DNA of 64,000 nucleotides, taken from positions 6,696,001-6,760,000 of the forward strand of contig OU015566.1 of assembly GCA_907165135.1 (NCBI GenBank), written 5' to 3'. Position 1 is the stretch's first letter. Each line of letters begins with the position of its first letter. The stretch comes from Oikopleura dioica (Eukaryota > Animalia > Chordata). Both the position numbers and the translations under genes were made by a program. The notes beneath the pieces were generated by a model, which was not told where the DNA came from, ran no database searches, and saw only the letters and a program-made list of their open reading frames with translations. Shown piece by piece: positions 1 to 64,000 of this stretch.

Positions 1-392
1 TCATTAGTATCAATGCTTGTATCTGACCTAGACGATAACCAAAAACTCTATATTGAAGGAAAAAAGCCGGCACTTATGGTGCTTTACCTTCGGCGGAGCA
101 AGCATCACGAAGACAGACTCATCATAAGCGCCAATTACGTCCTCTCCATATCTGTGCATTTGGACTAGGAAAATATTTCATCTCAGAAGTTTGGGGCACG
201 TGTTGAAAAATTACCGGGTACGACTTCCAGTTCTCCGTTAATGGTATTGTAGCATTCGCCATTCTGGCAGAGCATGTAATGTCCCGAATCAAGATACGCT
301 CCCTCATCGCCACGGATGATCCACTGGCCGTTGGGGGTCACGTCGAAGTGGTACGCCGCCGCGAAAATCGGCAAAAAGAGAAAGAAAATCAT
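1..392 (-). CDS. Small secreted protein of unknown function, multi-exon, runs off the window start
   Basis: ATG at 392 gives MIFFLFLPIFAAA (signal-like). Removing two short GT-AG introns (gtaattttt...tcctag and gtaaagc...aatatag) keeps the frame open: ...ELEVVPVQMHRYGEDVIGAYDESVFVMLAPPK|SFWLSSRSDTSIDTN. Confidence 0.5.
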
Positions 393-878
393 GGTTTGAC
401 TCTTCTGACTGTTCTGACCCAAATTTCATCAGTTATATATTCTGCAATAAAATTTGGGCGTGGTGATACTTGACTTGAGTATTTGAACCGGAGGTAGTTA
501 CCTTCCATTCAATTTTTATTGCTCTTTATTTGCCTGCGATTTTGCAAGAGACGAAATTCGAGAGAGCAAGAGATTTTTGAGTTTTTATAAGATGATATTT
601 TTGTTTATTTATATACAGAATTTTTATGAAAAAAAAACAAACCTTTTTGGTCAGATCGTTAGCTGGATGGATGGAAACATGGCGGCAGAAGAGGATCTTC
701 TTCTTTGTTCATTTTCTTGGTCATCCACCTTCAGTGTCGCGGAACTTTTTCAAATTTACAAAATACAAGCAATTACAGATGATTTTTTCTAGACAAATTT
801 TACATTGACCTCCTTGGAAAAAATGGTCAAATTTTTAAAATTGTCCAAAGTCGTTTAAGCTTTAGGACACTAGTTCTT

Positions 879-1997
879 TTAGTTCTCGCCGACGACTGAG
901 TACACGTGGGGGTTTCCTTCCTCGTTGACGACGACCTCGCCTCCTCGTCCGCTGCACTGACCGGCTGGCACTACTGAAAAGTTTTCGACAAAGTTCTCGC
1001 TATCCAAGAAGCTCTGGCTTCGGCAGCATTCGCTGAAGTTGACATCGTATGGGTATCTGAACAGAGAGTTTGCTGCTTGCCTCGGGATCTTTAGGAAACC
1101 TGTTGGGGTAAAATCCACAGCAGTTCTGTTTGTCGTGACCGTGGAACTGCTTGTCGCAGGACGCATTGTCCTGTGGGTTGAAAGAGCCGCCGCCGTTGAT
1201 AGTTCGGAATTGCTCGTCCATGCAGTGGCTTCCCCAGAGCTCGTCATCGGGCTCGTTAGCAGCGCAGTCCTATGTTGATGGGTTAATGAGGAGCAATTGG
1301 AAGTTACTGGTGTTAATGAGTATTTTAGGTATTTGAGGAGAATTCTTACCTGTTCGGCTTTAGCAATGTTTTCGGCGAATCGTTTGTCGCATTCACAAAC
1401 GTTTTCACCGTCCTGTTTTGGGTTGTTCGAGCAGTCGAGTTGTCTGTTTCCGGCGGCGTCTTCGGTGAAATCGACACTGTAGGCAACATCGGTGTAGTTG
1501 GCGGAGTAATCATTGAGGACGCACTTGTAGCATCTGTAGAGTTCTTTGCAGTGGTGATCAACCATGTCCTTGGTCTTTCCACCGCCGATGACGCCGTCGG
1601 CTGTGCCTTGAATCCAGCAGTAGCATCCGTAGTTGGTCATTTTTCCTTCAAGAGTTGTGAGCTCGCTTTCAAAGTCAGCAAGTGTGGCTGGATTTGTAGA
1701 GTCGGAGCCAAAGTTCTGCAAATAGAGCATCATAGTAGCCAGTGGTCGGAATCCGGCTTCTCCGTCAATGTCTGCTCGGCGATGACGCGGCGAACCGGTC
1801 ATGTCCGAGATCCACTGTCCGGTCAGTGCTCGTTTCACGTCCGACTGGTGCATGACTGACTTGGCATAGGCTGCGGCGAGGAACGATGTGAAGATTTTCT
1901 GAAACAATCTCTTTTAAAATTTTGCTCGACGAAGCAAACATAGCTTTTATAGAAGTCTTTTTTATAAAATTTTGACAAAAAATAATCAACTTACCAT
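879..1997 (-). CDS. Secreted phospholipase A2-like protein (group I/II fold), predicted catalytically inactive
   Basis: ATG-only first exon (1995-1997) followed by GTAAGT; introns 1899-1994, 1270-1349 and a 43-nt intron near 1048-1090. Product has signal MKIFTSFLAAAYA, RHRR site, YGCYCW loop, DMVDHHCKELYRCY helix, VCECDKRFAE and CCGFYPNRYPYDVNFSECC. Confidence 0.85.
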
Positions 1998-2073
1998 TTT
2001 CTGCGTTCTGTTAAATTTTCTACTCTCTCGAATTCGACTGAATAGTGAGTGACTTAAAAAAAGTGTTTCGTTT

Positions 2074-2082
2074 CTTATATAC
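2074..2082 (-). promoter_or_regulatory. TATA box candidate for the PLA2-like gene
   Basis: TATATAAG on the minus strand about 80 nt upstream of the ATG at 1997, next to a GC-rich patch (2085-2240). Confidence 0.35.
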
Positions 2083-2781
2083 CTCCGCCGAGAAATGTCC
2101 GATGCGCGATTCCTCCGAGGGCGCTCGTAAGCTTCGCGCTCGCGAAATGAGCGCGCGGTAAGACGGCGCCGCGCTGCGAAAAAGTCCCGATCGCCATCTA
2201 CTAAGCTCTAGTTTTCGAGGGCTGCGAGATTCCGCTCCTAAAGGACATGGATTTCCGCGTTATGCTAGCTCTGGGCCCTTATCGCAAGGTTAAAATCAGT
2301 ATCATGCAAGCTCTCATTTTCCAGTCGGAATATATTAACTGTGAACGTTTTTCTGTAAATCCGCTCTGATAAGGGTATCTAAACAGAACTCGAGGATTTA
2401 TCTTATCAAACGTAGAATATATCTCGACTCAGCGAACATCTATTTCATAAATATCATCGAGTTTCGTGAAGGTCTGTAATATCTATTTGCTTTTACTGTG
2501 ATAAGCGATCTCCGCAGGACTTTATCTTATGAATGTCTTCCAACGTCAAGTTTCCGACCCGCTTACGGCTTTGAAGCTGTGCAAACTCAACTAAAGAAAA
2601 GTGACAAAACAACTGTATAAATTCATTACAGATGAAGAGCTTTTTATTTCTCACAGTGGACAAAAGGAAAAATTAGAATTCTAGTCGTCGTAGGGTCCGT
2701 CTCGTTCAATCATCACCCAGACATGATAGAACATTTTTCTAGAATTTATTATCATGAATCATGATTTTAAAAAAGATGCTC

Positions 2782-3868
2782 TTACCCATCATCCTCCGAA
2801 AATTTAGGCCGTAAACCGACTCTATCAAAGAATTCCCTGAAAGTTTCATCCTCGCTTGCGTCGAAGATCTTCCCCTTCTCTTCCTATAAATAGCTACGTA
2901 AAGTAAAGAATGATTGTCAGGTGACCTTTTTTCGCTTGATTTCTGATAGTTCATGAGCGTTCCATTTGAATTCTTCGAGCCTCGTCAGTTTTTCATCCAT
3001 TTTAGTATCTTTCAAGAGGTAAATAGAAAGCCATGTTAGAGTCTTAATTTAGATTAACAAATTTTCAACCTCGTCCCGAAAAACGTCGGCCAAGACCATC
3101 TAAACGGCACATTCGCGTTTCTAACTTGATGAAACGTTGCAGGAATGACTCCGTACGTAAGGTGCTCGAGAAGATTTCCAAAGTTGACGACGAAGGTATC
3201 CTTGATGGGCGGAATAGAGAACCACTCGTCTTTGGACATTGCTTCGAGCCCGCCAGCGTCGTCTTGCATCAAAATCGTTATGAAAGAGTTGTCGAAGTGG
3301 CCCCGAAGAGACCACCTTTATGGTGGAGTTTGCTCGTAGCAGACTACGTTTTGGGATCCCTGCGGCTCTTAAATGAGTGAATAGGGTTTCAAGAAAACAG
3401 CATTATACCGAGTCTATTTGACAGCCGTCCTTTTTCAAGACCAAGAGCAGTTTCAAAGAAGCAGAATAGTCGAAACGCAAGCTTGGAAATTTCACAGATA
3501 TACTTGTGAAACAACGAATCAACGTATTCAACGTCAATGGAAGCATCCTTTTCCACAATTCCAACGAAAGGGGGCAAGTCAAAAGCTGTGTCGCTGTGAA
3601 CTAGTTTTCCTTCGTATTCTTGAAGCTCTTTTCTTTTCGACGGCGAAAGATGGTAGAAATCGTAAGTGACCTGCTTTATCTCTTGAATAAGTGTTTTGTC
3701 GACTCCGTGACTCGAAATGTACATAAATCCTGTGTTCACCAGCGCTAGGTACAGTTTTTCTACTTCCTCGGGATTATGTGAGAGCACTTCAAGGTCGATT
3801 ATTGGAGCGTGGTGAGCTTTTTTCGCCCGAGCATCTTTGAATTTTTCCTCTGCTGTTGTTTTTTCCAT
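2782..3868 (-). pseudogene. 2-oxoglutarate/Fe(II) dioxygenase (IPNS/DIOX family) with an in-frame nonsense codon
   Basis: APIIDL...GFMYISSHGVD N-terminus, HFD iron motif, GGLE, FVVNFGNLLEHLTYG, distal His in ATFHQV, and RWS. After the 41-nt intron 3368-3408 the frame reads ...CYEQTPP*RWSLRGHFD, with TAA at 3318-3320. Last exon EEKGKIFDASEDETFREFFDRVGLRPKFSEDDG*. Confidence 0.75.
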
Positions 3869-4662
3869 TGAACTTCTCGTTTTCTATCTCTAAGGCGACA
3901 AAATCGCGATTTCTTATTTAGTATAAAAAATCTATTGGCTTGGTCGGAAATGACGAGACTCAACCCTGCCAACTATCGTTACGGTAATTCTATCGTTGCT
4001 AGATCTCTGTCTTTGATATACAGTAAATCACTTCTGTGACGATTTCCGGTGATGTTCTTTCGAACGATAAATAAAACGTCAGCCGAACGCGCTCCACGGA
4101 AGACATTCAAGAGACAAAAGCTGGGCGGCGATAACCTTTGGCTTACTTCATAACATTTACTGAATATGCCCGGCAGTTCTTGAGAAGTCATTTTCAGGGT
4201 GAAGATAATTTCATTAACGTGCACGTGAAGTGTCTTTCCCTCGCATATCTATCAGTTTCGGCAAAACTGGACGAAATTCAATCTCTGCCTCAAGTTGATA
4301 CTTCGAGCCTCGAAGTTCGAGGACGACCAAAGCCAAGAGCCTGAACCACAGAGCGTTCCACTTTCCACATTCCGATCAGGCTTCGTGAAATAATTACGCA
4401 AAGAGATCGGCTTCAAGATCACATTGCTAGATGCCTAAAATACCAGTTTATTATAAGAACCAGTATATTTGATTCATAAGTAAGACCTTTGAAGACTCTT
4501 GATGGAACTTTCACAAAGATTGAGCAATAATAGATGGTATCAAATGTGAATAAGGAGTACAGAGTAAGCAGGGGTGTTCATATGTGGAAACGGTCCAAAA
4601 ATAAACAGGAAGTACTTCTTAGGTAGAAATTATTACACCGTAGTTATTTCCGCTTTAGACCC

Positions 4663-4669
4663 TATATAA
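4663..4669 (+). promoter_or_regulatory. TATA box candidate for the His/Arg/Asp repeat gene
   Basis: TATATAA about 50 nt upstream of the ATG at 4718. Confidence 0.35.
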
Positions 4670-4717
4670 TCAACCCGAGACAACTCAAGTCATCAAAAAA
4701 AAAAGTTGATTTTTAAG

Positions 4718-5221
4718 ATGAGCGAAACCAACAACGACCAACAAGATCGACCTCCCCACCATCGACGAGTCGGAGACGAGGAAGATCGACCTCCTCACCA
4801 TCGACGAGTCGGAGACGAGGAGGATCGACCACCCCACCACCGACGAGTTGGAGACGAGGAAGATCGACCACCTCACCACCACCACCGACGAGTTGGGGAC
4901 GAGGAAGATCGACCTCTCCACCATAGACGAGTCGGAGACGAAGAAGATCGACCTCCTCACCATCGACGAGTCGGAGACCAGGAAGATCGACCACCCCACC
5001 ATCGACGAGTTGGAGACGAGGAAGATCGACCTCCCCACCATCGACGAGTCGGAGACGAAGAAGATCGACCTCCCCACCATCGACGAGTCGGAGACCAGGA
5101 AGATCGACCACCCCACCATCGACGAGTTGGAGACGAGGAAGATCGACCTCCCCACCATCGACGAGTTGGAGACGAGGAAGATCGACCTCCCCACCATCGA
5201 CGAGTCGGAGATGAGGAGTAA
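4718..5221 (+). CDS. Low-complexity protein made of 12 x DRPPHHRRVGDEE
   Basis: ATG at 4718. Differences between 39-nt units are mostly synonymous in this frame (CCT/CCA, CAT/CAC, GTC/GTT, GGA/GGG, GAA/GAG, CGA/AGA). A short extra exon near 5246 is possible. Confidence 0.65.
   Translation: MSETNNDQQDRPPHHRRVGDEEDRPPHHRRVGDEEDRPPHHRRVGDEEDRPPHHHHRRVGDEEDRPLHHRRVGDEEDRPPHHRRVGDQEDRPPHHRRVGDEEDRPPHHRRVGDEEDRPPHHRRVGDQEDRPPHHRRVGDEEDRPPHHRRVGDEEDRPPHHRRVGDEE
4745..5218 (+). repeat. Coding 39-bp tandem repeat, 12 units, with a duplicated 3-unit (117-bp) block
   Basis: Unit GATCGACCTCCCCACCATCGACGAGTCGGAGACGAGGAA. Units 5-7 and 8-10 share the diagnostic variants GAAGAA, CAGGAA and GTTGGA. Confidence 0.95.
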
Positions 5222-7493
5222 GGCCAATGAAATCATCTTGCTTAGGAAAACGGACCCCCGCACCGGAACAACAACCTGATCTCTCACTTTATCCATTTCT
5301 TTATTTCTCTTTCATTATTTGTTCAATATTTTTATTTCTTGAAAATTTTGGATGAATAAATTCCCTAGCAAAAAAAAAAAACAAATTTTTCAAGCATTTT
5401 TCATCAGAATTATTATCGAAAAAAATAGCTTTATAAATTTTACGGACATTATATAGAGCTTGGCAGGTATAAATGGAAATTTTAAAATCACCCTTCATTG
5501 AATGGAGGGCCTCTATCATGAAAATTAAGGGCAGGGCTTGGATCAAATATCTGCGATGAGATTCTGACGGGTACATTAATCGATGATGTGCGACAATGAG
5601 TCTGCAGCTTTTTAGAAGCCCTCCTGTATGTTCTATTAATCCGACGCGAGCAGGTTTTGTATCTGAAGAAAAATTCCAATCCGTTAGAATTAGACACCTT
5701 CACAAACATTTTGGCACGCTTCTGTTGTATATTTAACAGAATAAAGAAGAGACAACAACACTTGCGCAGCATTTGTCTCAATTCGTGAAATTGGGTTAGA
5801 GCGTTGGCCATTCTAATCCAGAACGGTAACCAATTATACCTGTGCTTGAACTGAGTTCATTGTCCAGCAAAAAAAGCCACGTTATGACGGTTTTCAACGA
5901 AGCATTGGCAAATTCAAATTCAAACAAGGCGTTTCTTGGAAAAGCTCGTCAATTGGAGTTGTCTACGCTTTTCTGTTGGTAGTACAGGATCAGTAGCTCA
6001 CGAAAATCGCGCTTTAGGCTCCTTGCGCGAAGTGCTCTCATTGAGAAGAAAAACAACGCACCCTTTGGTTTTCCGAGGGTTACAGGTTTTACCTAAAAGT
6101 TTGTGAACCCGCACTCTCTTCGCAAAAACACTCCTTGATCTTCAAACAAGGCGCTCAAACTCACGTTTTTCTGCTGATTATCTTCAGTATTCAATATTCA
6201 TGCAATACATTACTGTATGAATTGAATTCTGAGAGCCGCTGATCTTTTCCGAAAAATGAACTCTTCTGCTTGGCTTTGTAGAACTAACAATGTCATGTTT
6301 TGCATGTGTCAAAGTAGATTTATATTTTCTCAGCTGACAAGAAATATCGGCTTAGCTGCAAGAAGTTTACGGTTGGCATGTATTTTTCAGAATCCGTTGT
6401 CAGACTCTTATATTGCTCCCTATTGAACAGAGAGATGCTACGGTGACCGTGTGGTCTAGTTCTTTCTAGTAGAAATTGATCATCGGATAAGCGATTCGTC
6501 TTGGAGATTCAGCCATCTAGGCGAAGATCTCTCTAACGTGTCATCAAGCCATTTTTCTTGCGTCATTTTTAAATTTATATCGCCATGAAGTTCCGTAGAG
6601 GTTGTCTTAGAACTGGTAAAAGTACTTCCCAGGCTATTTACAGCTGGTTTTTTGAGTCTACCAGCTGAAAATGATGATTAATTGGTAACGTGTACTTCTA
6701 GTTCGTCAAGTTCCGTAATACCCTTCGAGTACTGCGAATTCTCGAGTCAGTCTTCTTCTCCAGCGGCTGTCAAAGTCAAGATCGATTGCTCCTTTCACGA
6801 AATTTCCGTGAACGAAAATTCGTTCTAGGTCAAAAAGGGCGAAAAAAGGTTCCGGCAAAACTGGAGTCTTTTGTTACCAAGGTTTGTTTTTCTTGTTGAT
6901 TTTCGTAGTTATCTTCATGCAACTTGAAAAGAAGGACGTTCATTTTAAGACGAAACCGTTTAGCGCCTAAACGTAAGCCCGAGCGACTTTGATCTTTAGT
7001 CTTATTTAAAACAAGCACCTTAGAAAACATCCAGCGCTGTCTCTTCAAGATCCGTCCTGTCGCTTTTTTGACGTCTCCATTAAATTACGTAGCGAGCCAT
7101 CTATCAGGAGGACTTTTGACGTGAATTTCAATAAAATCAAGCTCAGAAAAAAAGATCGAAAAAAAAGAAAAAAACTTTTTTACGGCCTTTTTGAACTGAT
7201 TTATCTTGAAAGGTTAAATTTGGAACTGTGTCAAAAGGAAAAAAAGCTATTTCTTAGGACGCATTACACAGATATTAAACTGAAAACTTCCTTATCACAA
7301 GCTTGGGGTCGTTTATACAACACCAACCGTTTGTGGTTCTGATAAGCATGGATCTAAACTAGAATTAAGCAAAAAAGGTAGATATGGATAAGCGTGGTTA
7401 TCGTAATTTTGTTAGACCGTTGGGGAATTTAGGCGACCATTCATTTTGGTGGAGAAACCGGCACTTTTCGAAAAAAAGGAGTGACAGTCGAGA

Positions 7494-7615
7494 CTTGGCT
7501 CGGCAACCTGTGTAGAAAGCCAGAGTCAGGGTCTGAAAGAACTGAACTGCTCGGCTTTTCATTTCAATTCTTTCAGACCCTGACTGAGGCTTTCTACACA
7601 GGTTGCCGAGCCCAG
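7494..7615. mobile_element. 122-bp foldback MITE with an 8-bp TSD (hAT-like)
   Basis: AGTCGAGA repeated at 7486-7493 and 7616-7623. Arms CT(T/G)GGCTCGGCAACCTGTGTAGAAAGCC...GTCAGGGTCTGAAAGA, about 45 bp, nearly perfectly inverted. Confidence 0.8.
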
Positions 7616-10600
7616 AGTCGAGATGACTGAATATTAAATTTCACGTCTAATAAAATTATTCATTCATTGAATCAATCAGTCTCTTTCGCTCTGTTTTGAA
7701 ATAAAACATCGATCGAGCTGTCTTAAACGGGTTGACCTTCGGGTAAGGAGTGTCTTAATCTATTTAATGAGGAAATAAAATCAGTGTTAGTTCAAGTCGA
7801 ACATCGATACAGAAAGACATCTTTTTAACTAGACTTTTTTTTTAAATTCGAAATAGTCTAGCAATAAAATCACGATTAAATCAGCTTCAAATAAATATGA
7901 TAAGCCATAATATTGATCAAAATAAACGGTATTTAGTTTTACCCATTCTTTAAACGTGTCTCTATTTGATTAATTATTTTCGTCGATTAGTAAAAAAGTG
8001 CATGAAGGGGAAAAGATTCATGAATCATCATGTAAGTCAAAAATCGAGACTGCTATTCCAGGAAATACAGAGGATCGTCTCTGTTTTATGTAAAAAATTG
8101 GCTATCCTTGGTGACCATAATAAACGAGACGCTTTTTCTCGATACAGGCAAGCACTTTTACCAAAACTTTCTAGTAATTCCTTCAAAAGATAACCAAGAC
8201 AAATCTCCAGATTACAAGAAACGATCGATCAAGGGAGGCGGTTTCTTGTCTGGAAGCAAGGATCAAGATGGATGGAGCCGAGCGGCAATGGGTGTCCTTG
8301 GATCTAATTATCCCGACGGAGATTATTCTTCGCAATTACGTCGCGAAGAGTTCTAAGCGCGGCGATTTTCTTTGACGATTTGGAGGACCTCTCGCTCTGA
8401 AGAAAAAACGCCATTCGTGAAGCTATCATAACACCTGCGCATTAGTGACAATGGAGCACATGAGAAATCGCCTTTGACTTTCAAGAATGAGCTCTAATCT
8501 ATGTCATAAAAATGGCTTTCTTCCCGTATCTGGGACACATCCATCGACGGTTAAAATGGCCCCTGACAGATTTTATCTTTGAGATATTCTTTGAAAGTTG
8601 AACTTCCAAGTTAGAATCGAATTTGAGCATCCGAAATTGCGATGACTAGTTTAGACAGTAAATTACTTTTTAGAACTTGTAAGAGATAAGCCGATGTTTA
8701 ATGCATCCTCAAAGTCTATTAATTTCCATTTGAGTAAACCTCAAGCTTATTATTTTTTGGAACGGAACTCTTTTGAAGCTATAATTTTAGAATAAACCAT
8801 CATAAAGAAATGAAAGGCTTCTTCCTTATCATAAGACATTACCAAAGAGCCTATTATATTCCATAAGAATATACCTTTATGAGCAAAATGAATGATTCTC
8901 AAAGAGATTATGCTTGAAGAAAAATGTTTTTCTTAAGAATTTTTAATTTCGATAAGACGCTAAGACTTCAAGAAAAAAGGGGCGATAAGACATTCAAAAT
9001 CCGCTTTACGAACATTCAATCAGATTCTCTCGCTGCACCGTGAAAAAATGGAACGCGTGTAAATCATTCCCTCACGGATTAGCCTGACGTGCTCAAATCT
9101 GGACCCTTCTGATAAGGCATTAAACAAAACCGTTTTTCGGGAATTTTTAAGATAACAAAAAGTCCGAGCTCCTTCGCCTGTCGAGATTCCGGAACGGATC
9201 AGATTCTTTTCCCGGAGGTCGCTATTCCGGCTCAACATCGTCGATGCTTTTTTCGGACATCTTTGATCCTGAGTTTTGAATGTGATCTGGGTCTTAGAGG
9301 AACAAAGTCTAATGAATCGTGTTCAGTTGAGTTTTCCTCGTTGATTTTAAGAAAAAAATGTTAATAGTCAATTCAGAATAGATTATTTGAAGTAATTAGT
9401 TTCGACTAAAAATACCAGAGCTCCATGTCAGGGAATCTTTAATCATGTCCCTGAAAACATTTGCTATCAACAGGCAGGTACAGAACTTATCATGCTGCAG
9501 ATAACTTGCTCCCATTTTTTATCATTTTTTTTTACTTCGAGTCATTCTTCTCGCAAACGCTGATGAGCAGCCCCCGCCCAAGCTTAGAAGTGATAGTGTT
9601 CACGAAAGAAGCCCGAAAAATTTTTCTACAAACAGATTTTTTGAAAATTTTCAGTCCAACGGGCCGATATTTATCCACAAATTGTTTCATCTTCACGGTC
9701 CTGTATTAGACCTAGCGCTAAAAGCCTGAATAAAAGCTTGTTTTTACTTTGAAGGAAAAATAAATATTCGAGAACTGAAGTTTTCCGCGAAAATTTTAGC
9801 GCTAGAATTTAGGCCAAAAGACTGTTTATTCAAAAAATATTTTCTTAACTTTTTTTGATTTAATTTTTTGATTTTTTTAATGAAATTGAAAAGTGACTTT
9901 GGCAAATCGAATTGGTAATGAATTTGTTTTTGTACAATTTTTCACGTGTCTATGAAGTTTCGCGTTGTTTCGCGGGCAACGTGAATTTGTGCGTTTTGGA
10001 TGATCAGCCCGTGCAAATAATTTAAGGCAAAGGCTATTATGTAACGCGGTTTAAACAGATCTTGGGATGAATAAATTTCTTCTTTGATTGGATTTTGGCA
10101 AAGTTCACTCGCCCTGCCCTAGAAATCAAAATCGCCAAAAGAAAGGAATAAGAAGAAAAATCGCAGAGAAAGATTACTGTGTATTTAAACGTCAAAGAAT
10201 GCAGTCTTGCTAGCACGTTTCGCAGCGTCAGCGGGTGAAAACAGGCTGCCAACCGGTCGTTTTTTAGCTGATAAAACGCTCCACTCACCTGCCACTTTTG
10301 TGAGTTTTTCAAATTCTCAACTTCTGTCAAACAATTAAAAAATCGGAAAACCACCAAATTCTGCTCGCTGAAGCAACTGGATGGAAGAAACTCGGATGTA
10401 AAGAAGGTCAAGCAAGCAGTTTCGGTGGAACAGATTTTGGACGGGCTCAGCCGAGCGGTCAGAAGTTCACTCCTTTTGGATTAGTCGGGTTTATGCATAA
10501 GAAGCGGGAACCCAAAAGTTACCGAGCTGCCCAAATCTAACTGAAGCTCTTTTCTTGCTGGAGATATTTTAACGTTGCCTTTTCGTTCTGTTCTGACCTG

Positions 10601-12029
10601 TTTTGATAAGTCATAATTATTGATATGAGCATCAGTACTTCGCAATAAATTTTGGATAAGTAGAGTTATTTTGCAAAGATAATAAAATAGGGTTTGCGCT
10701 TGAATCATGACATTGAGCTAGTGAATCGTTAAGAGATCCCATTATCAGTACTGATAAGGGGTTCTCTATCACGAGAGTTAGGTCAGTGAACTAGGGACAG
10801 AAGTACTTCTCTTATCAACATTTAGCGTCTTATTAAGAGATCTTTGCTGCAAAAACAAGCATCCAAATTTATGGTCTCAAAAGAGTTCACGGCTAGATCT
10901 TTTCTCGGTTCATTTTAGTGAGCGAAAAAGTTACGGTTTTAGAATCTTCTATTGTGAAATTAATTTTCTTCTCGTAAGAGGATAATCTCAACCCGGACTG
11001 TAAATCTTACGTGTGTTTATCCGAGGGAAAGGCGGAAATCAACCGAAAAAGTACTAGTTCCTTTTCGCTCCTTACTGTATAATTTTCCCACATTTCGCTT
11101 CTCTCAGCTGTTTTTGCAAGTGCCTTCTTTTTGGTTAGATTGATAAAGCGGAGAAAAACATCTTCAGAGGGGGAGTGAGGGGACTTCATCAGTCTGGACT
11201 TTAATCATACGTTTGAGGCTAGTCTAATTCGAAAATAACTACGGTTCTCTCGACATGAAAGAAGTCGGAAACGGGAAGCATCGAAAATGAACTGGCGAAG
11301 ACTTTTTTTGATTGATGCCTGAGAAAGCATATCTCGGATTTCGTTTACGATTAAGACCCGTTTTCGGGTAACAAAGATTAATATATAATAAGCTTACTGT
11401 GTTTAAAACAACAGTCCTAGTAAAATAACCGATAAAAAAAATACTCTATTTTCGATCATAATTTGTTCATTTTGGTTTTCGAAGAATTAATATCTAGAAT
11501 AAAGATATAAAAACATGCTTAATAAAAATTGGGTAATGCTAGCCATGAAATCAGGACGGCCGAATATCGTCATAAGTTCCAAACCGCTAGAAAAGCAAAA
11601 AAAAAAAGTACCAATTTTGTCGTCATTTTGTCTACCATCAGGCGCTAGAAAAAGAACCAGCGCGCAACTTTAGACGCGCCAATTATTTGGAAGTTATCAC
11701 TTTTCCCCGTTCCAGTAGCGACCCTTTTTTCATGTGTCGAAAAAAATGCACTTGGAAAAGCGAGAAAAGCGGATCACAGAAATATCTGCTCAGAATACGC
11801 GCCGCAAAAATAATAAGCACAATGCTTCAGAGTGTCGCAGATGGCCACTCACGGCGCGCTAGAAAAATAAAGCAAAGGCAAGTTAGATGACAAGTTTGGG
11901 CAGATTTCAAGGGCCTTAGGTTTTAAGAAATCTTCTTTGTACTTGAAAAATGGGTGAGTCCAAAGGTTCTAATTTGGAGCAATCCAGCGCCTGTTTTGAC
12001 GGTAGTAGGGGGTTATCATTCGAGCTGCC

Positions 12030-12145
12030 CCTAATCCTAAACCTAACTCAGGGGGCTACGCCCCCCGGGACCTCCCTCCTAACGCCTAAACCAGGGGGCT
12101 TCGCCCCCCGGACCCCCCTTAAGAGTTCCAAGTCCCTAACCCTAG
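12030..12145. repeat. Dispersed G5/C5 double-hairpin repeat with telomere-like (CCTAAC) flanks, copy 1
   Basis: CAGGGGGCTACGCCCCCCGG and CAGGGGGCTTCGCCCCCCGGACCCCCC flanked by CCTAA(A/C)C motifs; a second copy lies at about 27685-27815. Confidence 0.7.
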
Positions 12146-13174
12146 CCACTAGCCCAGATTCTAGAGATATTGGATGGCTCGAATCATAGGCTCGAATGAT
12201 AACCCCTCTCCACGGTTTCGACGCTAGAAATCTTCAATCTTGGGCACAAATACTCGAAGTCCATCGACAATCTTACACCCCTCATTCGAGGCCCAGAGGA
12301 AATGCATACCGTATCGTGTCTGATTATGATAATTTTCATACGAAAAGACCTTTTAAGTAGCCACAACGCGTAACTTCTTGATGCGTTATCATGGGAATTT
12401 TTAACTAGAATTTGAGTGCAGCTCTTTTTAAAAAAAAGGTGCGACGCGTACGGTAACAACTCAAACTTCAAAAAAAGGTTGCCTAATCGTCAAAAAGTAA
12501 GAACCGCTCCTTGGCTGGAAATAAATATCCAGGGAGTCGAAATATCCTGGCTGCTTTGATCCAGCGACATATTTGATAAATATTCCTGAGGATCCTTAAT
12601 CCAACTTGCTCCCCCTAAACTCGTAATGTTTTTTCTACATAACATAAACAGGATCGCGTGAAGGTCTACTATTTTGAATTCCGGATCAAATAAAGTAAAG
12701 CATGTTCAAATTACTTTCATTATTCGGAATAAATCGTTTTGCAAATGCTTACTATTAAAAAAGCTAAGCATAAATGAACAATTTTCAACAAATAGAACGA
12801 CTTTATGGGGATGATGTCTGATACCGATAAAAAAAATTTTGACAAATTTTGCGTGGGCGGATACTCGGCTGCTGATTAGCCAGTTCGCTGAATCCAGGCT
12901 TCTGACTGTTTGAAAATCTCCACGCAAAGTTTGTCGAAATTTTTTCGTTGGTTCCAGACACCTCCCTGTTTTATGAGAACCTTCTTCTTGCATGAAGTTT
13001 CATTTTCAAGGTAGGTTGAGTGTTTAATAAGTAGGCTAAAAAATTTTCTTTCTTCTGAGGATCGTTAAAGGCGAAAAATTTGCGTAAAAAGTGTCTTAAC
13101 TTCGTCAATTGTAATATTTTTGCTGAAAAATTCTTTTTTCTTATTTTATTTCGATTTCTAGATTAAGAAAAGAT

Positions 13175-15478
13175 TCAAAGTCTCTTGAGTTGAAGGGTGA
13201 AAGCAGTCGGCATCAGATACCAAGTGTTGATTTCCATATTGTCGATCGATGGATGCTCGTTGACAAGACTCATTTCTATCCCGTTTTCTTTGTAATAAGC
13301 AGTTCTTGTCTGATCATCGAAAGAACCAAAGACAAGATCGAAATACTCGTAATAAGGGTTTTTCAGGGGAATTCGCACAACTTGGAGAGAAAAAATTTTA
13401 ATGACATATCCCATAGGATGAAAGCAGAGTATACCTGGAGAGTGGTCTTTAAAGTCATTGTTTTGGAGAATGTACTTGTCGTTTTCAACTCGGTCAAGAG
13501 TCATTTGATGGAAAATGATTTCGCCAGAAGGAAATAAATAAGCACCGGTAACAGTTGCAGGTCTAGTGAAGGTGAATTTTTCGTGGAGAAAAACTGAACT
13601 GGGTAAAATTTGATAAAAGGAAGCTTTTACCTTCTTTGTACTCGCAAATTGATTTAGCGGGTCTTTCTTCTTTATTTTCCTCTGGTAAAATTTTTCTTAT
13701 AATTTCCCAGCCACTTTTCATTAAATAAGTTTCCTGGCAAATTCGCTGAAGAAGAATCTCGATTTCATTTTGTTGAAACTCTTTTTCTTTTTCGTTTGGA
13801 TTTATATTTAGTCCGGCCATGCTTCGAGGGAAAATAATCATCGTCAACGTTGCTAGAATTGCTTCAAATGTATAAACACCATATTTATCGTCGAAACGAA
13901 GATCATTTTTCATGGTTTGCCGGAGAAGCGTTGTGACAGAAATCGGCACGCAAAGCTGAGTACTTTTTTGGTCGAATACATTTTTAGTCAGATTTTGCAT
14001 TTCTTGCTGGACACATTTTGTGACGTTGTGTTTGAGACTTGACATTTTACAGGATTTCGTCAAATTTGGATTGTCAAGGCAGAAAAGAGATGACGCGCCA
14101 TTTAGGGAGACAACTTTAGTCACTTCGGTAAAAAAGTTCCGAGTCTGTTTACTGTTATTGTTTTTTAAATTTCAAATGGAGGCTGCGCCACTATTCTAAA
14201 ATAAAATTTTAAACGGAACATAAAATATTCTTACTTTCATTAATTTATCTATCTCTTTTCGTTTTTTTTCATCAATCGGCTGGTAAAGAAGAGTCCACGA
14301 CGTTTTCCAATCGCAAAATAGAAAGTAATAGATATTTGAAGCAAAATAACCATCTCCTTCCGCAATCTGACCATGATTCGAGAATCCTGGCGTTCCAGCA
14401 GCTTCATTATTTGTGAAAAAAAATCAAATCTGCCAAAGACTTACCAAGAGCTGGGCCATGTTTGTATTTAGATCCTTTTCTGGCGTACCCCATTTTGTGG
14501 AAGCCTTCTCCCAGTAGTGGCGTTCGTATCATGAGGAGCCCAAAGTCTATAAACTTCGGTATACCACCAACAAGAACAATGTTTTCTAATTTCTGATCTA
14601 AATGCTCAAGAGCACAATGATTCAACAAATAATTATCTCCATCCGAAATTTCGTTCGCAATGTTTCTTCTTTCTTCAAGGTCGAGTCTCCCCCTCCTGAG
14701 CAAACTCCTCAAATTTTCCTCTCCTTTTTCCATGATGGTAATCCATCCCAAACAGTCTTGTTTTTCTTCATCTTTTTCGTGAAACAATTCAATATTCACG
14801 TAATTTCGGATAATATTCTTGTGAAATGGCAAATAATCATTATCACTCCAAAGTGTTAAGATATTTGCAGGCTTAAAATCTTTTAAAATTATTTATAGAA
14901 GATATATTTATAAACCTACCTTTTGAAAGATTTATCTCGTAGAAAATTTCTTCAATTCCGAATCTTTCCGTAAATAGAAAAGGATCAAAAACCTGCACTC
15001 TTACAGCTGTCTTAAGACCACCGAAATCCTCAGCAAGGATAATTGCTTCTCCTCCTTTCGAAATCAACTTTTTCTTCAGATCATGAGCCAATTGCCAATG
15101 ATCAGCGTCTTCTTTTATTTCCCATCTTCCAATTGTTTTTCCAAAAAGGGTCTCGTCATTTTCAAGAATTGTTCTTTGAAATGTGGTCAGCTTGAATTTC
15201 GACAGTTTTCCGTTATATTTGTTAAAAACAGTTGTAAAACCTTCTTTTTCAAATTTAACAAATTGCCACAAAAAAGCATTCCCATCAGTTTTAAAGATCT
15301 TTCTCTCTACCGATTCCAAAAGTCTGCATTTTTGAGTTCGCGATGTCGTTCTTTTCAATTTCGGAAGGAATGTCTTCAGCCAAATGTCAACTTTCTTTTT
15401 TTCTAGTTCAACAGGATGTTCAAGTATTTTTTGATGAGAAGAAAACGGGATTTCATCAAGCTTGATTCTTTTAGCCAT
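13175..15478 (-). CDS. Divergent protein kinase fused to a C-terminal papain-like domain; possible in-frame TGA in the linker
   Basis: Kinase motifs SKGGEA, AVRVQ (Arg at the beta-3 Lys position), HLDQKLEN, IDFG and AGTPGF. Downstream DQKSTQLCVPIS (Gln/Cys) and FHQMTLDRVENDKYILQN (His/Asn). GT-AG introns join the ORFs. With the strong TTTAG acceptor near 14196, TGA at 14172-14174 is in frame. Confidence 0.7.
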
Positions 15479-16635
15479 TTTTGTTTGCTATTTTGTTCTC
15501 TTTAAAGATAGATTTTGATGAAAATGTAAAATTTGCTTTTTCTAAGCATCAAAGACTCTTCACATTTCTTTATTTTTTTGAGAAGGAAATTAAGACTGAT
15601 CTGAGTCTGCAAAGCAAATAAATCGAAAAGCAAATGCGCTTTCATAAGATACATAAAAGGGGAATCTGGGTGAAGGGACAAATTCTTGTAGATAAATTTT
15701 GTTTCTTGTTGAAATATATTTCCTATCTTTCAGCATGCACTTTAGAATTGGTTTACAAATTTCTTACCAACTTCTTTCAAAATTAAGATAAAACAAATTA
15801 ATTTCACATATGCCCGAGTTGCGAAAACGTGAACCGATCCTCCGTCAAGAAAACGGGGAAACGTAAAACTGAGTCCATCGATTAGCCGTCCGGCTTAATT
15901 ACAAATGAAGGATCGTTACTGACCGAGGAACACGCGAAAAGCCCTCTAAGAAAGTTGACCAGGTTGGATTTATTTTTCTCGAAGGTAGTTCTTTTAAAAT
16001 GCAGTGTTTGAAAGTTTCACAAACAAAAAAATGCTAAAATGGCGAAACAAGATATTCACGTCGTTTTTGAAACGAGGCACATGTTCGGAAAAGAAGAGTA
16101 ATTGACAGTTCAAATGCTTATTACTGTAAGCTGCTCAGTTAATGAGTATATTCTGAACAAGAGTACGACGTTTGTGCAAGAGAGACCACGTTTTCTTCGT
16201 GCCAAACTTGAGATAGGTCATTTTTTTTCAATTTTTATGAATTTAAAATTTCTCAAAAACTTTTTAAAAAAATCAACAAAAATTTTTTTTAAATAATCTA
16301 ATTTTTTTATTGAGCAGATTTCTTTTATAAATCATCTCCCTGAAAAAATTTACTCAAAGAGACTTGTAATACTTCTTAAGAAAATAAAGTATTTATGGAC
16401 TTGCGACGCAACCTCAGAAATTGGCTCGGCAGGGTCTTAATTTCGATGGAATGTGGTCAATTAACATAACGTTGGGAGTAAGGCTCAAATTGGGAAGTAG
16501 ATTCATGTTGCAAGGTGCCGCTGACATGAACCATTCACAGGTGAAACATTGCTTCCCAGACTAGTTTGATGTAATTCCACGGGTTAGGGATCATTCCGCG
16601 CATGTCTGACTTCTTGGTCCTACTTATAAGGAGCT

Positions 16636-19256
16636 TTATTGAATAGCGTTATATTTACAGTTGTAGCGAATCTCCGTATACTTCGAAATTCCCGGACAAA
16701 AAGCCGGAAAAGCAGGAGCAAATGAACATTCAGATTTCATCTCGCAATCTTCGCGGAGGAGTTTCGTAACGTCCTAAAATTGGAAAAATAAGAAAGCGGT
16801 AAGCAAGATATGGAATTTCGCGGTTTTCAAGTGAGATAATAAAAGTGGTTTGGGATAATTGGGGTTGAGGTTGTTAGATCTTATTTCTCCGCGCTAGAGT
16901 TAGTAAAACAAGCGTTGATTTAAAAGAAGCTTCTTTAGAAAAAGATACTCAGAATTTGTAAAGGCGTAGTTTTTCGATTGCCTTTGTTCAAATAAATCGT
17001 TGTTCTTACCAAAAAGCCCGTAGGACTGTAACTATCGCATGGAAGAAACCAAGCATCGTTTGCCTCACTTTTGCCTCTTGCGCAGGTGAGGCTATTATTA
17101 CGGCCGTAATTGGCGAGCTCGATGTGAATCAGTTTTCCATCAGGACACTTGAGCCCGGCTTGGAAGGACGGGGCTGTTTGTTCATTTGCACCTCCAGCGC
17201 GGGCGAAATCGGCGCACATGGTCACGTGATAACCGAGCAAGGGTTCTATTGTTTGCGTTTGCCAGCGGTCCAATTTTGACGGGTAAATGTCATTGATTCA
17301 ATTTGGGACGAAGAATAGAATAGACTATTCTGAATAGTACAAACGAGTTCCTGTGTTTTCTTGAGGATTGATGGGGGAAAGGGATGAACGCGCGCTGGGA
17401 ATCAAACTATTTTTGGAGACTTTGAAATGGGTCTCAATTTTGATTTTTGAAATTTTGAAATTATTTTAGAGATTAGCGATTATACTTCTAATGCCCACTT
17501 TACTTTCAATTGAATTTGATCATCTAAAAAGAATTGCGCTTTTTTCACTTATTGCATCTTCAAAAGTCCCATCAACGCGGAAGTAAAACTGAGCTCGATT
17601 TGATATAATTAAAGTATTCAATTTCGACCCCTTTCTTTCGCCGTTTTCTGAGTTTTCTGAGTTTTCTGAGAACTTTTGATATCATTCAATTTCTTCTTGC
17701 GGAAGTCCTTTATTGCTACTTTGTAGTAGTTGCGCGAGCGTGTTGTTGTCGCGACTGGTTTGCTCGTAATCGCAGCTGCTGTTGTTGGCTTCGCGGTTGT
17801 TGTCACAGGGGCGAAGGAACTTATAGATACGCGAATTGGGCGCGACTTTGTGACTTTGTCTGAAACAAACAGTTTGAACTTCTTCAATCATCAATAAATT
17901 TAATGCTCATCAACTCATTGAAAGTATAATCCCTGCTCAATGATCAGTGATCATTATCTCGAATTTCATCGTCTCAGCACGAACCAATCAATTTCCATAT
18001 TGATTTGAAATGCGCCTCCTGCGGAAATTTCAAATTGTGATTTTATTTTAAAATCGGAAAATTATCTTGCAGTTCCAAATATCTTTCAAAATATTTTTAC
18101 TGACAAAATGAGAAATCCGAAAAAATACTACCTGCTTCAATAGGATTACCGCTTTTATGAATGAAAAATTGTTTAAAAAATGTCTAAAGATAAGGATTTA
18201 ACAAAATGAAGACTGCACAAGAAAAATATGTTGTAAATGTACGTGTTAGTAAAAATTTTTGCGATGAAAAATGCTGTTCATAAATTAAGATTAAATAAAT
18301 CTATCCTTTCGTAAATCAAGTGTATTTAATTTCAAAATTAAAAATTTCTTGCATGATACAGATCATTATGCATTTTCTTGTCACCTGAAATGTGTTCTAC
18401 CGCAGGAAATCGCTCTTCTTCAACTTTTGCAGTTTCTTCCGTCGGGCATAATCTGGCGTCCGTTTGGGGAGTCTGGGCGTTCGTGAATTTGGTCAATCCA
18501 AAGATCTCTCGATAAGTCCCCTTCAGGATCAAAATCGTCAACCCTGAAGTAGTACTCTAAAGACGCAGGGTGAACCCCCGTTATTACCGTCCAGGCAGAG
18601 CTGCTCGTCTCCGGTCGAGAGCATTTGAAAAACTGCACCGGCGACCTAAAGGATTAATGAAAGACTTACGAACTCGGACAGAAATAAAAACGGGCTCGAG
18701 CTTTTAGATTAGCGCGAAGCTTGACCTCACTGACGATTACAATAATTGACCTGACGTGTAACAGAATTGCTGATCCAGTGATTCACAGATTTACAGGAGG
18801 TTGAAAGAAGCTCAATTATTGAACTTGAATCTACCCTTTATTTAAACCCTTTTATAGACCAAGGACCAAAAAATGGCAAAAAACAAGAAAAAAGTGCATT
18901 TCTGAAAGACCAATAAGCTTACTGTATATGGCCTACCGGCCAATCAAAAACTAGATCCATAAAATCACTTCCTTTTCTCGGGTTTTCCCCATAAAATGAG
19001 CATCTTAGAGTAAGGATGTTAAAAATTGCCTTACCCCTTCTTTTTCATTCCTCAAAATGCTGTTGACATAACTCTCAAGCCCCAGTCTATCGTCTCTTGC
19101 TGACTGTTCGCCACAGAATGCCTCTTTGTGAAATTCCAGCAGCTCCAGCTGGTCGCTTCTATCGGGCTTAGTGCTCAACACGCCGCCCTCGGAATGTGTC
19201 GAAATGAGCAAAATTATAATAAAAATATTGTTGCGAAATTCTTTAACAACTCTCAT
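16636..19256 (-). CDS. Multi-exon secreted or membrane lectin with a Thr-rich stalk and C-terminal SUEL (rhamnose/galactose-binding) domain
   Basis: LKCPDGKLIHIELANYGRNNSLTC followed by the exon DVTKLLREDCEMKSECSFAPAFPAFCPGISKYTEIRYNCKYNAIQ*. Thr-rich ORF at 17618-17887; hydrophobic N-terminus in 19005-19256. Linkage of the 5' exons is less certain. Confidence 0.6.
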
Positions 19257-19514
19257 CTCCCTTTTCTCTTGCTACAACTTTTACTCGAGCAACAAGGCGA
19301 ACAACTTTAGGGCCTGGCTTGGCCATTTCACACCCAAATAGTTCCGGTGAGCTCTTTTATGGCCTTTGATATCGGGAGTACGAGGGAAATATGAAACTAG
19401 AAAGAGGGTTCAATTTTGAGGTTTTAAAGGTGCCTTTGTCTTTTGATCATTCTGTGATCTTCCGCCAAAAGGGATGTTTTTCCCAGCACCACACTTTTGC
19501 CGTCAACAAGCAAT

Positions 19515-19664
19515 CTTAGTCAGGGTCCTGAAAAGGGTTTAAAAAAACCGATGGTCTTTTTAAAGCCGCTTCGCGGCTTTTATCTTGAAAACGCCGCTAC
19601 GCGGCTTTCTATATAACCATTTTCTAGGCCCTGACTAAAGTTTCTAATCAGTTTGCCGAGCCCA
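19515..19664. mobile_element. Relic of the CTGGGCTCGGCAACCTG MITE family with AAGCCGC-NNN-GCGGCTT hairpins
   Basis: TTAGTCAGGGTCCTGAAAA ... TTTTCTAGGCCCTGACTAA inverted arms, two internal hairpins, and right end CAGTTTGCCGAGCCCAA. Confidence 0.6.
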
Positions 19665-20744
19665 AAAGAGACTTTATAATAAATTGTCGCCAAAATTTGG
19701 TAAGGCTTGTTTTTTTAATTTTACAGTTAAAAATCTTGTTTCGCAACTAAATAATGCAGATTCCCTTAAAAATTCTGTTTATGTTTTGATTTTGGAGGCG
19801 TTTGGAAAGCCCTTGAGAATCGCCCTTCGCTAAATGCGTCTTCTAACTAACGCTTACACTTGGCAGGTCCCGGAAGACGATCAGCCATCGCGCAATGAGT
19901 AGTTGATCACCTCATTAGCTCCCTGGCTGCCCTAGAATTACTGATTCTGATTATGTAAATAAATCATTATCATGTGAGCGTTCATCTCGACACGACTCAA
20001 ACTCCGGCATAAGCAATAATTTCGCCGTCCGAGCTTTTACAGTAATTAGTAAAAGAAGCTAATTTTAGGCCACAGCTATTTGACATGGATGTAAGCTTAG
20101 GTAAGAACTTGTCATTTTTGACAAAGTACAGCGGGCCCAGAGGTGGGAATATTTGATGAGAAGGCAATTTTGAAAAAGCACACCTCAAATGACGACTTTT
20201 AATTTGTCTGTTCATAAAGAACTTATTGAAAATTGAAACGATAAGTCATCTCATTACAGGAAACTTATTGAAAGTTCATATCGCGAACTGGGTCGATTTT
20301 CATGAAAGATTTTTCTTCCGAAGTTCCCATGATATGATTATTATTAAATCGTCTCAAAAGGGAAGTAAGAAATGTTATATAACACCTGTGATACCAAAAT
20401 CTTAATTGAATGAAAGGATAAGGTAATAAAAGAAGCAACTTTGCTTCACTTGAAAGAAGGCGAAAAATTCTTTCGAAAATTCAATTCGGTAGGCGAGAAT
20501 TATGGATTGAATAAAATTTTACCTTATAATTAATTAATTAACACACCTTCTGTGAATTCAAAAATGATATCTCACCAAGGTTTAACCATTTAGTGGCTGC
20601 TATCATTTTTTGACCACTCAACTTTCACGTTCCTGATAAGCTTTTTAATTTAACCAAAGTGCAACGCTATTATATTTTTATCTGCCGCCAGTGAGGTTCT
20701 AGCAATAAAGAAATTTCAAGAAATAGTTTAAAATAAAATAATTT

Positions 20745-22899
20745 TTATTCAGGAAGTTGGGAATTTCGAGAAAGAGAATTGAGATCCGCAAGCCAGGACG
20801 AAAAGGCATGAATGAGCTGCAGCGAATTACCATCGCGCAAATGCCCCTTGACTGCTTCGGAAATCTTCTTGTGGGAAAAGCCTCGAACTATTCGGAAGTA
20901 GCTCCAGAACCAGATCCAGGTCTGACAAAACGTATCCTGCGGAGACTGGAAATTTACTTTGACGGATTGAAAAATTGGGGCCTTCTGAAATTCTTGCTAA
21001 AGTTGATTATCTAAGCCAGGGTTTGAAATCTGACGAGCTCACGAGCACGTGAGCACGTGAGTGAGCTCGATGAGCATGCTCACGCGTGCTCATGCTCACA
21101 GAATTCTGCGCCCTTCGTGCTCACGCGTGCTCATGCTCACCAATTATAGAGCACAGTCGTGCTCACGCGAGCTCATGCTCATGGATCTCTGAAAGGACAA
21201 ATTCTGTGCTCATGAGCAAGTGAGCACGTGCTCAAAGCTCACATTTTGACGTGCTTACAGTCGTTAACGACTCAAATTTGCAAGTTTTATAAGCGGTAAC
21301 AAGTCAAATTTGAAGTTCCGCTAGTGGGATTTTTGGACCGTCTCAGCCCCGTTCCTTGATTTCTTAATTTAAGGGGCTTGACGGCCCTTCGGGCCGTCTC
21401 AGCCCCGTTCCTTGATTTCTTAATTTAAGGGCTTGACGGCCCTTCGGGCCGTCTCAGCCCCGTTCCTTGATTTCTTAATTTAAGGGGCTTGACGGCCCTT
21501 CGGGCCGGCTCAGCCCCCTTCCTTGATTTCTTAATTTAAGGGGCTTGACGGCCCTTCGGGCCGTCTCAGCCCCGTTCCTTGATTTCTTAATTTAAGGGGC
21601 TTGACGGCCCTTCGGGCCGTCTCAGCCCCGTTCCTTGATTTCTTAATTTAAGGGGCTTGACGGCCCTTCGGGCCGTCTCAGCCCCGTTCCTTGATTTCTT
21701 AATTTAAGGGGCTTGACGGCCCTTCGGGCCGTCTCAGCCCCGTTCCTTGATTTCTTAATTTAAGGGGCTTGACGGCCCTTCGGGCCGTCTCAGCCCCGTT
21801 CCTTGATTTCTAATTTAAGGGGCTTGATATTGGCTAGGAACTCCGAGGTGATCAATCTCAGTAATGTCCCCAACCCCACCCTCACCCATTATTGTTAAAA
21901 CTCAAACTATCCGAGATTTTGTTTTTATTATGGTTTTTATTAAAATTTTTGAAAATACTCTAGGTACAATAGCAGCTTATGAGCACGAATGAGCATGCTC
22001 ACGTGTGCTCATGCTCACGAAAATATGAGGATCCCGTGCTCACGCGTGCTCATGCTCACTGAAATTTGAGCAGCCCCGTGCTCACGCGTGCTCATGCTCA
22101 CTGAAATTTGAGCAGCCCCGTGCTCACGCGTGCTCATGCTCACTGAGTTTTGAGCACCCACGTGCTCACGCGTGCTCGTGCTCACGCAAAATTTTCAGAT
22201 TTCAAACCCTGATCTAAGCTGCCTGCCTCCGATTTATCTGGTGATCAATCATATTTAAGACCATAGATTGAAGGCCCTAGAATTCCCGCGATTTTGCAAT
22301 CCACCCTATTGGCGAAACACTTTTGACATCGACTTCTTCTGAACTTTTCCAGATGGGCAATCTTTCCAGGCTTCTCTTGAACTTTGAATTGAGCCTTGTT
22401 CCTTCTGGATCAAAATATTCCATGATCAACTTTTTGCCAGATTTTCTCAGAAAAGCGCAAGTAATATGCCCCGGCGTTGAAATAAGGACAATTTGTTTTT
22501 CCTCCGGTCGCCGCTTGTATAGAGTGGTTTCTTTTAGGGTTCCGCTATCTTACGCTGTCTGTGTATTTTCTTAGTCAAACAGCTACAGTAAGACTCAAGC
22601 GTTTTAGAAGATCCCATTTCTTTCGCAAAAGTAACATTGAAATTGTCATCGAAGTTCAAGTCGGCGTCTGGAAAGTCTTCTAAATCTTCTCCTTCGTACC
22701 GTGGAAGGCGCAAAATTGAGCAGCGAACCTTTTTCGCGCGTATCATTTTGGCCATGACCCGGTTCATGTCGAATTGGAACTGTCGCCATTTCCTGTAGAA
22801 AGATAGGGATTTGCCAGAATGTGCGCGGAGCTTCGCCAGACGAGGGATGAAAGGACGGCTTTGAAGGGTGGTTGATAGAAGGGAGAATATGAAACTCAA
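20745..22899 (-). CDS. Putative clan CE (Ulp1/adenain-like) cysteine protease, with a hAT element in a probable intron
   Basis: STPGHITCAFL...MEYFDPEG (His, Asp), then exon KAPIFQSVKVNFQSPQDTFCQTWIWFW (Gln, Cys) ending SQLPE* with an overlapping AATAAA. Several intron boundaries are ambiguous. Confidence 0.45.
21017..22211. mobile_element. Non-autonomous hAT element A (1195 bp)
   Basis: 17-bp TIR CAGGGTTTGAAATCTGA; 8-bp TSD ATCTAAGC at 21009-21016 and 22212-22219; subterminal GTGCTCACGCGTGCTCATGCTCAC repeats at both ends; no transposase ORF. Confidence 0.93.
21338..21827 (+). repeat. 56-bp hairpin satellite array 1, about 9 units
   Basis: Unit GCCGTCTCAGCCCCGTTCCTTGATTTCTTAATTTAAGGGGCTTGACGGCCCTTCGG. 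Confidence 0.97.
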
Positions 22900-23652
22900 G
22901 CAACTATCGATCTACTAGTCATACTGACAGTCTCTTCTACAAGTTGAGCATATAAAAGAGACGTCTTTTTTGGTTAGAAAATTAGAATAAAGAAATAACC
23001 ACTTTCCTAATTGGAGTTTTCGCTTCTCCAAGATGCGAACTTCCGTCTAGTTCAAAGGCTTTAAAAATAGTTTTTAAGATGCTATCAAGATGCAAAAACC
23101 AAAATTACCAGGCAGCGAGGACCGCGCCATTTTTCCCAAAATTCCAAAACTGTCATGTTTTGAAAATAATGCTTGTGGTGTTTTTTAGTTCTAGAGATAG
23201 GTTCCCGTTTAATAACACCAGTTTTTAGTCGCCAGGATTAACATGACTAAAATTAATAATTACTGCCACTCAAGACGCGTAAAAATAATTAATTTGAAAA
23301 GTAAATGTCGCTTCAAGTAAAAGCGGGCAAATCTGCACTTGACTTTCGTAAAACTGCCATGTTAACGTCTTGCCCATCTGTCAAGCTCCTTATCAACCTC
23401 CCTTCTGTCAAACTCTAGCGTGCTGAAAAAACCCAAACATGAAGAAAAAAGACGACGTCCCCTTCCTTCCTTTGAAAACAAGTCGGTCCCATAGACGCTT
23501 TTTTACGAGCCGCAGTATTTATTTAGTTATCTTCCCTTGTTTTCTGATAAAGCAAAGCGCCTCCTTTTCCGCTCCAGAAGTTTTATCAGTCCCCTCGGTA
23601 TCAATTTATTTACGGGAATGATCTGCATATCAGAAAGTTAGCCTGGATAGGT

Positions 23653-23810
23653 CTGAGCTCGGGAACCTGAGCAAAAAACCTGAGTCAGGCTCTGAAGCAG
23701 CTAAAATGAAAAGCCGCTACGCGGCTTTTTTAATGAAGCCGCGAAGCGGTTTCCAAGTATACCTATTTTAATCGATATTAACTTCTGGCGAAGCCGCCTC
23801 GCGGCTTCGT
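23653..23810. mobile_element. Partial copy of the CTGGGCTCGGCAACCTG hairpin MITE family
   Basis: CTGAGCTCGGGAACCTG...CCTGAGTCAGGCTCTGAAG followed by three AAGCCGC-NNN-GCGG hairpins. Confidence 0.6.
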
Positions 23811-23941
23811 TCTTAAAAGAAGCAAGTCAGAAGCAAGAGGGTAAAATGACTACACATAGAACCACTTTTAATCAAAGCTAGAAAACTATCGCTGCGAAGA
23901 AAGGCACAAGACAAGGAAGTTTTAGAAGAAATTGATTTTAT

Positions 23942-24230
23942 TCAGGATTGCGGTTGTGGCACTCCATCTTTCAGGCTGTATTTGATGATTCCGCCAGCGA
24001 CCATTTTTTGGTCGCGGACGTGTTCTTCGTTGGTTTGTACCAAAGGGATCATTTTCTTCTCCGCTGGGAAAAGCGGAATGTCATCATCTTCGCGATCTCC
24101 CCGGAGGCGAGTGAGCTCTGCTTGGCTGGTTCTGAAAGTAAATCGTTGGTTTCAGTTCTGTATCACCAAAATTAACGGGAAATCTCTCTTTCTTACCTTA
24201 TCTGTGTCCTTTTCGGACCTTAGAAATCCT
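23942..24230 (-). CDS. Probable terminal exons of an unidentified gene
   Basis: Micro-exon GPKRTQIR with GTAAGA donor, then ctttcag acceptor and TSQAELTRLRGDREDDDIPLFPAEKKMIPLVQTNEEHVRDQKMVAGGIIKYSLKDGVPQPQS* with AATAAA at the stop. Confidence 0.35.
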
Positions 24231-25290
24231 AAGACTGGCTTTTTCTGCCTAAAATGCCCTGACAACAACAGTTTTTCTAGAGATTTTTTGCAAAATTAGC
24301 CGTTTTTCTTTCAAAAACACTCAGTTGAAAATTCTTGTTCTAGCGACATTTTTCAAAACAACACATCATTTTTAGGCTTTCAAGCGAAAATTGACTGTAA
24401 AAGGCATTCGCGGAGAACTAACTGACCTTTAATTTTACGGTTATAAGTTCAAATTGGTTTTTTATTGAAAATATCGACAGTTTTCCTTTTTTCTTACTAC
24501 ACCGTCACTGATTAAAATTTAAAAGAGAAAATTGGAAAACTGTTGACCTACTATGGTACTAAAAGGTATCAAAAATGAATGTATTAATTTAGTGCTTTCA
24601 CATGAGGAGGCCAATACATTTGTATTGAACTTTTTCAATATTCTTCCCACTTGAAAGGGATTTCCAATATTCAAAGAACAGTATAAATATCTTAGAACTA
24701 GAAGTATCTTTCTTCCAATATCTACTGTAAAATATGCTATGGTTAAATTTAAAGAACAAGTTGTTTTCTCGATGGTTGAATAAAAACAAAGATGCTCAAT
24801 CTAAGTTCAAATCAACCATTTACATAACCGGGCTTGTATGCAAAGCTGCAAATTATTGCCTCCTCGAATCGTCAAAAATTGACATCGTAAAAGCAAAAAT
24901 CATGGTTTCAGAGAACACGCTTTAGAACCGCAGATTTTAGATTCTCGAGCAGTCTTCGTGGATCATCATTAGCGGGATTACTACGGGAAGGTGATTCTTT
25001 TAAGATAATCCAACTCACGAAACGCAAGGCTTACGACTTGACCGCTTCGTAACATGAAGATGTTCCGCAATGATCAAGTACTGTGGCTGCTGTATGTAAC
25101 AAGAACGTCGAAGAAAAAGTTCAAAGCTCGCAGCAATCTGCTAATTTCGACCACTTAGCTGCTGCAAATTCCAAAATTTCGCAAATGACGAGCTTGCAAG
25201 AAGCAGCAAGTTTTTACAGAACTTCATTACTTTACTTCATTAAAAGAAAGCTGTAGAAAATCAGGTTTTGAAAAAGAACCGTGGGAAACT

Positions 25291-25485
25291 TGCCTCAGCA
25301 ACCTGCGGAGAAAACCTGAGTCAGGGTCTGAAAGATCTCGAATGATAAGCCTCTCCGTGTCCTTTTTAAAAGACGAAGCCGCTTCGCGGCTTCAGATTTG
25401 AGAAAGCCGCTGCGCGGCTTTTCCTTTAAGATCTTCTTTCAGACCCTGACTCAGGCTTTCCACACAGGTTTTTCCTGAGTTCTGA
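25291..25485. mobile_element. Hairpin MITE family copy
   Basis: CCTGAGTCAGGGTCTGAAAGA ... TCTTTCAGACCCTGACTCAGG inverted arms enclosing GAAGCCGC-TTC-GCGGCTTC and AAAGCCGC-TGC-GCGGCTTT. Confidence 0.75.
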
Positions 25486-26020
25486 GGGAACTCTTCGGGA
25501 CGTCAAAAGTAATGCCCACTATCAGGAAAAAGAGGACCGCACGTTTGCCTAAGCATTTTTATAACATGCAGGATAACAGGAAGATCGATTGTAGGAATTC
25601 ATGGAGAGCGCGGATTAAAATTCTTTCGTGCGATTTCCAGAAAACGTGCGCGTAAGATTACAAATTGCGACTCGAAGTCACATAACTTAAGTGAGTGAAT
25701 GAAGTTAATGGAAGTACAGTTACTTACAGGGTGCACAGAATAAGAGAGCAAGGATGATGATCGAAAAGGATCGAGAGGCATTTGATTTAGATTCAGTATT
25801 TACTCGTCCCGGCCGGTTAAGTGTTGTCAAGTGACTTTTTGGGACATCTACACGAGGTCAATCGTTGATTTATTTAAAAGCAAACGAGACAACGACCGAT
25901 TGAAGATCCGGAATAAAGAACCCTAGGTCAAAACGAAAGGAAGCAACTTGAAGCTACTTAGTTCAACCCAAGTTTCAAGTTCCAGGAAAGCAAGATTTGA
26001 AGGAGCAAAGTGCTCTGAAT

Positions 26021-26210
26021 CTGGGCTCGGCAACCTGAGTAAAAGACCTGAGTCAGGCTAAAGCCAAATAGAAGAGCTAGAATGAAAAGCCGCGAAGCGG
26101 CTTTTTTAAATTCGAAGCCGCAAAGCGGCTTCGCAAATAAACAACAAATTTTCTTTAAATTCCACGCTTTGCGGCTTCGTTTTTAAAAAAGCCGCTACGC
26201 GGCTTTTCCT
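26021..26210. mobile_element. Hairpin MITE family, left-half copy
   Basis: CTGGGCTCGGCAACCTGAGT...CCTGAGTCAGG followed by AAGCCGC-(GAA/AAA/TAC)-GCGGCTT hairpins. Confidence 0.65.
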
Positions 26211-27684
26211 TTTCTTCCTTGGGAACCTATCTTACTTTAGCCTTACAATTGTTTTGTTGTTTTTGGTCTTACATAATTTGAGAAAAGAAAGGCTGGCTGG
26301 ATTGTGGAAAAGAATCATGAGCAGTGTGGTTAAGCCATTAAAAGGTTTAAGAATGGATAATTCTTGGCGTGGACTGAAACCCAAGTGCAAAGCAGGTGGG
26401 GATTTTTCTTCTACGCCGGATTAAAACTCAGATCAGCTGCGGACAATTTTTTGAAGGGTTATACAATTTCGCTGACTCAGCTTTTCTAGTTTTTGCACAT
26501 GGTGGCTGTCGATTTGAAGTTTTAAAGGTGACGTTAAAGCTGAAATTAATCTGATTCACAGTCAATACAGTAGCTCGTAGAAAAGTTAATATTTCAACAT
26601 TTACATACAGAAAAAGAATTAGCTGTGAAGAATCCGTCAATTTTTAATTTATTGACTTCAATGTCAGGAAGAAGATAATTTGAAAGAAATGGTGGCATTA
26701 AAATTCATCTCTCATCGTTGCAGGAACGCGTGCGCCAGGCCAGAAGTGGCAATATTTTTTATTGAGAAAGTAGAAAAAGATAATTTTTTATTCTCAACCT
26801 TGCTTTTTTCATTTGCTTCGGTTCATTTCTGAGATTTTGGATAGAGGGGATAGAGCAAGATGAAGATTTTTTTGTTTTTGTTGGCTTTTTCAGAAAAGGT
26901 TTGTTTTGCGAAAATTTCATATTTCTAACACTGGGCCGCGAAATTCATGGGAACATAATTTTCCGGACAGATAAGCAACCAAGCACGTTCTATTCTTCCT
27001 CTAATCAGTGGCTTCTTCACCAGTTGGGCTTGTGATAGCTGTGTATAGAGTCTATACTATAGACAAATATTTTCAGGTACAAGGCCGTGGATTTTGGAGC
27101 AAATGCAAAGGTGCCTTGGACGAAATGAAAAGTGAGCAGAGTTACGACGACCATTTGGCTCTGCAAAACTCTCCTGCTCATCTTATGCTAGGAAAGGTCA
27201 AAACCCTATTAATGTCCGGATTTCCACCTATGTGAAAGTCCTCGACCTATCATTTCCGAGTCCTCCGACTCTCTCACACTAAGCCCGCCGCGTGAATATC
27301 AAATCATAACCCTAACCCTAACCCTAACCTACAGTTCTTGGGGTTTTTGTTTCGAACGATAACGGTATTGAATTCTGCGCAAAAAGTTAGCTTTGAGTTG
27401 AAAAATCGAGATTTGATTTTTGATAAATTCGAGTCTCGCAATATTAAATTTCTCTCTATCCATCAAAGAAATCAAAAAGATTACAAATTCGAAGTCCGCA
27501 AAAAAGTGCAGAATATTGTCAATCACGTTCAACACAGGAAAAATTAGATAAAGATGGTTTTGACTTGATTAAGACAACTGCATCAAACAGATATCGAGGA
27601 TAACTGGAAGACGAGTAAAGTAAGTTCTCAATAATAACGAGTTCCTTTTTAGAAAAATATGATCTTGACCCTTATATGATACCC

Positions 27685-27815
27685 CTAACCCTTAATTTTA
27701 ACCCAGGGGGCTACGTTCCCTCGGACCCCCCCCCCTAAAGACTACCACAGAGGGCTTCGCCCCCCGGACCCCCCCAGTAGGTAATTCCAGCCCTCTAACC
27801 CTAGTCCCTAACCGA
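27685..27815. repeat. Dispersed G5/C5 double-hairpin repeat with telomere-like flanks, copy 2
   Basis: CCCTAACCC...CAGGGGGCTACG...GGGCTTCGCCCCCCGGACCCCCC...CTAACCCTAG, matching 12030-12145. Confidence 0.65.
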
Positions 27816-28840
27816 GCAGTGTTTTCTATTGACAATCTTCCTAGCAGTCGATAGAACTTCAAGAGAGAATATACCTCATTTTAGTGGCGGAACCCTTAGC
27901 GGAAAATTTCACGAGTACCGAATAAAGACACGAGCATACCCAGAACGATACGACTATTGAGTTGTTGGCTCTCAATTCTTCTTCCTCTTCTGCTTCTTAT
28001 TTTTATGTTTTCTCCCCTCAAATCTGTGCGAAAAAAATCTGCGTCCCCAAGAAATTAAAATTGTGTTAGCCGAAATTTGAAAAATGTGATTTGTATCTCC
28101 ACAGTTGCGCGCCATAAGCAGCAGCTACTTTTTCAGTTGTATAGTTAGGCATCTGACCAAATTGCATCAACTCGAGCAGAGCTTCTTTTTTCGACGTGAG
28201 ATATCAAGACGATGATTCTAGTGCCAATTTGGAAGGTAAAATTTAAAAAGGCAAAGAAGATTTCTTCACATTTTAGAAAAAAAAATTGAATTATTTTTTC
28301 AAAGACTTCCTCAAAAGAATGCTTATTTTAGTAGCGCGACTTTTTGTTTTCATTGAATTTTTCAAGGTCTTTGGAACCTTTTTTATGACTACCGTTGTTT
28401 TCCCTCACTTTGGATTTAGCCACTTTTTACCCAGTTTTTTGGCCGTAAATAAGACCTAATTATTTATTAAAAACTTGTCGTGGATAGTTCCCAAAGGCAC
28501 GAAAAAACTGTCAAAAGATAAAGTAACGTGAATAAATTTATTCGATACTGGGATAACTGACACGTGAGGATGAAAAACTAGACAGGTCAGTCTCTCCCTG
28601 ACAGGTCTTTCCAGCTGCTGAAAATTGGATCATGAGAATATTCAGTAATTTAGCAGGTTCCTCAGTACTAAGCGCCCAGGACTTGATTCTGGAGAATCCT
28701 TTTTTCAAATTTTATTTCAAATCGACCAGTTTAAAAAAGGAGAAAGTTACAAAACTCGCATATGATTATGTTGGAAATGAGCATTGTCCTCAAAAGCTGG
28801 AAATGATCGCTTTTTGTATTCGGCATATCCTGGATCCTCC

Positions 28841-28999
28841 TATAATATAATATAATATAATATAATATAATATAATATAATATAATATAATATAATATAA
28901 TATAATATAATATAATATAATATAATATAATATAATATAATATAATATAATATAATATAATATAATATAATATAATATAATATAATATAATATAATATA
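28841..28999 (+). repeat. (TATAA)n microsatellite, about 32 units
   Basis: Pure pentanucleotide tract ending at the TA that flanks the MITE at 29000. Confidence 0.97.
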
Positions 29000-29330
29000 C
29001 AGACAAAACGGACAATTCCGGAACGGGCAATTCCGGAGATTTGAGGGAAATTGGAAAAATTTTGCAAGCGCACAATTCCGAAAAGTTAAGACAAAAATTT
29101 CAACTAAGAGGCCTATTCTCTATATATGGCCACCTTTTTCAAATAAAAAGGAAAAAAGAAATCAGAGAAGGGTAAAAAAAGCCTTGTGCAGCACTAAAAA
29201 AGCCCATTTTCTAGTTGCCACCCTTAAAAAAGGCACTCCTGCCGCAAAAAAAATTTCAAGTCGAGTTCGGACAATTCCGGAGATTTGGCGCTTTTTCCCG
29301 AAAAACTTCCGGAATTGTCCGTTTTGTCTG
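29000..29330. mobile_element. 331-bp Tc1/mariner-type MITE
   Basis: 24-bp TIR CAGACAAAACGGACAATTCCGGAA, TA on both sides, and internal ACAATTCCGGA repeats. Confidence 0.85.
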
Positions 29331-31141
29331 TAATTTTACCTGCTGTCCTTGAAAGTTATTGACCATATAATTTTGCAAAAATGACCGTCGATTCAGGTCC
29401 GAGATAAAAGCAAAAGCTTGGGCCCCCGAAAAAGCGAGTAAAAAGCCAACTTTGTAGTTCATAACTTAGTAGTTTCTTTGTTGTACAAATGACAAATTGT
29501 GATTCCCTACCCAGCTCAGTTCGCTTTTTAAACAGGAATAACTGCATGTTTAATCTAGCATGTGGTTCTTAAAACAATACTTTTTCCTCGCCAGATTATT
29601 CATTTATTCATATGAACATGTTTTAATGGTCAAGCCAGATAAGGGTCAAACCCAGTCATGAATTTGTGGTCAAATACGCACGTGCAGAAACACTATTCAT
29701 TTTTCAAAGCAGCACAAGTACTAGTCATCGCCTCGTCTTTTCGAAGAGCTCTACTAGGGAAATTCTTTTCTGACTACTCAATAATTACTAATTATGGCCA
29801 GTTAATAGAGCACTCGAGTTTCACAGAGACAAATTTGAGGCTTCAATCGTTTGAATTGATAAAAAAGAGTTTCTTGGGAATAATCAGTAGACGCACGTAA
29901 AAGTGGTTTAATGAAATGACATGCATCTTTCAGCAGGTAAAGTCAGTTCGCCGCTTAGCCTGGCCGGAGTAGCGATTACGCACGGCAAAACGAGGCCCAA
30001 ATGATCCCAAATGTTTACCCCAGACGTGGCGGGGGGATGGCAATTTTTGCTCCGCGCTTGGGCTGTTACTAATACTGCGAAATTGAAAAACTCATTCATC
30101 GACTTGGAGGAAAATGAGATTGAAGAATCCAGCTCACTTTCGACGAGAAAGCCATTTCAGATATTGAATTTTCGATCATCTTGAACTTCCAAAAACAACT
30201 TCAGGAGGAAAAATTCAGTGCTACGCAATTGGAATCGTAAACCGGTAGAATACACGGATCAAAAATGTTATCAGCTTACCCCCATTCGACCGCAATGAGT
30301 ATGAGCGTCACAACACTTGTCAAATACTTCCAACAAAGTACTGTAATAAAAAATAACACCAAGAAGAAAATTCTTTAAAAGAACTTTCATCTGTTAGCGT
30401 TCATCATTCCAAGCTCGAAAATCGAAGAAGTATCTTAACCCCCTGCTGGCTCACTTAAGCATTTTACGAAGCCAGCAGATCGTGAGAAATTCTCTCGCTC
30501 TAAACTGGCGCTGCAGATGGGTATGAAAATATGGCAGCTCTCAATTTTGTTACGTATTTGATTAATTCACACGGCTGCTTAATTGACTGATACGGTTTCC
30601 TAGATACTGTCCAAAAAGAGACACTCTTACTAGTCTTAACTACAGATATAAAGACTGTCTTTGGATAACTCAACTGACGACTTGATTTTCAAGTTTTTGA
30701 TAAAGAATCCTTGAAAAGCAATTTAAATCTGCTTGATAGAACACTCGAAAGAGAAGAGATTGCAAATATTATATTTTCAAAGCAGGATAAAGACACGTCG
30801 TGTTAGAAGACGAGAGGGTTGACGAGGAGGGAATCAAAAGATATGTACTGTGGCGAGTTGAGATTTGCTTCTGATGAAATTAAGTTCAAAATGGAGATTT
30901 GAGTTTGGTTTTTAAAGTTCGCCTTCGGTAAAGCCTGCCTGAGTTTTTCCGGTTTTCTTAGTTTGATTTGATTTTTCATGGACTTTGCTGAATGATATTT
31001 TTTATTTTTTATTGATAAATAAATTCAGCTTTCGGCTCATTCAAAGTCAACTCCAGCGTCTGGCCTTATTGAATTTTTATCCTAAATACACTTTCCTGGA
31101 TAAAACCAGCTCTTTAAAAGCCAGATTCCACAGATAACTAA

Positions 31142-31915
31142 ATGCGAATCTTAGTTTTTGCAAGTTTCATTTTGAAACTTACGGCTTTATTCACACAAGG
31201 TAATTTTTTGGACTTTTGGAGAGATGCTGATCATTTCGCGTACCAAATTCGACGCTCGATAAAACACTGGCGGGTGAAACACTCTTTCCGAAGATCTTAT
31301 AGCTCTCTGAGGCGAGAGTTTATGAACTTCTACAATCCTGAAAAATGCGAAATGGCTCGTTTGGAACACAACTGGACCAAATCCGATTTTCCGCCGTTAC
31401 CAGATCCAGAAAATATGAATCGAAAATTTGACATCAAATTGAGTTCCCTTGTCAATACATTCCACTTGAATTCGATGATTCTTGATTGGCTTGCATCGTT
31501 TGCATGCCATCTCTTCACTGCTCCTACCATGACGAAGGAAGAAAGATCAATACGGGACAAGCGGCATAATCTTTATAACAGTTTTAACGAAAAAGGTTAT
31601 AATCGATTGGACGAGATGAAGTTTCATAGATTCAGAAAGCTCAACTATTACGAAGCGCAAGCATTGTGTTATCGTCATGACATGTGGCTTTTTCAACCTG
31701 AAGACTATAATCTGGAAACGTTCTTGAAAGCAGCAGCGAAGTCATGCAATATGAAAAGCTGTTGGATTGACAATTCGATTTTTGCTAACCAAAATGAATG
31801 CAATATCCTCATTGGCTCTAATGATGAAAATGGGCTCCCAAAAATAGTACCAAAGGACTGTAATGAAAAACATTACGTTCTTTGTGCAACTGGGCATTAC
31901 TTGAAAACAACTTGA
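31142..31915 (+). CDS. Intronless secreted protein with a divergent C-terminal C-type lectin-like domain
   Basis: 257-aa ORF with hydrophobic N-terminus; LNYYEAQALC...CWID...C...DCNEKHYVLC cysteine pattern. Confidence 0.75.
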   Translation: MRILVFASFILKLTALFTQGNFLDFWRDADHFAYQIRRSIKHWRVKHSFRRSYSSLRREFMNFYNPEKCEMARLEHNWTKSDFPPLPDPENMNRKFDIKLSSLVNTFHLNSMILDWLASFACHLFTAPTMTKEERSIRDKRHNLYNSFNEKGYNRLDEMKFHRFRKLNYYEAQALCYRHDMWLFQPEDYNLETFLKAAAKSCNMKSCWIDNSIFANQNECNILIGSNDENGLPKIVPKDCNEKHYVLCATGHYLKTT

Positions 31916-33788
31916 AAAAGAAACTTCTTTCGACTATTTCTTCATCGATATTACTCTTTCATAAATTCATATGCATCAATTATTCGACTTCAGTTCATTA
32001 TTTTCGAAACTCAAAATTTTTCTACAGTAGAAGCTCGAAAACAAAGCAGCATGGTTACGTTACGTATTCTTCCAGGTGTTGAATTTCAACTCAACCTGTT
32101 TTTTTTCGAAATTCGAAGACGAGATTCTTACACGACCTCGAATGGCAATTAGTCAAATCTCGATGGCAATTTTTTTTCATAAATTCGCAGTTTCACATTT
32201 TCGTTACAAGCCATAAAACTTTAAATTGCCCATTTCCAACATTCAAAAAAGCATTCTTCGACGAGCTTAGTCAAATTTTTTACTCGCCAAGTTGGGTGTC
32301 AAAAAAAAAGCAAGAATTGGCGCATTGGTGAACCGAGAAGACGTTAATTGGGTCGCAACTGAGCTGTCTGCAGATCGATAGTCTGAAATATTACGCGTCA
32401 AAAATTCTTGCATGAAGGAAAAGAATGATTCTTTGAAAGAAAAAAAAACGGTTTCGGGTCGTTGAATCAGAATTTGCTCATGGTATTCAAAATTCTCTTT
32501 TGAGCAGGTGCTTGATCATGCTCCCGTGAATGTTCGTGAGGTTAACGTTCCCGCAACATATGACGTATCCAAGAAGAGAAGCCGATTCGATCGAACTTGA
32601 CCTCATAATTACCGCCGAAAACCGACTCTTACGTGCATCAACAAACAAGCAACTTATACAGCCGGCGAAAATATGCGAAATTTCATTTCCAAGCTTCTCC
32701 GAAGATTTTTTAATCAATCGACTGGCGATGAGAACACGTGACTCAAAATTTCATTTTCCACTTTTTAGATCGATCAAAGTACCGAGGTACATTTCGAAGG
32801 TGCGATTAAATATTCAGCCAATATTTCAAAGTTATCTTGGGGAGGAATTCGAGCCCGCACGTTGTCAAAAAACGCTAGAATTTCCAAACGATTAGTTTTG
32901 CCAAGCTCATTTTCAAAAAAGAAAAGCAGGTGGATTTTCGAAGATCCTCGTAATCTACCTGGCATATCTCTGTAATGATCGCTCTTTCGCAATCCATTAC
33001 CGGGTGAAACTTTAGCCTAACTGACGTATAACTGTGTCGATTCTTGAACTTCAAGAAACTTTGACACCTTTTTCTAGGGATGATGCATCCAAAAATTGAT
33101 GAGAAGATAAGATACAGTAGTACCTTTCTTGCCTGAACTTCTCAGCGCTCGTGACATAAATGTATATGAAAATTATCTCGTCATTTTGCTTTTCTGTGAG
33201 GAGCAATACTATGCACTTATTTTTAGAAATAGCAACAAAATTAACGCAAATTTTGACGGTTCAAGTAAACTTCTTCTAACTTGTTTTTGCTTACGATTTT
33301 GAAGAGAGATCAACTTGCAAAAATTAGCCGAGTCATTCAGTTTTGTTAGAAAGTCACCCGTCTCTTCGAGTAACTCATCAAACGATTGTATCACTTTAAT
33401 GGGCTTATAGATTTTCATGAAATCGGAGGAGCAAGAACCGGACTTGGCTCTCTCGACCCATCGCTAGAATTCACGTTTAGATCGAATTAACTCCCGCTTC
33501 TTTGAAGCGTGCTTTATTTTCACATCCCAATTTGCTCGCCACAATTCGATTGCCAAAGCGTCTTTGAAGTGAACATCTTTCACCCGTGGCAAAGCGTTTT
33601 TATGACTTTTGTATATTTATTATTTAGAGAATAGCAGATAAAAAATTCTTCATCTTTAGTGATGATCACCAGGATTCGCCGGAGTCGGGCAAGAAAGATC
33701 GATTTTACAAGCCTTCGAAGAGGGTCAATTCCGAGTTTTTGAGTTTCAAATCGTAATATATAATGGCAGGTTATATATTACAAACTCG

Positions 33789-36700
33789 TTAGTACGAAGT
33801 TTCTATGCTCGTTGTCGACCCTTAACTTCACGGCTTGACCGTCGACAAGAACTTGCCCAGATGTGACCACGATCGTGTTGTTTTCCTGCAAAACGTCCGC
33901 GTACTCCATCGACCTGAAACAGTAAATCACCGAATCCCTCCTTCAGCTCTTACCAGAGATCAGCATCAGATTCGTCTCCCAAGCTGACAATGGTCGTCTC
34001 AGTATCTGTCGTAGCCCATTTTCGGATTCCAAAAAGAACTCGCGCGAAAATTTCGCGATTTGCTACTTCTGAGCTCAGAACATACGTCCTTAAATTCCCC
34101 CATCAACTTTAAAACACAAAGATTCTCTTACTTCGCCCGGACAAGATTGCTAAAGTCTGCTAATCGCTCAGGAGTCGTATCAGGAACATAAGTCAAATCC
34201 ACATAAATTGGTCGATCAAAGGCTCTAGCTCTCCCTCGCCCTCGTTTTGAATCGTTATTGTCTTTTTAGAATTGTTAATTTTTCGTTGAATGAAGAGTTT
34301 TCTTACTATTAGTATTTCCGATCGGTATTTCATTCAAAATCCGGTCAGGAACTGGCGGCGGCTGAGGCACTGCCGGCTCCTCTGAAACTGAGCTATTTGG
34401 CGAAATCGAATGGCCAGAAACTCGACGATGCTTTTCGTTCAATCCCTGAAGAAGGAAAAGTGATTAGTCAGTAATTTCAGAGGAAGAACTAACCGCAAAT
34501 ACATCGTCGACATCTTTCCACATCTCGAATCCTTCTTTCTGGGTCACATGATTTATATCTGCACCTGATGACGCCGCAAGGCCATCACCCGAGTCCCGAT
34601 TGTCAGATTTTTCCAGACCTTTAATTTAAAGTATCGAATTAAGCGCGCGTAATTCGATCTTTCGACTTACCATGCATTCCATCAGCCGGTGATCGGACCT
34701 CGTCACTCCAGCCCTCTGTCAAATTGGCTTTGCTGCCCAGAGATTCTGTGCGTGGCTTGTCTTTTCTGTCAGCAGAAGAAGTGGAGGCGCGATTTGAATC
34801 GAAAAAAGATGAGAAAGAGGTAGGAGTGGCTTCTGAGGACTTTCGAATGACGGTGGCGGCGCCTTCGGAGAAAAAGTCGTAGTCGTTTGATTCCACACTC
34901 ACTTTTGAACTGTTAAAATTGGGGGAAATTGTAAGCTAACCTGTAGAAGTCAGCAGAAGCGACCCTCGCTGTCGCTTTTGCTCGGCCTCTTTTGCAGCGA
35001 AATTCCATTCTGGCTCAGGCATCTTCTCCTCTATGTCTTCAGTTTCTTGATTTTCCAAAGTAGAGAAGCACTTTGAAAGCAGATTTGTGATCGCTTGAAC
35101 TTTCTCATCTGATTTCTGCTGATCCGAGTTGTTTGGTTGTTCAATATCGATGAGTTTTCCTTCTGGTGTCTTTGCCGGCTCGTTGAGCTCTGGAGATGTT
35201 TTGGAAAACTCGAAGTCGTCGGTTTCCAAGCTTTCATTGTCGACGCTTTCTTCTTCTTCGAGAATCGTTGTTGTGACATTTTCCGTCTTCTTTCCAATTC
35301 CTTCTTGCACAAGTCGCGCCATGAAGTCTTGGTCAGAGAGATTTCCAAAGTCAGCTTCTTGATCAGGCGAGTCGAAAACAGGTGGGTTGTCGTCTTTATC
35401 TAAGTTGAGATTCGCAAGATCTTCGTGAGATGATCCTGGGTTTTCCTCACCAAGGGCTCTGTGAATTGAAACTGGCTCCATAAACGCCGGTTCATTTTTC
35501 TTCTTGACTTCAACGAGCTCAGGTACGAACTCGTCTGTTATTTCTTTTATGTCTTCCACTGTGGCTGAGCTCTTCATGGCCTTGATTTCCGAAGGAATTG
35601 TAGCGACGACGACTGGTTCTTCTGAATCAGGAGTCATTTCGAGCTTTGGCGCTGTCATGATTATTGCTTGCTCATGTTCTGTTTCGCCCGCTCTTTCTGG
35701 CTCAGAATCGGGCTCGGTTATGTCGTGCGTTTTTGCTGCAGGCTCGTGGCTGTTGTCGGAGAAAATTATTTCTTGTGTCTTGGGAGTCTCTTCTGTCAAT
35801 GCAATTTGCTTCGGCTCGCTCACAATTACCTCTTTAGAAAATATATTAAATAATAAAACGACGTCTGATTGAACCTGATGGGTTGGACTTGAGTTCTTCA
35901 GCTTCACGGTCATTTTCCACTGTATTGACGTCTTTAAGTATTCATTAAAACTTTGTCCACGAGGATGAACTTACCATTTTTCTGGGGTGGAACTTGCATG
36001 TCAATTTTTGACGCTTTGAGAGGAATCGAGCTTGGCCGTTTTCTGGCCTTTGTTTCTGGGTCTTTTTTGGACTTCTTTGACGCGGTTGACGTAGCTGTCT
36101 TCTTAGGTGTCCGCTTCAGAGCTTTAGTACTGTAGTCTACTGGCGGAGATTTCTTCGAAGCTTAGTTTGGTTTACAGATATGCTTAGATAAAGGATTATT
36201 TGTCAAAAGAATCTTAAGACCAAAGACTGAGGCGGCTGTAGGAGCATCGATTGTTCTTCTTTTTGGGGGATCAGGTTTTTGCGGCTTGTTCAGTTTTTCG
36301 TTGTCTTTTGGGCTGATTTCGATCTGGACCACAACTGGTTTCGACTTTTTCGGACGAGTGAGCGAGCTTGACCGATTTGAAAAGCTCTTGGGCTGGCTAG
36401 TGTCTACTTTGCTTCTGATATTTCGATAAGAAGAGAGACTTCTTGATTTTTCTTCCTGGCGAGCTTTTGAAGCGTTCATAGAAGTTGAGAATGGACGAGC
36501 AAGACAGGTGATAAGCGAGCGATCTTTGATCCTCTCTCTCAATTTTTCGATTCCAGAGGCGAGTTGGGCCGTTTCAGTTGCTCCTGGAAACATGAGCCGA
36601 ACTTCTGGCTTATCCGGTTGTCTGAAATCAAGGATGAGTACCGAAGTGGTTACCGTAATTTTCGACTTACCGGAAAATGAGAAGAATGCTGGAAGATGCA

Positions 36701-37760
36701 TGGCTCAAGTCGATTTCTTCTCCTTTCGGCCACTTTTTTCGGAAATCATTCAACTGGTGCTCGTAAGGTCCGATTATGTACATTTCCAGCGATCCGTGGC
36801 CAAACTCGCTGAAGAGTGTCAACGGATCGTTGTTTTTGCCAGCGATGATTGGGTTTCTTGAGTAGCCGAGTTTCGAGATTCCGTGTTTTATGAAATGAAG
36901 ACTTTCTGCTTCTTCGGGGATTTTCTCCCCCTTGACTCCGTTTGGAGCGCCAGGGTAGTTGATGAAAATATTTCCGATGTCGGGAGAGCCGCGAATCAAA
37001 TTCGCGCTTGGGAATTCCTTGAGTAAGAGGTTAATAAAAGGGATGAAAGAAAACTTTTATGCAAAGTGGAGTTTTTGAATGAAAAGAACACGAAACGAAA
37101 GATGAGATGAAATGTAAGATTGAACTTCAATCAAGCTAAAAACCTCTTCCTTTTCCTCAAGTTTGCGTTGAATGAGAGATCTGATCCCGGGGATCGTGGT
37201 TTTTGAGACGTGGCTCAAGAGGATTGCATCCAACCGCGGAACGTGCGTCACATATTTCCAAAAGACGCTTTCAGCTGATTCTCCTCCATTCACCAGAAAT
37301 CTTTTATCGGCTCAAGAACTGCTGCTTATTTATAATTCAGAGTAATTTTACTCTTTTTGGACATTTTTGTTTCCTAATTTTCTTGAAAAGCGGGCAAAAA
37401 TGGACCAAAAAGAGGAAAAATATCTGCTTTAATTCCCTCAAAATACAGCTTTGACAGTTGCTTATTACTTGTTGAGCCATTTCCTGTATCCATTCGCAGA
37501 AAACAGGGCACAGTTTCCACCACAAAACGAGTAAATACAGGGTGGTTGTCTGAGAGACACCCATTGAGATCCTTCTTCTGCACTTGGCAGTAATTCTATT
37601 TTAACAGGTCTTCAAAATTCAAATTATCTCCCTCTTGGGAATCGAAGACAAAAATAAATTGAATCCAGGGTACGTTAATTAAAAGTGTGAAGACCTGCTC
37701 ATGGCGAAAATGCCTCTCTGCATATTGATAATATTCCCAATGCTCGATTTTGTCTCGATT
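33789..37760 (-). CDS. MAP1: MAP1-family microtubule-associated protein (MAP1S/futsch-like)
   Basis: PCIYSFCGGNCALFSANGY, FLVNGG..SVFWKYVTHVPRLDAILLSH, LEMYIIGP, VRLMFPG; acidic central exon; light-chain-like RPIYVDLTYVP, LVRAKTYVLS, KW; stop at 33789. The 5' end is uncertain. Confidence 0.88.
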
Positions 37761-38095
37761 CTCTTCGGTTTTTCTTTCGATATATCTTTTTTTTGAAAAA
37801 GTAGTGCTGTCCGCAAAAGAGGGAGGAAAAAGACAAAATCGCTGAAAATGAGTAAAAAGGAGCAGATCCGAGAAATCGATCAACCTTTGGCTCATTCATT
37901 AATAAACGGAGAAATCGATATCCGCGCCGCCTGCTTTGCTGATAAATACCCCGGTTACACACCTGGATCAAAAACGGACGCGAGTTTGTGGTGATATAAA
38001 TTTTATTTCAATAATTATTGGCAATAATCATCAAAAGGAAAAATCGTCAGTGTGAGTTTGTCCTAAGCGGCAGTTCGGTAAAGTCGCGAAAATTT

Positions 38096-39085
38096 TTAGT
38101 CAAAGAGCTTGAAGATCTTGTCGTCAGTGAATTCAGCTCGGCATGTTGGGCAGTTCTTCTGAGGAAGAGAAGAGAGGCAGTTGAGGCAGGCTTTGTGACC
38201 GCATGGAATAACAGCTGCTTGAGGGTGCTCTTCGTCGTAAGTTTCGAAGCAAACTTTGCATCTCAACTTTTCGTTTACTTCTTTCTCTTCGGGAACCAGC
38301 TTTACTTCATCAGTGGTATCTAAAACTTATGTAATTTAGCAGAAATCAAGACAGTTTTCACCTAAATCAGGATTATCGTCCTTCATCGTCTCTTTAGTCA
38401 GGAACAAGGATCGCTTTTGAACTTTTCTTCGAAAGACTTTAACGCACTCCAATTCTTGATCGGCATCGACGGCGTCATTTTCCGCCATCTCAAGTTGTTT
38501 TTTCAAATCTTCTACTTTCTTATGAGCACGCTCCCGTTTATTTTTTTGAGCTTTTTCTTCTTCGAGCAATTCCTCATAAATTTGATTAACAGCAGCAAGA
38601 ATATCGTATTTGACTAAGAAAATATTTATTAATCTACAAAAACTAGTTGCTCACATTTGGAGTCGATCCAGGAAGCGGCATCTTCACAACATGATCCAAT
38701 AAAGAAATCTCTCCAGGAAAGTTGATTCGCCCCACATTTTTTGTAACATCTGAATTTGGCGTTTGTCTCTTCGAACACAGCAATTTTCTTTCCTGGGGGA
38801 TGCTTCAAAAAGCAAATCTTACAATATCGCTCTCCATTGATTTCCGTCGTTGACCTTCGCAATCTTGAATTTTAAGTTTATCATAAGTATATGTATTTGT
38901 ACAAACTGTTGACATTCAGCACATTTTCCAAATGATCCATGAGATGTCACAAAACCATCGTCAAGACTAACATTATTGCATAATTTATGGCCCACTAACT
39001 GTTTGGCTTTATTTGCCATGTCTCTCTCAATGAAAAAATGTTCACTAAGTGAGTTTCGCTGAGAAACGTTAGATTTATATCTCAA
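38096..39085 (-). CDS. Coiled-coil plus C3HC4 RING finger protein
   Basis: Last exon CKVCFETYDEEHPQAAVIPCGHKACLNCLSSLPQKNCPTCRAEF...LFD*, joined by a GT-AG intron to the coiled-coil exon 38336-38569. Upstream Cys-rich exons are less certain. Confidence 0.8.
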
Positions 39086-39315
39086 TTTTATCTTTCATGA
39101 TCGTCCAATAAGAGCAAACTCAGACACAGAACTGTAGTCGGTCTTACTGTTCTACAACAATTTGTTACTCAGAAAAATCTTCTTTTTTCCCAGGAAAGCA
39201 AATTATAGAGATTAGACAAGCAAAAATTTAATCTTGAAAGTAACCGCGATGTTTATGTCAGTGCTCCTTCGCCTGATAGAAAGTGAAGTTGAATGAAGTG
39301 TCTGAGAACATAAAA

Positions 39316-42300
39316 ATGAAATCGAGTATTTTCTTTTCTGTTGCTTGTTTTAGCGTAGAGGCAAATGTCAGGTGTGGAGACATACGTTTCGGAGATCCCG
39401 GTCAATTCGGTCCAGTGAGTTTGACAAGTTACCCTGGCTCTGGAAACACTTGGGTGAGATATCTTATCGAAGAGTTTACTGGCTACTACACAGGGAGTGT
39501 CTACCACGATGGAAAGCTTTTCAAGGGAGGATTCAAAGGAGAAATAGAGGACTGGAGCGAAGGAAGAGTCGTCATCACGAAATCCCATACTTATCGACCG
39601 AAAGAAAATGCTCTGGCTGATGCAATTATGCTCATAAGAAATCCTTATGATTGCTTTTTGTCTGAATTCAACAGAGTTATAAGCGGCGCCGATCACACTG
39701 GAAAAGCAGAGACAAAAGGTACTTATTATAACCATAACAGTTATATTTTCATAATATTTTTGGTCTTTCCTTGTGTCATAATGAGATGATAACTATCCTT
39801 TATCACAATTAGCGACACAATGCATGCTACATAAATAGCCTTTTTTAGATTTCATGTCAGAAAGATGGGTTAAAAACGAATTTGAAAAGTACGCAGGACG
39901 CTGGTATCGACTGTACGCAAATTTGATCAACAGTGGATATGACACTCTTCCTATCATTTACGAAGGTTATTTTCCAGCACCAACCATTATTTATAAAATT
40001 TAAAGATATGAAAGCAGACCCCCAGAAAGAGATGGAAAAGGTCGTCAATTTTCTGGATGTCCGGACTGACTATGAGTCCAAATACGAGTGTCTTTTCGGA
40101 GAAAACTCCCAAAGATTCAAAAGATCAAGCGGTAGAGACGTTGATCCATATCTTTTTGTCAACGAAGGTACGGTTTTGTCTTCAACTGTTTTCTTGAAAA
40201 TTTTTCAAAGAACACCTCAAGCCAGTAAACGAAGCGATCAATAATCTCTCTGCTCTGCTAAAGAAAACCCATGGGTAGGGTGGCCACATAAAAATAAGAC
40301 CCCAGAGAAACCCCCCAAAACCCCCACTAGAATGTTGCACGTGATCAGTAGAATCACGTAGAGAAGAAATAAAACGAGAATTAAGGGAGTTTCTTTGAAA
40401 AAATTGAGATCAAAGGACTCGAAAACAGCCAAAATAGCCAAAAATCACAAAAATCACCAGCGGAGTCACGTGATCTTGAATTTTTTTGGTTTCTTTCCAG
40501 ATTTCGAAAGATCAGGGCAAAACTCATCAACAGTAAGTGCAGCTCCGACCATGATCAACCATGGTCGGAAAAAAATTGATTTAACATATTTTTTTAACTA
40601 ACCCTAACCCTAACCCTAACCCTAACCCTAACCCTAACCCTAACCCTAACCCTTCGGGCCGTCTCAGCCCCGTTCCGTGATTTTTAAATTTAAGGGGCTT
40701 GACGGCCCTTCGGGCCGTCTCAGCCCCGTTCCGTGATTTTTAAATTTAAGGGGCTTGACGGCCCTTCGGGCCGTCTCAGCCCCGTTCCGTGATTTTTAAA
40801 TTTAAGGGGCTTGACGGCCCTTCGGGCCGTCTCAGCCCCGTTCCGTGATTTTTAAATTTAAGGGGCTTGACGGCCCTTCGGGCCGTCTCAGCCCCGTTCC
40901 GTGATTTTTAAATTTAAGGGGCTTGACGGCCCTTCGGGCCGTCTCAGCCCCGTTCCGTGATTTTTAAATTTAAGGGGCTTGACGGCCCTTCGGGCCGTCT
41001 CAGCCCCGTTCCGTGATTTTTAAATTTAAGGGGCTTGACGGCCCTTCGGGCCGTCTCAGCCCCGTTCCGTGATTTTTAAATTTAAGGGCTTGACGGCCCT
41101 TCGGGCCGTCTCAGCCCCGTTCCGTGATTTTTAAATTTAAGGGCTTGACGGCCCTTCGGGCCGTCTCAGCCCCGTTCCGTGATTTTTAAATTTAAGGGCT
41201 TGACGGCCCTTCGGGCCGTCTCAGCCCCGTTCCGTGATTTTTAAATTTAAGGGCTTGACGGCCCTTCGGGCCGTCTCAGCCCCGTTCCGTGATTTTTAAA
41301 TTTAAGGGCTTGACGGCCCTTCGGGCCGTCTCAGCCCCGTTCCGTGATTTTTAAATTTAAGGGGCTTGACGGCCCTTCGGGCCGTCTCAGCCCCGTTCCG
41401 TGATTTTTAAATTTAAGGGGCTTGACGGCCCTTCGGGCCGTCTCAGCCCCGTTCCGTGATTTTTAAATTTAAGGGGCTTGACGGCCCTTCGGGCCGTCTC
41501 AGCCCCGTTCCGTGATTTTTAAATTTAAGGGGCTTGACGGCCCTTCGGGCCGTCTCAGCCCCGTTCCGTGATTTTTAAATTTAAGGGGCTTGACGGCCCT
41601 TCGGGCCGTCTCAGCCCCGTTCCGTGATTTTTAAATTTAAGGGCTTGACGGCCCTTCGGGCCGTCTCAGCCCCGTTCCGTGATTTTTAAATTTAAGGGCT
41701 TGACGGCCCTTCGGGCCGTCTCAGCCCCGTTCCGTGATTTTTAAATTTAAGGGCTTGACGGCCCTTCGGGCCGTCTCAGCCCCGTTCCGTGATTTTTAAA
41801 TTTAAGGGCTTGACGGCCCTTCGGGCCGTCTCAGCCCCGTTCCGTGATTTTTAAATTTAAGGGGCTTGACGGCCCTTCGGGCCGTCTCAGCCCCGTTCCG
41901 TGATTTTTAAATTTAAGGGGCTTGACGGCCCTTCGGGCCGTCTCAGCCCCGTTCCGTGATTTTTAAATTTAAGGGGCTTGACGGCCCTTCGGGCCGTCTC
42001 AGCCCCGTTCCGTGATTTTTAAATTTAAGGGGCTTGACAAAGGCTGGGAAGTCTGAGTTGATCAATCTCAGTTTCGTCCCTAACCCCGCCCACCTCCGTC
42101 CGATGTTAAAATTCATATTCTTCACGTTTTTAGATTTGTTATGGTTTTTATTGATAATTTTTTCTTTTCAATTTTATCTCTCAATTGTTGAATTCTTTTT
42201 GGGCTCGACTTAGGCTTTTTCTTTAGTCAAGACCCTTCACATACAGTTTTTAATGACCTTTAGACAGCTTTTTAAAGAAAATGAAAATTTTCGAATTTTT

Positions 42301-42649
42301 TCGGGAAAAAAATTTCTTAAACGAAAATTTGAATTTCACGGAGCTGCACTCACTGGGGTTGTCAAATGCCCTGAATTTGATGATCCCAAAATTAAAATTG
42401 AAAAAAAATGAAAATTCAGACTCCGGAGCCAAAAAAACCGAAAAAAATGAGAAAAAATCGATTTTTCGGGGGCTACACCCTTAAAATTTTGAAAAATTAT
42501 ATTTTTTTGGGGAAGCTTTGGACCAACCCTAATCGGTGGTGGGGTTAGAAAAATCGATTTCTGAAGGGTTAATTATGGCCAATTTTTTATGTGGCAGCCC
42601 TACCCATGGGATCGAACTGCCAAAATCTTATTTGAGAAATTTACGTTAG
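39316..42649 (+). CDS. WSCD-like sulfotransferase-domain protein; last exon split by hAT element B
   Basis: SYPGSGNTWVRYLIE PAPS-binding loop, ITKSH, LIRNPYD and IIYEDMK. Removing the element plus one TSD restores ...LLKKTHG|IELPKSYLRNLR* (stop 42647-42649). Confidence 0.88.
40599..40652 (-). repeat. Interstitial telomeric tract (TTAGGG)9
   Basis: Nine perfect TAACCC units on the plus strand, fused directly to array 2. Confidence 0.97.
40650..42038 (+). repeat. 55/56-bp hairpin satellite array 2, 25 units
   Basis: Unit GGCCCTTCGGGCCGTCTCAGCCCCGTTCCGTGATTTTTAAATTTAAGGG(G)CTTGAC. Confidence 0.97.
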
Positions 42650-42800
42650 ACATTTTACACTGCCATTATCGAATAAGAATTCACAAGAAAAATATCCGCC
42701 TTGGAATCATTTATTTACAAATCTGGCAAAAATTCAGTGTCTGAGCGAGCATATAAAAGAATCGTTAGTTGAGCTTGAAGCGCAGGCAGGTTGAGAAGGT

Positions 42801-45800
42801 TTATTCTAGGACTTCGAAGGTGGCATCGGTTTTGATATCCTGAAAATAATGATCGCCTTGTAATTTGAAAATGCCTTACTTGGATTTCTCTGCTGTCGAT
42901 ATCGATGAGAACCGTGTATTTCCCGGATTTTTCGGGGATGAAATCGAAGTTCATCTGGTAGGTCGTCTTTGGTTCAAGAGTTTGTCTAGAAAAAATGTTT
43001 GAAAAATGCCTTTTTGGAAAAACATACTCTGTGAAATTTCTATCAGTAAAGAGACCATTAGCTTCGACTGTCAAAGAAGCGTTTTGAAGAGGATAATCCA
43101 GAGGATTTTCGATCGTGATTACGCAGCTGCAAGCATCTTTTACGTACGCTTTTCTTCGATTGAACTAAATTTTTTGTCAGACAGAAATCTGGCACATGAT
43201 ACTCACCGTTATCGACACCATAGGAGGAACACTGAGCGAAAAGTCTTGTCTGGCCGTGTGCGTCTCGATCTCGCCTGTTGATGGATTCTTGACCTTGATC
43301 ATTGCAACTGCTCTCATATGTAGGGTAAACGCACAAAAAAATCAACTTTTTCCCTCGAAAGAGAATTGACCTGAAACTTGGCATGGTAATAGATCATGCC
43401 AAACTACTTTTAAAAATTTTTTTTTCAAAAAAATTTTTCAAGGTTTTCAACCTTTTTAAGCCTGGCAAAAGGCTAACTTCTGAGTGGATCATGGTAGAAG
43501 GCTCTTGAATAGCTAGATCGACGCGGACTGAGCTCCTGATCATTTTCATAAAAAAAAATTTAGTGACAATATCTCCGATGACTCAGAAATCGCCGAAGAG
43601 TGTTACGTAACCTTGTTATGTAACACTAATTAAGACATTTAATTGCTGGAGGACCAAAGAAATACATCTCACTACTTTTCAGCCCAAAAAAATAATGACA
43701 ATATTTCATCCCTTTTTCCGGAGGACCTAATGGAGGACTTTTTGAAGAAAAACAAGCCATTGCTGGAAAAATTTTTTTTTTTTTTAAGTTTTTAAAATTT
43801 AGTTTTAGATATAAATTAACGTTTAAAATATTGAAAGCATCCCGTCACCCTCATAAAAACAAATTTCTTAAAAAAAACTTTCCCAAGAATAAACACCATA
43901 ATAGAAAAACCAGTAGGGGGAATATGGTAAAAAATAGAAACGGGTGAGGGCGGGGTTGGGGACAGAACTAAGACTGATCATCTTAGTCTTGTTTTCTAAT
44001 CCCGGCCTTTGTCAAGCCCATTTTTAATTAAAAGCCAGGGACGGGGCTGAGACGGCCCTTCGGGCCGTCAAGCCCATTTTTAATTAAAAGCCAGGGACGG
44101 GGCTGAGACGGCCCTTCGGGCCGTCAAGCCCATTTTTAATTAAAAGCCAGGGACGGGGCTGAGACGGCCCTTCGGGCCGTCAAGCCCATTTTTAATTAAA
44201 AGCCAGGGACGGGGCTGAGACGGCCCTTCGGGCCGTCAAGCCCATTTTTAATTAAAAGCCAGGGACGGGGCTGAGACGGCCCTTCGGGCCGTCAAGCCCA
44301 TTTTTAATTAAAAGCCAGGGACGGGGCTGAGACGGCCCTTCGGGCCGTCAAGCCCATTTTTAATTAAAAGCCAGGGACGGGGCTGAGACGGCCCTTCGGG
44401 CCGTCAAGCCCATTTTTAATTAAAAGCCAGGGACGGGGCTGAGACGGCCCTTCGGGCCGTCAAGCCCATTTTTAATTAAAAGCCAGGGACGGGGCTGAGA
44501 CGGCCCTTCGGGCCGTCAAGCCCATTTTTAATTAAAAGCCAGGGACGGGGCTGAGACGGCCCTTCGGGCCGTCAAGCCCATTTTTAATTAAAAGCCAGGG
44601 ACGGGGCTGAGACGGCCCTTCGGGCCGTCAAGCCCATTTTTAATTAAAAGCCAGGGACGGGGCTGAGACGGCCCTTCGGGCCGTCAAGCCCATTTTTAAT
44701 TAAAAGCCAGGGACGGGGCTGAGACGGCCCTTCGGGCCGTCAAGCCCATTTTTAATTAAAAGCCAGGGACGGGGCTGAGACGGCCCTTCGGGCCGTCAAG
44801 CCCATTTTTAATTAAAAGCCAGGGACGGGGCTGAGACGGCCCTTCGGGCCGTCAAGCCCATTTTTAATTAAAAGCCAGGGACGGGGCTGAGACGGCCCTT
44901 CGGGCCGTCAAGCCCATTTTTAATTAAAAGCCAGGGACGGGGCTGAGACGGCCCTTCGGGCCGTCAAGCCCATTTTTAATTAAAAGCCAGGGACGGGGCT
45001 GAGACGGCCCTTCGGGCCGTCAAGCCCATTTTTAATTAAAAGCCAGGGACGGGGCTGAGACGGCCCTTCGGGCCGTCAAGCCCATTTTTAATTAAAAGCC
45101 AGGGACGGGGCTGAGACGGCCCTTCGGGCCGTCAAGCCCATTTTTAATTAAAAGCCAGGGACGGGGCTGAGACGGCCCTTCGGGCCGTCAAGCCCATTTT
45201 TAATTAAAAGCCAGGGACGGGGCTGAGACGGCCCTTCGGGCCGTCAAGCCCATTTTTAATTAAAAGCCAGGGACGGGGCTGAGACGGCCCTTCGGGCCGT
45301 CAAGCCCATTTTTAATTAAAAGCCAGGGACGGGGCTGAGACGGCCCTTCGGGCCGTCAAGCCCATTTTTAATTAAAAGCCAGGGACGGGGCTGAGACGGC
45401 CCTTCGGGCCGTCAAGCCCATTTTTAATTAAAAGCCAGGGACGGGGCTGAGACGGCCCTTCGGGCCGTCAAGCCCATTTTTAATTAAAAGCCAGGGACGG
45501 GGCTGAGACGGCCCTTCGGGCCGTCAAGCCCATTTTTAATTAAAAGCCAGGGACGGGGCTGAGACGGCCCTTCGGGCCGTCAAGCCCATTTTTAATTAAA
45601 AGCCAGGGACGGGGCTGAGACGGCCCTTCGGGCCGTCAAGCCCATTTTTAATTAAAAAAAAAAATAATAAAAATTTTGAATTTTGATTTCTTCCATCATC
45701 TTGATGTTTTCAATCCGACAAAGTCCTCCAAGAGTCCTCCGTGTGATCACATGATATTTATCTCTTAATTTTAGAAAAAATTAAGGATTTAATTTACTTT

Positions 45801-48208
45801 AATTCAAAAATCTTCATTCTTCCAGCAAATTGCTGGTCTTCCAGCAATGAGCTAGAGGTCCTCCAGCTGATTCCTGATCGATCAGAAGTATGGTCACTAA
45901 ATTTTTTTGTCTCAAAATGATCAGAATTTCAAGGCGCGTCGAACGAGACCTCCCACGGCTTTGTAACCCAATCCACTCGAAAAATAGATTTTTTGAGCTC
46001 TTTAGAGGGCGCTAGAATGGTGTCAGGTGGTTTTTTCAAAAAATTTTTTTCGGAAATATTAGTTTTTCATGTTGGGCAATCACGTCACCAAAAATTAAGT
46101 TTCTACGACCCCTAGAAAAAAAGCTGATTTTTTGTGCGTTTACCCTACTCATATGACTCTGGCCATCGCGAGCCAGGCGGCCTTCGTACTCTTTCTTTGG
46201 AAAAACAACTGAAGAATTGAGCTGATCGCGGAGGAACTTCTGCTCCAAAGCACGCTGAGCAATCACAGTATTCACTCCGCCTCTGATATTTGGTTCAATG
46301 AGATATGCTTATAAGCAAAACTGATTTTTTGTTGAACCAAAACTGTAGTAGGTAGAATAGAGAGTTAATTCAGGCTCCTCGACAAATTCGATGACATTGC
46401 TATCAGCAGAAGTGACCAAAAGCTTGATTTCAAGATCGTCACCGATTGAAAATTCTCTCGTAATGATTTCCAATTTCAAAGTCGAACGACTCTTATTCAA
46501 AAGTTCTCGTTGAATAATCGAGTAGTTCTTCATCATGTGATCTGTCATGTCTCGACTGTAATTTCCGCCAAAAGTGACTGCGCGCTCGAAGGACTCTCGT
46601 TCTTCTTCTGATCCTTCCCTTCAAAAAAAAAGCTCAAAAACCGCCCCTTAGTTTTTTTACTAACCTGAATTTGTATTGATCAGTCAAATCCTTTCTTGCG
46701 AAATTATCTCTTCCTTCCGCTTTCGTCGAAATATTGAAGCCAACTGCGTTTGTTCTTCTTTCAGTCAGTTCAATAATTTCGCCAAATTTATTCGTCATCC
46801 AAGTACATCTATCCGCATTGACCTCGCCAAAGAGGAACTTCGTGTCATAATTCACAAACGCTTGTCCTTCTCTCACAGCCTTTACTGGCGCAGGGCCACA
46901 CTGACTGACACCGTTTGATTCTTCTTGCGGCGTTGCGTCTACTGCTTGCCAGCCGTCGTAGCCCATGCTTTTCGGGATGTCTGGTCGCTGAAGCCAGCAC
47001 TCGTTCCAGACGTGAAAGTTCCAGACGGAGTCAGAGCTCCACTTCAAATCCTTGCCGGATTCATCGATGAAGACATCAATCGTCATCGTGTCATCCCCAT
47101 CGTGGGCAGAAGCAAAATTGGTAACAGACCTTGCTGGAATCCCAACTGCTCTAAGAAGAGTCGTCAAAAGTCCAGAGAAGACCCAGCACTGTCCATATTT
47201 AACCGGTCTGTATCCATTCTCGACGTATTGCTTGCAAATGTTGACCGATCCATTCCAAGCCGTTGGTGCTTTTCCACCATCGTACTCGCCCGACCAGTTG
47301 CCTTGAAGAACACCATCAAAGTTGCATGAATTAGCATTTGAGCTCAGCAATCGCACGATTTTGATCAGGTCTCTAAGCCAACTTCCACCAGACGCCTTTG
47401 CTGTTCGATGATCATTCGCAAGAAGATAGCAAACAAGATCAAGAACTGGCTCTTGAAATTGCCCGTAGATCCATTTCTTAGGACCGAAATTGTGAACACT
47501 CCCTCTCCAGATTGCGCCGACGTCGTTAAAGACATATTCATCCAGGAATTCGTCGCTGTTGTTGAATAGACCGACCCGGGGCTTGTCAAAGTGGCATCCG
47601 TCCAGTTCAGACATGGGATTAGCGATGATATAAATATTTGGCTGGGAAGAAGAAGAAATGCTGATGGAGTCGTCCACTAGAAGGCTTCTCAATGATAACT
47701 AAAAATGATGAAAACCAATGATTTTAAAACCTAGCCAAACCTTGACGGAGTACTTTCCAATAGCTGCTGTCGGAGGAACATTGACTTCGACCTCAATCGT
47801 TTCATCCTTCACTTCAAGCGTTCCTGTCCAGCCGAGTTTATCCAATTTTCCATCTTCCTTGCAATCGACAATGGCCATTGTGCCGTATTGAATAGCTGGA
47901 GCTTTGCCAGTTGAAAACTCGAGCCTGAGCGTATCTCCAGCCGAGTTGAACTCACGCGTGAACGTAACCTTGAGTTTTATCACTCCAGCGCGCCGCACGA
48001 TCAGGTTTTTCTGCTCGTACATGTCTGTTCGGTGCTCTTTTCGATTTTCATCGACCAACCAGTCGACTGGATCCTGGAATTCACCTTCCTCGATTCCATC
48101 TGTTTCAGTTCCTCCAAGCTCGTTGTTGAATGGCTTCGCTATCTTCAGTTCCAAAGGCTTTGCTAAAAGCAAAACATGAAAACAGAACAGCTGATTATGG
48201 GCCCTCAT
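42801..48208 (-). CDS. TGM: Transglutaminase, with a coding exon interrupted by hAT element C
   Basis: Intact catalytic triad: GQCWVF, FHVWNECW and WQAVDATPQE. N-terminal LIVRRAG sandwich and C-terminal barrels (IENPLDYPLQNASLTVEANGL); stop at 42801. The start codon is uncertain. Confidence 0.95.
43321..46147. mobile_element. Non-autonomous hAT element C (2827 bp)
   Basis: About 30-bp TIR TAGGGTAAACGCACAAAAAA(A)TCA(A/G)CTTTTT; 8-bp TSD CTCATATG at 43313-43320 and 46148-46155; degenerate subterminal inverted arms (about 43430-43770 versus 45720-46050). Confidence 0.93.
44011..45655 (-). repeat. 56-bp hairpin satellite array 3, about 29 apparently identical units, inverted relative to arrays 1 and 2
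   Basis: Plus-strand unit GGGACGGGGCTGAGACGGCCCTTCGGGCCGTCAAGCCCATTTTTAATTAAAAGCCA. Confidence 0.97.
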
Positions 48209-48368
48209 AAAAGGAGGGCAATTAAGGTTTGCAGCTTGTAAGAGCCAAGTTATACAGGCTCCTAATCCCAGTTTTGGCTGAAATCTTTATAGCTGCTAAA
48301 TCCTTTTGTCAGCAAAGAGAAAATAATTCCCAATTTTTAAAAAATTCAGGCTTGAAAAAGAAAAAAAA

Positions 48369-49250
48369 ATGTCAAGAATTCAAGCAATAACAGACAGAAT
48401 CGATTTTGAAAGCAGATTTCCGAAGAGACAGCTTCCTCTACTCACGAAAACCGACTCGTACTCGAGCACTTTCGATCTTTGCCCTTTGGTTTCACGACCA
48501 GAGACTCCTAATTGGAAGCAAGTCCAAATTCAAATCGAAAACACGCCACTTATTCAATCAAAACCGTAAGTAACAACCTCTGAGGGCATAAGTTATGCCA
48601 GCTTTGCTTAGTTAGGGTTAGGGTTAGGGCAAAATCTCGGATCCCTGTCTGAAGTCATCCATCAATTTCTGGCCTCCAGACAATTTGACGGTGATAAATA
48701 AACTGCGAAGTTTAATGATTTCTAAAAACCATTCATAAAAAAATGATGATGTATTTTTTTGCTTGGCAAGCTCAAGGGGTCGTTGAACCGTTTTTTCGAT
48801 GATTGTTCGGAATTAAAAAAATCTTAATAAATCAAATGCCGCGGTAAATGAAATAATTAATTATACTGCTTCAGGGTAAAATTCACAATAGACATGCGGA
48901 GCGTTTGCGCTATCATTATTCTGGCCTCTACTTTGTATTCTCTCTATTATCTACTGTCGCTGGTGAATGGAGAGTCTCTCAACACGCATTGGTAAAGGAA
49001 GAAAATTATTTTCTTCTGACGTTTTACAAGAAAATTGACTTACAAGGCTTTTTCTTTTGAAATAAACCACAGAAACACTTCGACATGGTTGATATTTCTC
49101 TGCGTAAAAACGACTCTTGGTATTTCGTTAATCTAGAACAGCTCCGACCGCGACAACTCCTGAAGGGGTCTTCACTTTATGACCGAGTGATTGAACTCTG
49201 ATGATAAAAGCGCCCTGGGGCACACAGGCCTCAGACTCATACGTAAGCAA
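48369..49250 (+). CDS. Possible multi-exon membrane protein gene or pseudogene divergent from the transglutaminase
   Basis: MSRIQAITDRIDF... ending at a GTAAGT donor, and a later hydrophobic exon MRSVCAIIILASTLYSLYYLLSLV. I could not join the frames cleanly. Confidence 0.3.
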
Positions 49251-50230
49251 GCAGCTAGAAATTCTTTGGTATTTGGAAGCTAGACAAAAGCGCTTTTGAA
49301 TTTCAGAGGCTCACTTTCCGGCAGGTTAGACCAGGAGAAATGAAATGGCTGGGATCAGTATTGGCTTTTATTCAAATTTTATCATCCGCGTTAAATTAAA
49401 TATTTTCCCAGCAAAGTCAAATGTGAAATTTTCGACTCTCATATTTAAAAAAAATATAGGTAAAAAATACACCGGTAAAGACATTTTAGAAAATATTTTT
49501 CTATTCAATAATTTATTGATTATTCATCTTCGTATTCTGTCCGCAAAAACTTATTCGGTCATCATAAAACGCTCATTTCAAAAAATAATGACATCAAAAT
49601 TCTGAGACAATGAATCGTCTCGATGATTGATTATTTACTGGCCTAATTTTATGATTTTTCAGGACTCAGATTCTGATGAATGAGTTCAAAAATGTTTACG
49701 TTTTATTTTACCTGGTCTAATTTTAGGCAGATTGAGCTGAATGTCAGTTTGAGTGCACAAGCTATCTCTGTCTGAAGCAGGCTCAACCTGACCTTTCGAG
49801 CAAAGTTTATTTTTTGAACAGCTCGAACCCATTTTTTTATCCTTCTTTGTTGCGATTATTCTGAGTTCAAGATCTTGTTTGTTTTGAAAGACTGAGAAAT
49901 TGAGAGCTGCCTGATACGAGGAGCAGTGCCGGGATCGTTAGGCTACGTAAGAGGATTGTATTACGATTATGCTGATTTTTAACTGTAAAAAATGCCGCTC
50001 AACGCCATTAAAATGAAATAGGCCAGCACTTTTACCATTTTTAGAAGCATTTTCTGTAAAAGGATAGAAAGTAACTAACGAAGAAAAGTAAATATATCAA
50101 AGCACATGTAAGATGTAACATGTAACATGTTCGATTGTAAAATAATTAAAGAAATAAAAATTCATTTTCTCGTCGACTGAACATAACATGACCACTTGTA
50201 TTTCGACAAAGCTTCAAATTCAATTTTGAG

Positions 50231-51289
50231 ATGAGCTCCTCAAGAGAGAACTTCTTTTACGGGTTTTCAATAGCTCTGATATTTTGTTGTATCGGAGGAT
50301 TGGTATCTTAATTTGTTTTTTTTGAAAAGATAAATAAGGATAATTTTGAGATGAAAGAAACATCGGAAGATGTTTTTGCGAATTTTACATTAGCGAAATT
50401 TGTCGATGTCATTGCAGATGGAAAAGGTAACGGCCAAAAACCATCACTTCAATCAACGAATTAAGTTATCAGAGCTTTGATTGGGGAAGCTGAGCATTTC
50501 ACCGGTGCCAAATTGTTTTGCGAAGCCAACAACGCCCAACTTCCTCATGAAAAACTTGACATTCTGAACAATAAAAGCCATAGTTATTGGATCGAGGTGG
50601 AGGTTGAAAATGAACTCCACGACCCGCAGCTTTTGGAGGCTTTGGAACATTTCAAGAAAATTTCGGCGCACAGCAACGCTGCTGTTTCTATCATAATGGA
50701 ATTTTCTTCGCAGTTAGCGCTTCCAGAAAAAAGACGCTCGACTTGCATCTACCTCCACCACATGGAACTTCAAGACTCAATCTTTGGTGACTTTGATCGA
50801 AGGATCGATGATCACCAGGTAAACTAGACACCATAAAAATCGGAAAATGAAATTATTTATTAGTTTGTTTGCAAAACCGATGTTTTCGACGATAAAAATC
50901 GAGTAAAAATCATCAACGACTACAAAGTAAACTGTGATCTTCTTCAAATCAATGCGACTTTCTTGGATCAGTACCGACTATGGGACTTTTCTCAAAGGGA
51001 TGAGACTTGGGTGATTGTTAACAAAAAGCTATCAGGAGAGTTTCACAACGACAGTATCATCTCTGTCATCTCTAGACAAATCGGATATGAGATAGAAGAA
51101 GATCTCGTAAATAAAACTGGCTTTCCTTGGTGCGAAGGCCAGCCAGACCAACCTCAAGGTATCTTTTGGGCTTATGATCAGTTTGTCGTTGTGGACAACG
51201 CTTCAAAATTTAATCGGTTAACCTGCCATTTCGAATAATATTTATTTTGCAAAATAATATTTAGGAAATTTCTCTGCCTTCCAGACTGA
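50231..51289 (+). pseudogene. Type II membrane C-type lectin-like paralog 1 with a nonsense codon
   Basis: Collinear with paralogs 2 and 3 (FCC TM segment, EAKLFCE, YWIEV, GFPWCEGQP, KFLC). TAA at 50309-50311 occupies the codon that is Phe (TTT/TTC) in the paralogs. Confidence 0.8.
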
Positions 51290-51586
51290 TGCAGTCGATT
51301 ATCCCGCATTCAGCTCTTCGCAAAAATAAAGCTACACCATCATACTGCTCCTTTAATTTCGACAAATACAGTCTTAATATTTTCACGCGTTATATATTTC
51401 AGCCTTCAATGAAGCCCCTCATATTGTTGCCGTTATCAATATGTCGAATATATAGAACGCTAGTTTGGCGAACTCGCCATGGAAAATGTATTGACATGTC
51501 TTTTTTTCAACTCGAGTAAATAAAGCATGTCTTCATTTTTCAGTTACATTTTTGAGAAAGAAGTTCTTCGATTAAATCAAATAAAA

Positions 51587-52591
51587 ATGGGTCTTTCTTC
51601 GACAAGCATCATCTATGGTTTTTTAATATCGATCATTTTTTGCTGTAGCGCTGGATTGGTATCTTTTACTGCTTATCAACACTTAATTGCGAAGAACCAA
51701 GAACTGAGAGAAACTGAGGATATGTTTGCCAATTTTTCAATAACGAAAAAATTTCAAGTATCGATTTCTGGCAAAGGTAACTTTATTAATTTATTCGAAA
51801 AACTTATTTTTTGAAGAAATAAGCGCTTTAATTGGAGAGGCTGAAACTTACGATGAAGCGAAACTCTTCTGCGAATCAAAAAATGCTCACATTCCGACTG
51901 AAAAACTTGAATTTCCGAACAACACAAGCCATGATTATTGGATCGAAGTTGATGATAAAAATGAAGTTCGTGATCCTCAGCTCTTGGAGGCAATGGAATT
52001 ATTTGAAAAAGTTTCGTCGCATGAAAATGTTACTGTTTCGCTCATGACTAACAAGAATTGTCTTTTTGTGATTGACAATATTCAGCCATTAATATGGAAA
52101 AACTTTGACCAAGAAAAACTCAATCACCAGGTACATAATAAGCCATAGATCAACTGTTCTAATAAGCGTTCTTTTGCTCAGTATATTTGCGAAAAGGACG
52201 TTTTTGACGATCAGAATCGAGTAAAGATCATCAACGACTACAAAGTCGACTGTAAGCTCTTACAACTTAATTCAACATTCCTGGAGGAACATCAGCTTTG
52301 GGACTATCAGTTCGAAAACAAGACTTGGATAACAGAAAATAGAAAACTTTACATATCTCCTGTTCTTTCCGCTCCTTTTTCGAAACAAATTGGATATGAG
52401 TTTGATAAAAATCTCCACAATTTAACTGGATTTCCTTGGTGCCCCGGTCAACCTGCTCAGCCGCAGGGAATCTTATGGTCAACCTTTGAATTTCTCGTTG
52501 TCGATGGAACCTCACATGCTAAGTGGTAAACAAAAATAGCAATGAACTTCATATAACAAATTTTAGGCCATTCCTGTGCATCCCAAACTAA
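51587..52591 (+). CDS. Type II membrane C-type lectin-like paralog 2
   Basis: MGLSSTSIIYGFLISIIFCC TM segment, EAKLFCE, YWIEVD, GFPWCPGQP and last micro-exon WPFLCIPN*; intron positions shared with the paralogs. Confidence 0.85.
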
Positions 52592-52821
52592 AATGGATCG
52601 ACTCTACTGTTTAAACCTTTGACTGAGAATCATTCATTTCTATTTTAATATTGACAACAGTAAGATAAGCCAATACCCCCGATAATCATTACTCTTCTTA
52701 TCAATATTATGTTTATAATATGTAAGATTTGTAATATTTCTTGTTCACTAAGCATGATAAACGAACATGAAGACAACATAAGCAGTTTCATGTGGATTCT
52801 TCGTTGAGTAAGCATTTCGAA

Positions 52822-53852
52822 ATGAGAGCATCTCGAGAGAGCATTGTTTATGGCTTTTGCATTTCGTTCATTTTTTGTTGCAGCATTGGATTGATGTCTT
52901 TCACTGCTTATGAAAAGATAACAGCGGCGAGTTCTAAGATGAAAGAACTCGCAGAGGATATTTTTTCCACTTTTCCAATTTCAACAACCGTCCGTGTCAT
53001 CGTTTCGGGGAAAGGTACCGTCGCCAGTGAGCTAAGAAACTACTATAATCTTAAGAAACGAGAGCTCTTATTGGAGAAACAATGCATATAAAAGAGGCAA
53101 AAGTGTTTTGCGAAGAAAACAATGCACACTTTCCGCATGAAATTGTTGAATTTCCAAACAATATAAGGCATGATTACTGGATTGAGGTTGCTGATGAAAA
53201 TTTGGTCAAAGATTCAAGACTATTAGAAGCATTAAAACGGCTCAAGGAGATTTCAATGCATGATAACGCGACAGTTTCAATTAGTGTTGCGCAGTGGTAT
53301 GAGTCAAAAGATGATACTTGTATCTATCTTGAGGAAAATATCAATTCCAAATATTCTAGTTTTGATATTAGACGAAACGATCATCAGGTATATTACAGGT
53401 AATTTGCAAAGATCGTTTAATTTTTATTCCAAAAGTATGTCTGTAAAAATGATGTATTCGACGATGAAAATCGAGTGAAAATCGTCAACGATTATAAGGT
53501 GAATTGCGAGCAGTTGAAAATCAACTCGACTTTCTTCGAAGAATTCCATCTCTGGAATTATCTTTATGAGAACAAAACATGGATAGTGGACAACAGAAAA
53601 CTCCTCGGAGAATTTCACAATAACGGTATTATTTCGGTTCGATCGAGACAGATTGGTTACCAGTTCGAAGAAGATCTCCCCAATAAATCTGGTTTTCCTT
53701 GGTGCCAAGGACAACCGGACACGCCGCAGGGAATAATGTGGTCCGATGGTGAATTCATTGTTGTTCATGGAAGCTCAAAAGCTGATCGGTATGAAACATG
53801 AATTTTCTAAGTTAAGATTTTATTCAGAAAATTTCTTTGCATTCGTGACTGA
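52822..53852 (+). CDS. Type II membrane C-type lectin-like paralog 3
   Basis: MRASRESIVYGFCISFIFCC, EAKVFCE, YWIEVA, GFPWCQGQP, KFLCIRD*. Confidence 0.85.
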
Positions 53853-54345
53853 AGGAAGAGTCTTCTTATTCCTCGTGATAACTGTTAATAAAGCACTGAT
53901 CCTTACCATTTTCATACTTGAATCAAGGTTCTTGATTTCTTCGTTACGTCAAAGTTTCTTCTTGTACAAGGTTGCATAAGAAAACATTTTCATCGATGGA
54001 TTTTATGAACAACGCTTCTAAACATTTTGATTGTTCATGTTGTTAACATGTACAGTGTACATCGTACACCTTTCGATATGTTTGGCATTCTTCAACTTCT
54101 TTTTACATTTCCAAATCACTTGGCATTTAGGTTTTGCCGAGCAGAGAATGATTTTAAAAAATAATCTCACCTCGTTCATTTTTCTTTTTACAATCACCGC
54201 GTCCCTGTAAGAGTTTTATCCAAACTGAGCCTAAATCTTTCTAGCGTCTTTGTGATTTTACAATTCATTCTTCCAGAAAAACTATCAATTTACGACGGTG
54301 AAGACCCATTCGCATTTTTCTTTCGACCGTAAGATTTATCACCAA

Positions 54346-55240
54346 GAAAATGACGATGAGACAGAATTTTTTCAGTAATAGTCGCAAGTTGACACAAAGA
54401 CGGATTAAGAAGATTGAAGAGGATCTCAAAATTTATATTGATGGAAAAGGAAAGTTATAGAAAAGAAGTTGCTTATGGCGGAATAAAATATCTCTCTAGT
54501 GGTTCAAGGAAGGCATCACCAGGAAAAAGTTCAGTACAATGAAGCCAAAGCAATTTGCGAGGCAGAAAATGCCACACTTCCATACTCGCCCTTCAGAGTT
54601 ATCGAAAGTGATCATTCCTACGGATCGATTTTCTGGGTCCACGAAAACGAAGAGTCAAGAGCAGCATCTGAAGATAATAACAGGAAAAATCTGAGCGTCG
54701 AGTATGTAGGAGGAGGAGTAACCAAATGCGCAATTTTACGTAAGTTTTCCACTGAAAAAGTTGTCTATAAATCATTAAATCAGGTTCGGACCTGGCGAAT
54801 CCTAATGTTCCTGATGCATTTATCTGTGCAGACGAAATTTACGACGAGCTTGGGCGGATAATAATTCAGAAAAATCTAACGATTGGATGCCCGATTTTAA
54901 AACTGACATTTTCTTTTCTTCGTGAACAGAAAATTGACAATGGATATTATGGAGAACATGTCATAATTCGAAACCTCTCTAACAAAAAAACTCCTATTAC
55001 ATCGTATGAAAGGGTCATCATTCTTTCTTTTACAGCTTTTTAGAATTATGAGTGGGTTCACAAGAGCGGATTATTCTAAAAAAGAAACTGGGATAAAATG
55101 GTGCAGGTAAATTATTTGAAATTTTCTTACAACAAACTTCTTTCTTACCGTGTTTAGCGGACAACCAGTTGAGCTCACTCCGGGCAGAAGAATGAGAGAG
55201 CTCGACCATCAAATAATAGGCGGCTATTCTTATTCTACGT
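54346..55240 (+). CDS. Divergent C-type lectin-like paralog 4
   Basis: IYIDGK|VVQGRHH...YNEAKAICEAENATLP...IFWVHE...KCAIL...TGIKWC|SGQP. The 5' and 3' ends are uncertain. Confidence 0.65.
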
Positions 55241-55744
55241 GAGGTCTTTTATAATTATCATTCATAAATAATATTTAAAGGGCCGCGACTTTATGCTTAC
55301 CGAAAAATTACCAGAGCCTGAACAGTTCTTTTACTGAGCTAGAATGAAATAAAATTTGATGAACTTCAAGATATAAACCTTTTCCCCTTCTTGTTTTTCT
55401 TTTAATAACTGAAAGTGGCAAACCTCGATGACGCTGATTTCCCTAATCCATAGGGGCACGTTTCACTTTTAGACTGGCGACCGAAATTAAGGGTACATGC
55501 TTCAATATAAAATCGACAGGCGTTTATCACTTGAGGGTGCACTGAAGCTGCATCATGTCAAACAGCAAACCTTTTGGCGTGCGGAGTGTGCCCGAATCGA
55601 TTTCCATCTTTAAATAAATATTGCTTCACACTTACTTTTTTCAGATAAGTTTTTTTTTATTTTTGCTAAAGAGAAAGATTGAAGGATGAACTCACAAGTA
55701 AGTTTATAGCTTTTCCGTGCTTGAATTACAGTTTCTTGCAGTAT

Positions 55745-56823
55745 ATGCCCGAAGGTGCGTATGGAGGAGGACTAGGAGGCGATGCTTTTGACCCTTTTGC
55801 TTATATTCACAAACCAAGAACTTGGGTCAGGTAGGCCTCCAAAAAACCCCTGGAAAAATACAGGCTTTTCAGAGCACTATGTGTTGGCATATCCTTATTT
55901 CTCACAATCAGCTCATCAAAAACTATCCACGAAGAAGGATGTGCCTTTGGACCAACAAGCAGTCTTTGCTCCGCAATGAAATTCTTCTCTGTCTTCGGTT
56001 CGTTATTTTATTGAGATTTTTAAGAAAGTGAATTTAAGCACTGCTGCTTTCTATTTTGCTAATTGTGCTCGACGTTTTCTTCAATAAAATAACTTCTGTA
56101 TCAAAGAGGAAAAAGGCTATTCTTGCTGAAGGAGGGCTGACTGGTGGATTGGTGTTTTCTTTCTTTATGACTTTCTTGTAAGACTCTTGAAAGACCATAA
56201 TGTCATTTTGCATTAAAAATTTTTGTATATTTAACTTGATAAATAAGCGATAACAAACTATCAATTTTAGGATTGATATTGTCGACTACGTCATGACGTC
56301 CTTTTAATTCAACTCTATTTCAGTATATGCGCGATCCGATGGGCTGCCATGGACGAAAACCCGCCAAATACATCAGCAGTGAACTCATCTTTATTCCTCC
56401 TTTTCCTCGCCGTTGCCGCCTGGGGATCATCTGGCTTTTTCGTGTAAGTCTTTAGTTGACCAGCGATTCATTTCTATAGCCAATAGTAGCAGCTCTTGAA
56501 AAGTCAATGCTGCTACTTGCTTGCTGCAAGTTTAATATTTTGAAAGCTTAATCATCTTTTCGCCGAAGATCGATTTGGTGACAGGTTTTTAGCTACGAGA
56601 ATTACAAAGAAGGTGTTCAAATTAATTTTGCCAATGGCTACATTGATCCAGATCAGGGAATTCCAAATCAATTCACGCCAAACCAGGTAGATCGAACCCG
56701 TCTCTGGCAAAAGGTCAATGCTACCCATTTCAGGATGGAACTGATGGAATTCTAGACGGGCCAGAGGACAGCTATCAAACGCAACAGAATCAGCAGGAAC
56801 AGTATCTAAGACTAGATGAATAG
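55745..56823 (+). CDS. Syngr: Synaptogyrin (MARVEL-domain tetraspan)
   Basis: MPEGAYGGGLGGDAFDPFAYIHKPRTWVR, LDVFFNKITSVSKRKKAILAE, four hydrophobic segments and a Q/Y-rich tail ending LRLDE*. Confidence 0.9.
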
Positions 56824-57169
56824 AAGATTTTGGTTCGCTATATATACTTATTCTCCATCATATCATCAATAAATTTATACTATTCTACGACTATTGAGTC
56901 TGCTGTGGCCAAGAAATCAATAGAAACTATGCACATGTATAGGTCAAAGATAAGAAATATGGCAGTATCTTGCTTTTATTCGATCCGAGAGGCACAAGTC
57001 TTGTACAGTCATTATAGAAAATAGTCTGGTCGACGGTAATACTAGTTGGCTAGTTGAACTGGCTTTCTTGGTTGTTGAATGTTGCACTAGAAAAGGGAAA
57101 TTTTGGTCATTTATTATTTATTCAAAATCCGCACTAAGAGAAATTTTTGAACATTCATTCTAAGAAAAC

Positions 57170-60100
57170 TTACACTGGAGGTCTTGAAAATGTGTCTGGC
57201 ATATCCCAAGGTCGAATCGCATCTTCATAAGGCTTAAATATGATGTTACTCATCAATTATTTGACGACATCCTTACTCGATAGGCAGTAGAGTTGGTGTA
57301 CGGATTCTGGAATGCTTCGGGATAAGATGAGCTTGGTGGCCAAGACTAAGGAAAAATTGTTAGTCTTCGTTGTTTTCAATAATTTTCGATCTCACTTGTG
57401 GAACTGGCTGCGCCCAAGATGGCGTAATCTGCGCTGGCTGAGGATGAGCTGTCTCGACATTTGACTTATTTGGGAGCGGGTCATCTGGCTGTTCGGTTTT
57501 GACTTCGTCAGTGGGAGTTACAGTGTTGCTCGCTGGAGTGGCCCCTTGGGACGCTTCTCCGTTGATCCCTGCCAAAGAGTTGGATACTTGAGATGGGGAA
57601 AGCGCTTCGGTTTTGACATTTTCGGCCTTTTCGGATTTCACGCTGTTTTCTCCGTTCTGATAAATTGAAATCAATTCCTTCTTTCAAGAAAAAAAAACTG
57701 ACCTGTTCGTCGCCAGAAAGATCGGGATCGGACTTGTCATCGTGCTCCATGCTTCCGTCCTTGTTAGTTTTGCATTGTTGCTCCCTTTTGTACTTCATTC
57801 TTCTGTTCTGGAACCAGACTTTTACTTGTCTTTCTGTCAGATCAAGCATTGAGGCTATTTCGATTCTCCTCGGCCTAAAGATGCGTTTTACTGATTTGTA
57901 GAAGGATTTTTATCAAGTTAAAAATCTTTGAATCCGGGAGCGCTGATAAAGACCTCAGATAATAGCTTGTAATGATCGATAAGGGATCACTTCCTGCAGC
58001 TGGACCACTAGAAGTACCAAAGATCACATGGATCATATAAAAGAAAAATGATTTTTCTGGCAATCACTTTTCCGTTTTAAGTTATAACTTATAACTAAGA
58101 TGTCAATGGATAAAATGAAACAAGAATCAACAAGATTTTTGGTTTAATAATCAAAAAGCAGATTATCAACCCTGAGATGTTATTTATTGACCTCATGTAC
58201 TGTCTCAGAGTACTGACTCCTGCTCCAAGCCTCCTTCTCTTTATAAATAAAAGGATTAAACCACAGACTTCCGGAAATTCCGGACCGGAATAAACGTGTC
58301 TAGATCAATCAAGCGCTAATATCTCCCTTCTGGAGTGATTAAGGTGGGTTCATTTCAGCGCAAGACGTGAAGGCATTACTCGTGATTACTTGTGAATGAG
58401 TTTTTAATCACAACGGGTCATTTTTTGCGATTTGAAGGTCCTAGCCACCTCAAACGAGCTCGCCTAATTGAGCTCACTTTGATTTATTATCATTCTAGCG
58501 CCGCACTATTCACCATTAGAGGCGATTATTACGCAACCAAAACTCCCAAATAAACTTACCTGCAAAGATATTTGTTGAAGTGAAACTCTTTTTCGAGCTC
58601 TATCAGTTGCGTATTCGTGTAAGCAGTTCGCAGTCGTCTCGATCCTGGTGCCTTCGTTCCTAAAAGAATAGTTGAAAAAAAGCGATAAATTGATGATTTC
58701 ATGTTTGGAGCTAGATTTTCTTTGAAACAAGCATTGATTTTTAGTTCCAACAAAGGCGGAACAATAATTTTATGGAATAAACCTACCAGTAGATGGCCAT
58801 TTTTCTTATAAAAAACAGCCTTAAAAATTGTGAGCACAAAATATTTCGATTACAAAATGGCTGCTTATAGCTGACCACTATTAACTACAAAAAAGTGATT
58901 TTCAATTTTAATGTTATTTATGATTTATCATATTTCAATAAAAAAAATTGAAAGTACAGTATTTCTCGTAAGGCTTATATTGAATGAAAAAATAAAAGTG
59001 TTGTTTTTTTTTTATTTCTCAGTTTGCGCTACTGAAGCAATCCACTTGACATCTTGACCCATGATTCTCGGTTAGGTACGGTTGTGGCACTCAAGGGTGC
59101 GCCGGGCTCAGGCCGCTTTTTATCTCTGCTAACGAGCTTCTCCCTAAGTGTATCGGCATTCCATGGGCGCGGATGTGGCGGCTAAAATTACAGCTTTCAA
59201 GCGAAGATTTCGCATTTTCGCTAGAACGGCGGCAACAGAGCACCGCCTGGCCTCGCTCCTCATTCAATTGCAGCCGCGCTCGTTGGCGACGGGATGGAAA
59301 AACTCGTTACCACAAGTGGATAATCGACAGGCAGCCCTGGCCCCGGCTCGATCTTTCTGAACCTATACCAGCGCCTAAGTGCCAGTTAGCAATGTAGGCC
59401 AACGGAGAAAATGAGGAGGACGCTTCAAAAAGAAAGAAAAAAAGCTCTTTTGACATTTGCCCTTCAAGAATCTAAAAAGTCCCGAGCGAGAAGCCGCTTG
59501 CGGCTTCGAGTAAAGAAAATATTGAGCCGCGCAAAGCGCGGCTTTTCGTTAATTCTTTGCTCGAAGCCGCAAGCGGCTTCTCGGTTTTCTAGAGCCTTTT
59601 TTGACAAGTAAACTCGACGGAAAAAAGTTAACTTTCAAAAAGAATTTGATTGAAAAATTTCTTAGAAATTTTTTTCTTTGCTTTCGAATATTAGAAATCG
59701 TCGTTTTTTTCTTTCGGTGGTCGTGACCGCACTGTCGGGGGAAAATTAGTTTCTGGATTTGGTGGTGGCGGTGGGACAGAGTGTCGCACGCCTCGCCGGC
59801 ACCAACATCTCTTTAGTCTATTAATATTTAATTTTACGCATTTTTGTCAAGCGCATTCAGGCGAAGATACTACAGAACAAAAAAACTCGTGTTTAAATTA
59901 ACCTTGACGCGAGATTTGGTGTTCTGAGCTCTCTCTCTCGCCGTTCCGCTCTTTTCGAAAATGATGTTTTAGTAATTAGAACAGGTGCATTCGGGCACAG
60001 AGGCAGAGAGGCACAAATGTTTGGAAATATTTGGCCAGCTCTGCGGCGGAACTTTGATGAATTCAGCTTTTTTCGACTGAGAATTATTTTTAGACAAAGT

Positions 60101-62329
60101 TAAAAAAAAGTCAAACAGGTATAGAAATTTAATGAGTGTTTTATTTCAATATTTTTTTGATAAGAAAACTTGCCCAGGGTATTTGGATAGTAGACCATAC
60201 AACTCAAATTTTTGTTTTCATTTTGTAAATCGTTATTTGTCAGAAAATCAGCAAATACATCTCTACAATGTTAAGCATATAAGGCAAAATCATTTTATTT
60301 TTCGATAAAATCATCCCTTAGATGCGTCTTTTATTCACGAAAATAGCGCCATCTTGCATAAAATTACTGTTCCGCTTTCATTGATTACCAAAGTCGATAG
60401 TATCGAGAGAAGTAAGGAACTGTCTATACCGTAAAATTCAAGCCCTAAATTGATTCCCAGAAAAAAATTTGATGAATTCAGCTCTTCTTCAATTGAGAAT
60501 TATTTAAGACAAAGTCAAAAAGCATCAAAACTACGAAATATATTGAAGATATTTTATTTCAAACGAATTTCTTGGAAAAAGGGAGGCTCAAGTGTATAAC
60601 AAACTCTTTTGCTTCATTTTTGAAGCTTTTTTCTGAAATTGGATTCATCGACTAGCTTGAGTTAATTCATTTTGTGTTTTAGTGAAAGAACTCCTCAAAG
60701 GCGTCTTTTATTTGCAAAAATAGCGCCATCTTGCATAAAATTATTGTTCTGCCTCTATTGGTTACCAGAATCGATATAAAAGGCAATAAGAGTGTCGTTA
60801 ACCATAAAATTGAAGCCCTAAAGTGATTCCCAGAAAAAATTGTTTCTTTTTACAAACTTAGAACCTTAAAAATTCCAATAATTTGTGACTCTAGGGCTCT
60901 GAATCGATGTATAATTGGTTGGAACACTGATAATCACCTGCTGACTGGGGAATACTAGAGTTAGATCATTACACGTAGCAAACGAGAGTTTAATTTTCTC
61001 TTCAATTATTACCGAGCTCCAACGGTCAAGTAATTTCTATAAAGAGGCCATTTGCCGATTATGACACAAATTTCGCTCGTTAGAAACTTAACGAACTCCT
61101 GATGAAGCACAACTATCCAAACTCATCACAAGAACTCATTAGACTCCGCTCTCACGATTCTGCTGATATCAAAGAAGAGAATTACGCTTCCTTCTTTTCG
61201 AGGTGGATTTTTAATGGTCTTGCTTTTAATGAGAACCCCCGTGGATGAGCTCTTAATTCCTTCCCAGTTCAACTTAGCGCATCTGTCCCTCATTAGGTAG
61301 GAGTGCGATACAGCTCAGAGGGTATTTAACGTGGGAAAGTGATGTAAAGTTTGGTTGATTTCTTCCGAGATTTTGAACGCTAATGAGAGCGCTAATTGCA
61401 CTATCCACGAGTGAGAGTGGCAGAGCTGATTATGTTAATCACATTACGTTGCGCTAATTAGTTCAATGCTTGTTTCCGGCACTGGATAATTAAAGAATGC
61501 TTCGAGGATCAGAAGATAAGCAAATCTTTTGTCTAAAAATATCCAACTTACTTGGTTTTTGGTCCCCAACTTTCTTCGGATCGCTCCACGGAGATAGCCC
61601 GTTATATAAATCTGGGGCTCCTGGAATCACAAAATTAATGTTTTATCGACTCATTTGTCATTTACCGGCATGAGTTTGCCCGTATGCATTTCCGAAAGGA
61701 GTGTTGAATGGCATGCCAGGGTAGGAGCCAGCAGAATGGGCGGCGTAGTTGTAGTAGTTGGAGAGGTGGGGCGAGATCTCAGAGGAAAGGGAGGAATAGT
61801 CGCCGGTTGTGGGGCCCAAAGATGAGTATGGGAAGCTCTTGAAGATAAATTTTGATTTTTCAGAAATCATATGTAAATTATTTTTGAGAAAAATGAATAA
61901 TTATTTGCTCAGCAACAGTTGACTTTAATATAATAGGTTGTTTAATATCGAACCAATTCTGAATTTATTTTTCTACTAGATATGATTTCAATCTACCTTG
62001 CTATCATAATTGCCCGCTGCGGATCCATATGGCGGCCAAAAAGAACTCATTCCTGTAGAAGGAACGAGTGAAGAACTTGCTTGAGAATGTTGAGGCATTC
62101 CAGTCGTCGGTAAATTCAACGAGAGGCCACCAGTTGCTTCTGAAGAGGTTGGGAAGGATAGATTTGATTGAGGACTTTCAAGAAGAGGTTCGATTTTTCC
62201 AGGAGTGGGAATGACTGGCTGAGGAAGCTGAGAAGGTTGAGAGCTGGAGACGGATTGAGTGTAGTCGAAAGGATTGTGCGCGACGGGTAGACGCGGTTCG
62301 GAGGACATTCCGACCAAGTCTTCGGTCAT
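57170..62329 (-). CDS. Hox2: Hox paralog group 2 (proboscipedia-like) homeobox gene
   Basis: [27 protein letters not shown]|[30 protein letters not shown], with an intron at about 57873-58556. Ser/Pro-rich 5' exons and LSPWSDPKK precede a 2.9-kb intron. Confidence 0.95.
58261..58500. promoter_or_regulatory. Candidate enhancer in the Hox2 homeobox intron
   Basis: TGATTGAT (minus strand, 58304-58311), TGATTTAT near 58480, three CCGGAA cores at 58269-58290, and many TAAT/ATTA motifs. Confidence 0.35.
59485..59582. repeat. AAGCCGC hairpin cluster related to the MITE family
   Basis: GAAGCCGC-TT-GCGGCTTC, AGCCGCGC-AAA-GCGCGGCT and GAAGCCGC-AA-GCGGCTTC. Confidence 0.6.
60053..60842. repeat. Diverged tandem duplication (about 415 + 375 bp) in the large Hox2 intron
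   Basis: TTTGATGAATTCAGCT...GCGTCTTTTATT...AAATAGCGCCATCTTGCATAAAATTA...AAGCCCTAAA.TGATTCCCAGAAAAAA occurs twice. Confidence 0.85.
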
Positions 62330-63314
62330 CAGAGCGTTTTGGAGAATCCTTAAAAACAAAGTCAAACGTTGGCGCTATCGTTTATCTTCAAAACTCGCAA
62401 GAGCGTAAGTTACACTCGTGCTACCATGCCCGTCATATATACAAATGTGCATACGCGGGTCGCCAAGGTCGCCCAGGTCGTAAACAAATCAGATACCGCG
62501 CCTGACCCGGCCGCTAAACAAAATTTCCAGCAAAAAAAAACTTTCTTTCATATTTTGAAACTGAAGTGCTTGCTTTTGAAAAGTGGAAATTCCGCCGCCA
62601 GTGGAAGCGGCACACGAGCGGATATGCGCGCTTTTAATTGGAACTTGTGAGCACGCGGATGCGCGAAGATGGCGCTAAAGGAAGCTATGAATGGCCAATC
62701 AAATTTATTAGATAATAGTTAGAGTACTTTATATTAAATTTTGAAATTTCGTCATTGGGTAACTATTATTGCTATTGCTTCTTGGCTTTAAATTATTAAC
62801 TCAATCTATAGCAAATTTATAAATTCCAAAAAGACATTATAAATAACAAAACTATGGTGCATTTCAAGACCGCGCTAAAACTGATGAGGCATTTTTAAAT
62901 AAATAAAATATGAAATTATTGATTTACTTTAAGCATCTACTAAGAAAAATAGGAGCGGAAGTCAATTATGAGTAAAGAAGGTCTAATCGCTCTTTGGGGA
63001 TGCCAGGTTCAGTCCAAAGGAGGTAAATGAGTTTTTAATTTTCAAAGCGCTCGTGCCCGCGAATACTTCAAGACTCATTAGGAAGGAACATGCTGACCCC
63101 GCTCGTAACATCTTTCAAAAAACGAAGCGTCTATTTAGAATGACAAGTAGAATTTTTAAGTTTATTTACCGAGCATTTTTCTTCCTTGATTTCACCTTCG
63201 ATTTTTCTCTAAGAGTTTTAAAGACTATTAATTTCTCTATTTAAAATTTTGTTATAACTTCCGATAAGTTTTTTTCGATCTCTAGCTGTGGCGTTTTTTG
63301 CACGAGAGGGTTGA

Positions 63315-63551
63315 TTATTTCCCTATCGAGCTCTCCAGATCGGCGCCGGGGGATTTTTTGGTGGTGAGGGACCCAGACTTTTTATGAATAAATTCACGGT
63401 GGTGGCGGCGGTGGAGGCCCTGTTGTGTTCGATTAATTTGATAATCACATGGGCCTGGCCCAGCGCGAAATTCAGATTTTCCGCCAAGTCGGAAGACCCT
63501 TTGAAAGACGCCTTCGTGAGATTCTAGCGTTTTATTATTCTTGACTGCCAC
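63315..63551 (-). CDS. Possible terminal exon with a PGP-x-DY motif (SHIPPO/STPG-like)
   Basis: tgatag acceptor, then ...FRLGGKSEFRAGPGPCDYQINR...K*. Only one motif copy is visible. Confidence 0.3.
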   Translation of the reverse strand: MAVKNNKTLESHEGVFQRVFRLGGKSEFRAGPGPCDYQINRTQQGLHRRHHREFIHKKSGSLTTKKSPGADLESSIGK

Positions 63552-64000
63552 CTATCATGTATTCTTTCTTTTGATATCTTCCAGAGAAAGGGATGATAAT
63601 GAGCCTATGCTAACTTTACCTGTCAATAGTTTCTTCGACCTTTCAGTAGGTCGACTGTAGATTTTCAATTGTAGAATCTCTCACTTTCGAGTCAAAAACG
63701 TAAATTATCGATGGTATGTTTTTGTTTATTATTGTCAGGAATTCGGTCAATGCTAAAACGATGCAACAACAAGCAAGTTCCTGATTTCCATATTTTCGTT
63801 GCGGTATATTTTCTAGAATGCAGGTGGAGTACCAGCGCTGTGAGCTCCCGCTAGCCGGCGCTGTCCTTATTTTTTTTTCCTGCTTTTTCCGCGGTTGATT
63901 TTTGTTGAGCACCACTGGAATGCGGCGGTCCAAGGCAGCGGGGCGCTAATTAATCGAGAAAGACGAGCGATAATTAGCGCAGGGAATTTCATGCTCGACC

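Follow-up and report, generated by a model that had tools for sequence, protein, structure and literature searches.

The stretch of DNA analysed here, hereafter the window, spans 64,000 nt of the Oikopleura dioica genome (C4:6696001-6760000) in the OKI2018_I69 assembly, which comprises 64.3 Mb (64,281,565 bases) in 19 scaffolds or contigs and is built on Nanopore reads with an estimated error of 1.3% (PMC8008620). Within it, a perfect run of the telomeric repeat TTAGGG is found 6.7 Mb inside the 14.5-Mb scaffold C4, in a non-terminal position and a single orientation, embedded in an intact 2327-bp transposon (40276-42602; Table 1). The element is flanked by 8-bp target-site duplications (TSDs) and its termini, TAGGGTGG... 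and TAGGGCTG..., are short YAGGG-like terminal inverted repeats (TIRs) that match at 17 of 19 nt. An 8-bp target duplication together with YAGGG-type termini is the hAT signature, and the element is accordingly described here as hAT-like and non-autonomous. Its distal arm has five related copies in the genome. The hAT dimerisation domain (PF05699) scores above the Pfam cut-off at 9 places in the genome, which are candidate sources of a transposase for the element. The element and its target duplications (40268-42610) interrupt the final coding exon of a gene that resembles a sulfotransferase (PF00685, E = 6.9e-5; exons about 39283-40275 and 42611-42650); if the element is taken out together with one TSD, the frame of this gene is open for 13 codons and then meets a stop.

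Table 1. Features of the tract-bearing element and its borders, in window coordinates; L001 is the closest paralog.
Feature	Position	Strand	Description	Basis
Left target-site duplication CCCATGGG, 8 bp	40268..40275	.	Identical to 42603-42610	Direct reading
Left TIR TAGGGTGGCCACATAAAAA	40276..40294	+	17/19 nt match reverse complement of 42584-42602	
Distal arm of hAT-like element	40276..40597	-	92% identity over 321 nt to L001	
Interstitial telomeric tract	40598..40653	-	AGGG, then (TTAGGG)8, then TTAG; perfect 56-nt run	Sequence reading, TRF
4-nt overlap AGGG	40650..40653	-	Common to last satellite unit and telomeric register	
56/55-bp hairpin satellite, 25 copies	40650..42038	-		TRF, fold, unit spacing
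Conserved ~135-nt head, always adjoining array start	42039..42170	-		Genome-wide matches, constant phase
Head-side arm, including right TIR (42584-42602)	42171..42602	-	97% identity over 335 nt to L001; inverted repeat	
Right target-site duplication CCCATGGG	42603..42610	.		Direct reading

The interior of the element is dominated by a satellite array of 25.0 copies of a 56-bp unit at 99% match (TRF), in which units of 55 and 56 nt alternate. The hairpin previously noticed in this satellite is real: GACGGCCC and GGGCCGTC form an 8-bp stem around a 3-nt GAA loop, and a two-unit DNA fold reaches -37.7 kcal/mol (z = -7.3 against shuffles). The head that adjoins the array is widespread, with at least 215 first-look candidates genome-wide, 40 of which were scored at 79-100% identity. 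Beside the head, the array begins in one and the same phase in each of the 14 copies examined; its other end is copy-specific and in most cases falls within the last hairpin, in the 5' arm or the loop (paralog arrays finish, for example, in GAGACGG, GACGGCC, GACGGCCCG or GACGGCCCGAA). The preliminary description held that the array had been cut three bases past the hairpin loop. The junction lies 3-9 nt beyond the array ends of the nearest relatives, but the array does not obviously appear to be "cut", because paralog arrays also end in the 5' arm or loop of their last hairpin.

Two further carriers of satellite and head lie elsewhere in the window, at about 21016-22206 (TSD ATCTAAGC) and about 43321-46150 (TSD CTCATATG), and TIRs and 8-bp TSDs are present in all three. 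The succession of head, array and 3' tail (poly(A) in the third element, TTAGGG in the second) had raised the suspicion of a retrozyme-like or Penelope-like element, and this retroelement or ribozyme reading was abandoned because the distal ends vary among copies and all three carriers bear TIRs and 8-bp TSDs. An Rfam search for a ribozyme found none at the gathering score and gave chance-level matches only by E-value. Read in the same orientation, the array of the third carrier (44011-45657) has the loop TTC, as against GAA in the arrays at 40650-42038 and 21338-21827; its AT-rich half-unit differs too, and its plus strand finishes in an A-rich run. The head of the tract-bearing copy carries a single-base change (42083-42094, minus strand: GGGGTTAGGGAC, as against GGGGTTGGGGAC in other copies) by which an octamer resembling the telomeric repeat has arisen at a distance of 1.4 kb from the tract, probably a coincidence. 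The window also holds two other tandem arrays, a 39-bp repeat in 12 copies at 4743-5217 (89% match, possibly coding) and (TATAA)x32 at 28841-28999. Satellite arrays are known from DNA transposons and MITEs, and this system is comparable in that the 56-bp array and conserved head occur in 8-bp-TSD elements with different TIRs, three of them in the window; it differs in that the telomeric tract is an added, copy-specific event.

On the plus strand the tract is a CTAACC run of 9.3 copies, (CCCTAA)9.3, at 100% match by TRF, in agreement with direct reading, and on the minus strand the join reads ...GACGGCCCGAAGGG, followed by eight TTAGGG repeats and a final TTAG. As originally described, the telomeric tract abuts the hairpin satellite, with AGGG in register with TTAGGG, and the G-rich strand extends 5' to 3' away from the array side; this orientation and the 4-nt register are those expected if telomerase had been primed by a broken 3' end. 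The repeats are perfect, which marks the tract as young. TTAGGG is the telomere repeat of O. dioica itself, because contig C1 starts with ~3.2 kb of terminal CCCTAA repeats and the telomere motif matches that of the published assembly (PMC8008620). For a 12-nt telomeric word, the window contains 14 occurrences where 0.18 would be expected. No duplication surrounds the tract, and head-to-head TTAGGG/CCCTAA arrays of the kind left by fusions do not occur at it, the run having a single orientation and transposon sequence on its flanks. An exact-protein look-up with the open reading frame that ends in the tract gave no match.

The position of the junction within the satellite unit carries information of its own. 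When all 56 possible 3' ends on the G-strand side of the unit were enumerated, only one had 4 nt in register with TTAGGG and none had 5 nt, and the observed junction falls on that sole AGGG. A random break and join would fall there with a chance of 1/56 (p about 0.02, for a single event observed once). The junction position supports homology-guided priming, whether on a telomerase template or on telomeric DNA, since it is the only 4-nt in-register site among the 56 positions. This tetranucleotide merely happens to lie in the 3' arm of the satellite hairpin, and complementarity between primer and template explains the position without the hairpin, so that the hairpin-specific break proposed earlier appears unnecessary.

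Recurrence of the junction, and presence of the satellite in true subtelomeres, had been suggested as checks on a healing mechanism. With up to two mismatches allowed, the exact junction occurs once in the genome, and eight gapped patterns, combining two array anchors with telomeric words of the G-strand or C-strand on either side within 30 nt, found no second satellite-TTAGGG junction. All pattern searches, in both tract orientations, returned only this locus, and recurrent healing at the hairpin was accordingly rejected. At three chromosome ends (C1:794-3815, C4:835-3856 and C3:2913123-2916375) the first 3 kb inward contain no satellite, and a subtelomeric origin for it was discarded on the basis of these three ends. 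Two metagenome scans for an independent copy gave no match.

The strongest evidence on the history of the tract comes from related copies of the element. The closest paralog, L001 (C4:4.13 Mb), is colinear with both arms (on the head side, 90% identity over 227 nt in addition to the segment in Table 1) and has a similar array with 25 hairpin cores, but at the position of the tract it carries a 68-nt AT-rich linker. In a genome search with the L001 linker and its flanks, the tract-bearing copy aligns only from query position 80, the first ~56 nt of the linker being absent from it, whereas C2:5604123 and C1:14886497, which are about 78-79% identical in the arm, align from query positions 41 and 51 at 74-75% identity. 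Copies at C2:459 kb and C2:5.60 Mb were compared by coordinates and identity only. Because two distant copies also match the L001 linker while this copy is without its first ~56 nt, the linker is, on this comparison, the ancestral state, although the reference is a paralog and the exact ancestral sequence of this copy is reconstructed from it. About 56 nt of linker has therefore been exchanged for 56 nt of telomeric repeat. Such a deletion-plus-insertion is the pattern expected of an imprecisely repaired break and, as judged from the aligned copies, rules out the simple insertion of a mobile unit. The possibility that the L001 linker is itself a decayed satellite unit was also considered, and its score (24 against a null of 16.4 +/- 3.0) was too weak to be relied on.

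The same comparison settles the order of events, in that the arms are colinear with the paralogs and the TIRs and 8-bp TSD are intact, from which it follows that the transposon was present before the tract. The preliminary description had the telomeric repeats sealed inside a mobile element at a later stage, or a telomere-capped linear intermediate being captured; the first is contradicted by this order, and neither a healed end nor a captured intermediate agrees with flanks that belong to the same element copy in correct order and orientation. Taken as a whole, that interpretation is partly supported: the telomerase-type signature holds up, and the healed-end, captured-intermediate and hairpin-specific readings do not.

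The tract is best regarded, with a probability of roughly 0.6, as a short interstitial telomeric sequence (ITS) left as a double-strand-break repair scar in a pre-existing hAT-like transposon, with the repeats synthesized by telomerase. A break at the boundary of the 56-bp hairpin satellite and the AT-rich linker would have been resected to expose a 3' end reading ...GAAGGG on the array side, and this end could have paired with the template of the telomerase RNA. Telomerase would then have added about nine TTAGGG repeats, ending in ...TTAG. Joining of this lengthened end with the other, resected side of the same break, near an A-run of the linker, would have followed, with the loss of ~56 nt of linker. 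The break may have arisen from secondary structure of the array or, alternatively, during synthesis-dependent gap repair after hAT excision, in which the nascent strand would fall off its template in the array; the gap-repair route would yield the same product at the donor site. Rejoining may have proceeded by microhomology-mediated end joining, the pathway on which this species relies because Ku and classical non-homologous end joining (NHEJ) are missing. Such a join is plausible because O. dioica is described as being without Ku70/80 and classical NHEJ and as repairing breaks by alternative end joining with insertions (Deng et al., as cited in PMC6635534). A six-frame search for the TERT RNA-binding domain gave no match, and its controls were equally silent.

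The closest known counterparts are the short ITSs that mark repaired breaks in vertebrates, primates and rodents among them (Nergadze et al., 2004 and 2007, PMC2246262; PMC8537989; PMC7215372). These share with the O. dioica locus a short, perfect, single-orientation internal TTAGGG run, an "empty" reference without repeats, an accompanying flanking deletion and in-register nucleotides on the 3' side of the break. In primates and rodents, about half of the break-site ITSs come with a flanking deletion, 3 or more nucleotides are in register at no fewer than 33% of loci where <2% would be expected, and one illustrated mouse locus has the tetranucleotide AGGG in register, as here (PMC2246262). 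Some mammalian ITSs were likewise recognized from insertions inside repetitive elements, the empty site being rebuilt from the repeat consensus (PMC2246262). At the present locus, the corresponding observations are a perfect internal run, an empty homologue represented by paralogs, a ~56-nt deletion and 4 in-register nucleotides. The O. dioica case differs in its host, a tunicate that has a 64-Mb genome and is without Ku and classical NHEJ, in its empty site, which is a paralogous transposon copy and not an orthologous locus, and in the position of the break, where a hairpin satellite within a hAT element has its edge.

Two other systems resemble the locus in part. De novo telomere addition during chromosome healing shares telomerase priming, through 1-5 nt of complementarity, at a G-rich 3' end, and a G-strand that runs away from the retained DNA; healing, however, produces a terminal telomere and loses the distal fragment, and here the distal half of the element is kept 56 nt away. 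In Ac/Ds hAT elements, filler DNA and internal deletions result from abortive synthesis-dependent gap repair after excision, and classical hAT filler is copied from nearby sequence. The O. dioica element is similarly a non-autonomous member of the hAT family with an internal segment replaced by foreign filler, but this filler is pure telomeric repeat and the excision is hypothetical.

The most serious competitor to telomerase-mediated repair is a route to the same scar that involves no telomerase, in which the ...AGGG end anneals to a telomeric C-strand, an interstitial tract, or a telomeric transcript or fragment that is then copied, or in which such a fragment is captured; it is regarded as possible but on the whole doubtful. 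The copying could be performed by a repair polymerase, either as a Pol theta templated insertion or through a template switch in synthesis-dependent gap repair after hAT excision, and the capture could consist of a free telomeric fragment joined by two microhomology joins. Junction microhomology would be expected under these schemes too, and several hundred short internal tracts in the genome are possible templates. Sequence alone cannot separate telomerase from the copying of telomeric DNA or TERRA in trans. An insertion of 56 nt is, however, long for Pol theta templated synthesis, and a G-strand that extends the 3' end is obligatory for telomerase but one of two equally likely outcomes for fragment capture. 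The alternative end joining on which O. dioica depends yields insertions, according to the description of Deng et al. noted above, and Nergadze et al. name telomeric-fragment capture as an alternative to telomerase, though the mammalian tracts flanked by TERC sequence indicate telomerase itself (PMC2246262).

Very little probability is assigned to a chromosome break at an extruded hairpin that was healed into a functional telomere before being fused or sealed, or to the capture of a telomere-capped linear intermediate. De novo telomere addition would agree with the orientation and with an AGGG in register, and the hairpin is stable. The tract is nevertheless followed directly by the distal half of the same element, so that two halves of one copy flank it, in order, with intact TIRs and a perfect TSD, and only ~56 nt is missing relative to the paralogs. 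Nine repeats fall far below telomeres of ~3 kb, and the head-to-head repeats of fusions, a second junction of this type and the satellite at the chromosome ends examined are all wanting, as set out above. An assembly or polishing artefact is similarly improbable. The error of the Nanopore reads and the uniqueness of the junction in the genome might be taken to point to one, yet a chimeric read creates a single junction between unrelated sequences, and colinearity could be regained here only through two junctions spaced 56 nt apart; the tract, moreover, is perfect and its flanks match paralogs at 92-97%. Growth of a chance TTAGGG-like seed in the linker by replication slippage can hardly be credited: the region is repeat-rich and slippage-prone, as the alternating 55- and 56-nt units attest, but there is no TTAGGG seed in the linker of L001 or the two distant copies, the simultaneous loss of ~56 nt is left unexplained, and such an origin of ITSs is argued against by Nergadze et al. 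(PMC2246262).

The locus is one of many telomeric tracts in this genome. Interstitial tracts of at least 18 nt were counted for three of the six possible start phases; the sites numbered 38, 52 and at least 52, which suggests, by extrapolation from these three phases, ~300 such tracts in 64 Mb. For comparison, human has 83 ITSs and mouse or rat about 250 (PMC2246262). A start-phase preference was entertained as a telomerase signature and dropped, the impression of an excess of GG starts being an effect of the search pattern and the three counts showing no strong bias. The interval C4:6-8 Mb, which includes the window, is enriched, with 12 GG-phase tracts as against 17 on the entire 17-Mb contig C1. 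Other short tracts lie at 27307-27329 and 48611-48629 in the window, and one is present in L001. The (TTAGGG)3 at 48611-48629 lies within an apparent intron of ~115 nt (GTAAGT...AG), about twice the median intron length of the species. A MITE-like family (12020-12150 and 27680-27760 in the window; loci L033-L038 and L050) carries subterminal telomere-like repeats beside GC-rich repeats of 42-43 bp and has the common flank GCAGCTCGAATGATAACCCC, and it explains several of the genomic "interstitial telomeric" matches. At C4:1855349 (locus L048, 1495-1520), a near-perfect palindrome of 31 nt (z = 8.9 relative to shuffles) has a 26-nt TTAGGG tract at its exact centre, an arrangement that could reflect breakage at the tip of a cruciform or a palindromic MITE whose loop is telomeric. 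A telomeric-repeat cluster of ~500 bp, deep in scaffold C4 (C4:5191124-5191614), may lie at the join of two arm scaffolds, a presumed centromere gap.

Because O. dioica has lost Ku and classical NHEJ, it can be proposed that synthesis by telomerase or on telomeric templates, followed by microhomology joining, is a routine outcome of its break repair, with a scar density perhaps two orders of magnitude above that of mammals and a preference for DNA that forms structures, for example the palindromes and hairpin satellites of hAT elements. This generalization is speculative and rather unlikely to hold; if it did, the tract described here and the L048 palindrome would be its type examples, and telomeric tracts would form a readable map of past germline breaks. 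The locus is a tunicate example of an already known type of repair scar and by itself reveals no new mechanism. It nonetheless provides a clean, paralog-referenced case of telomeric repeats serving as break-repair filler outside vertebrates, in an animal without classical end joining, and the ...GAAGGG end at the edge of the satellite offers a concrete target for testing telomerase at induced breaks. The high apparent density of tracts in a genome without classical NHEJ is a more interesting lead than the single locus. The locus shows that internal TTAGGG in O. dioica need not mark where chromosomes have fused or once ended, a point that bears on how its heavily rearranged chromosomes are read.
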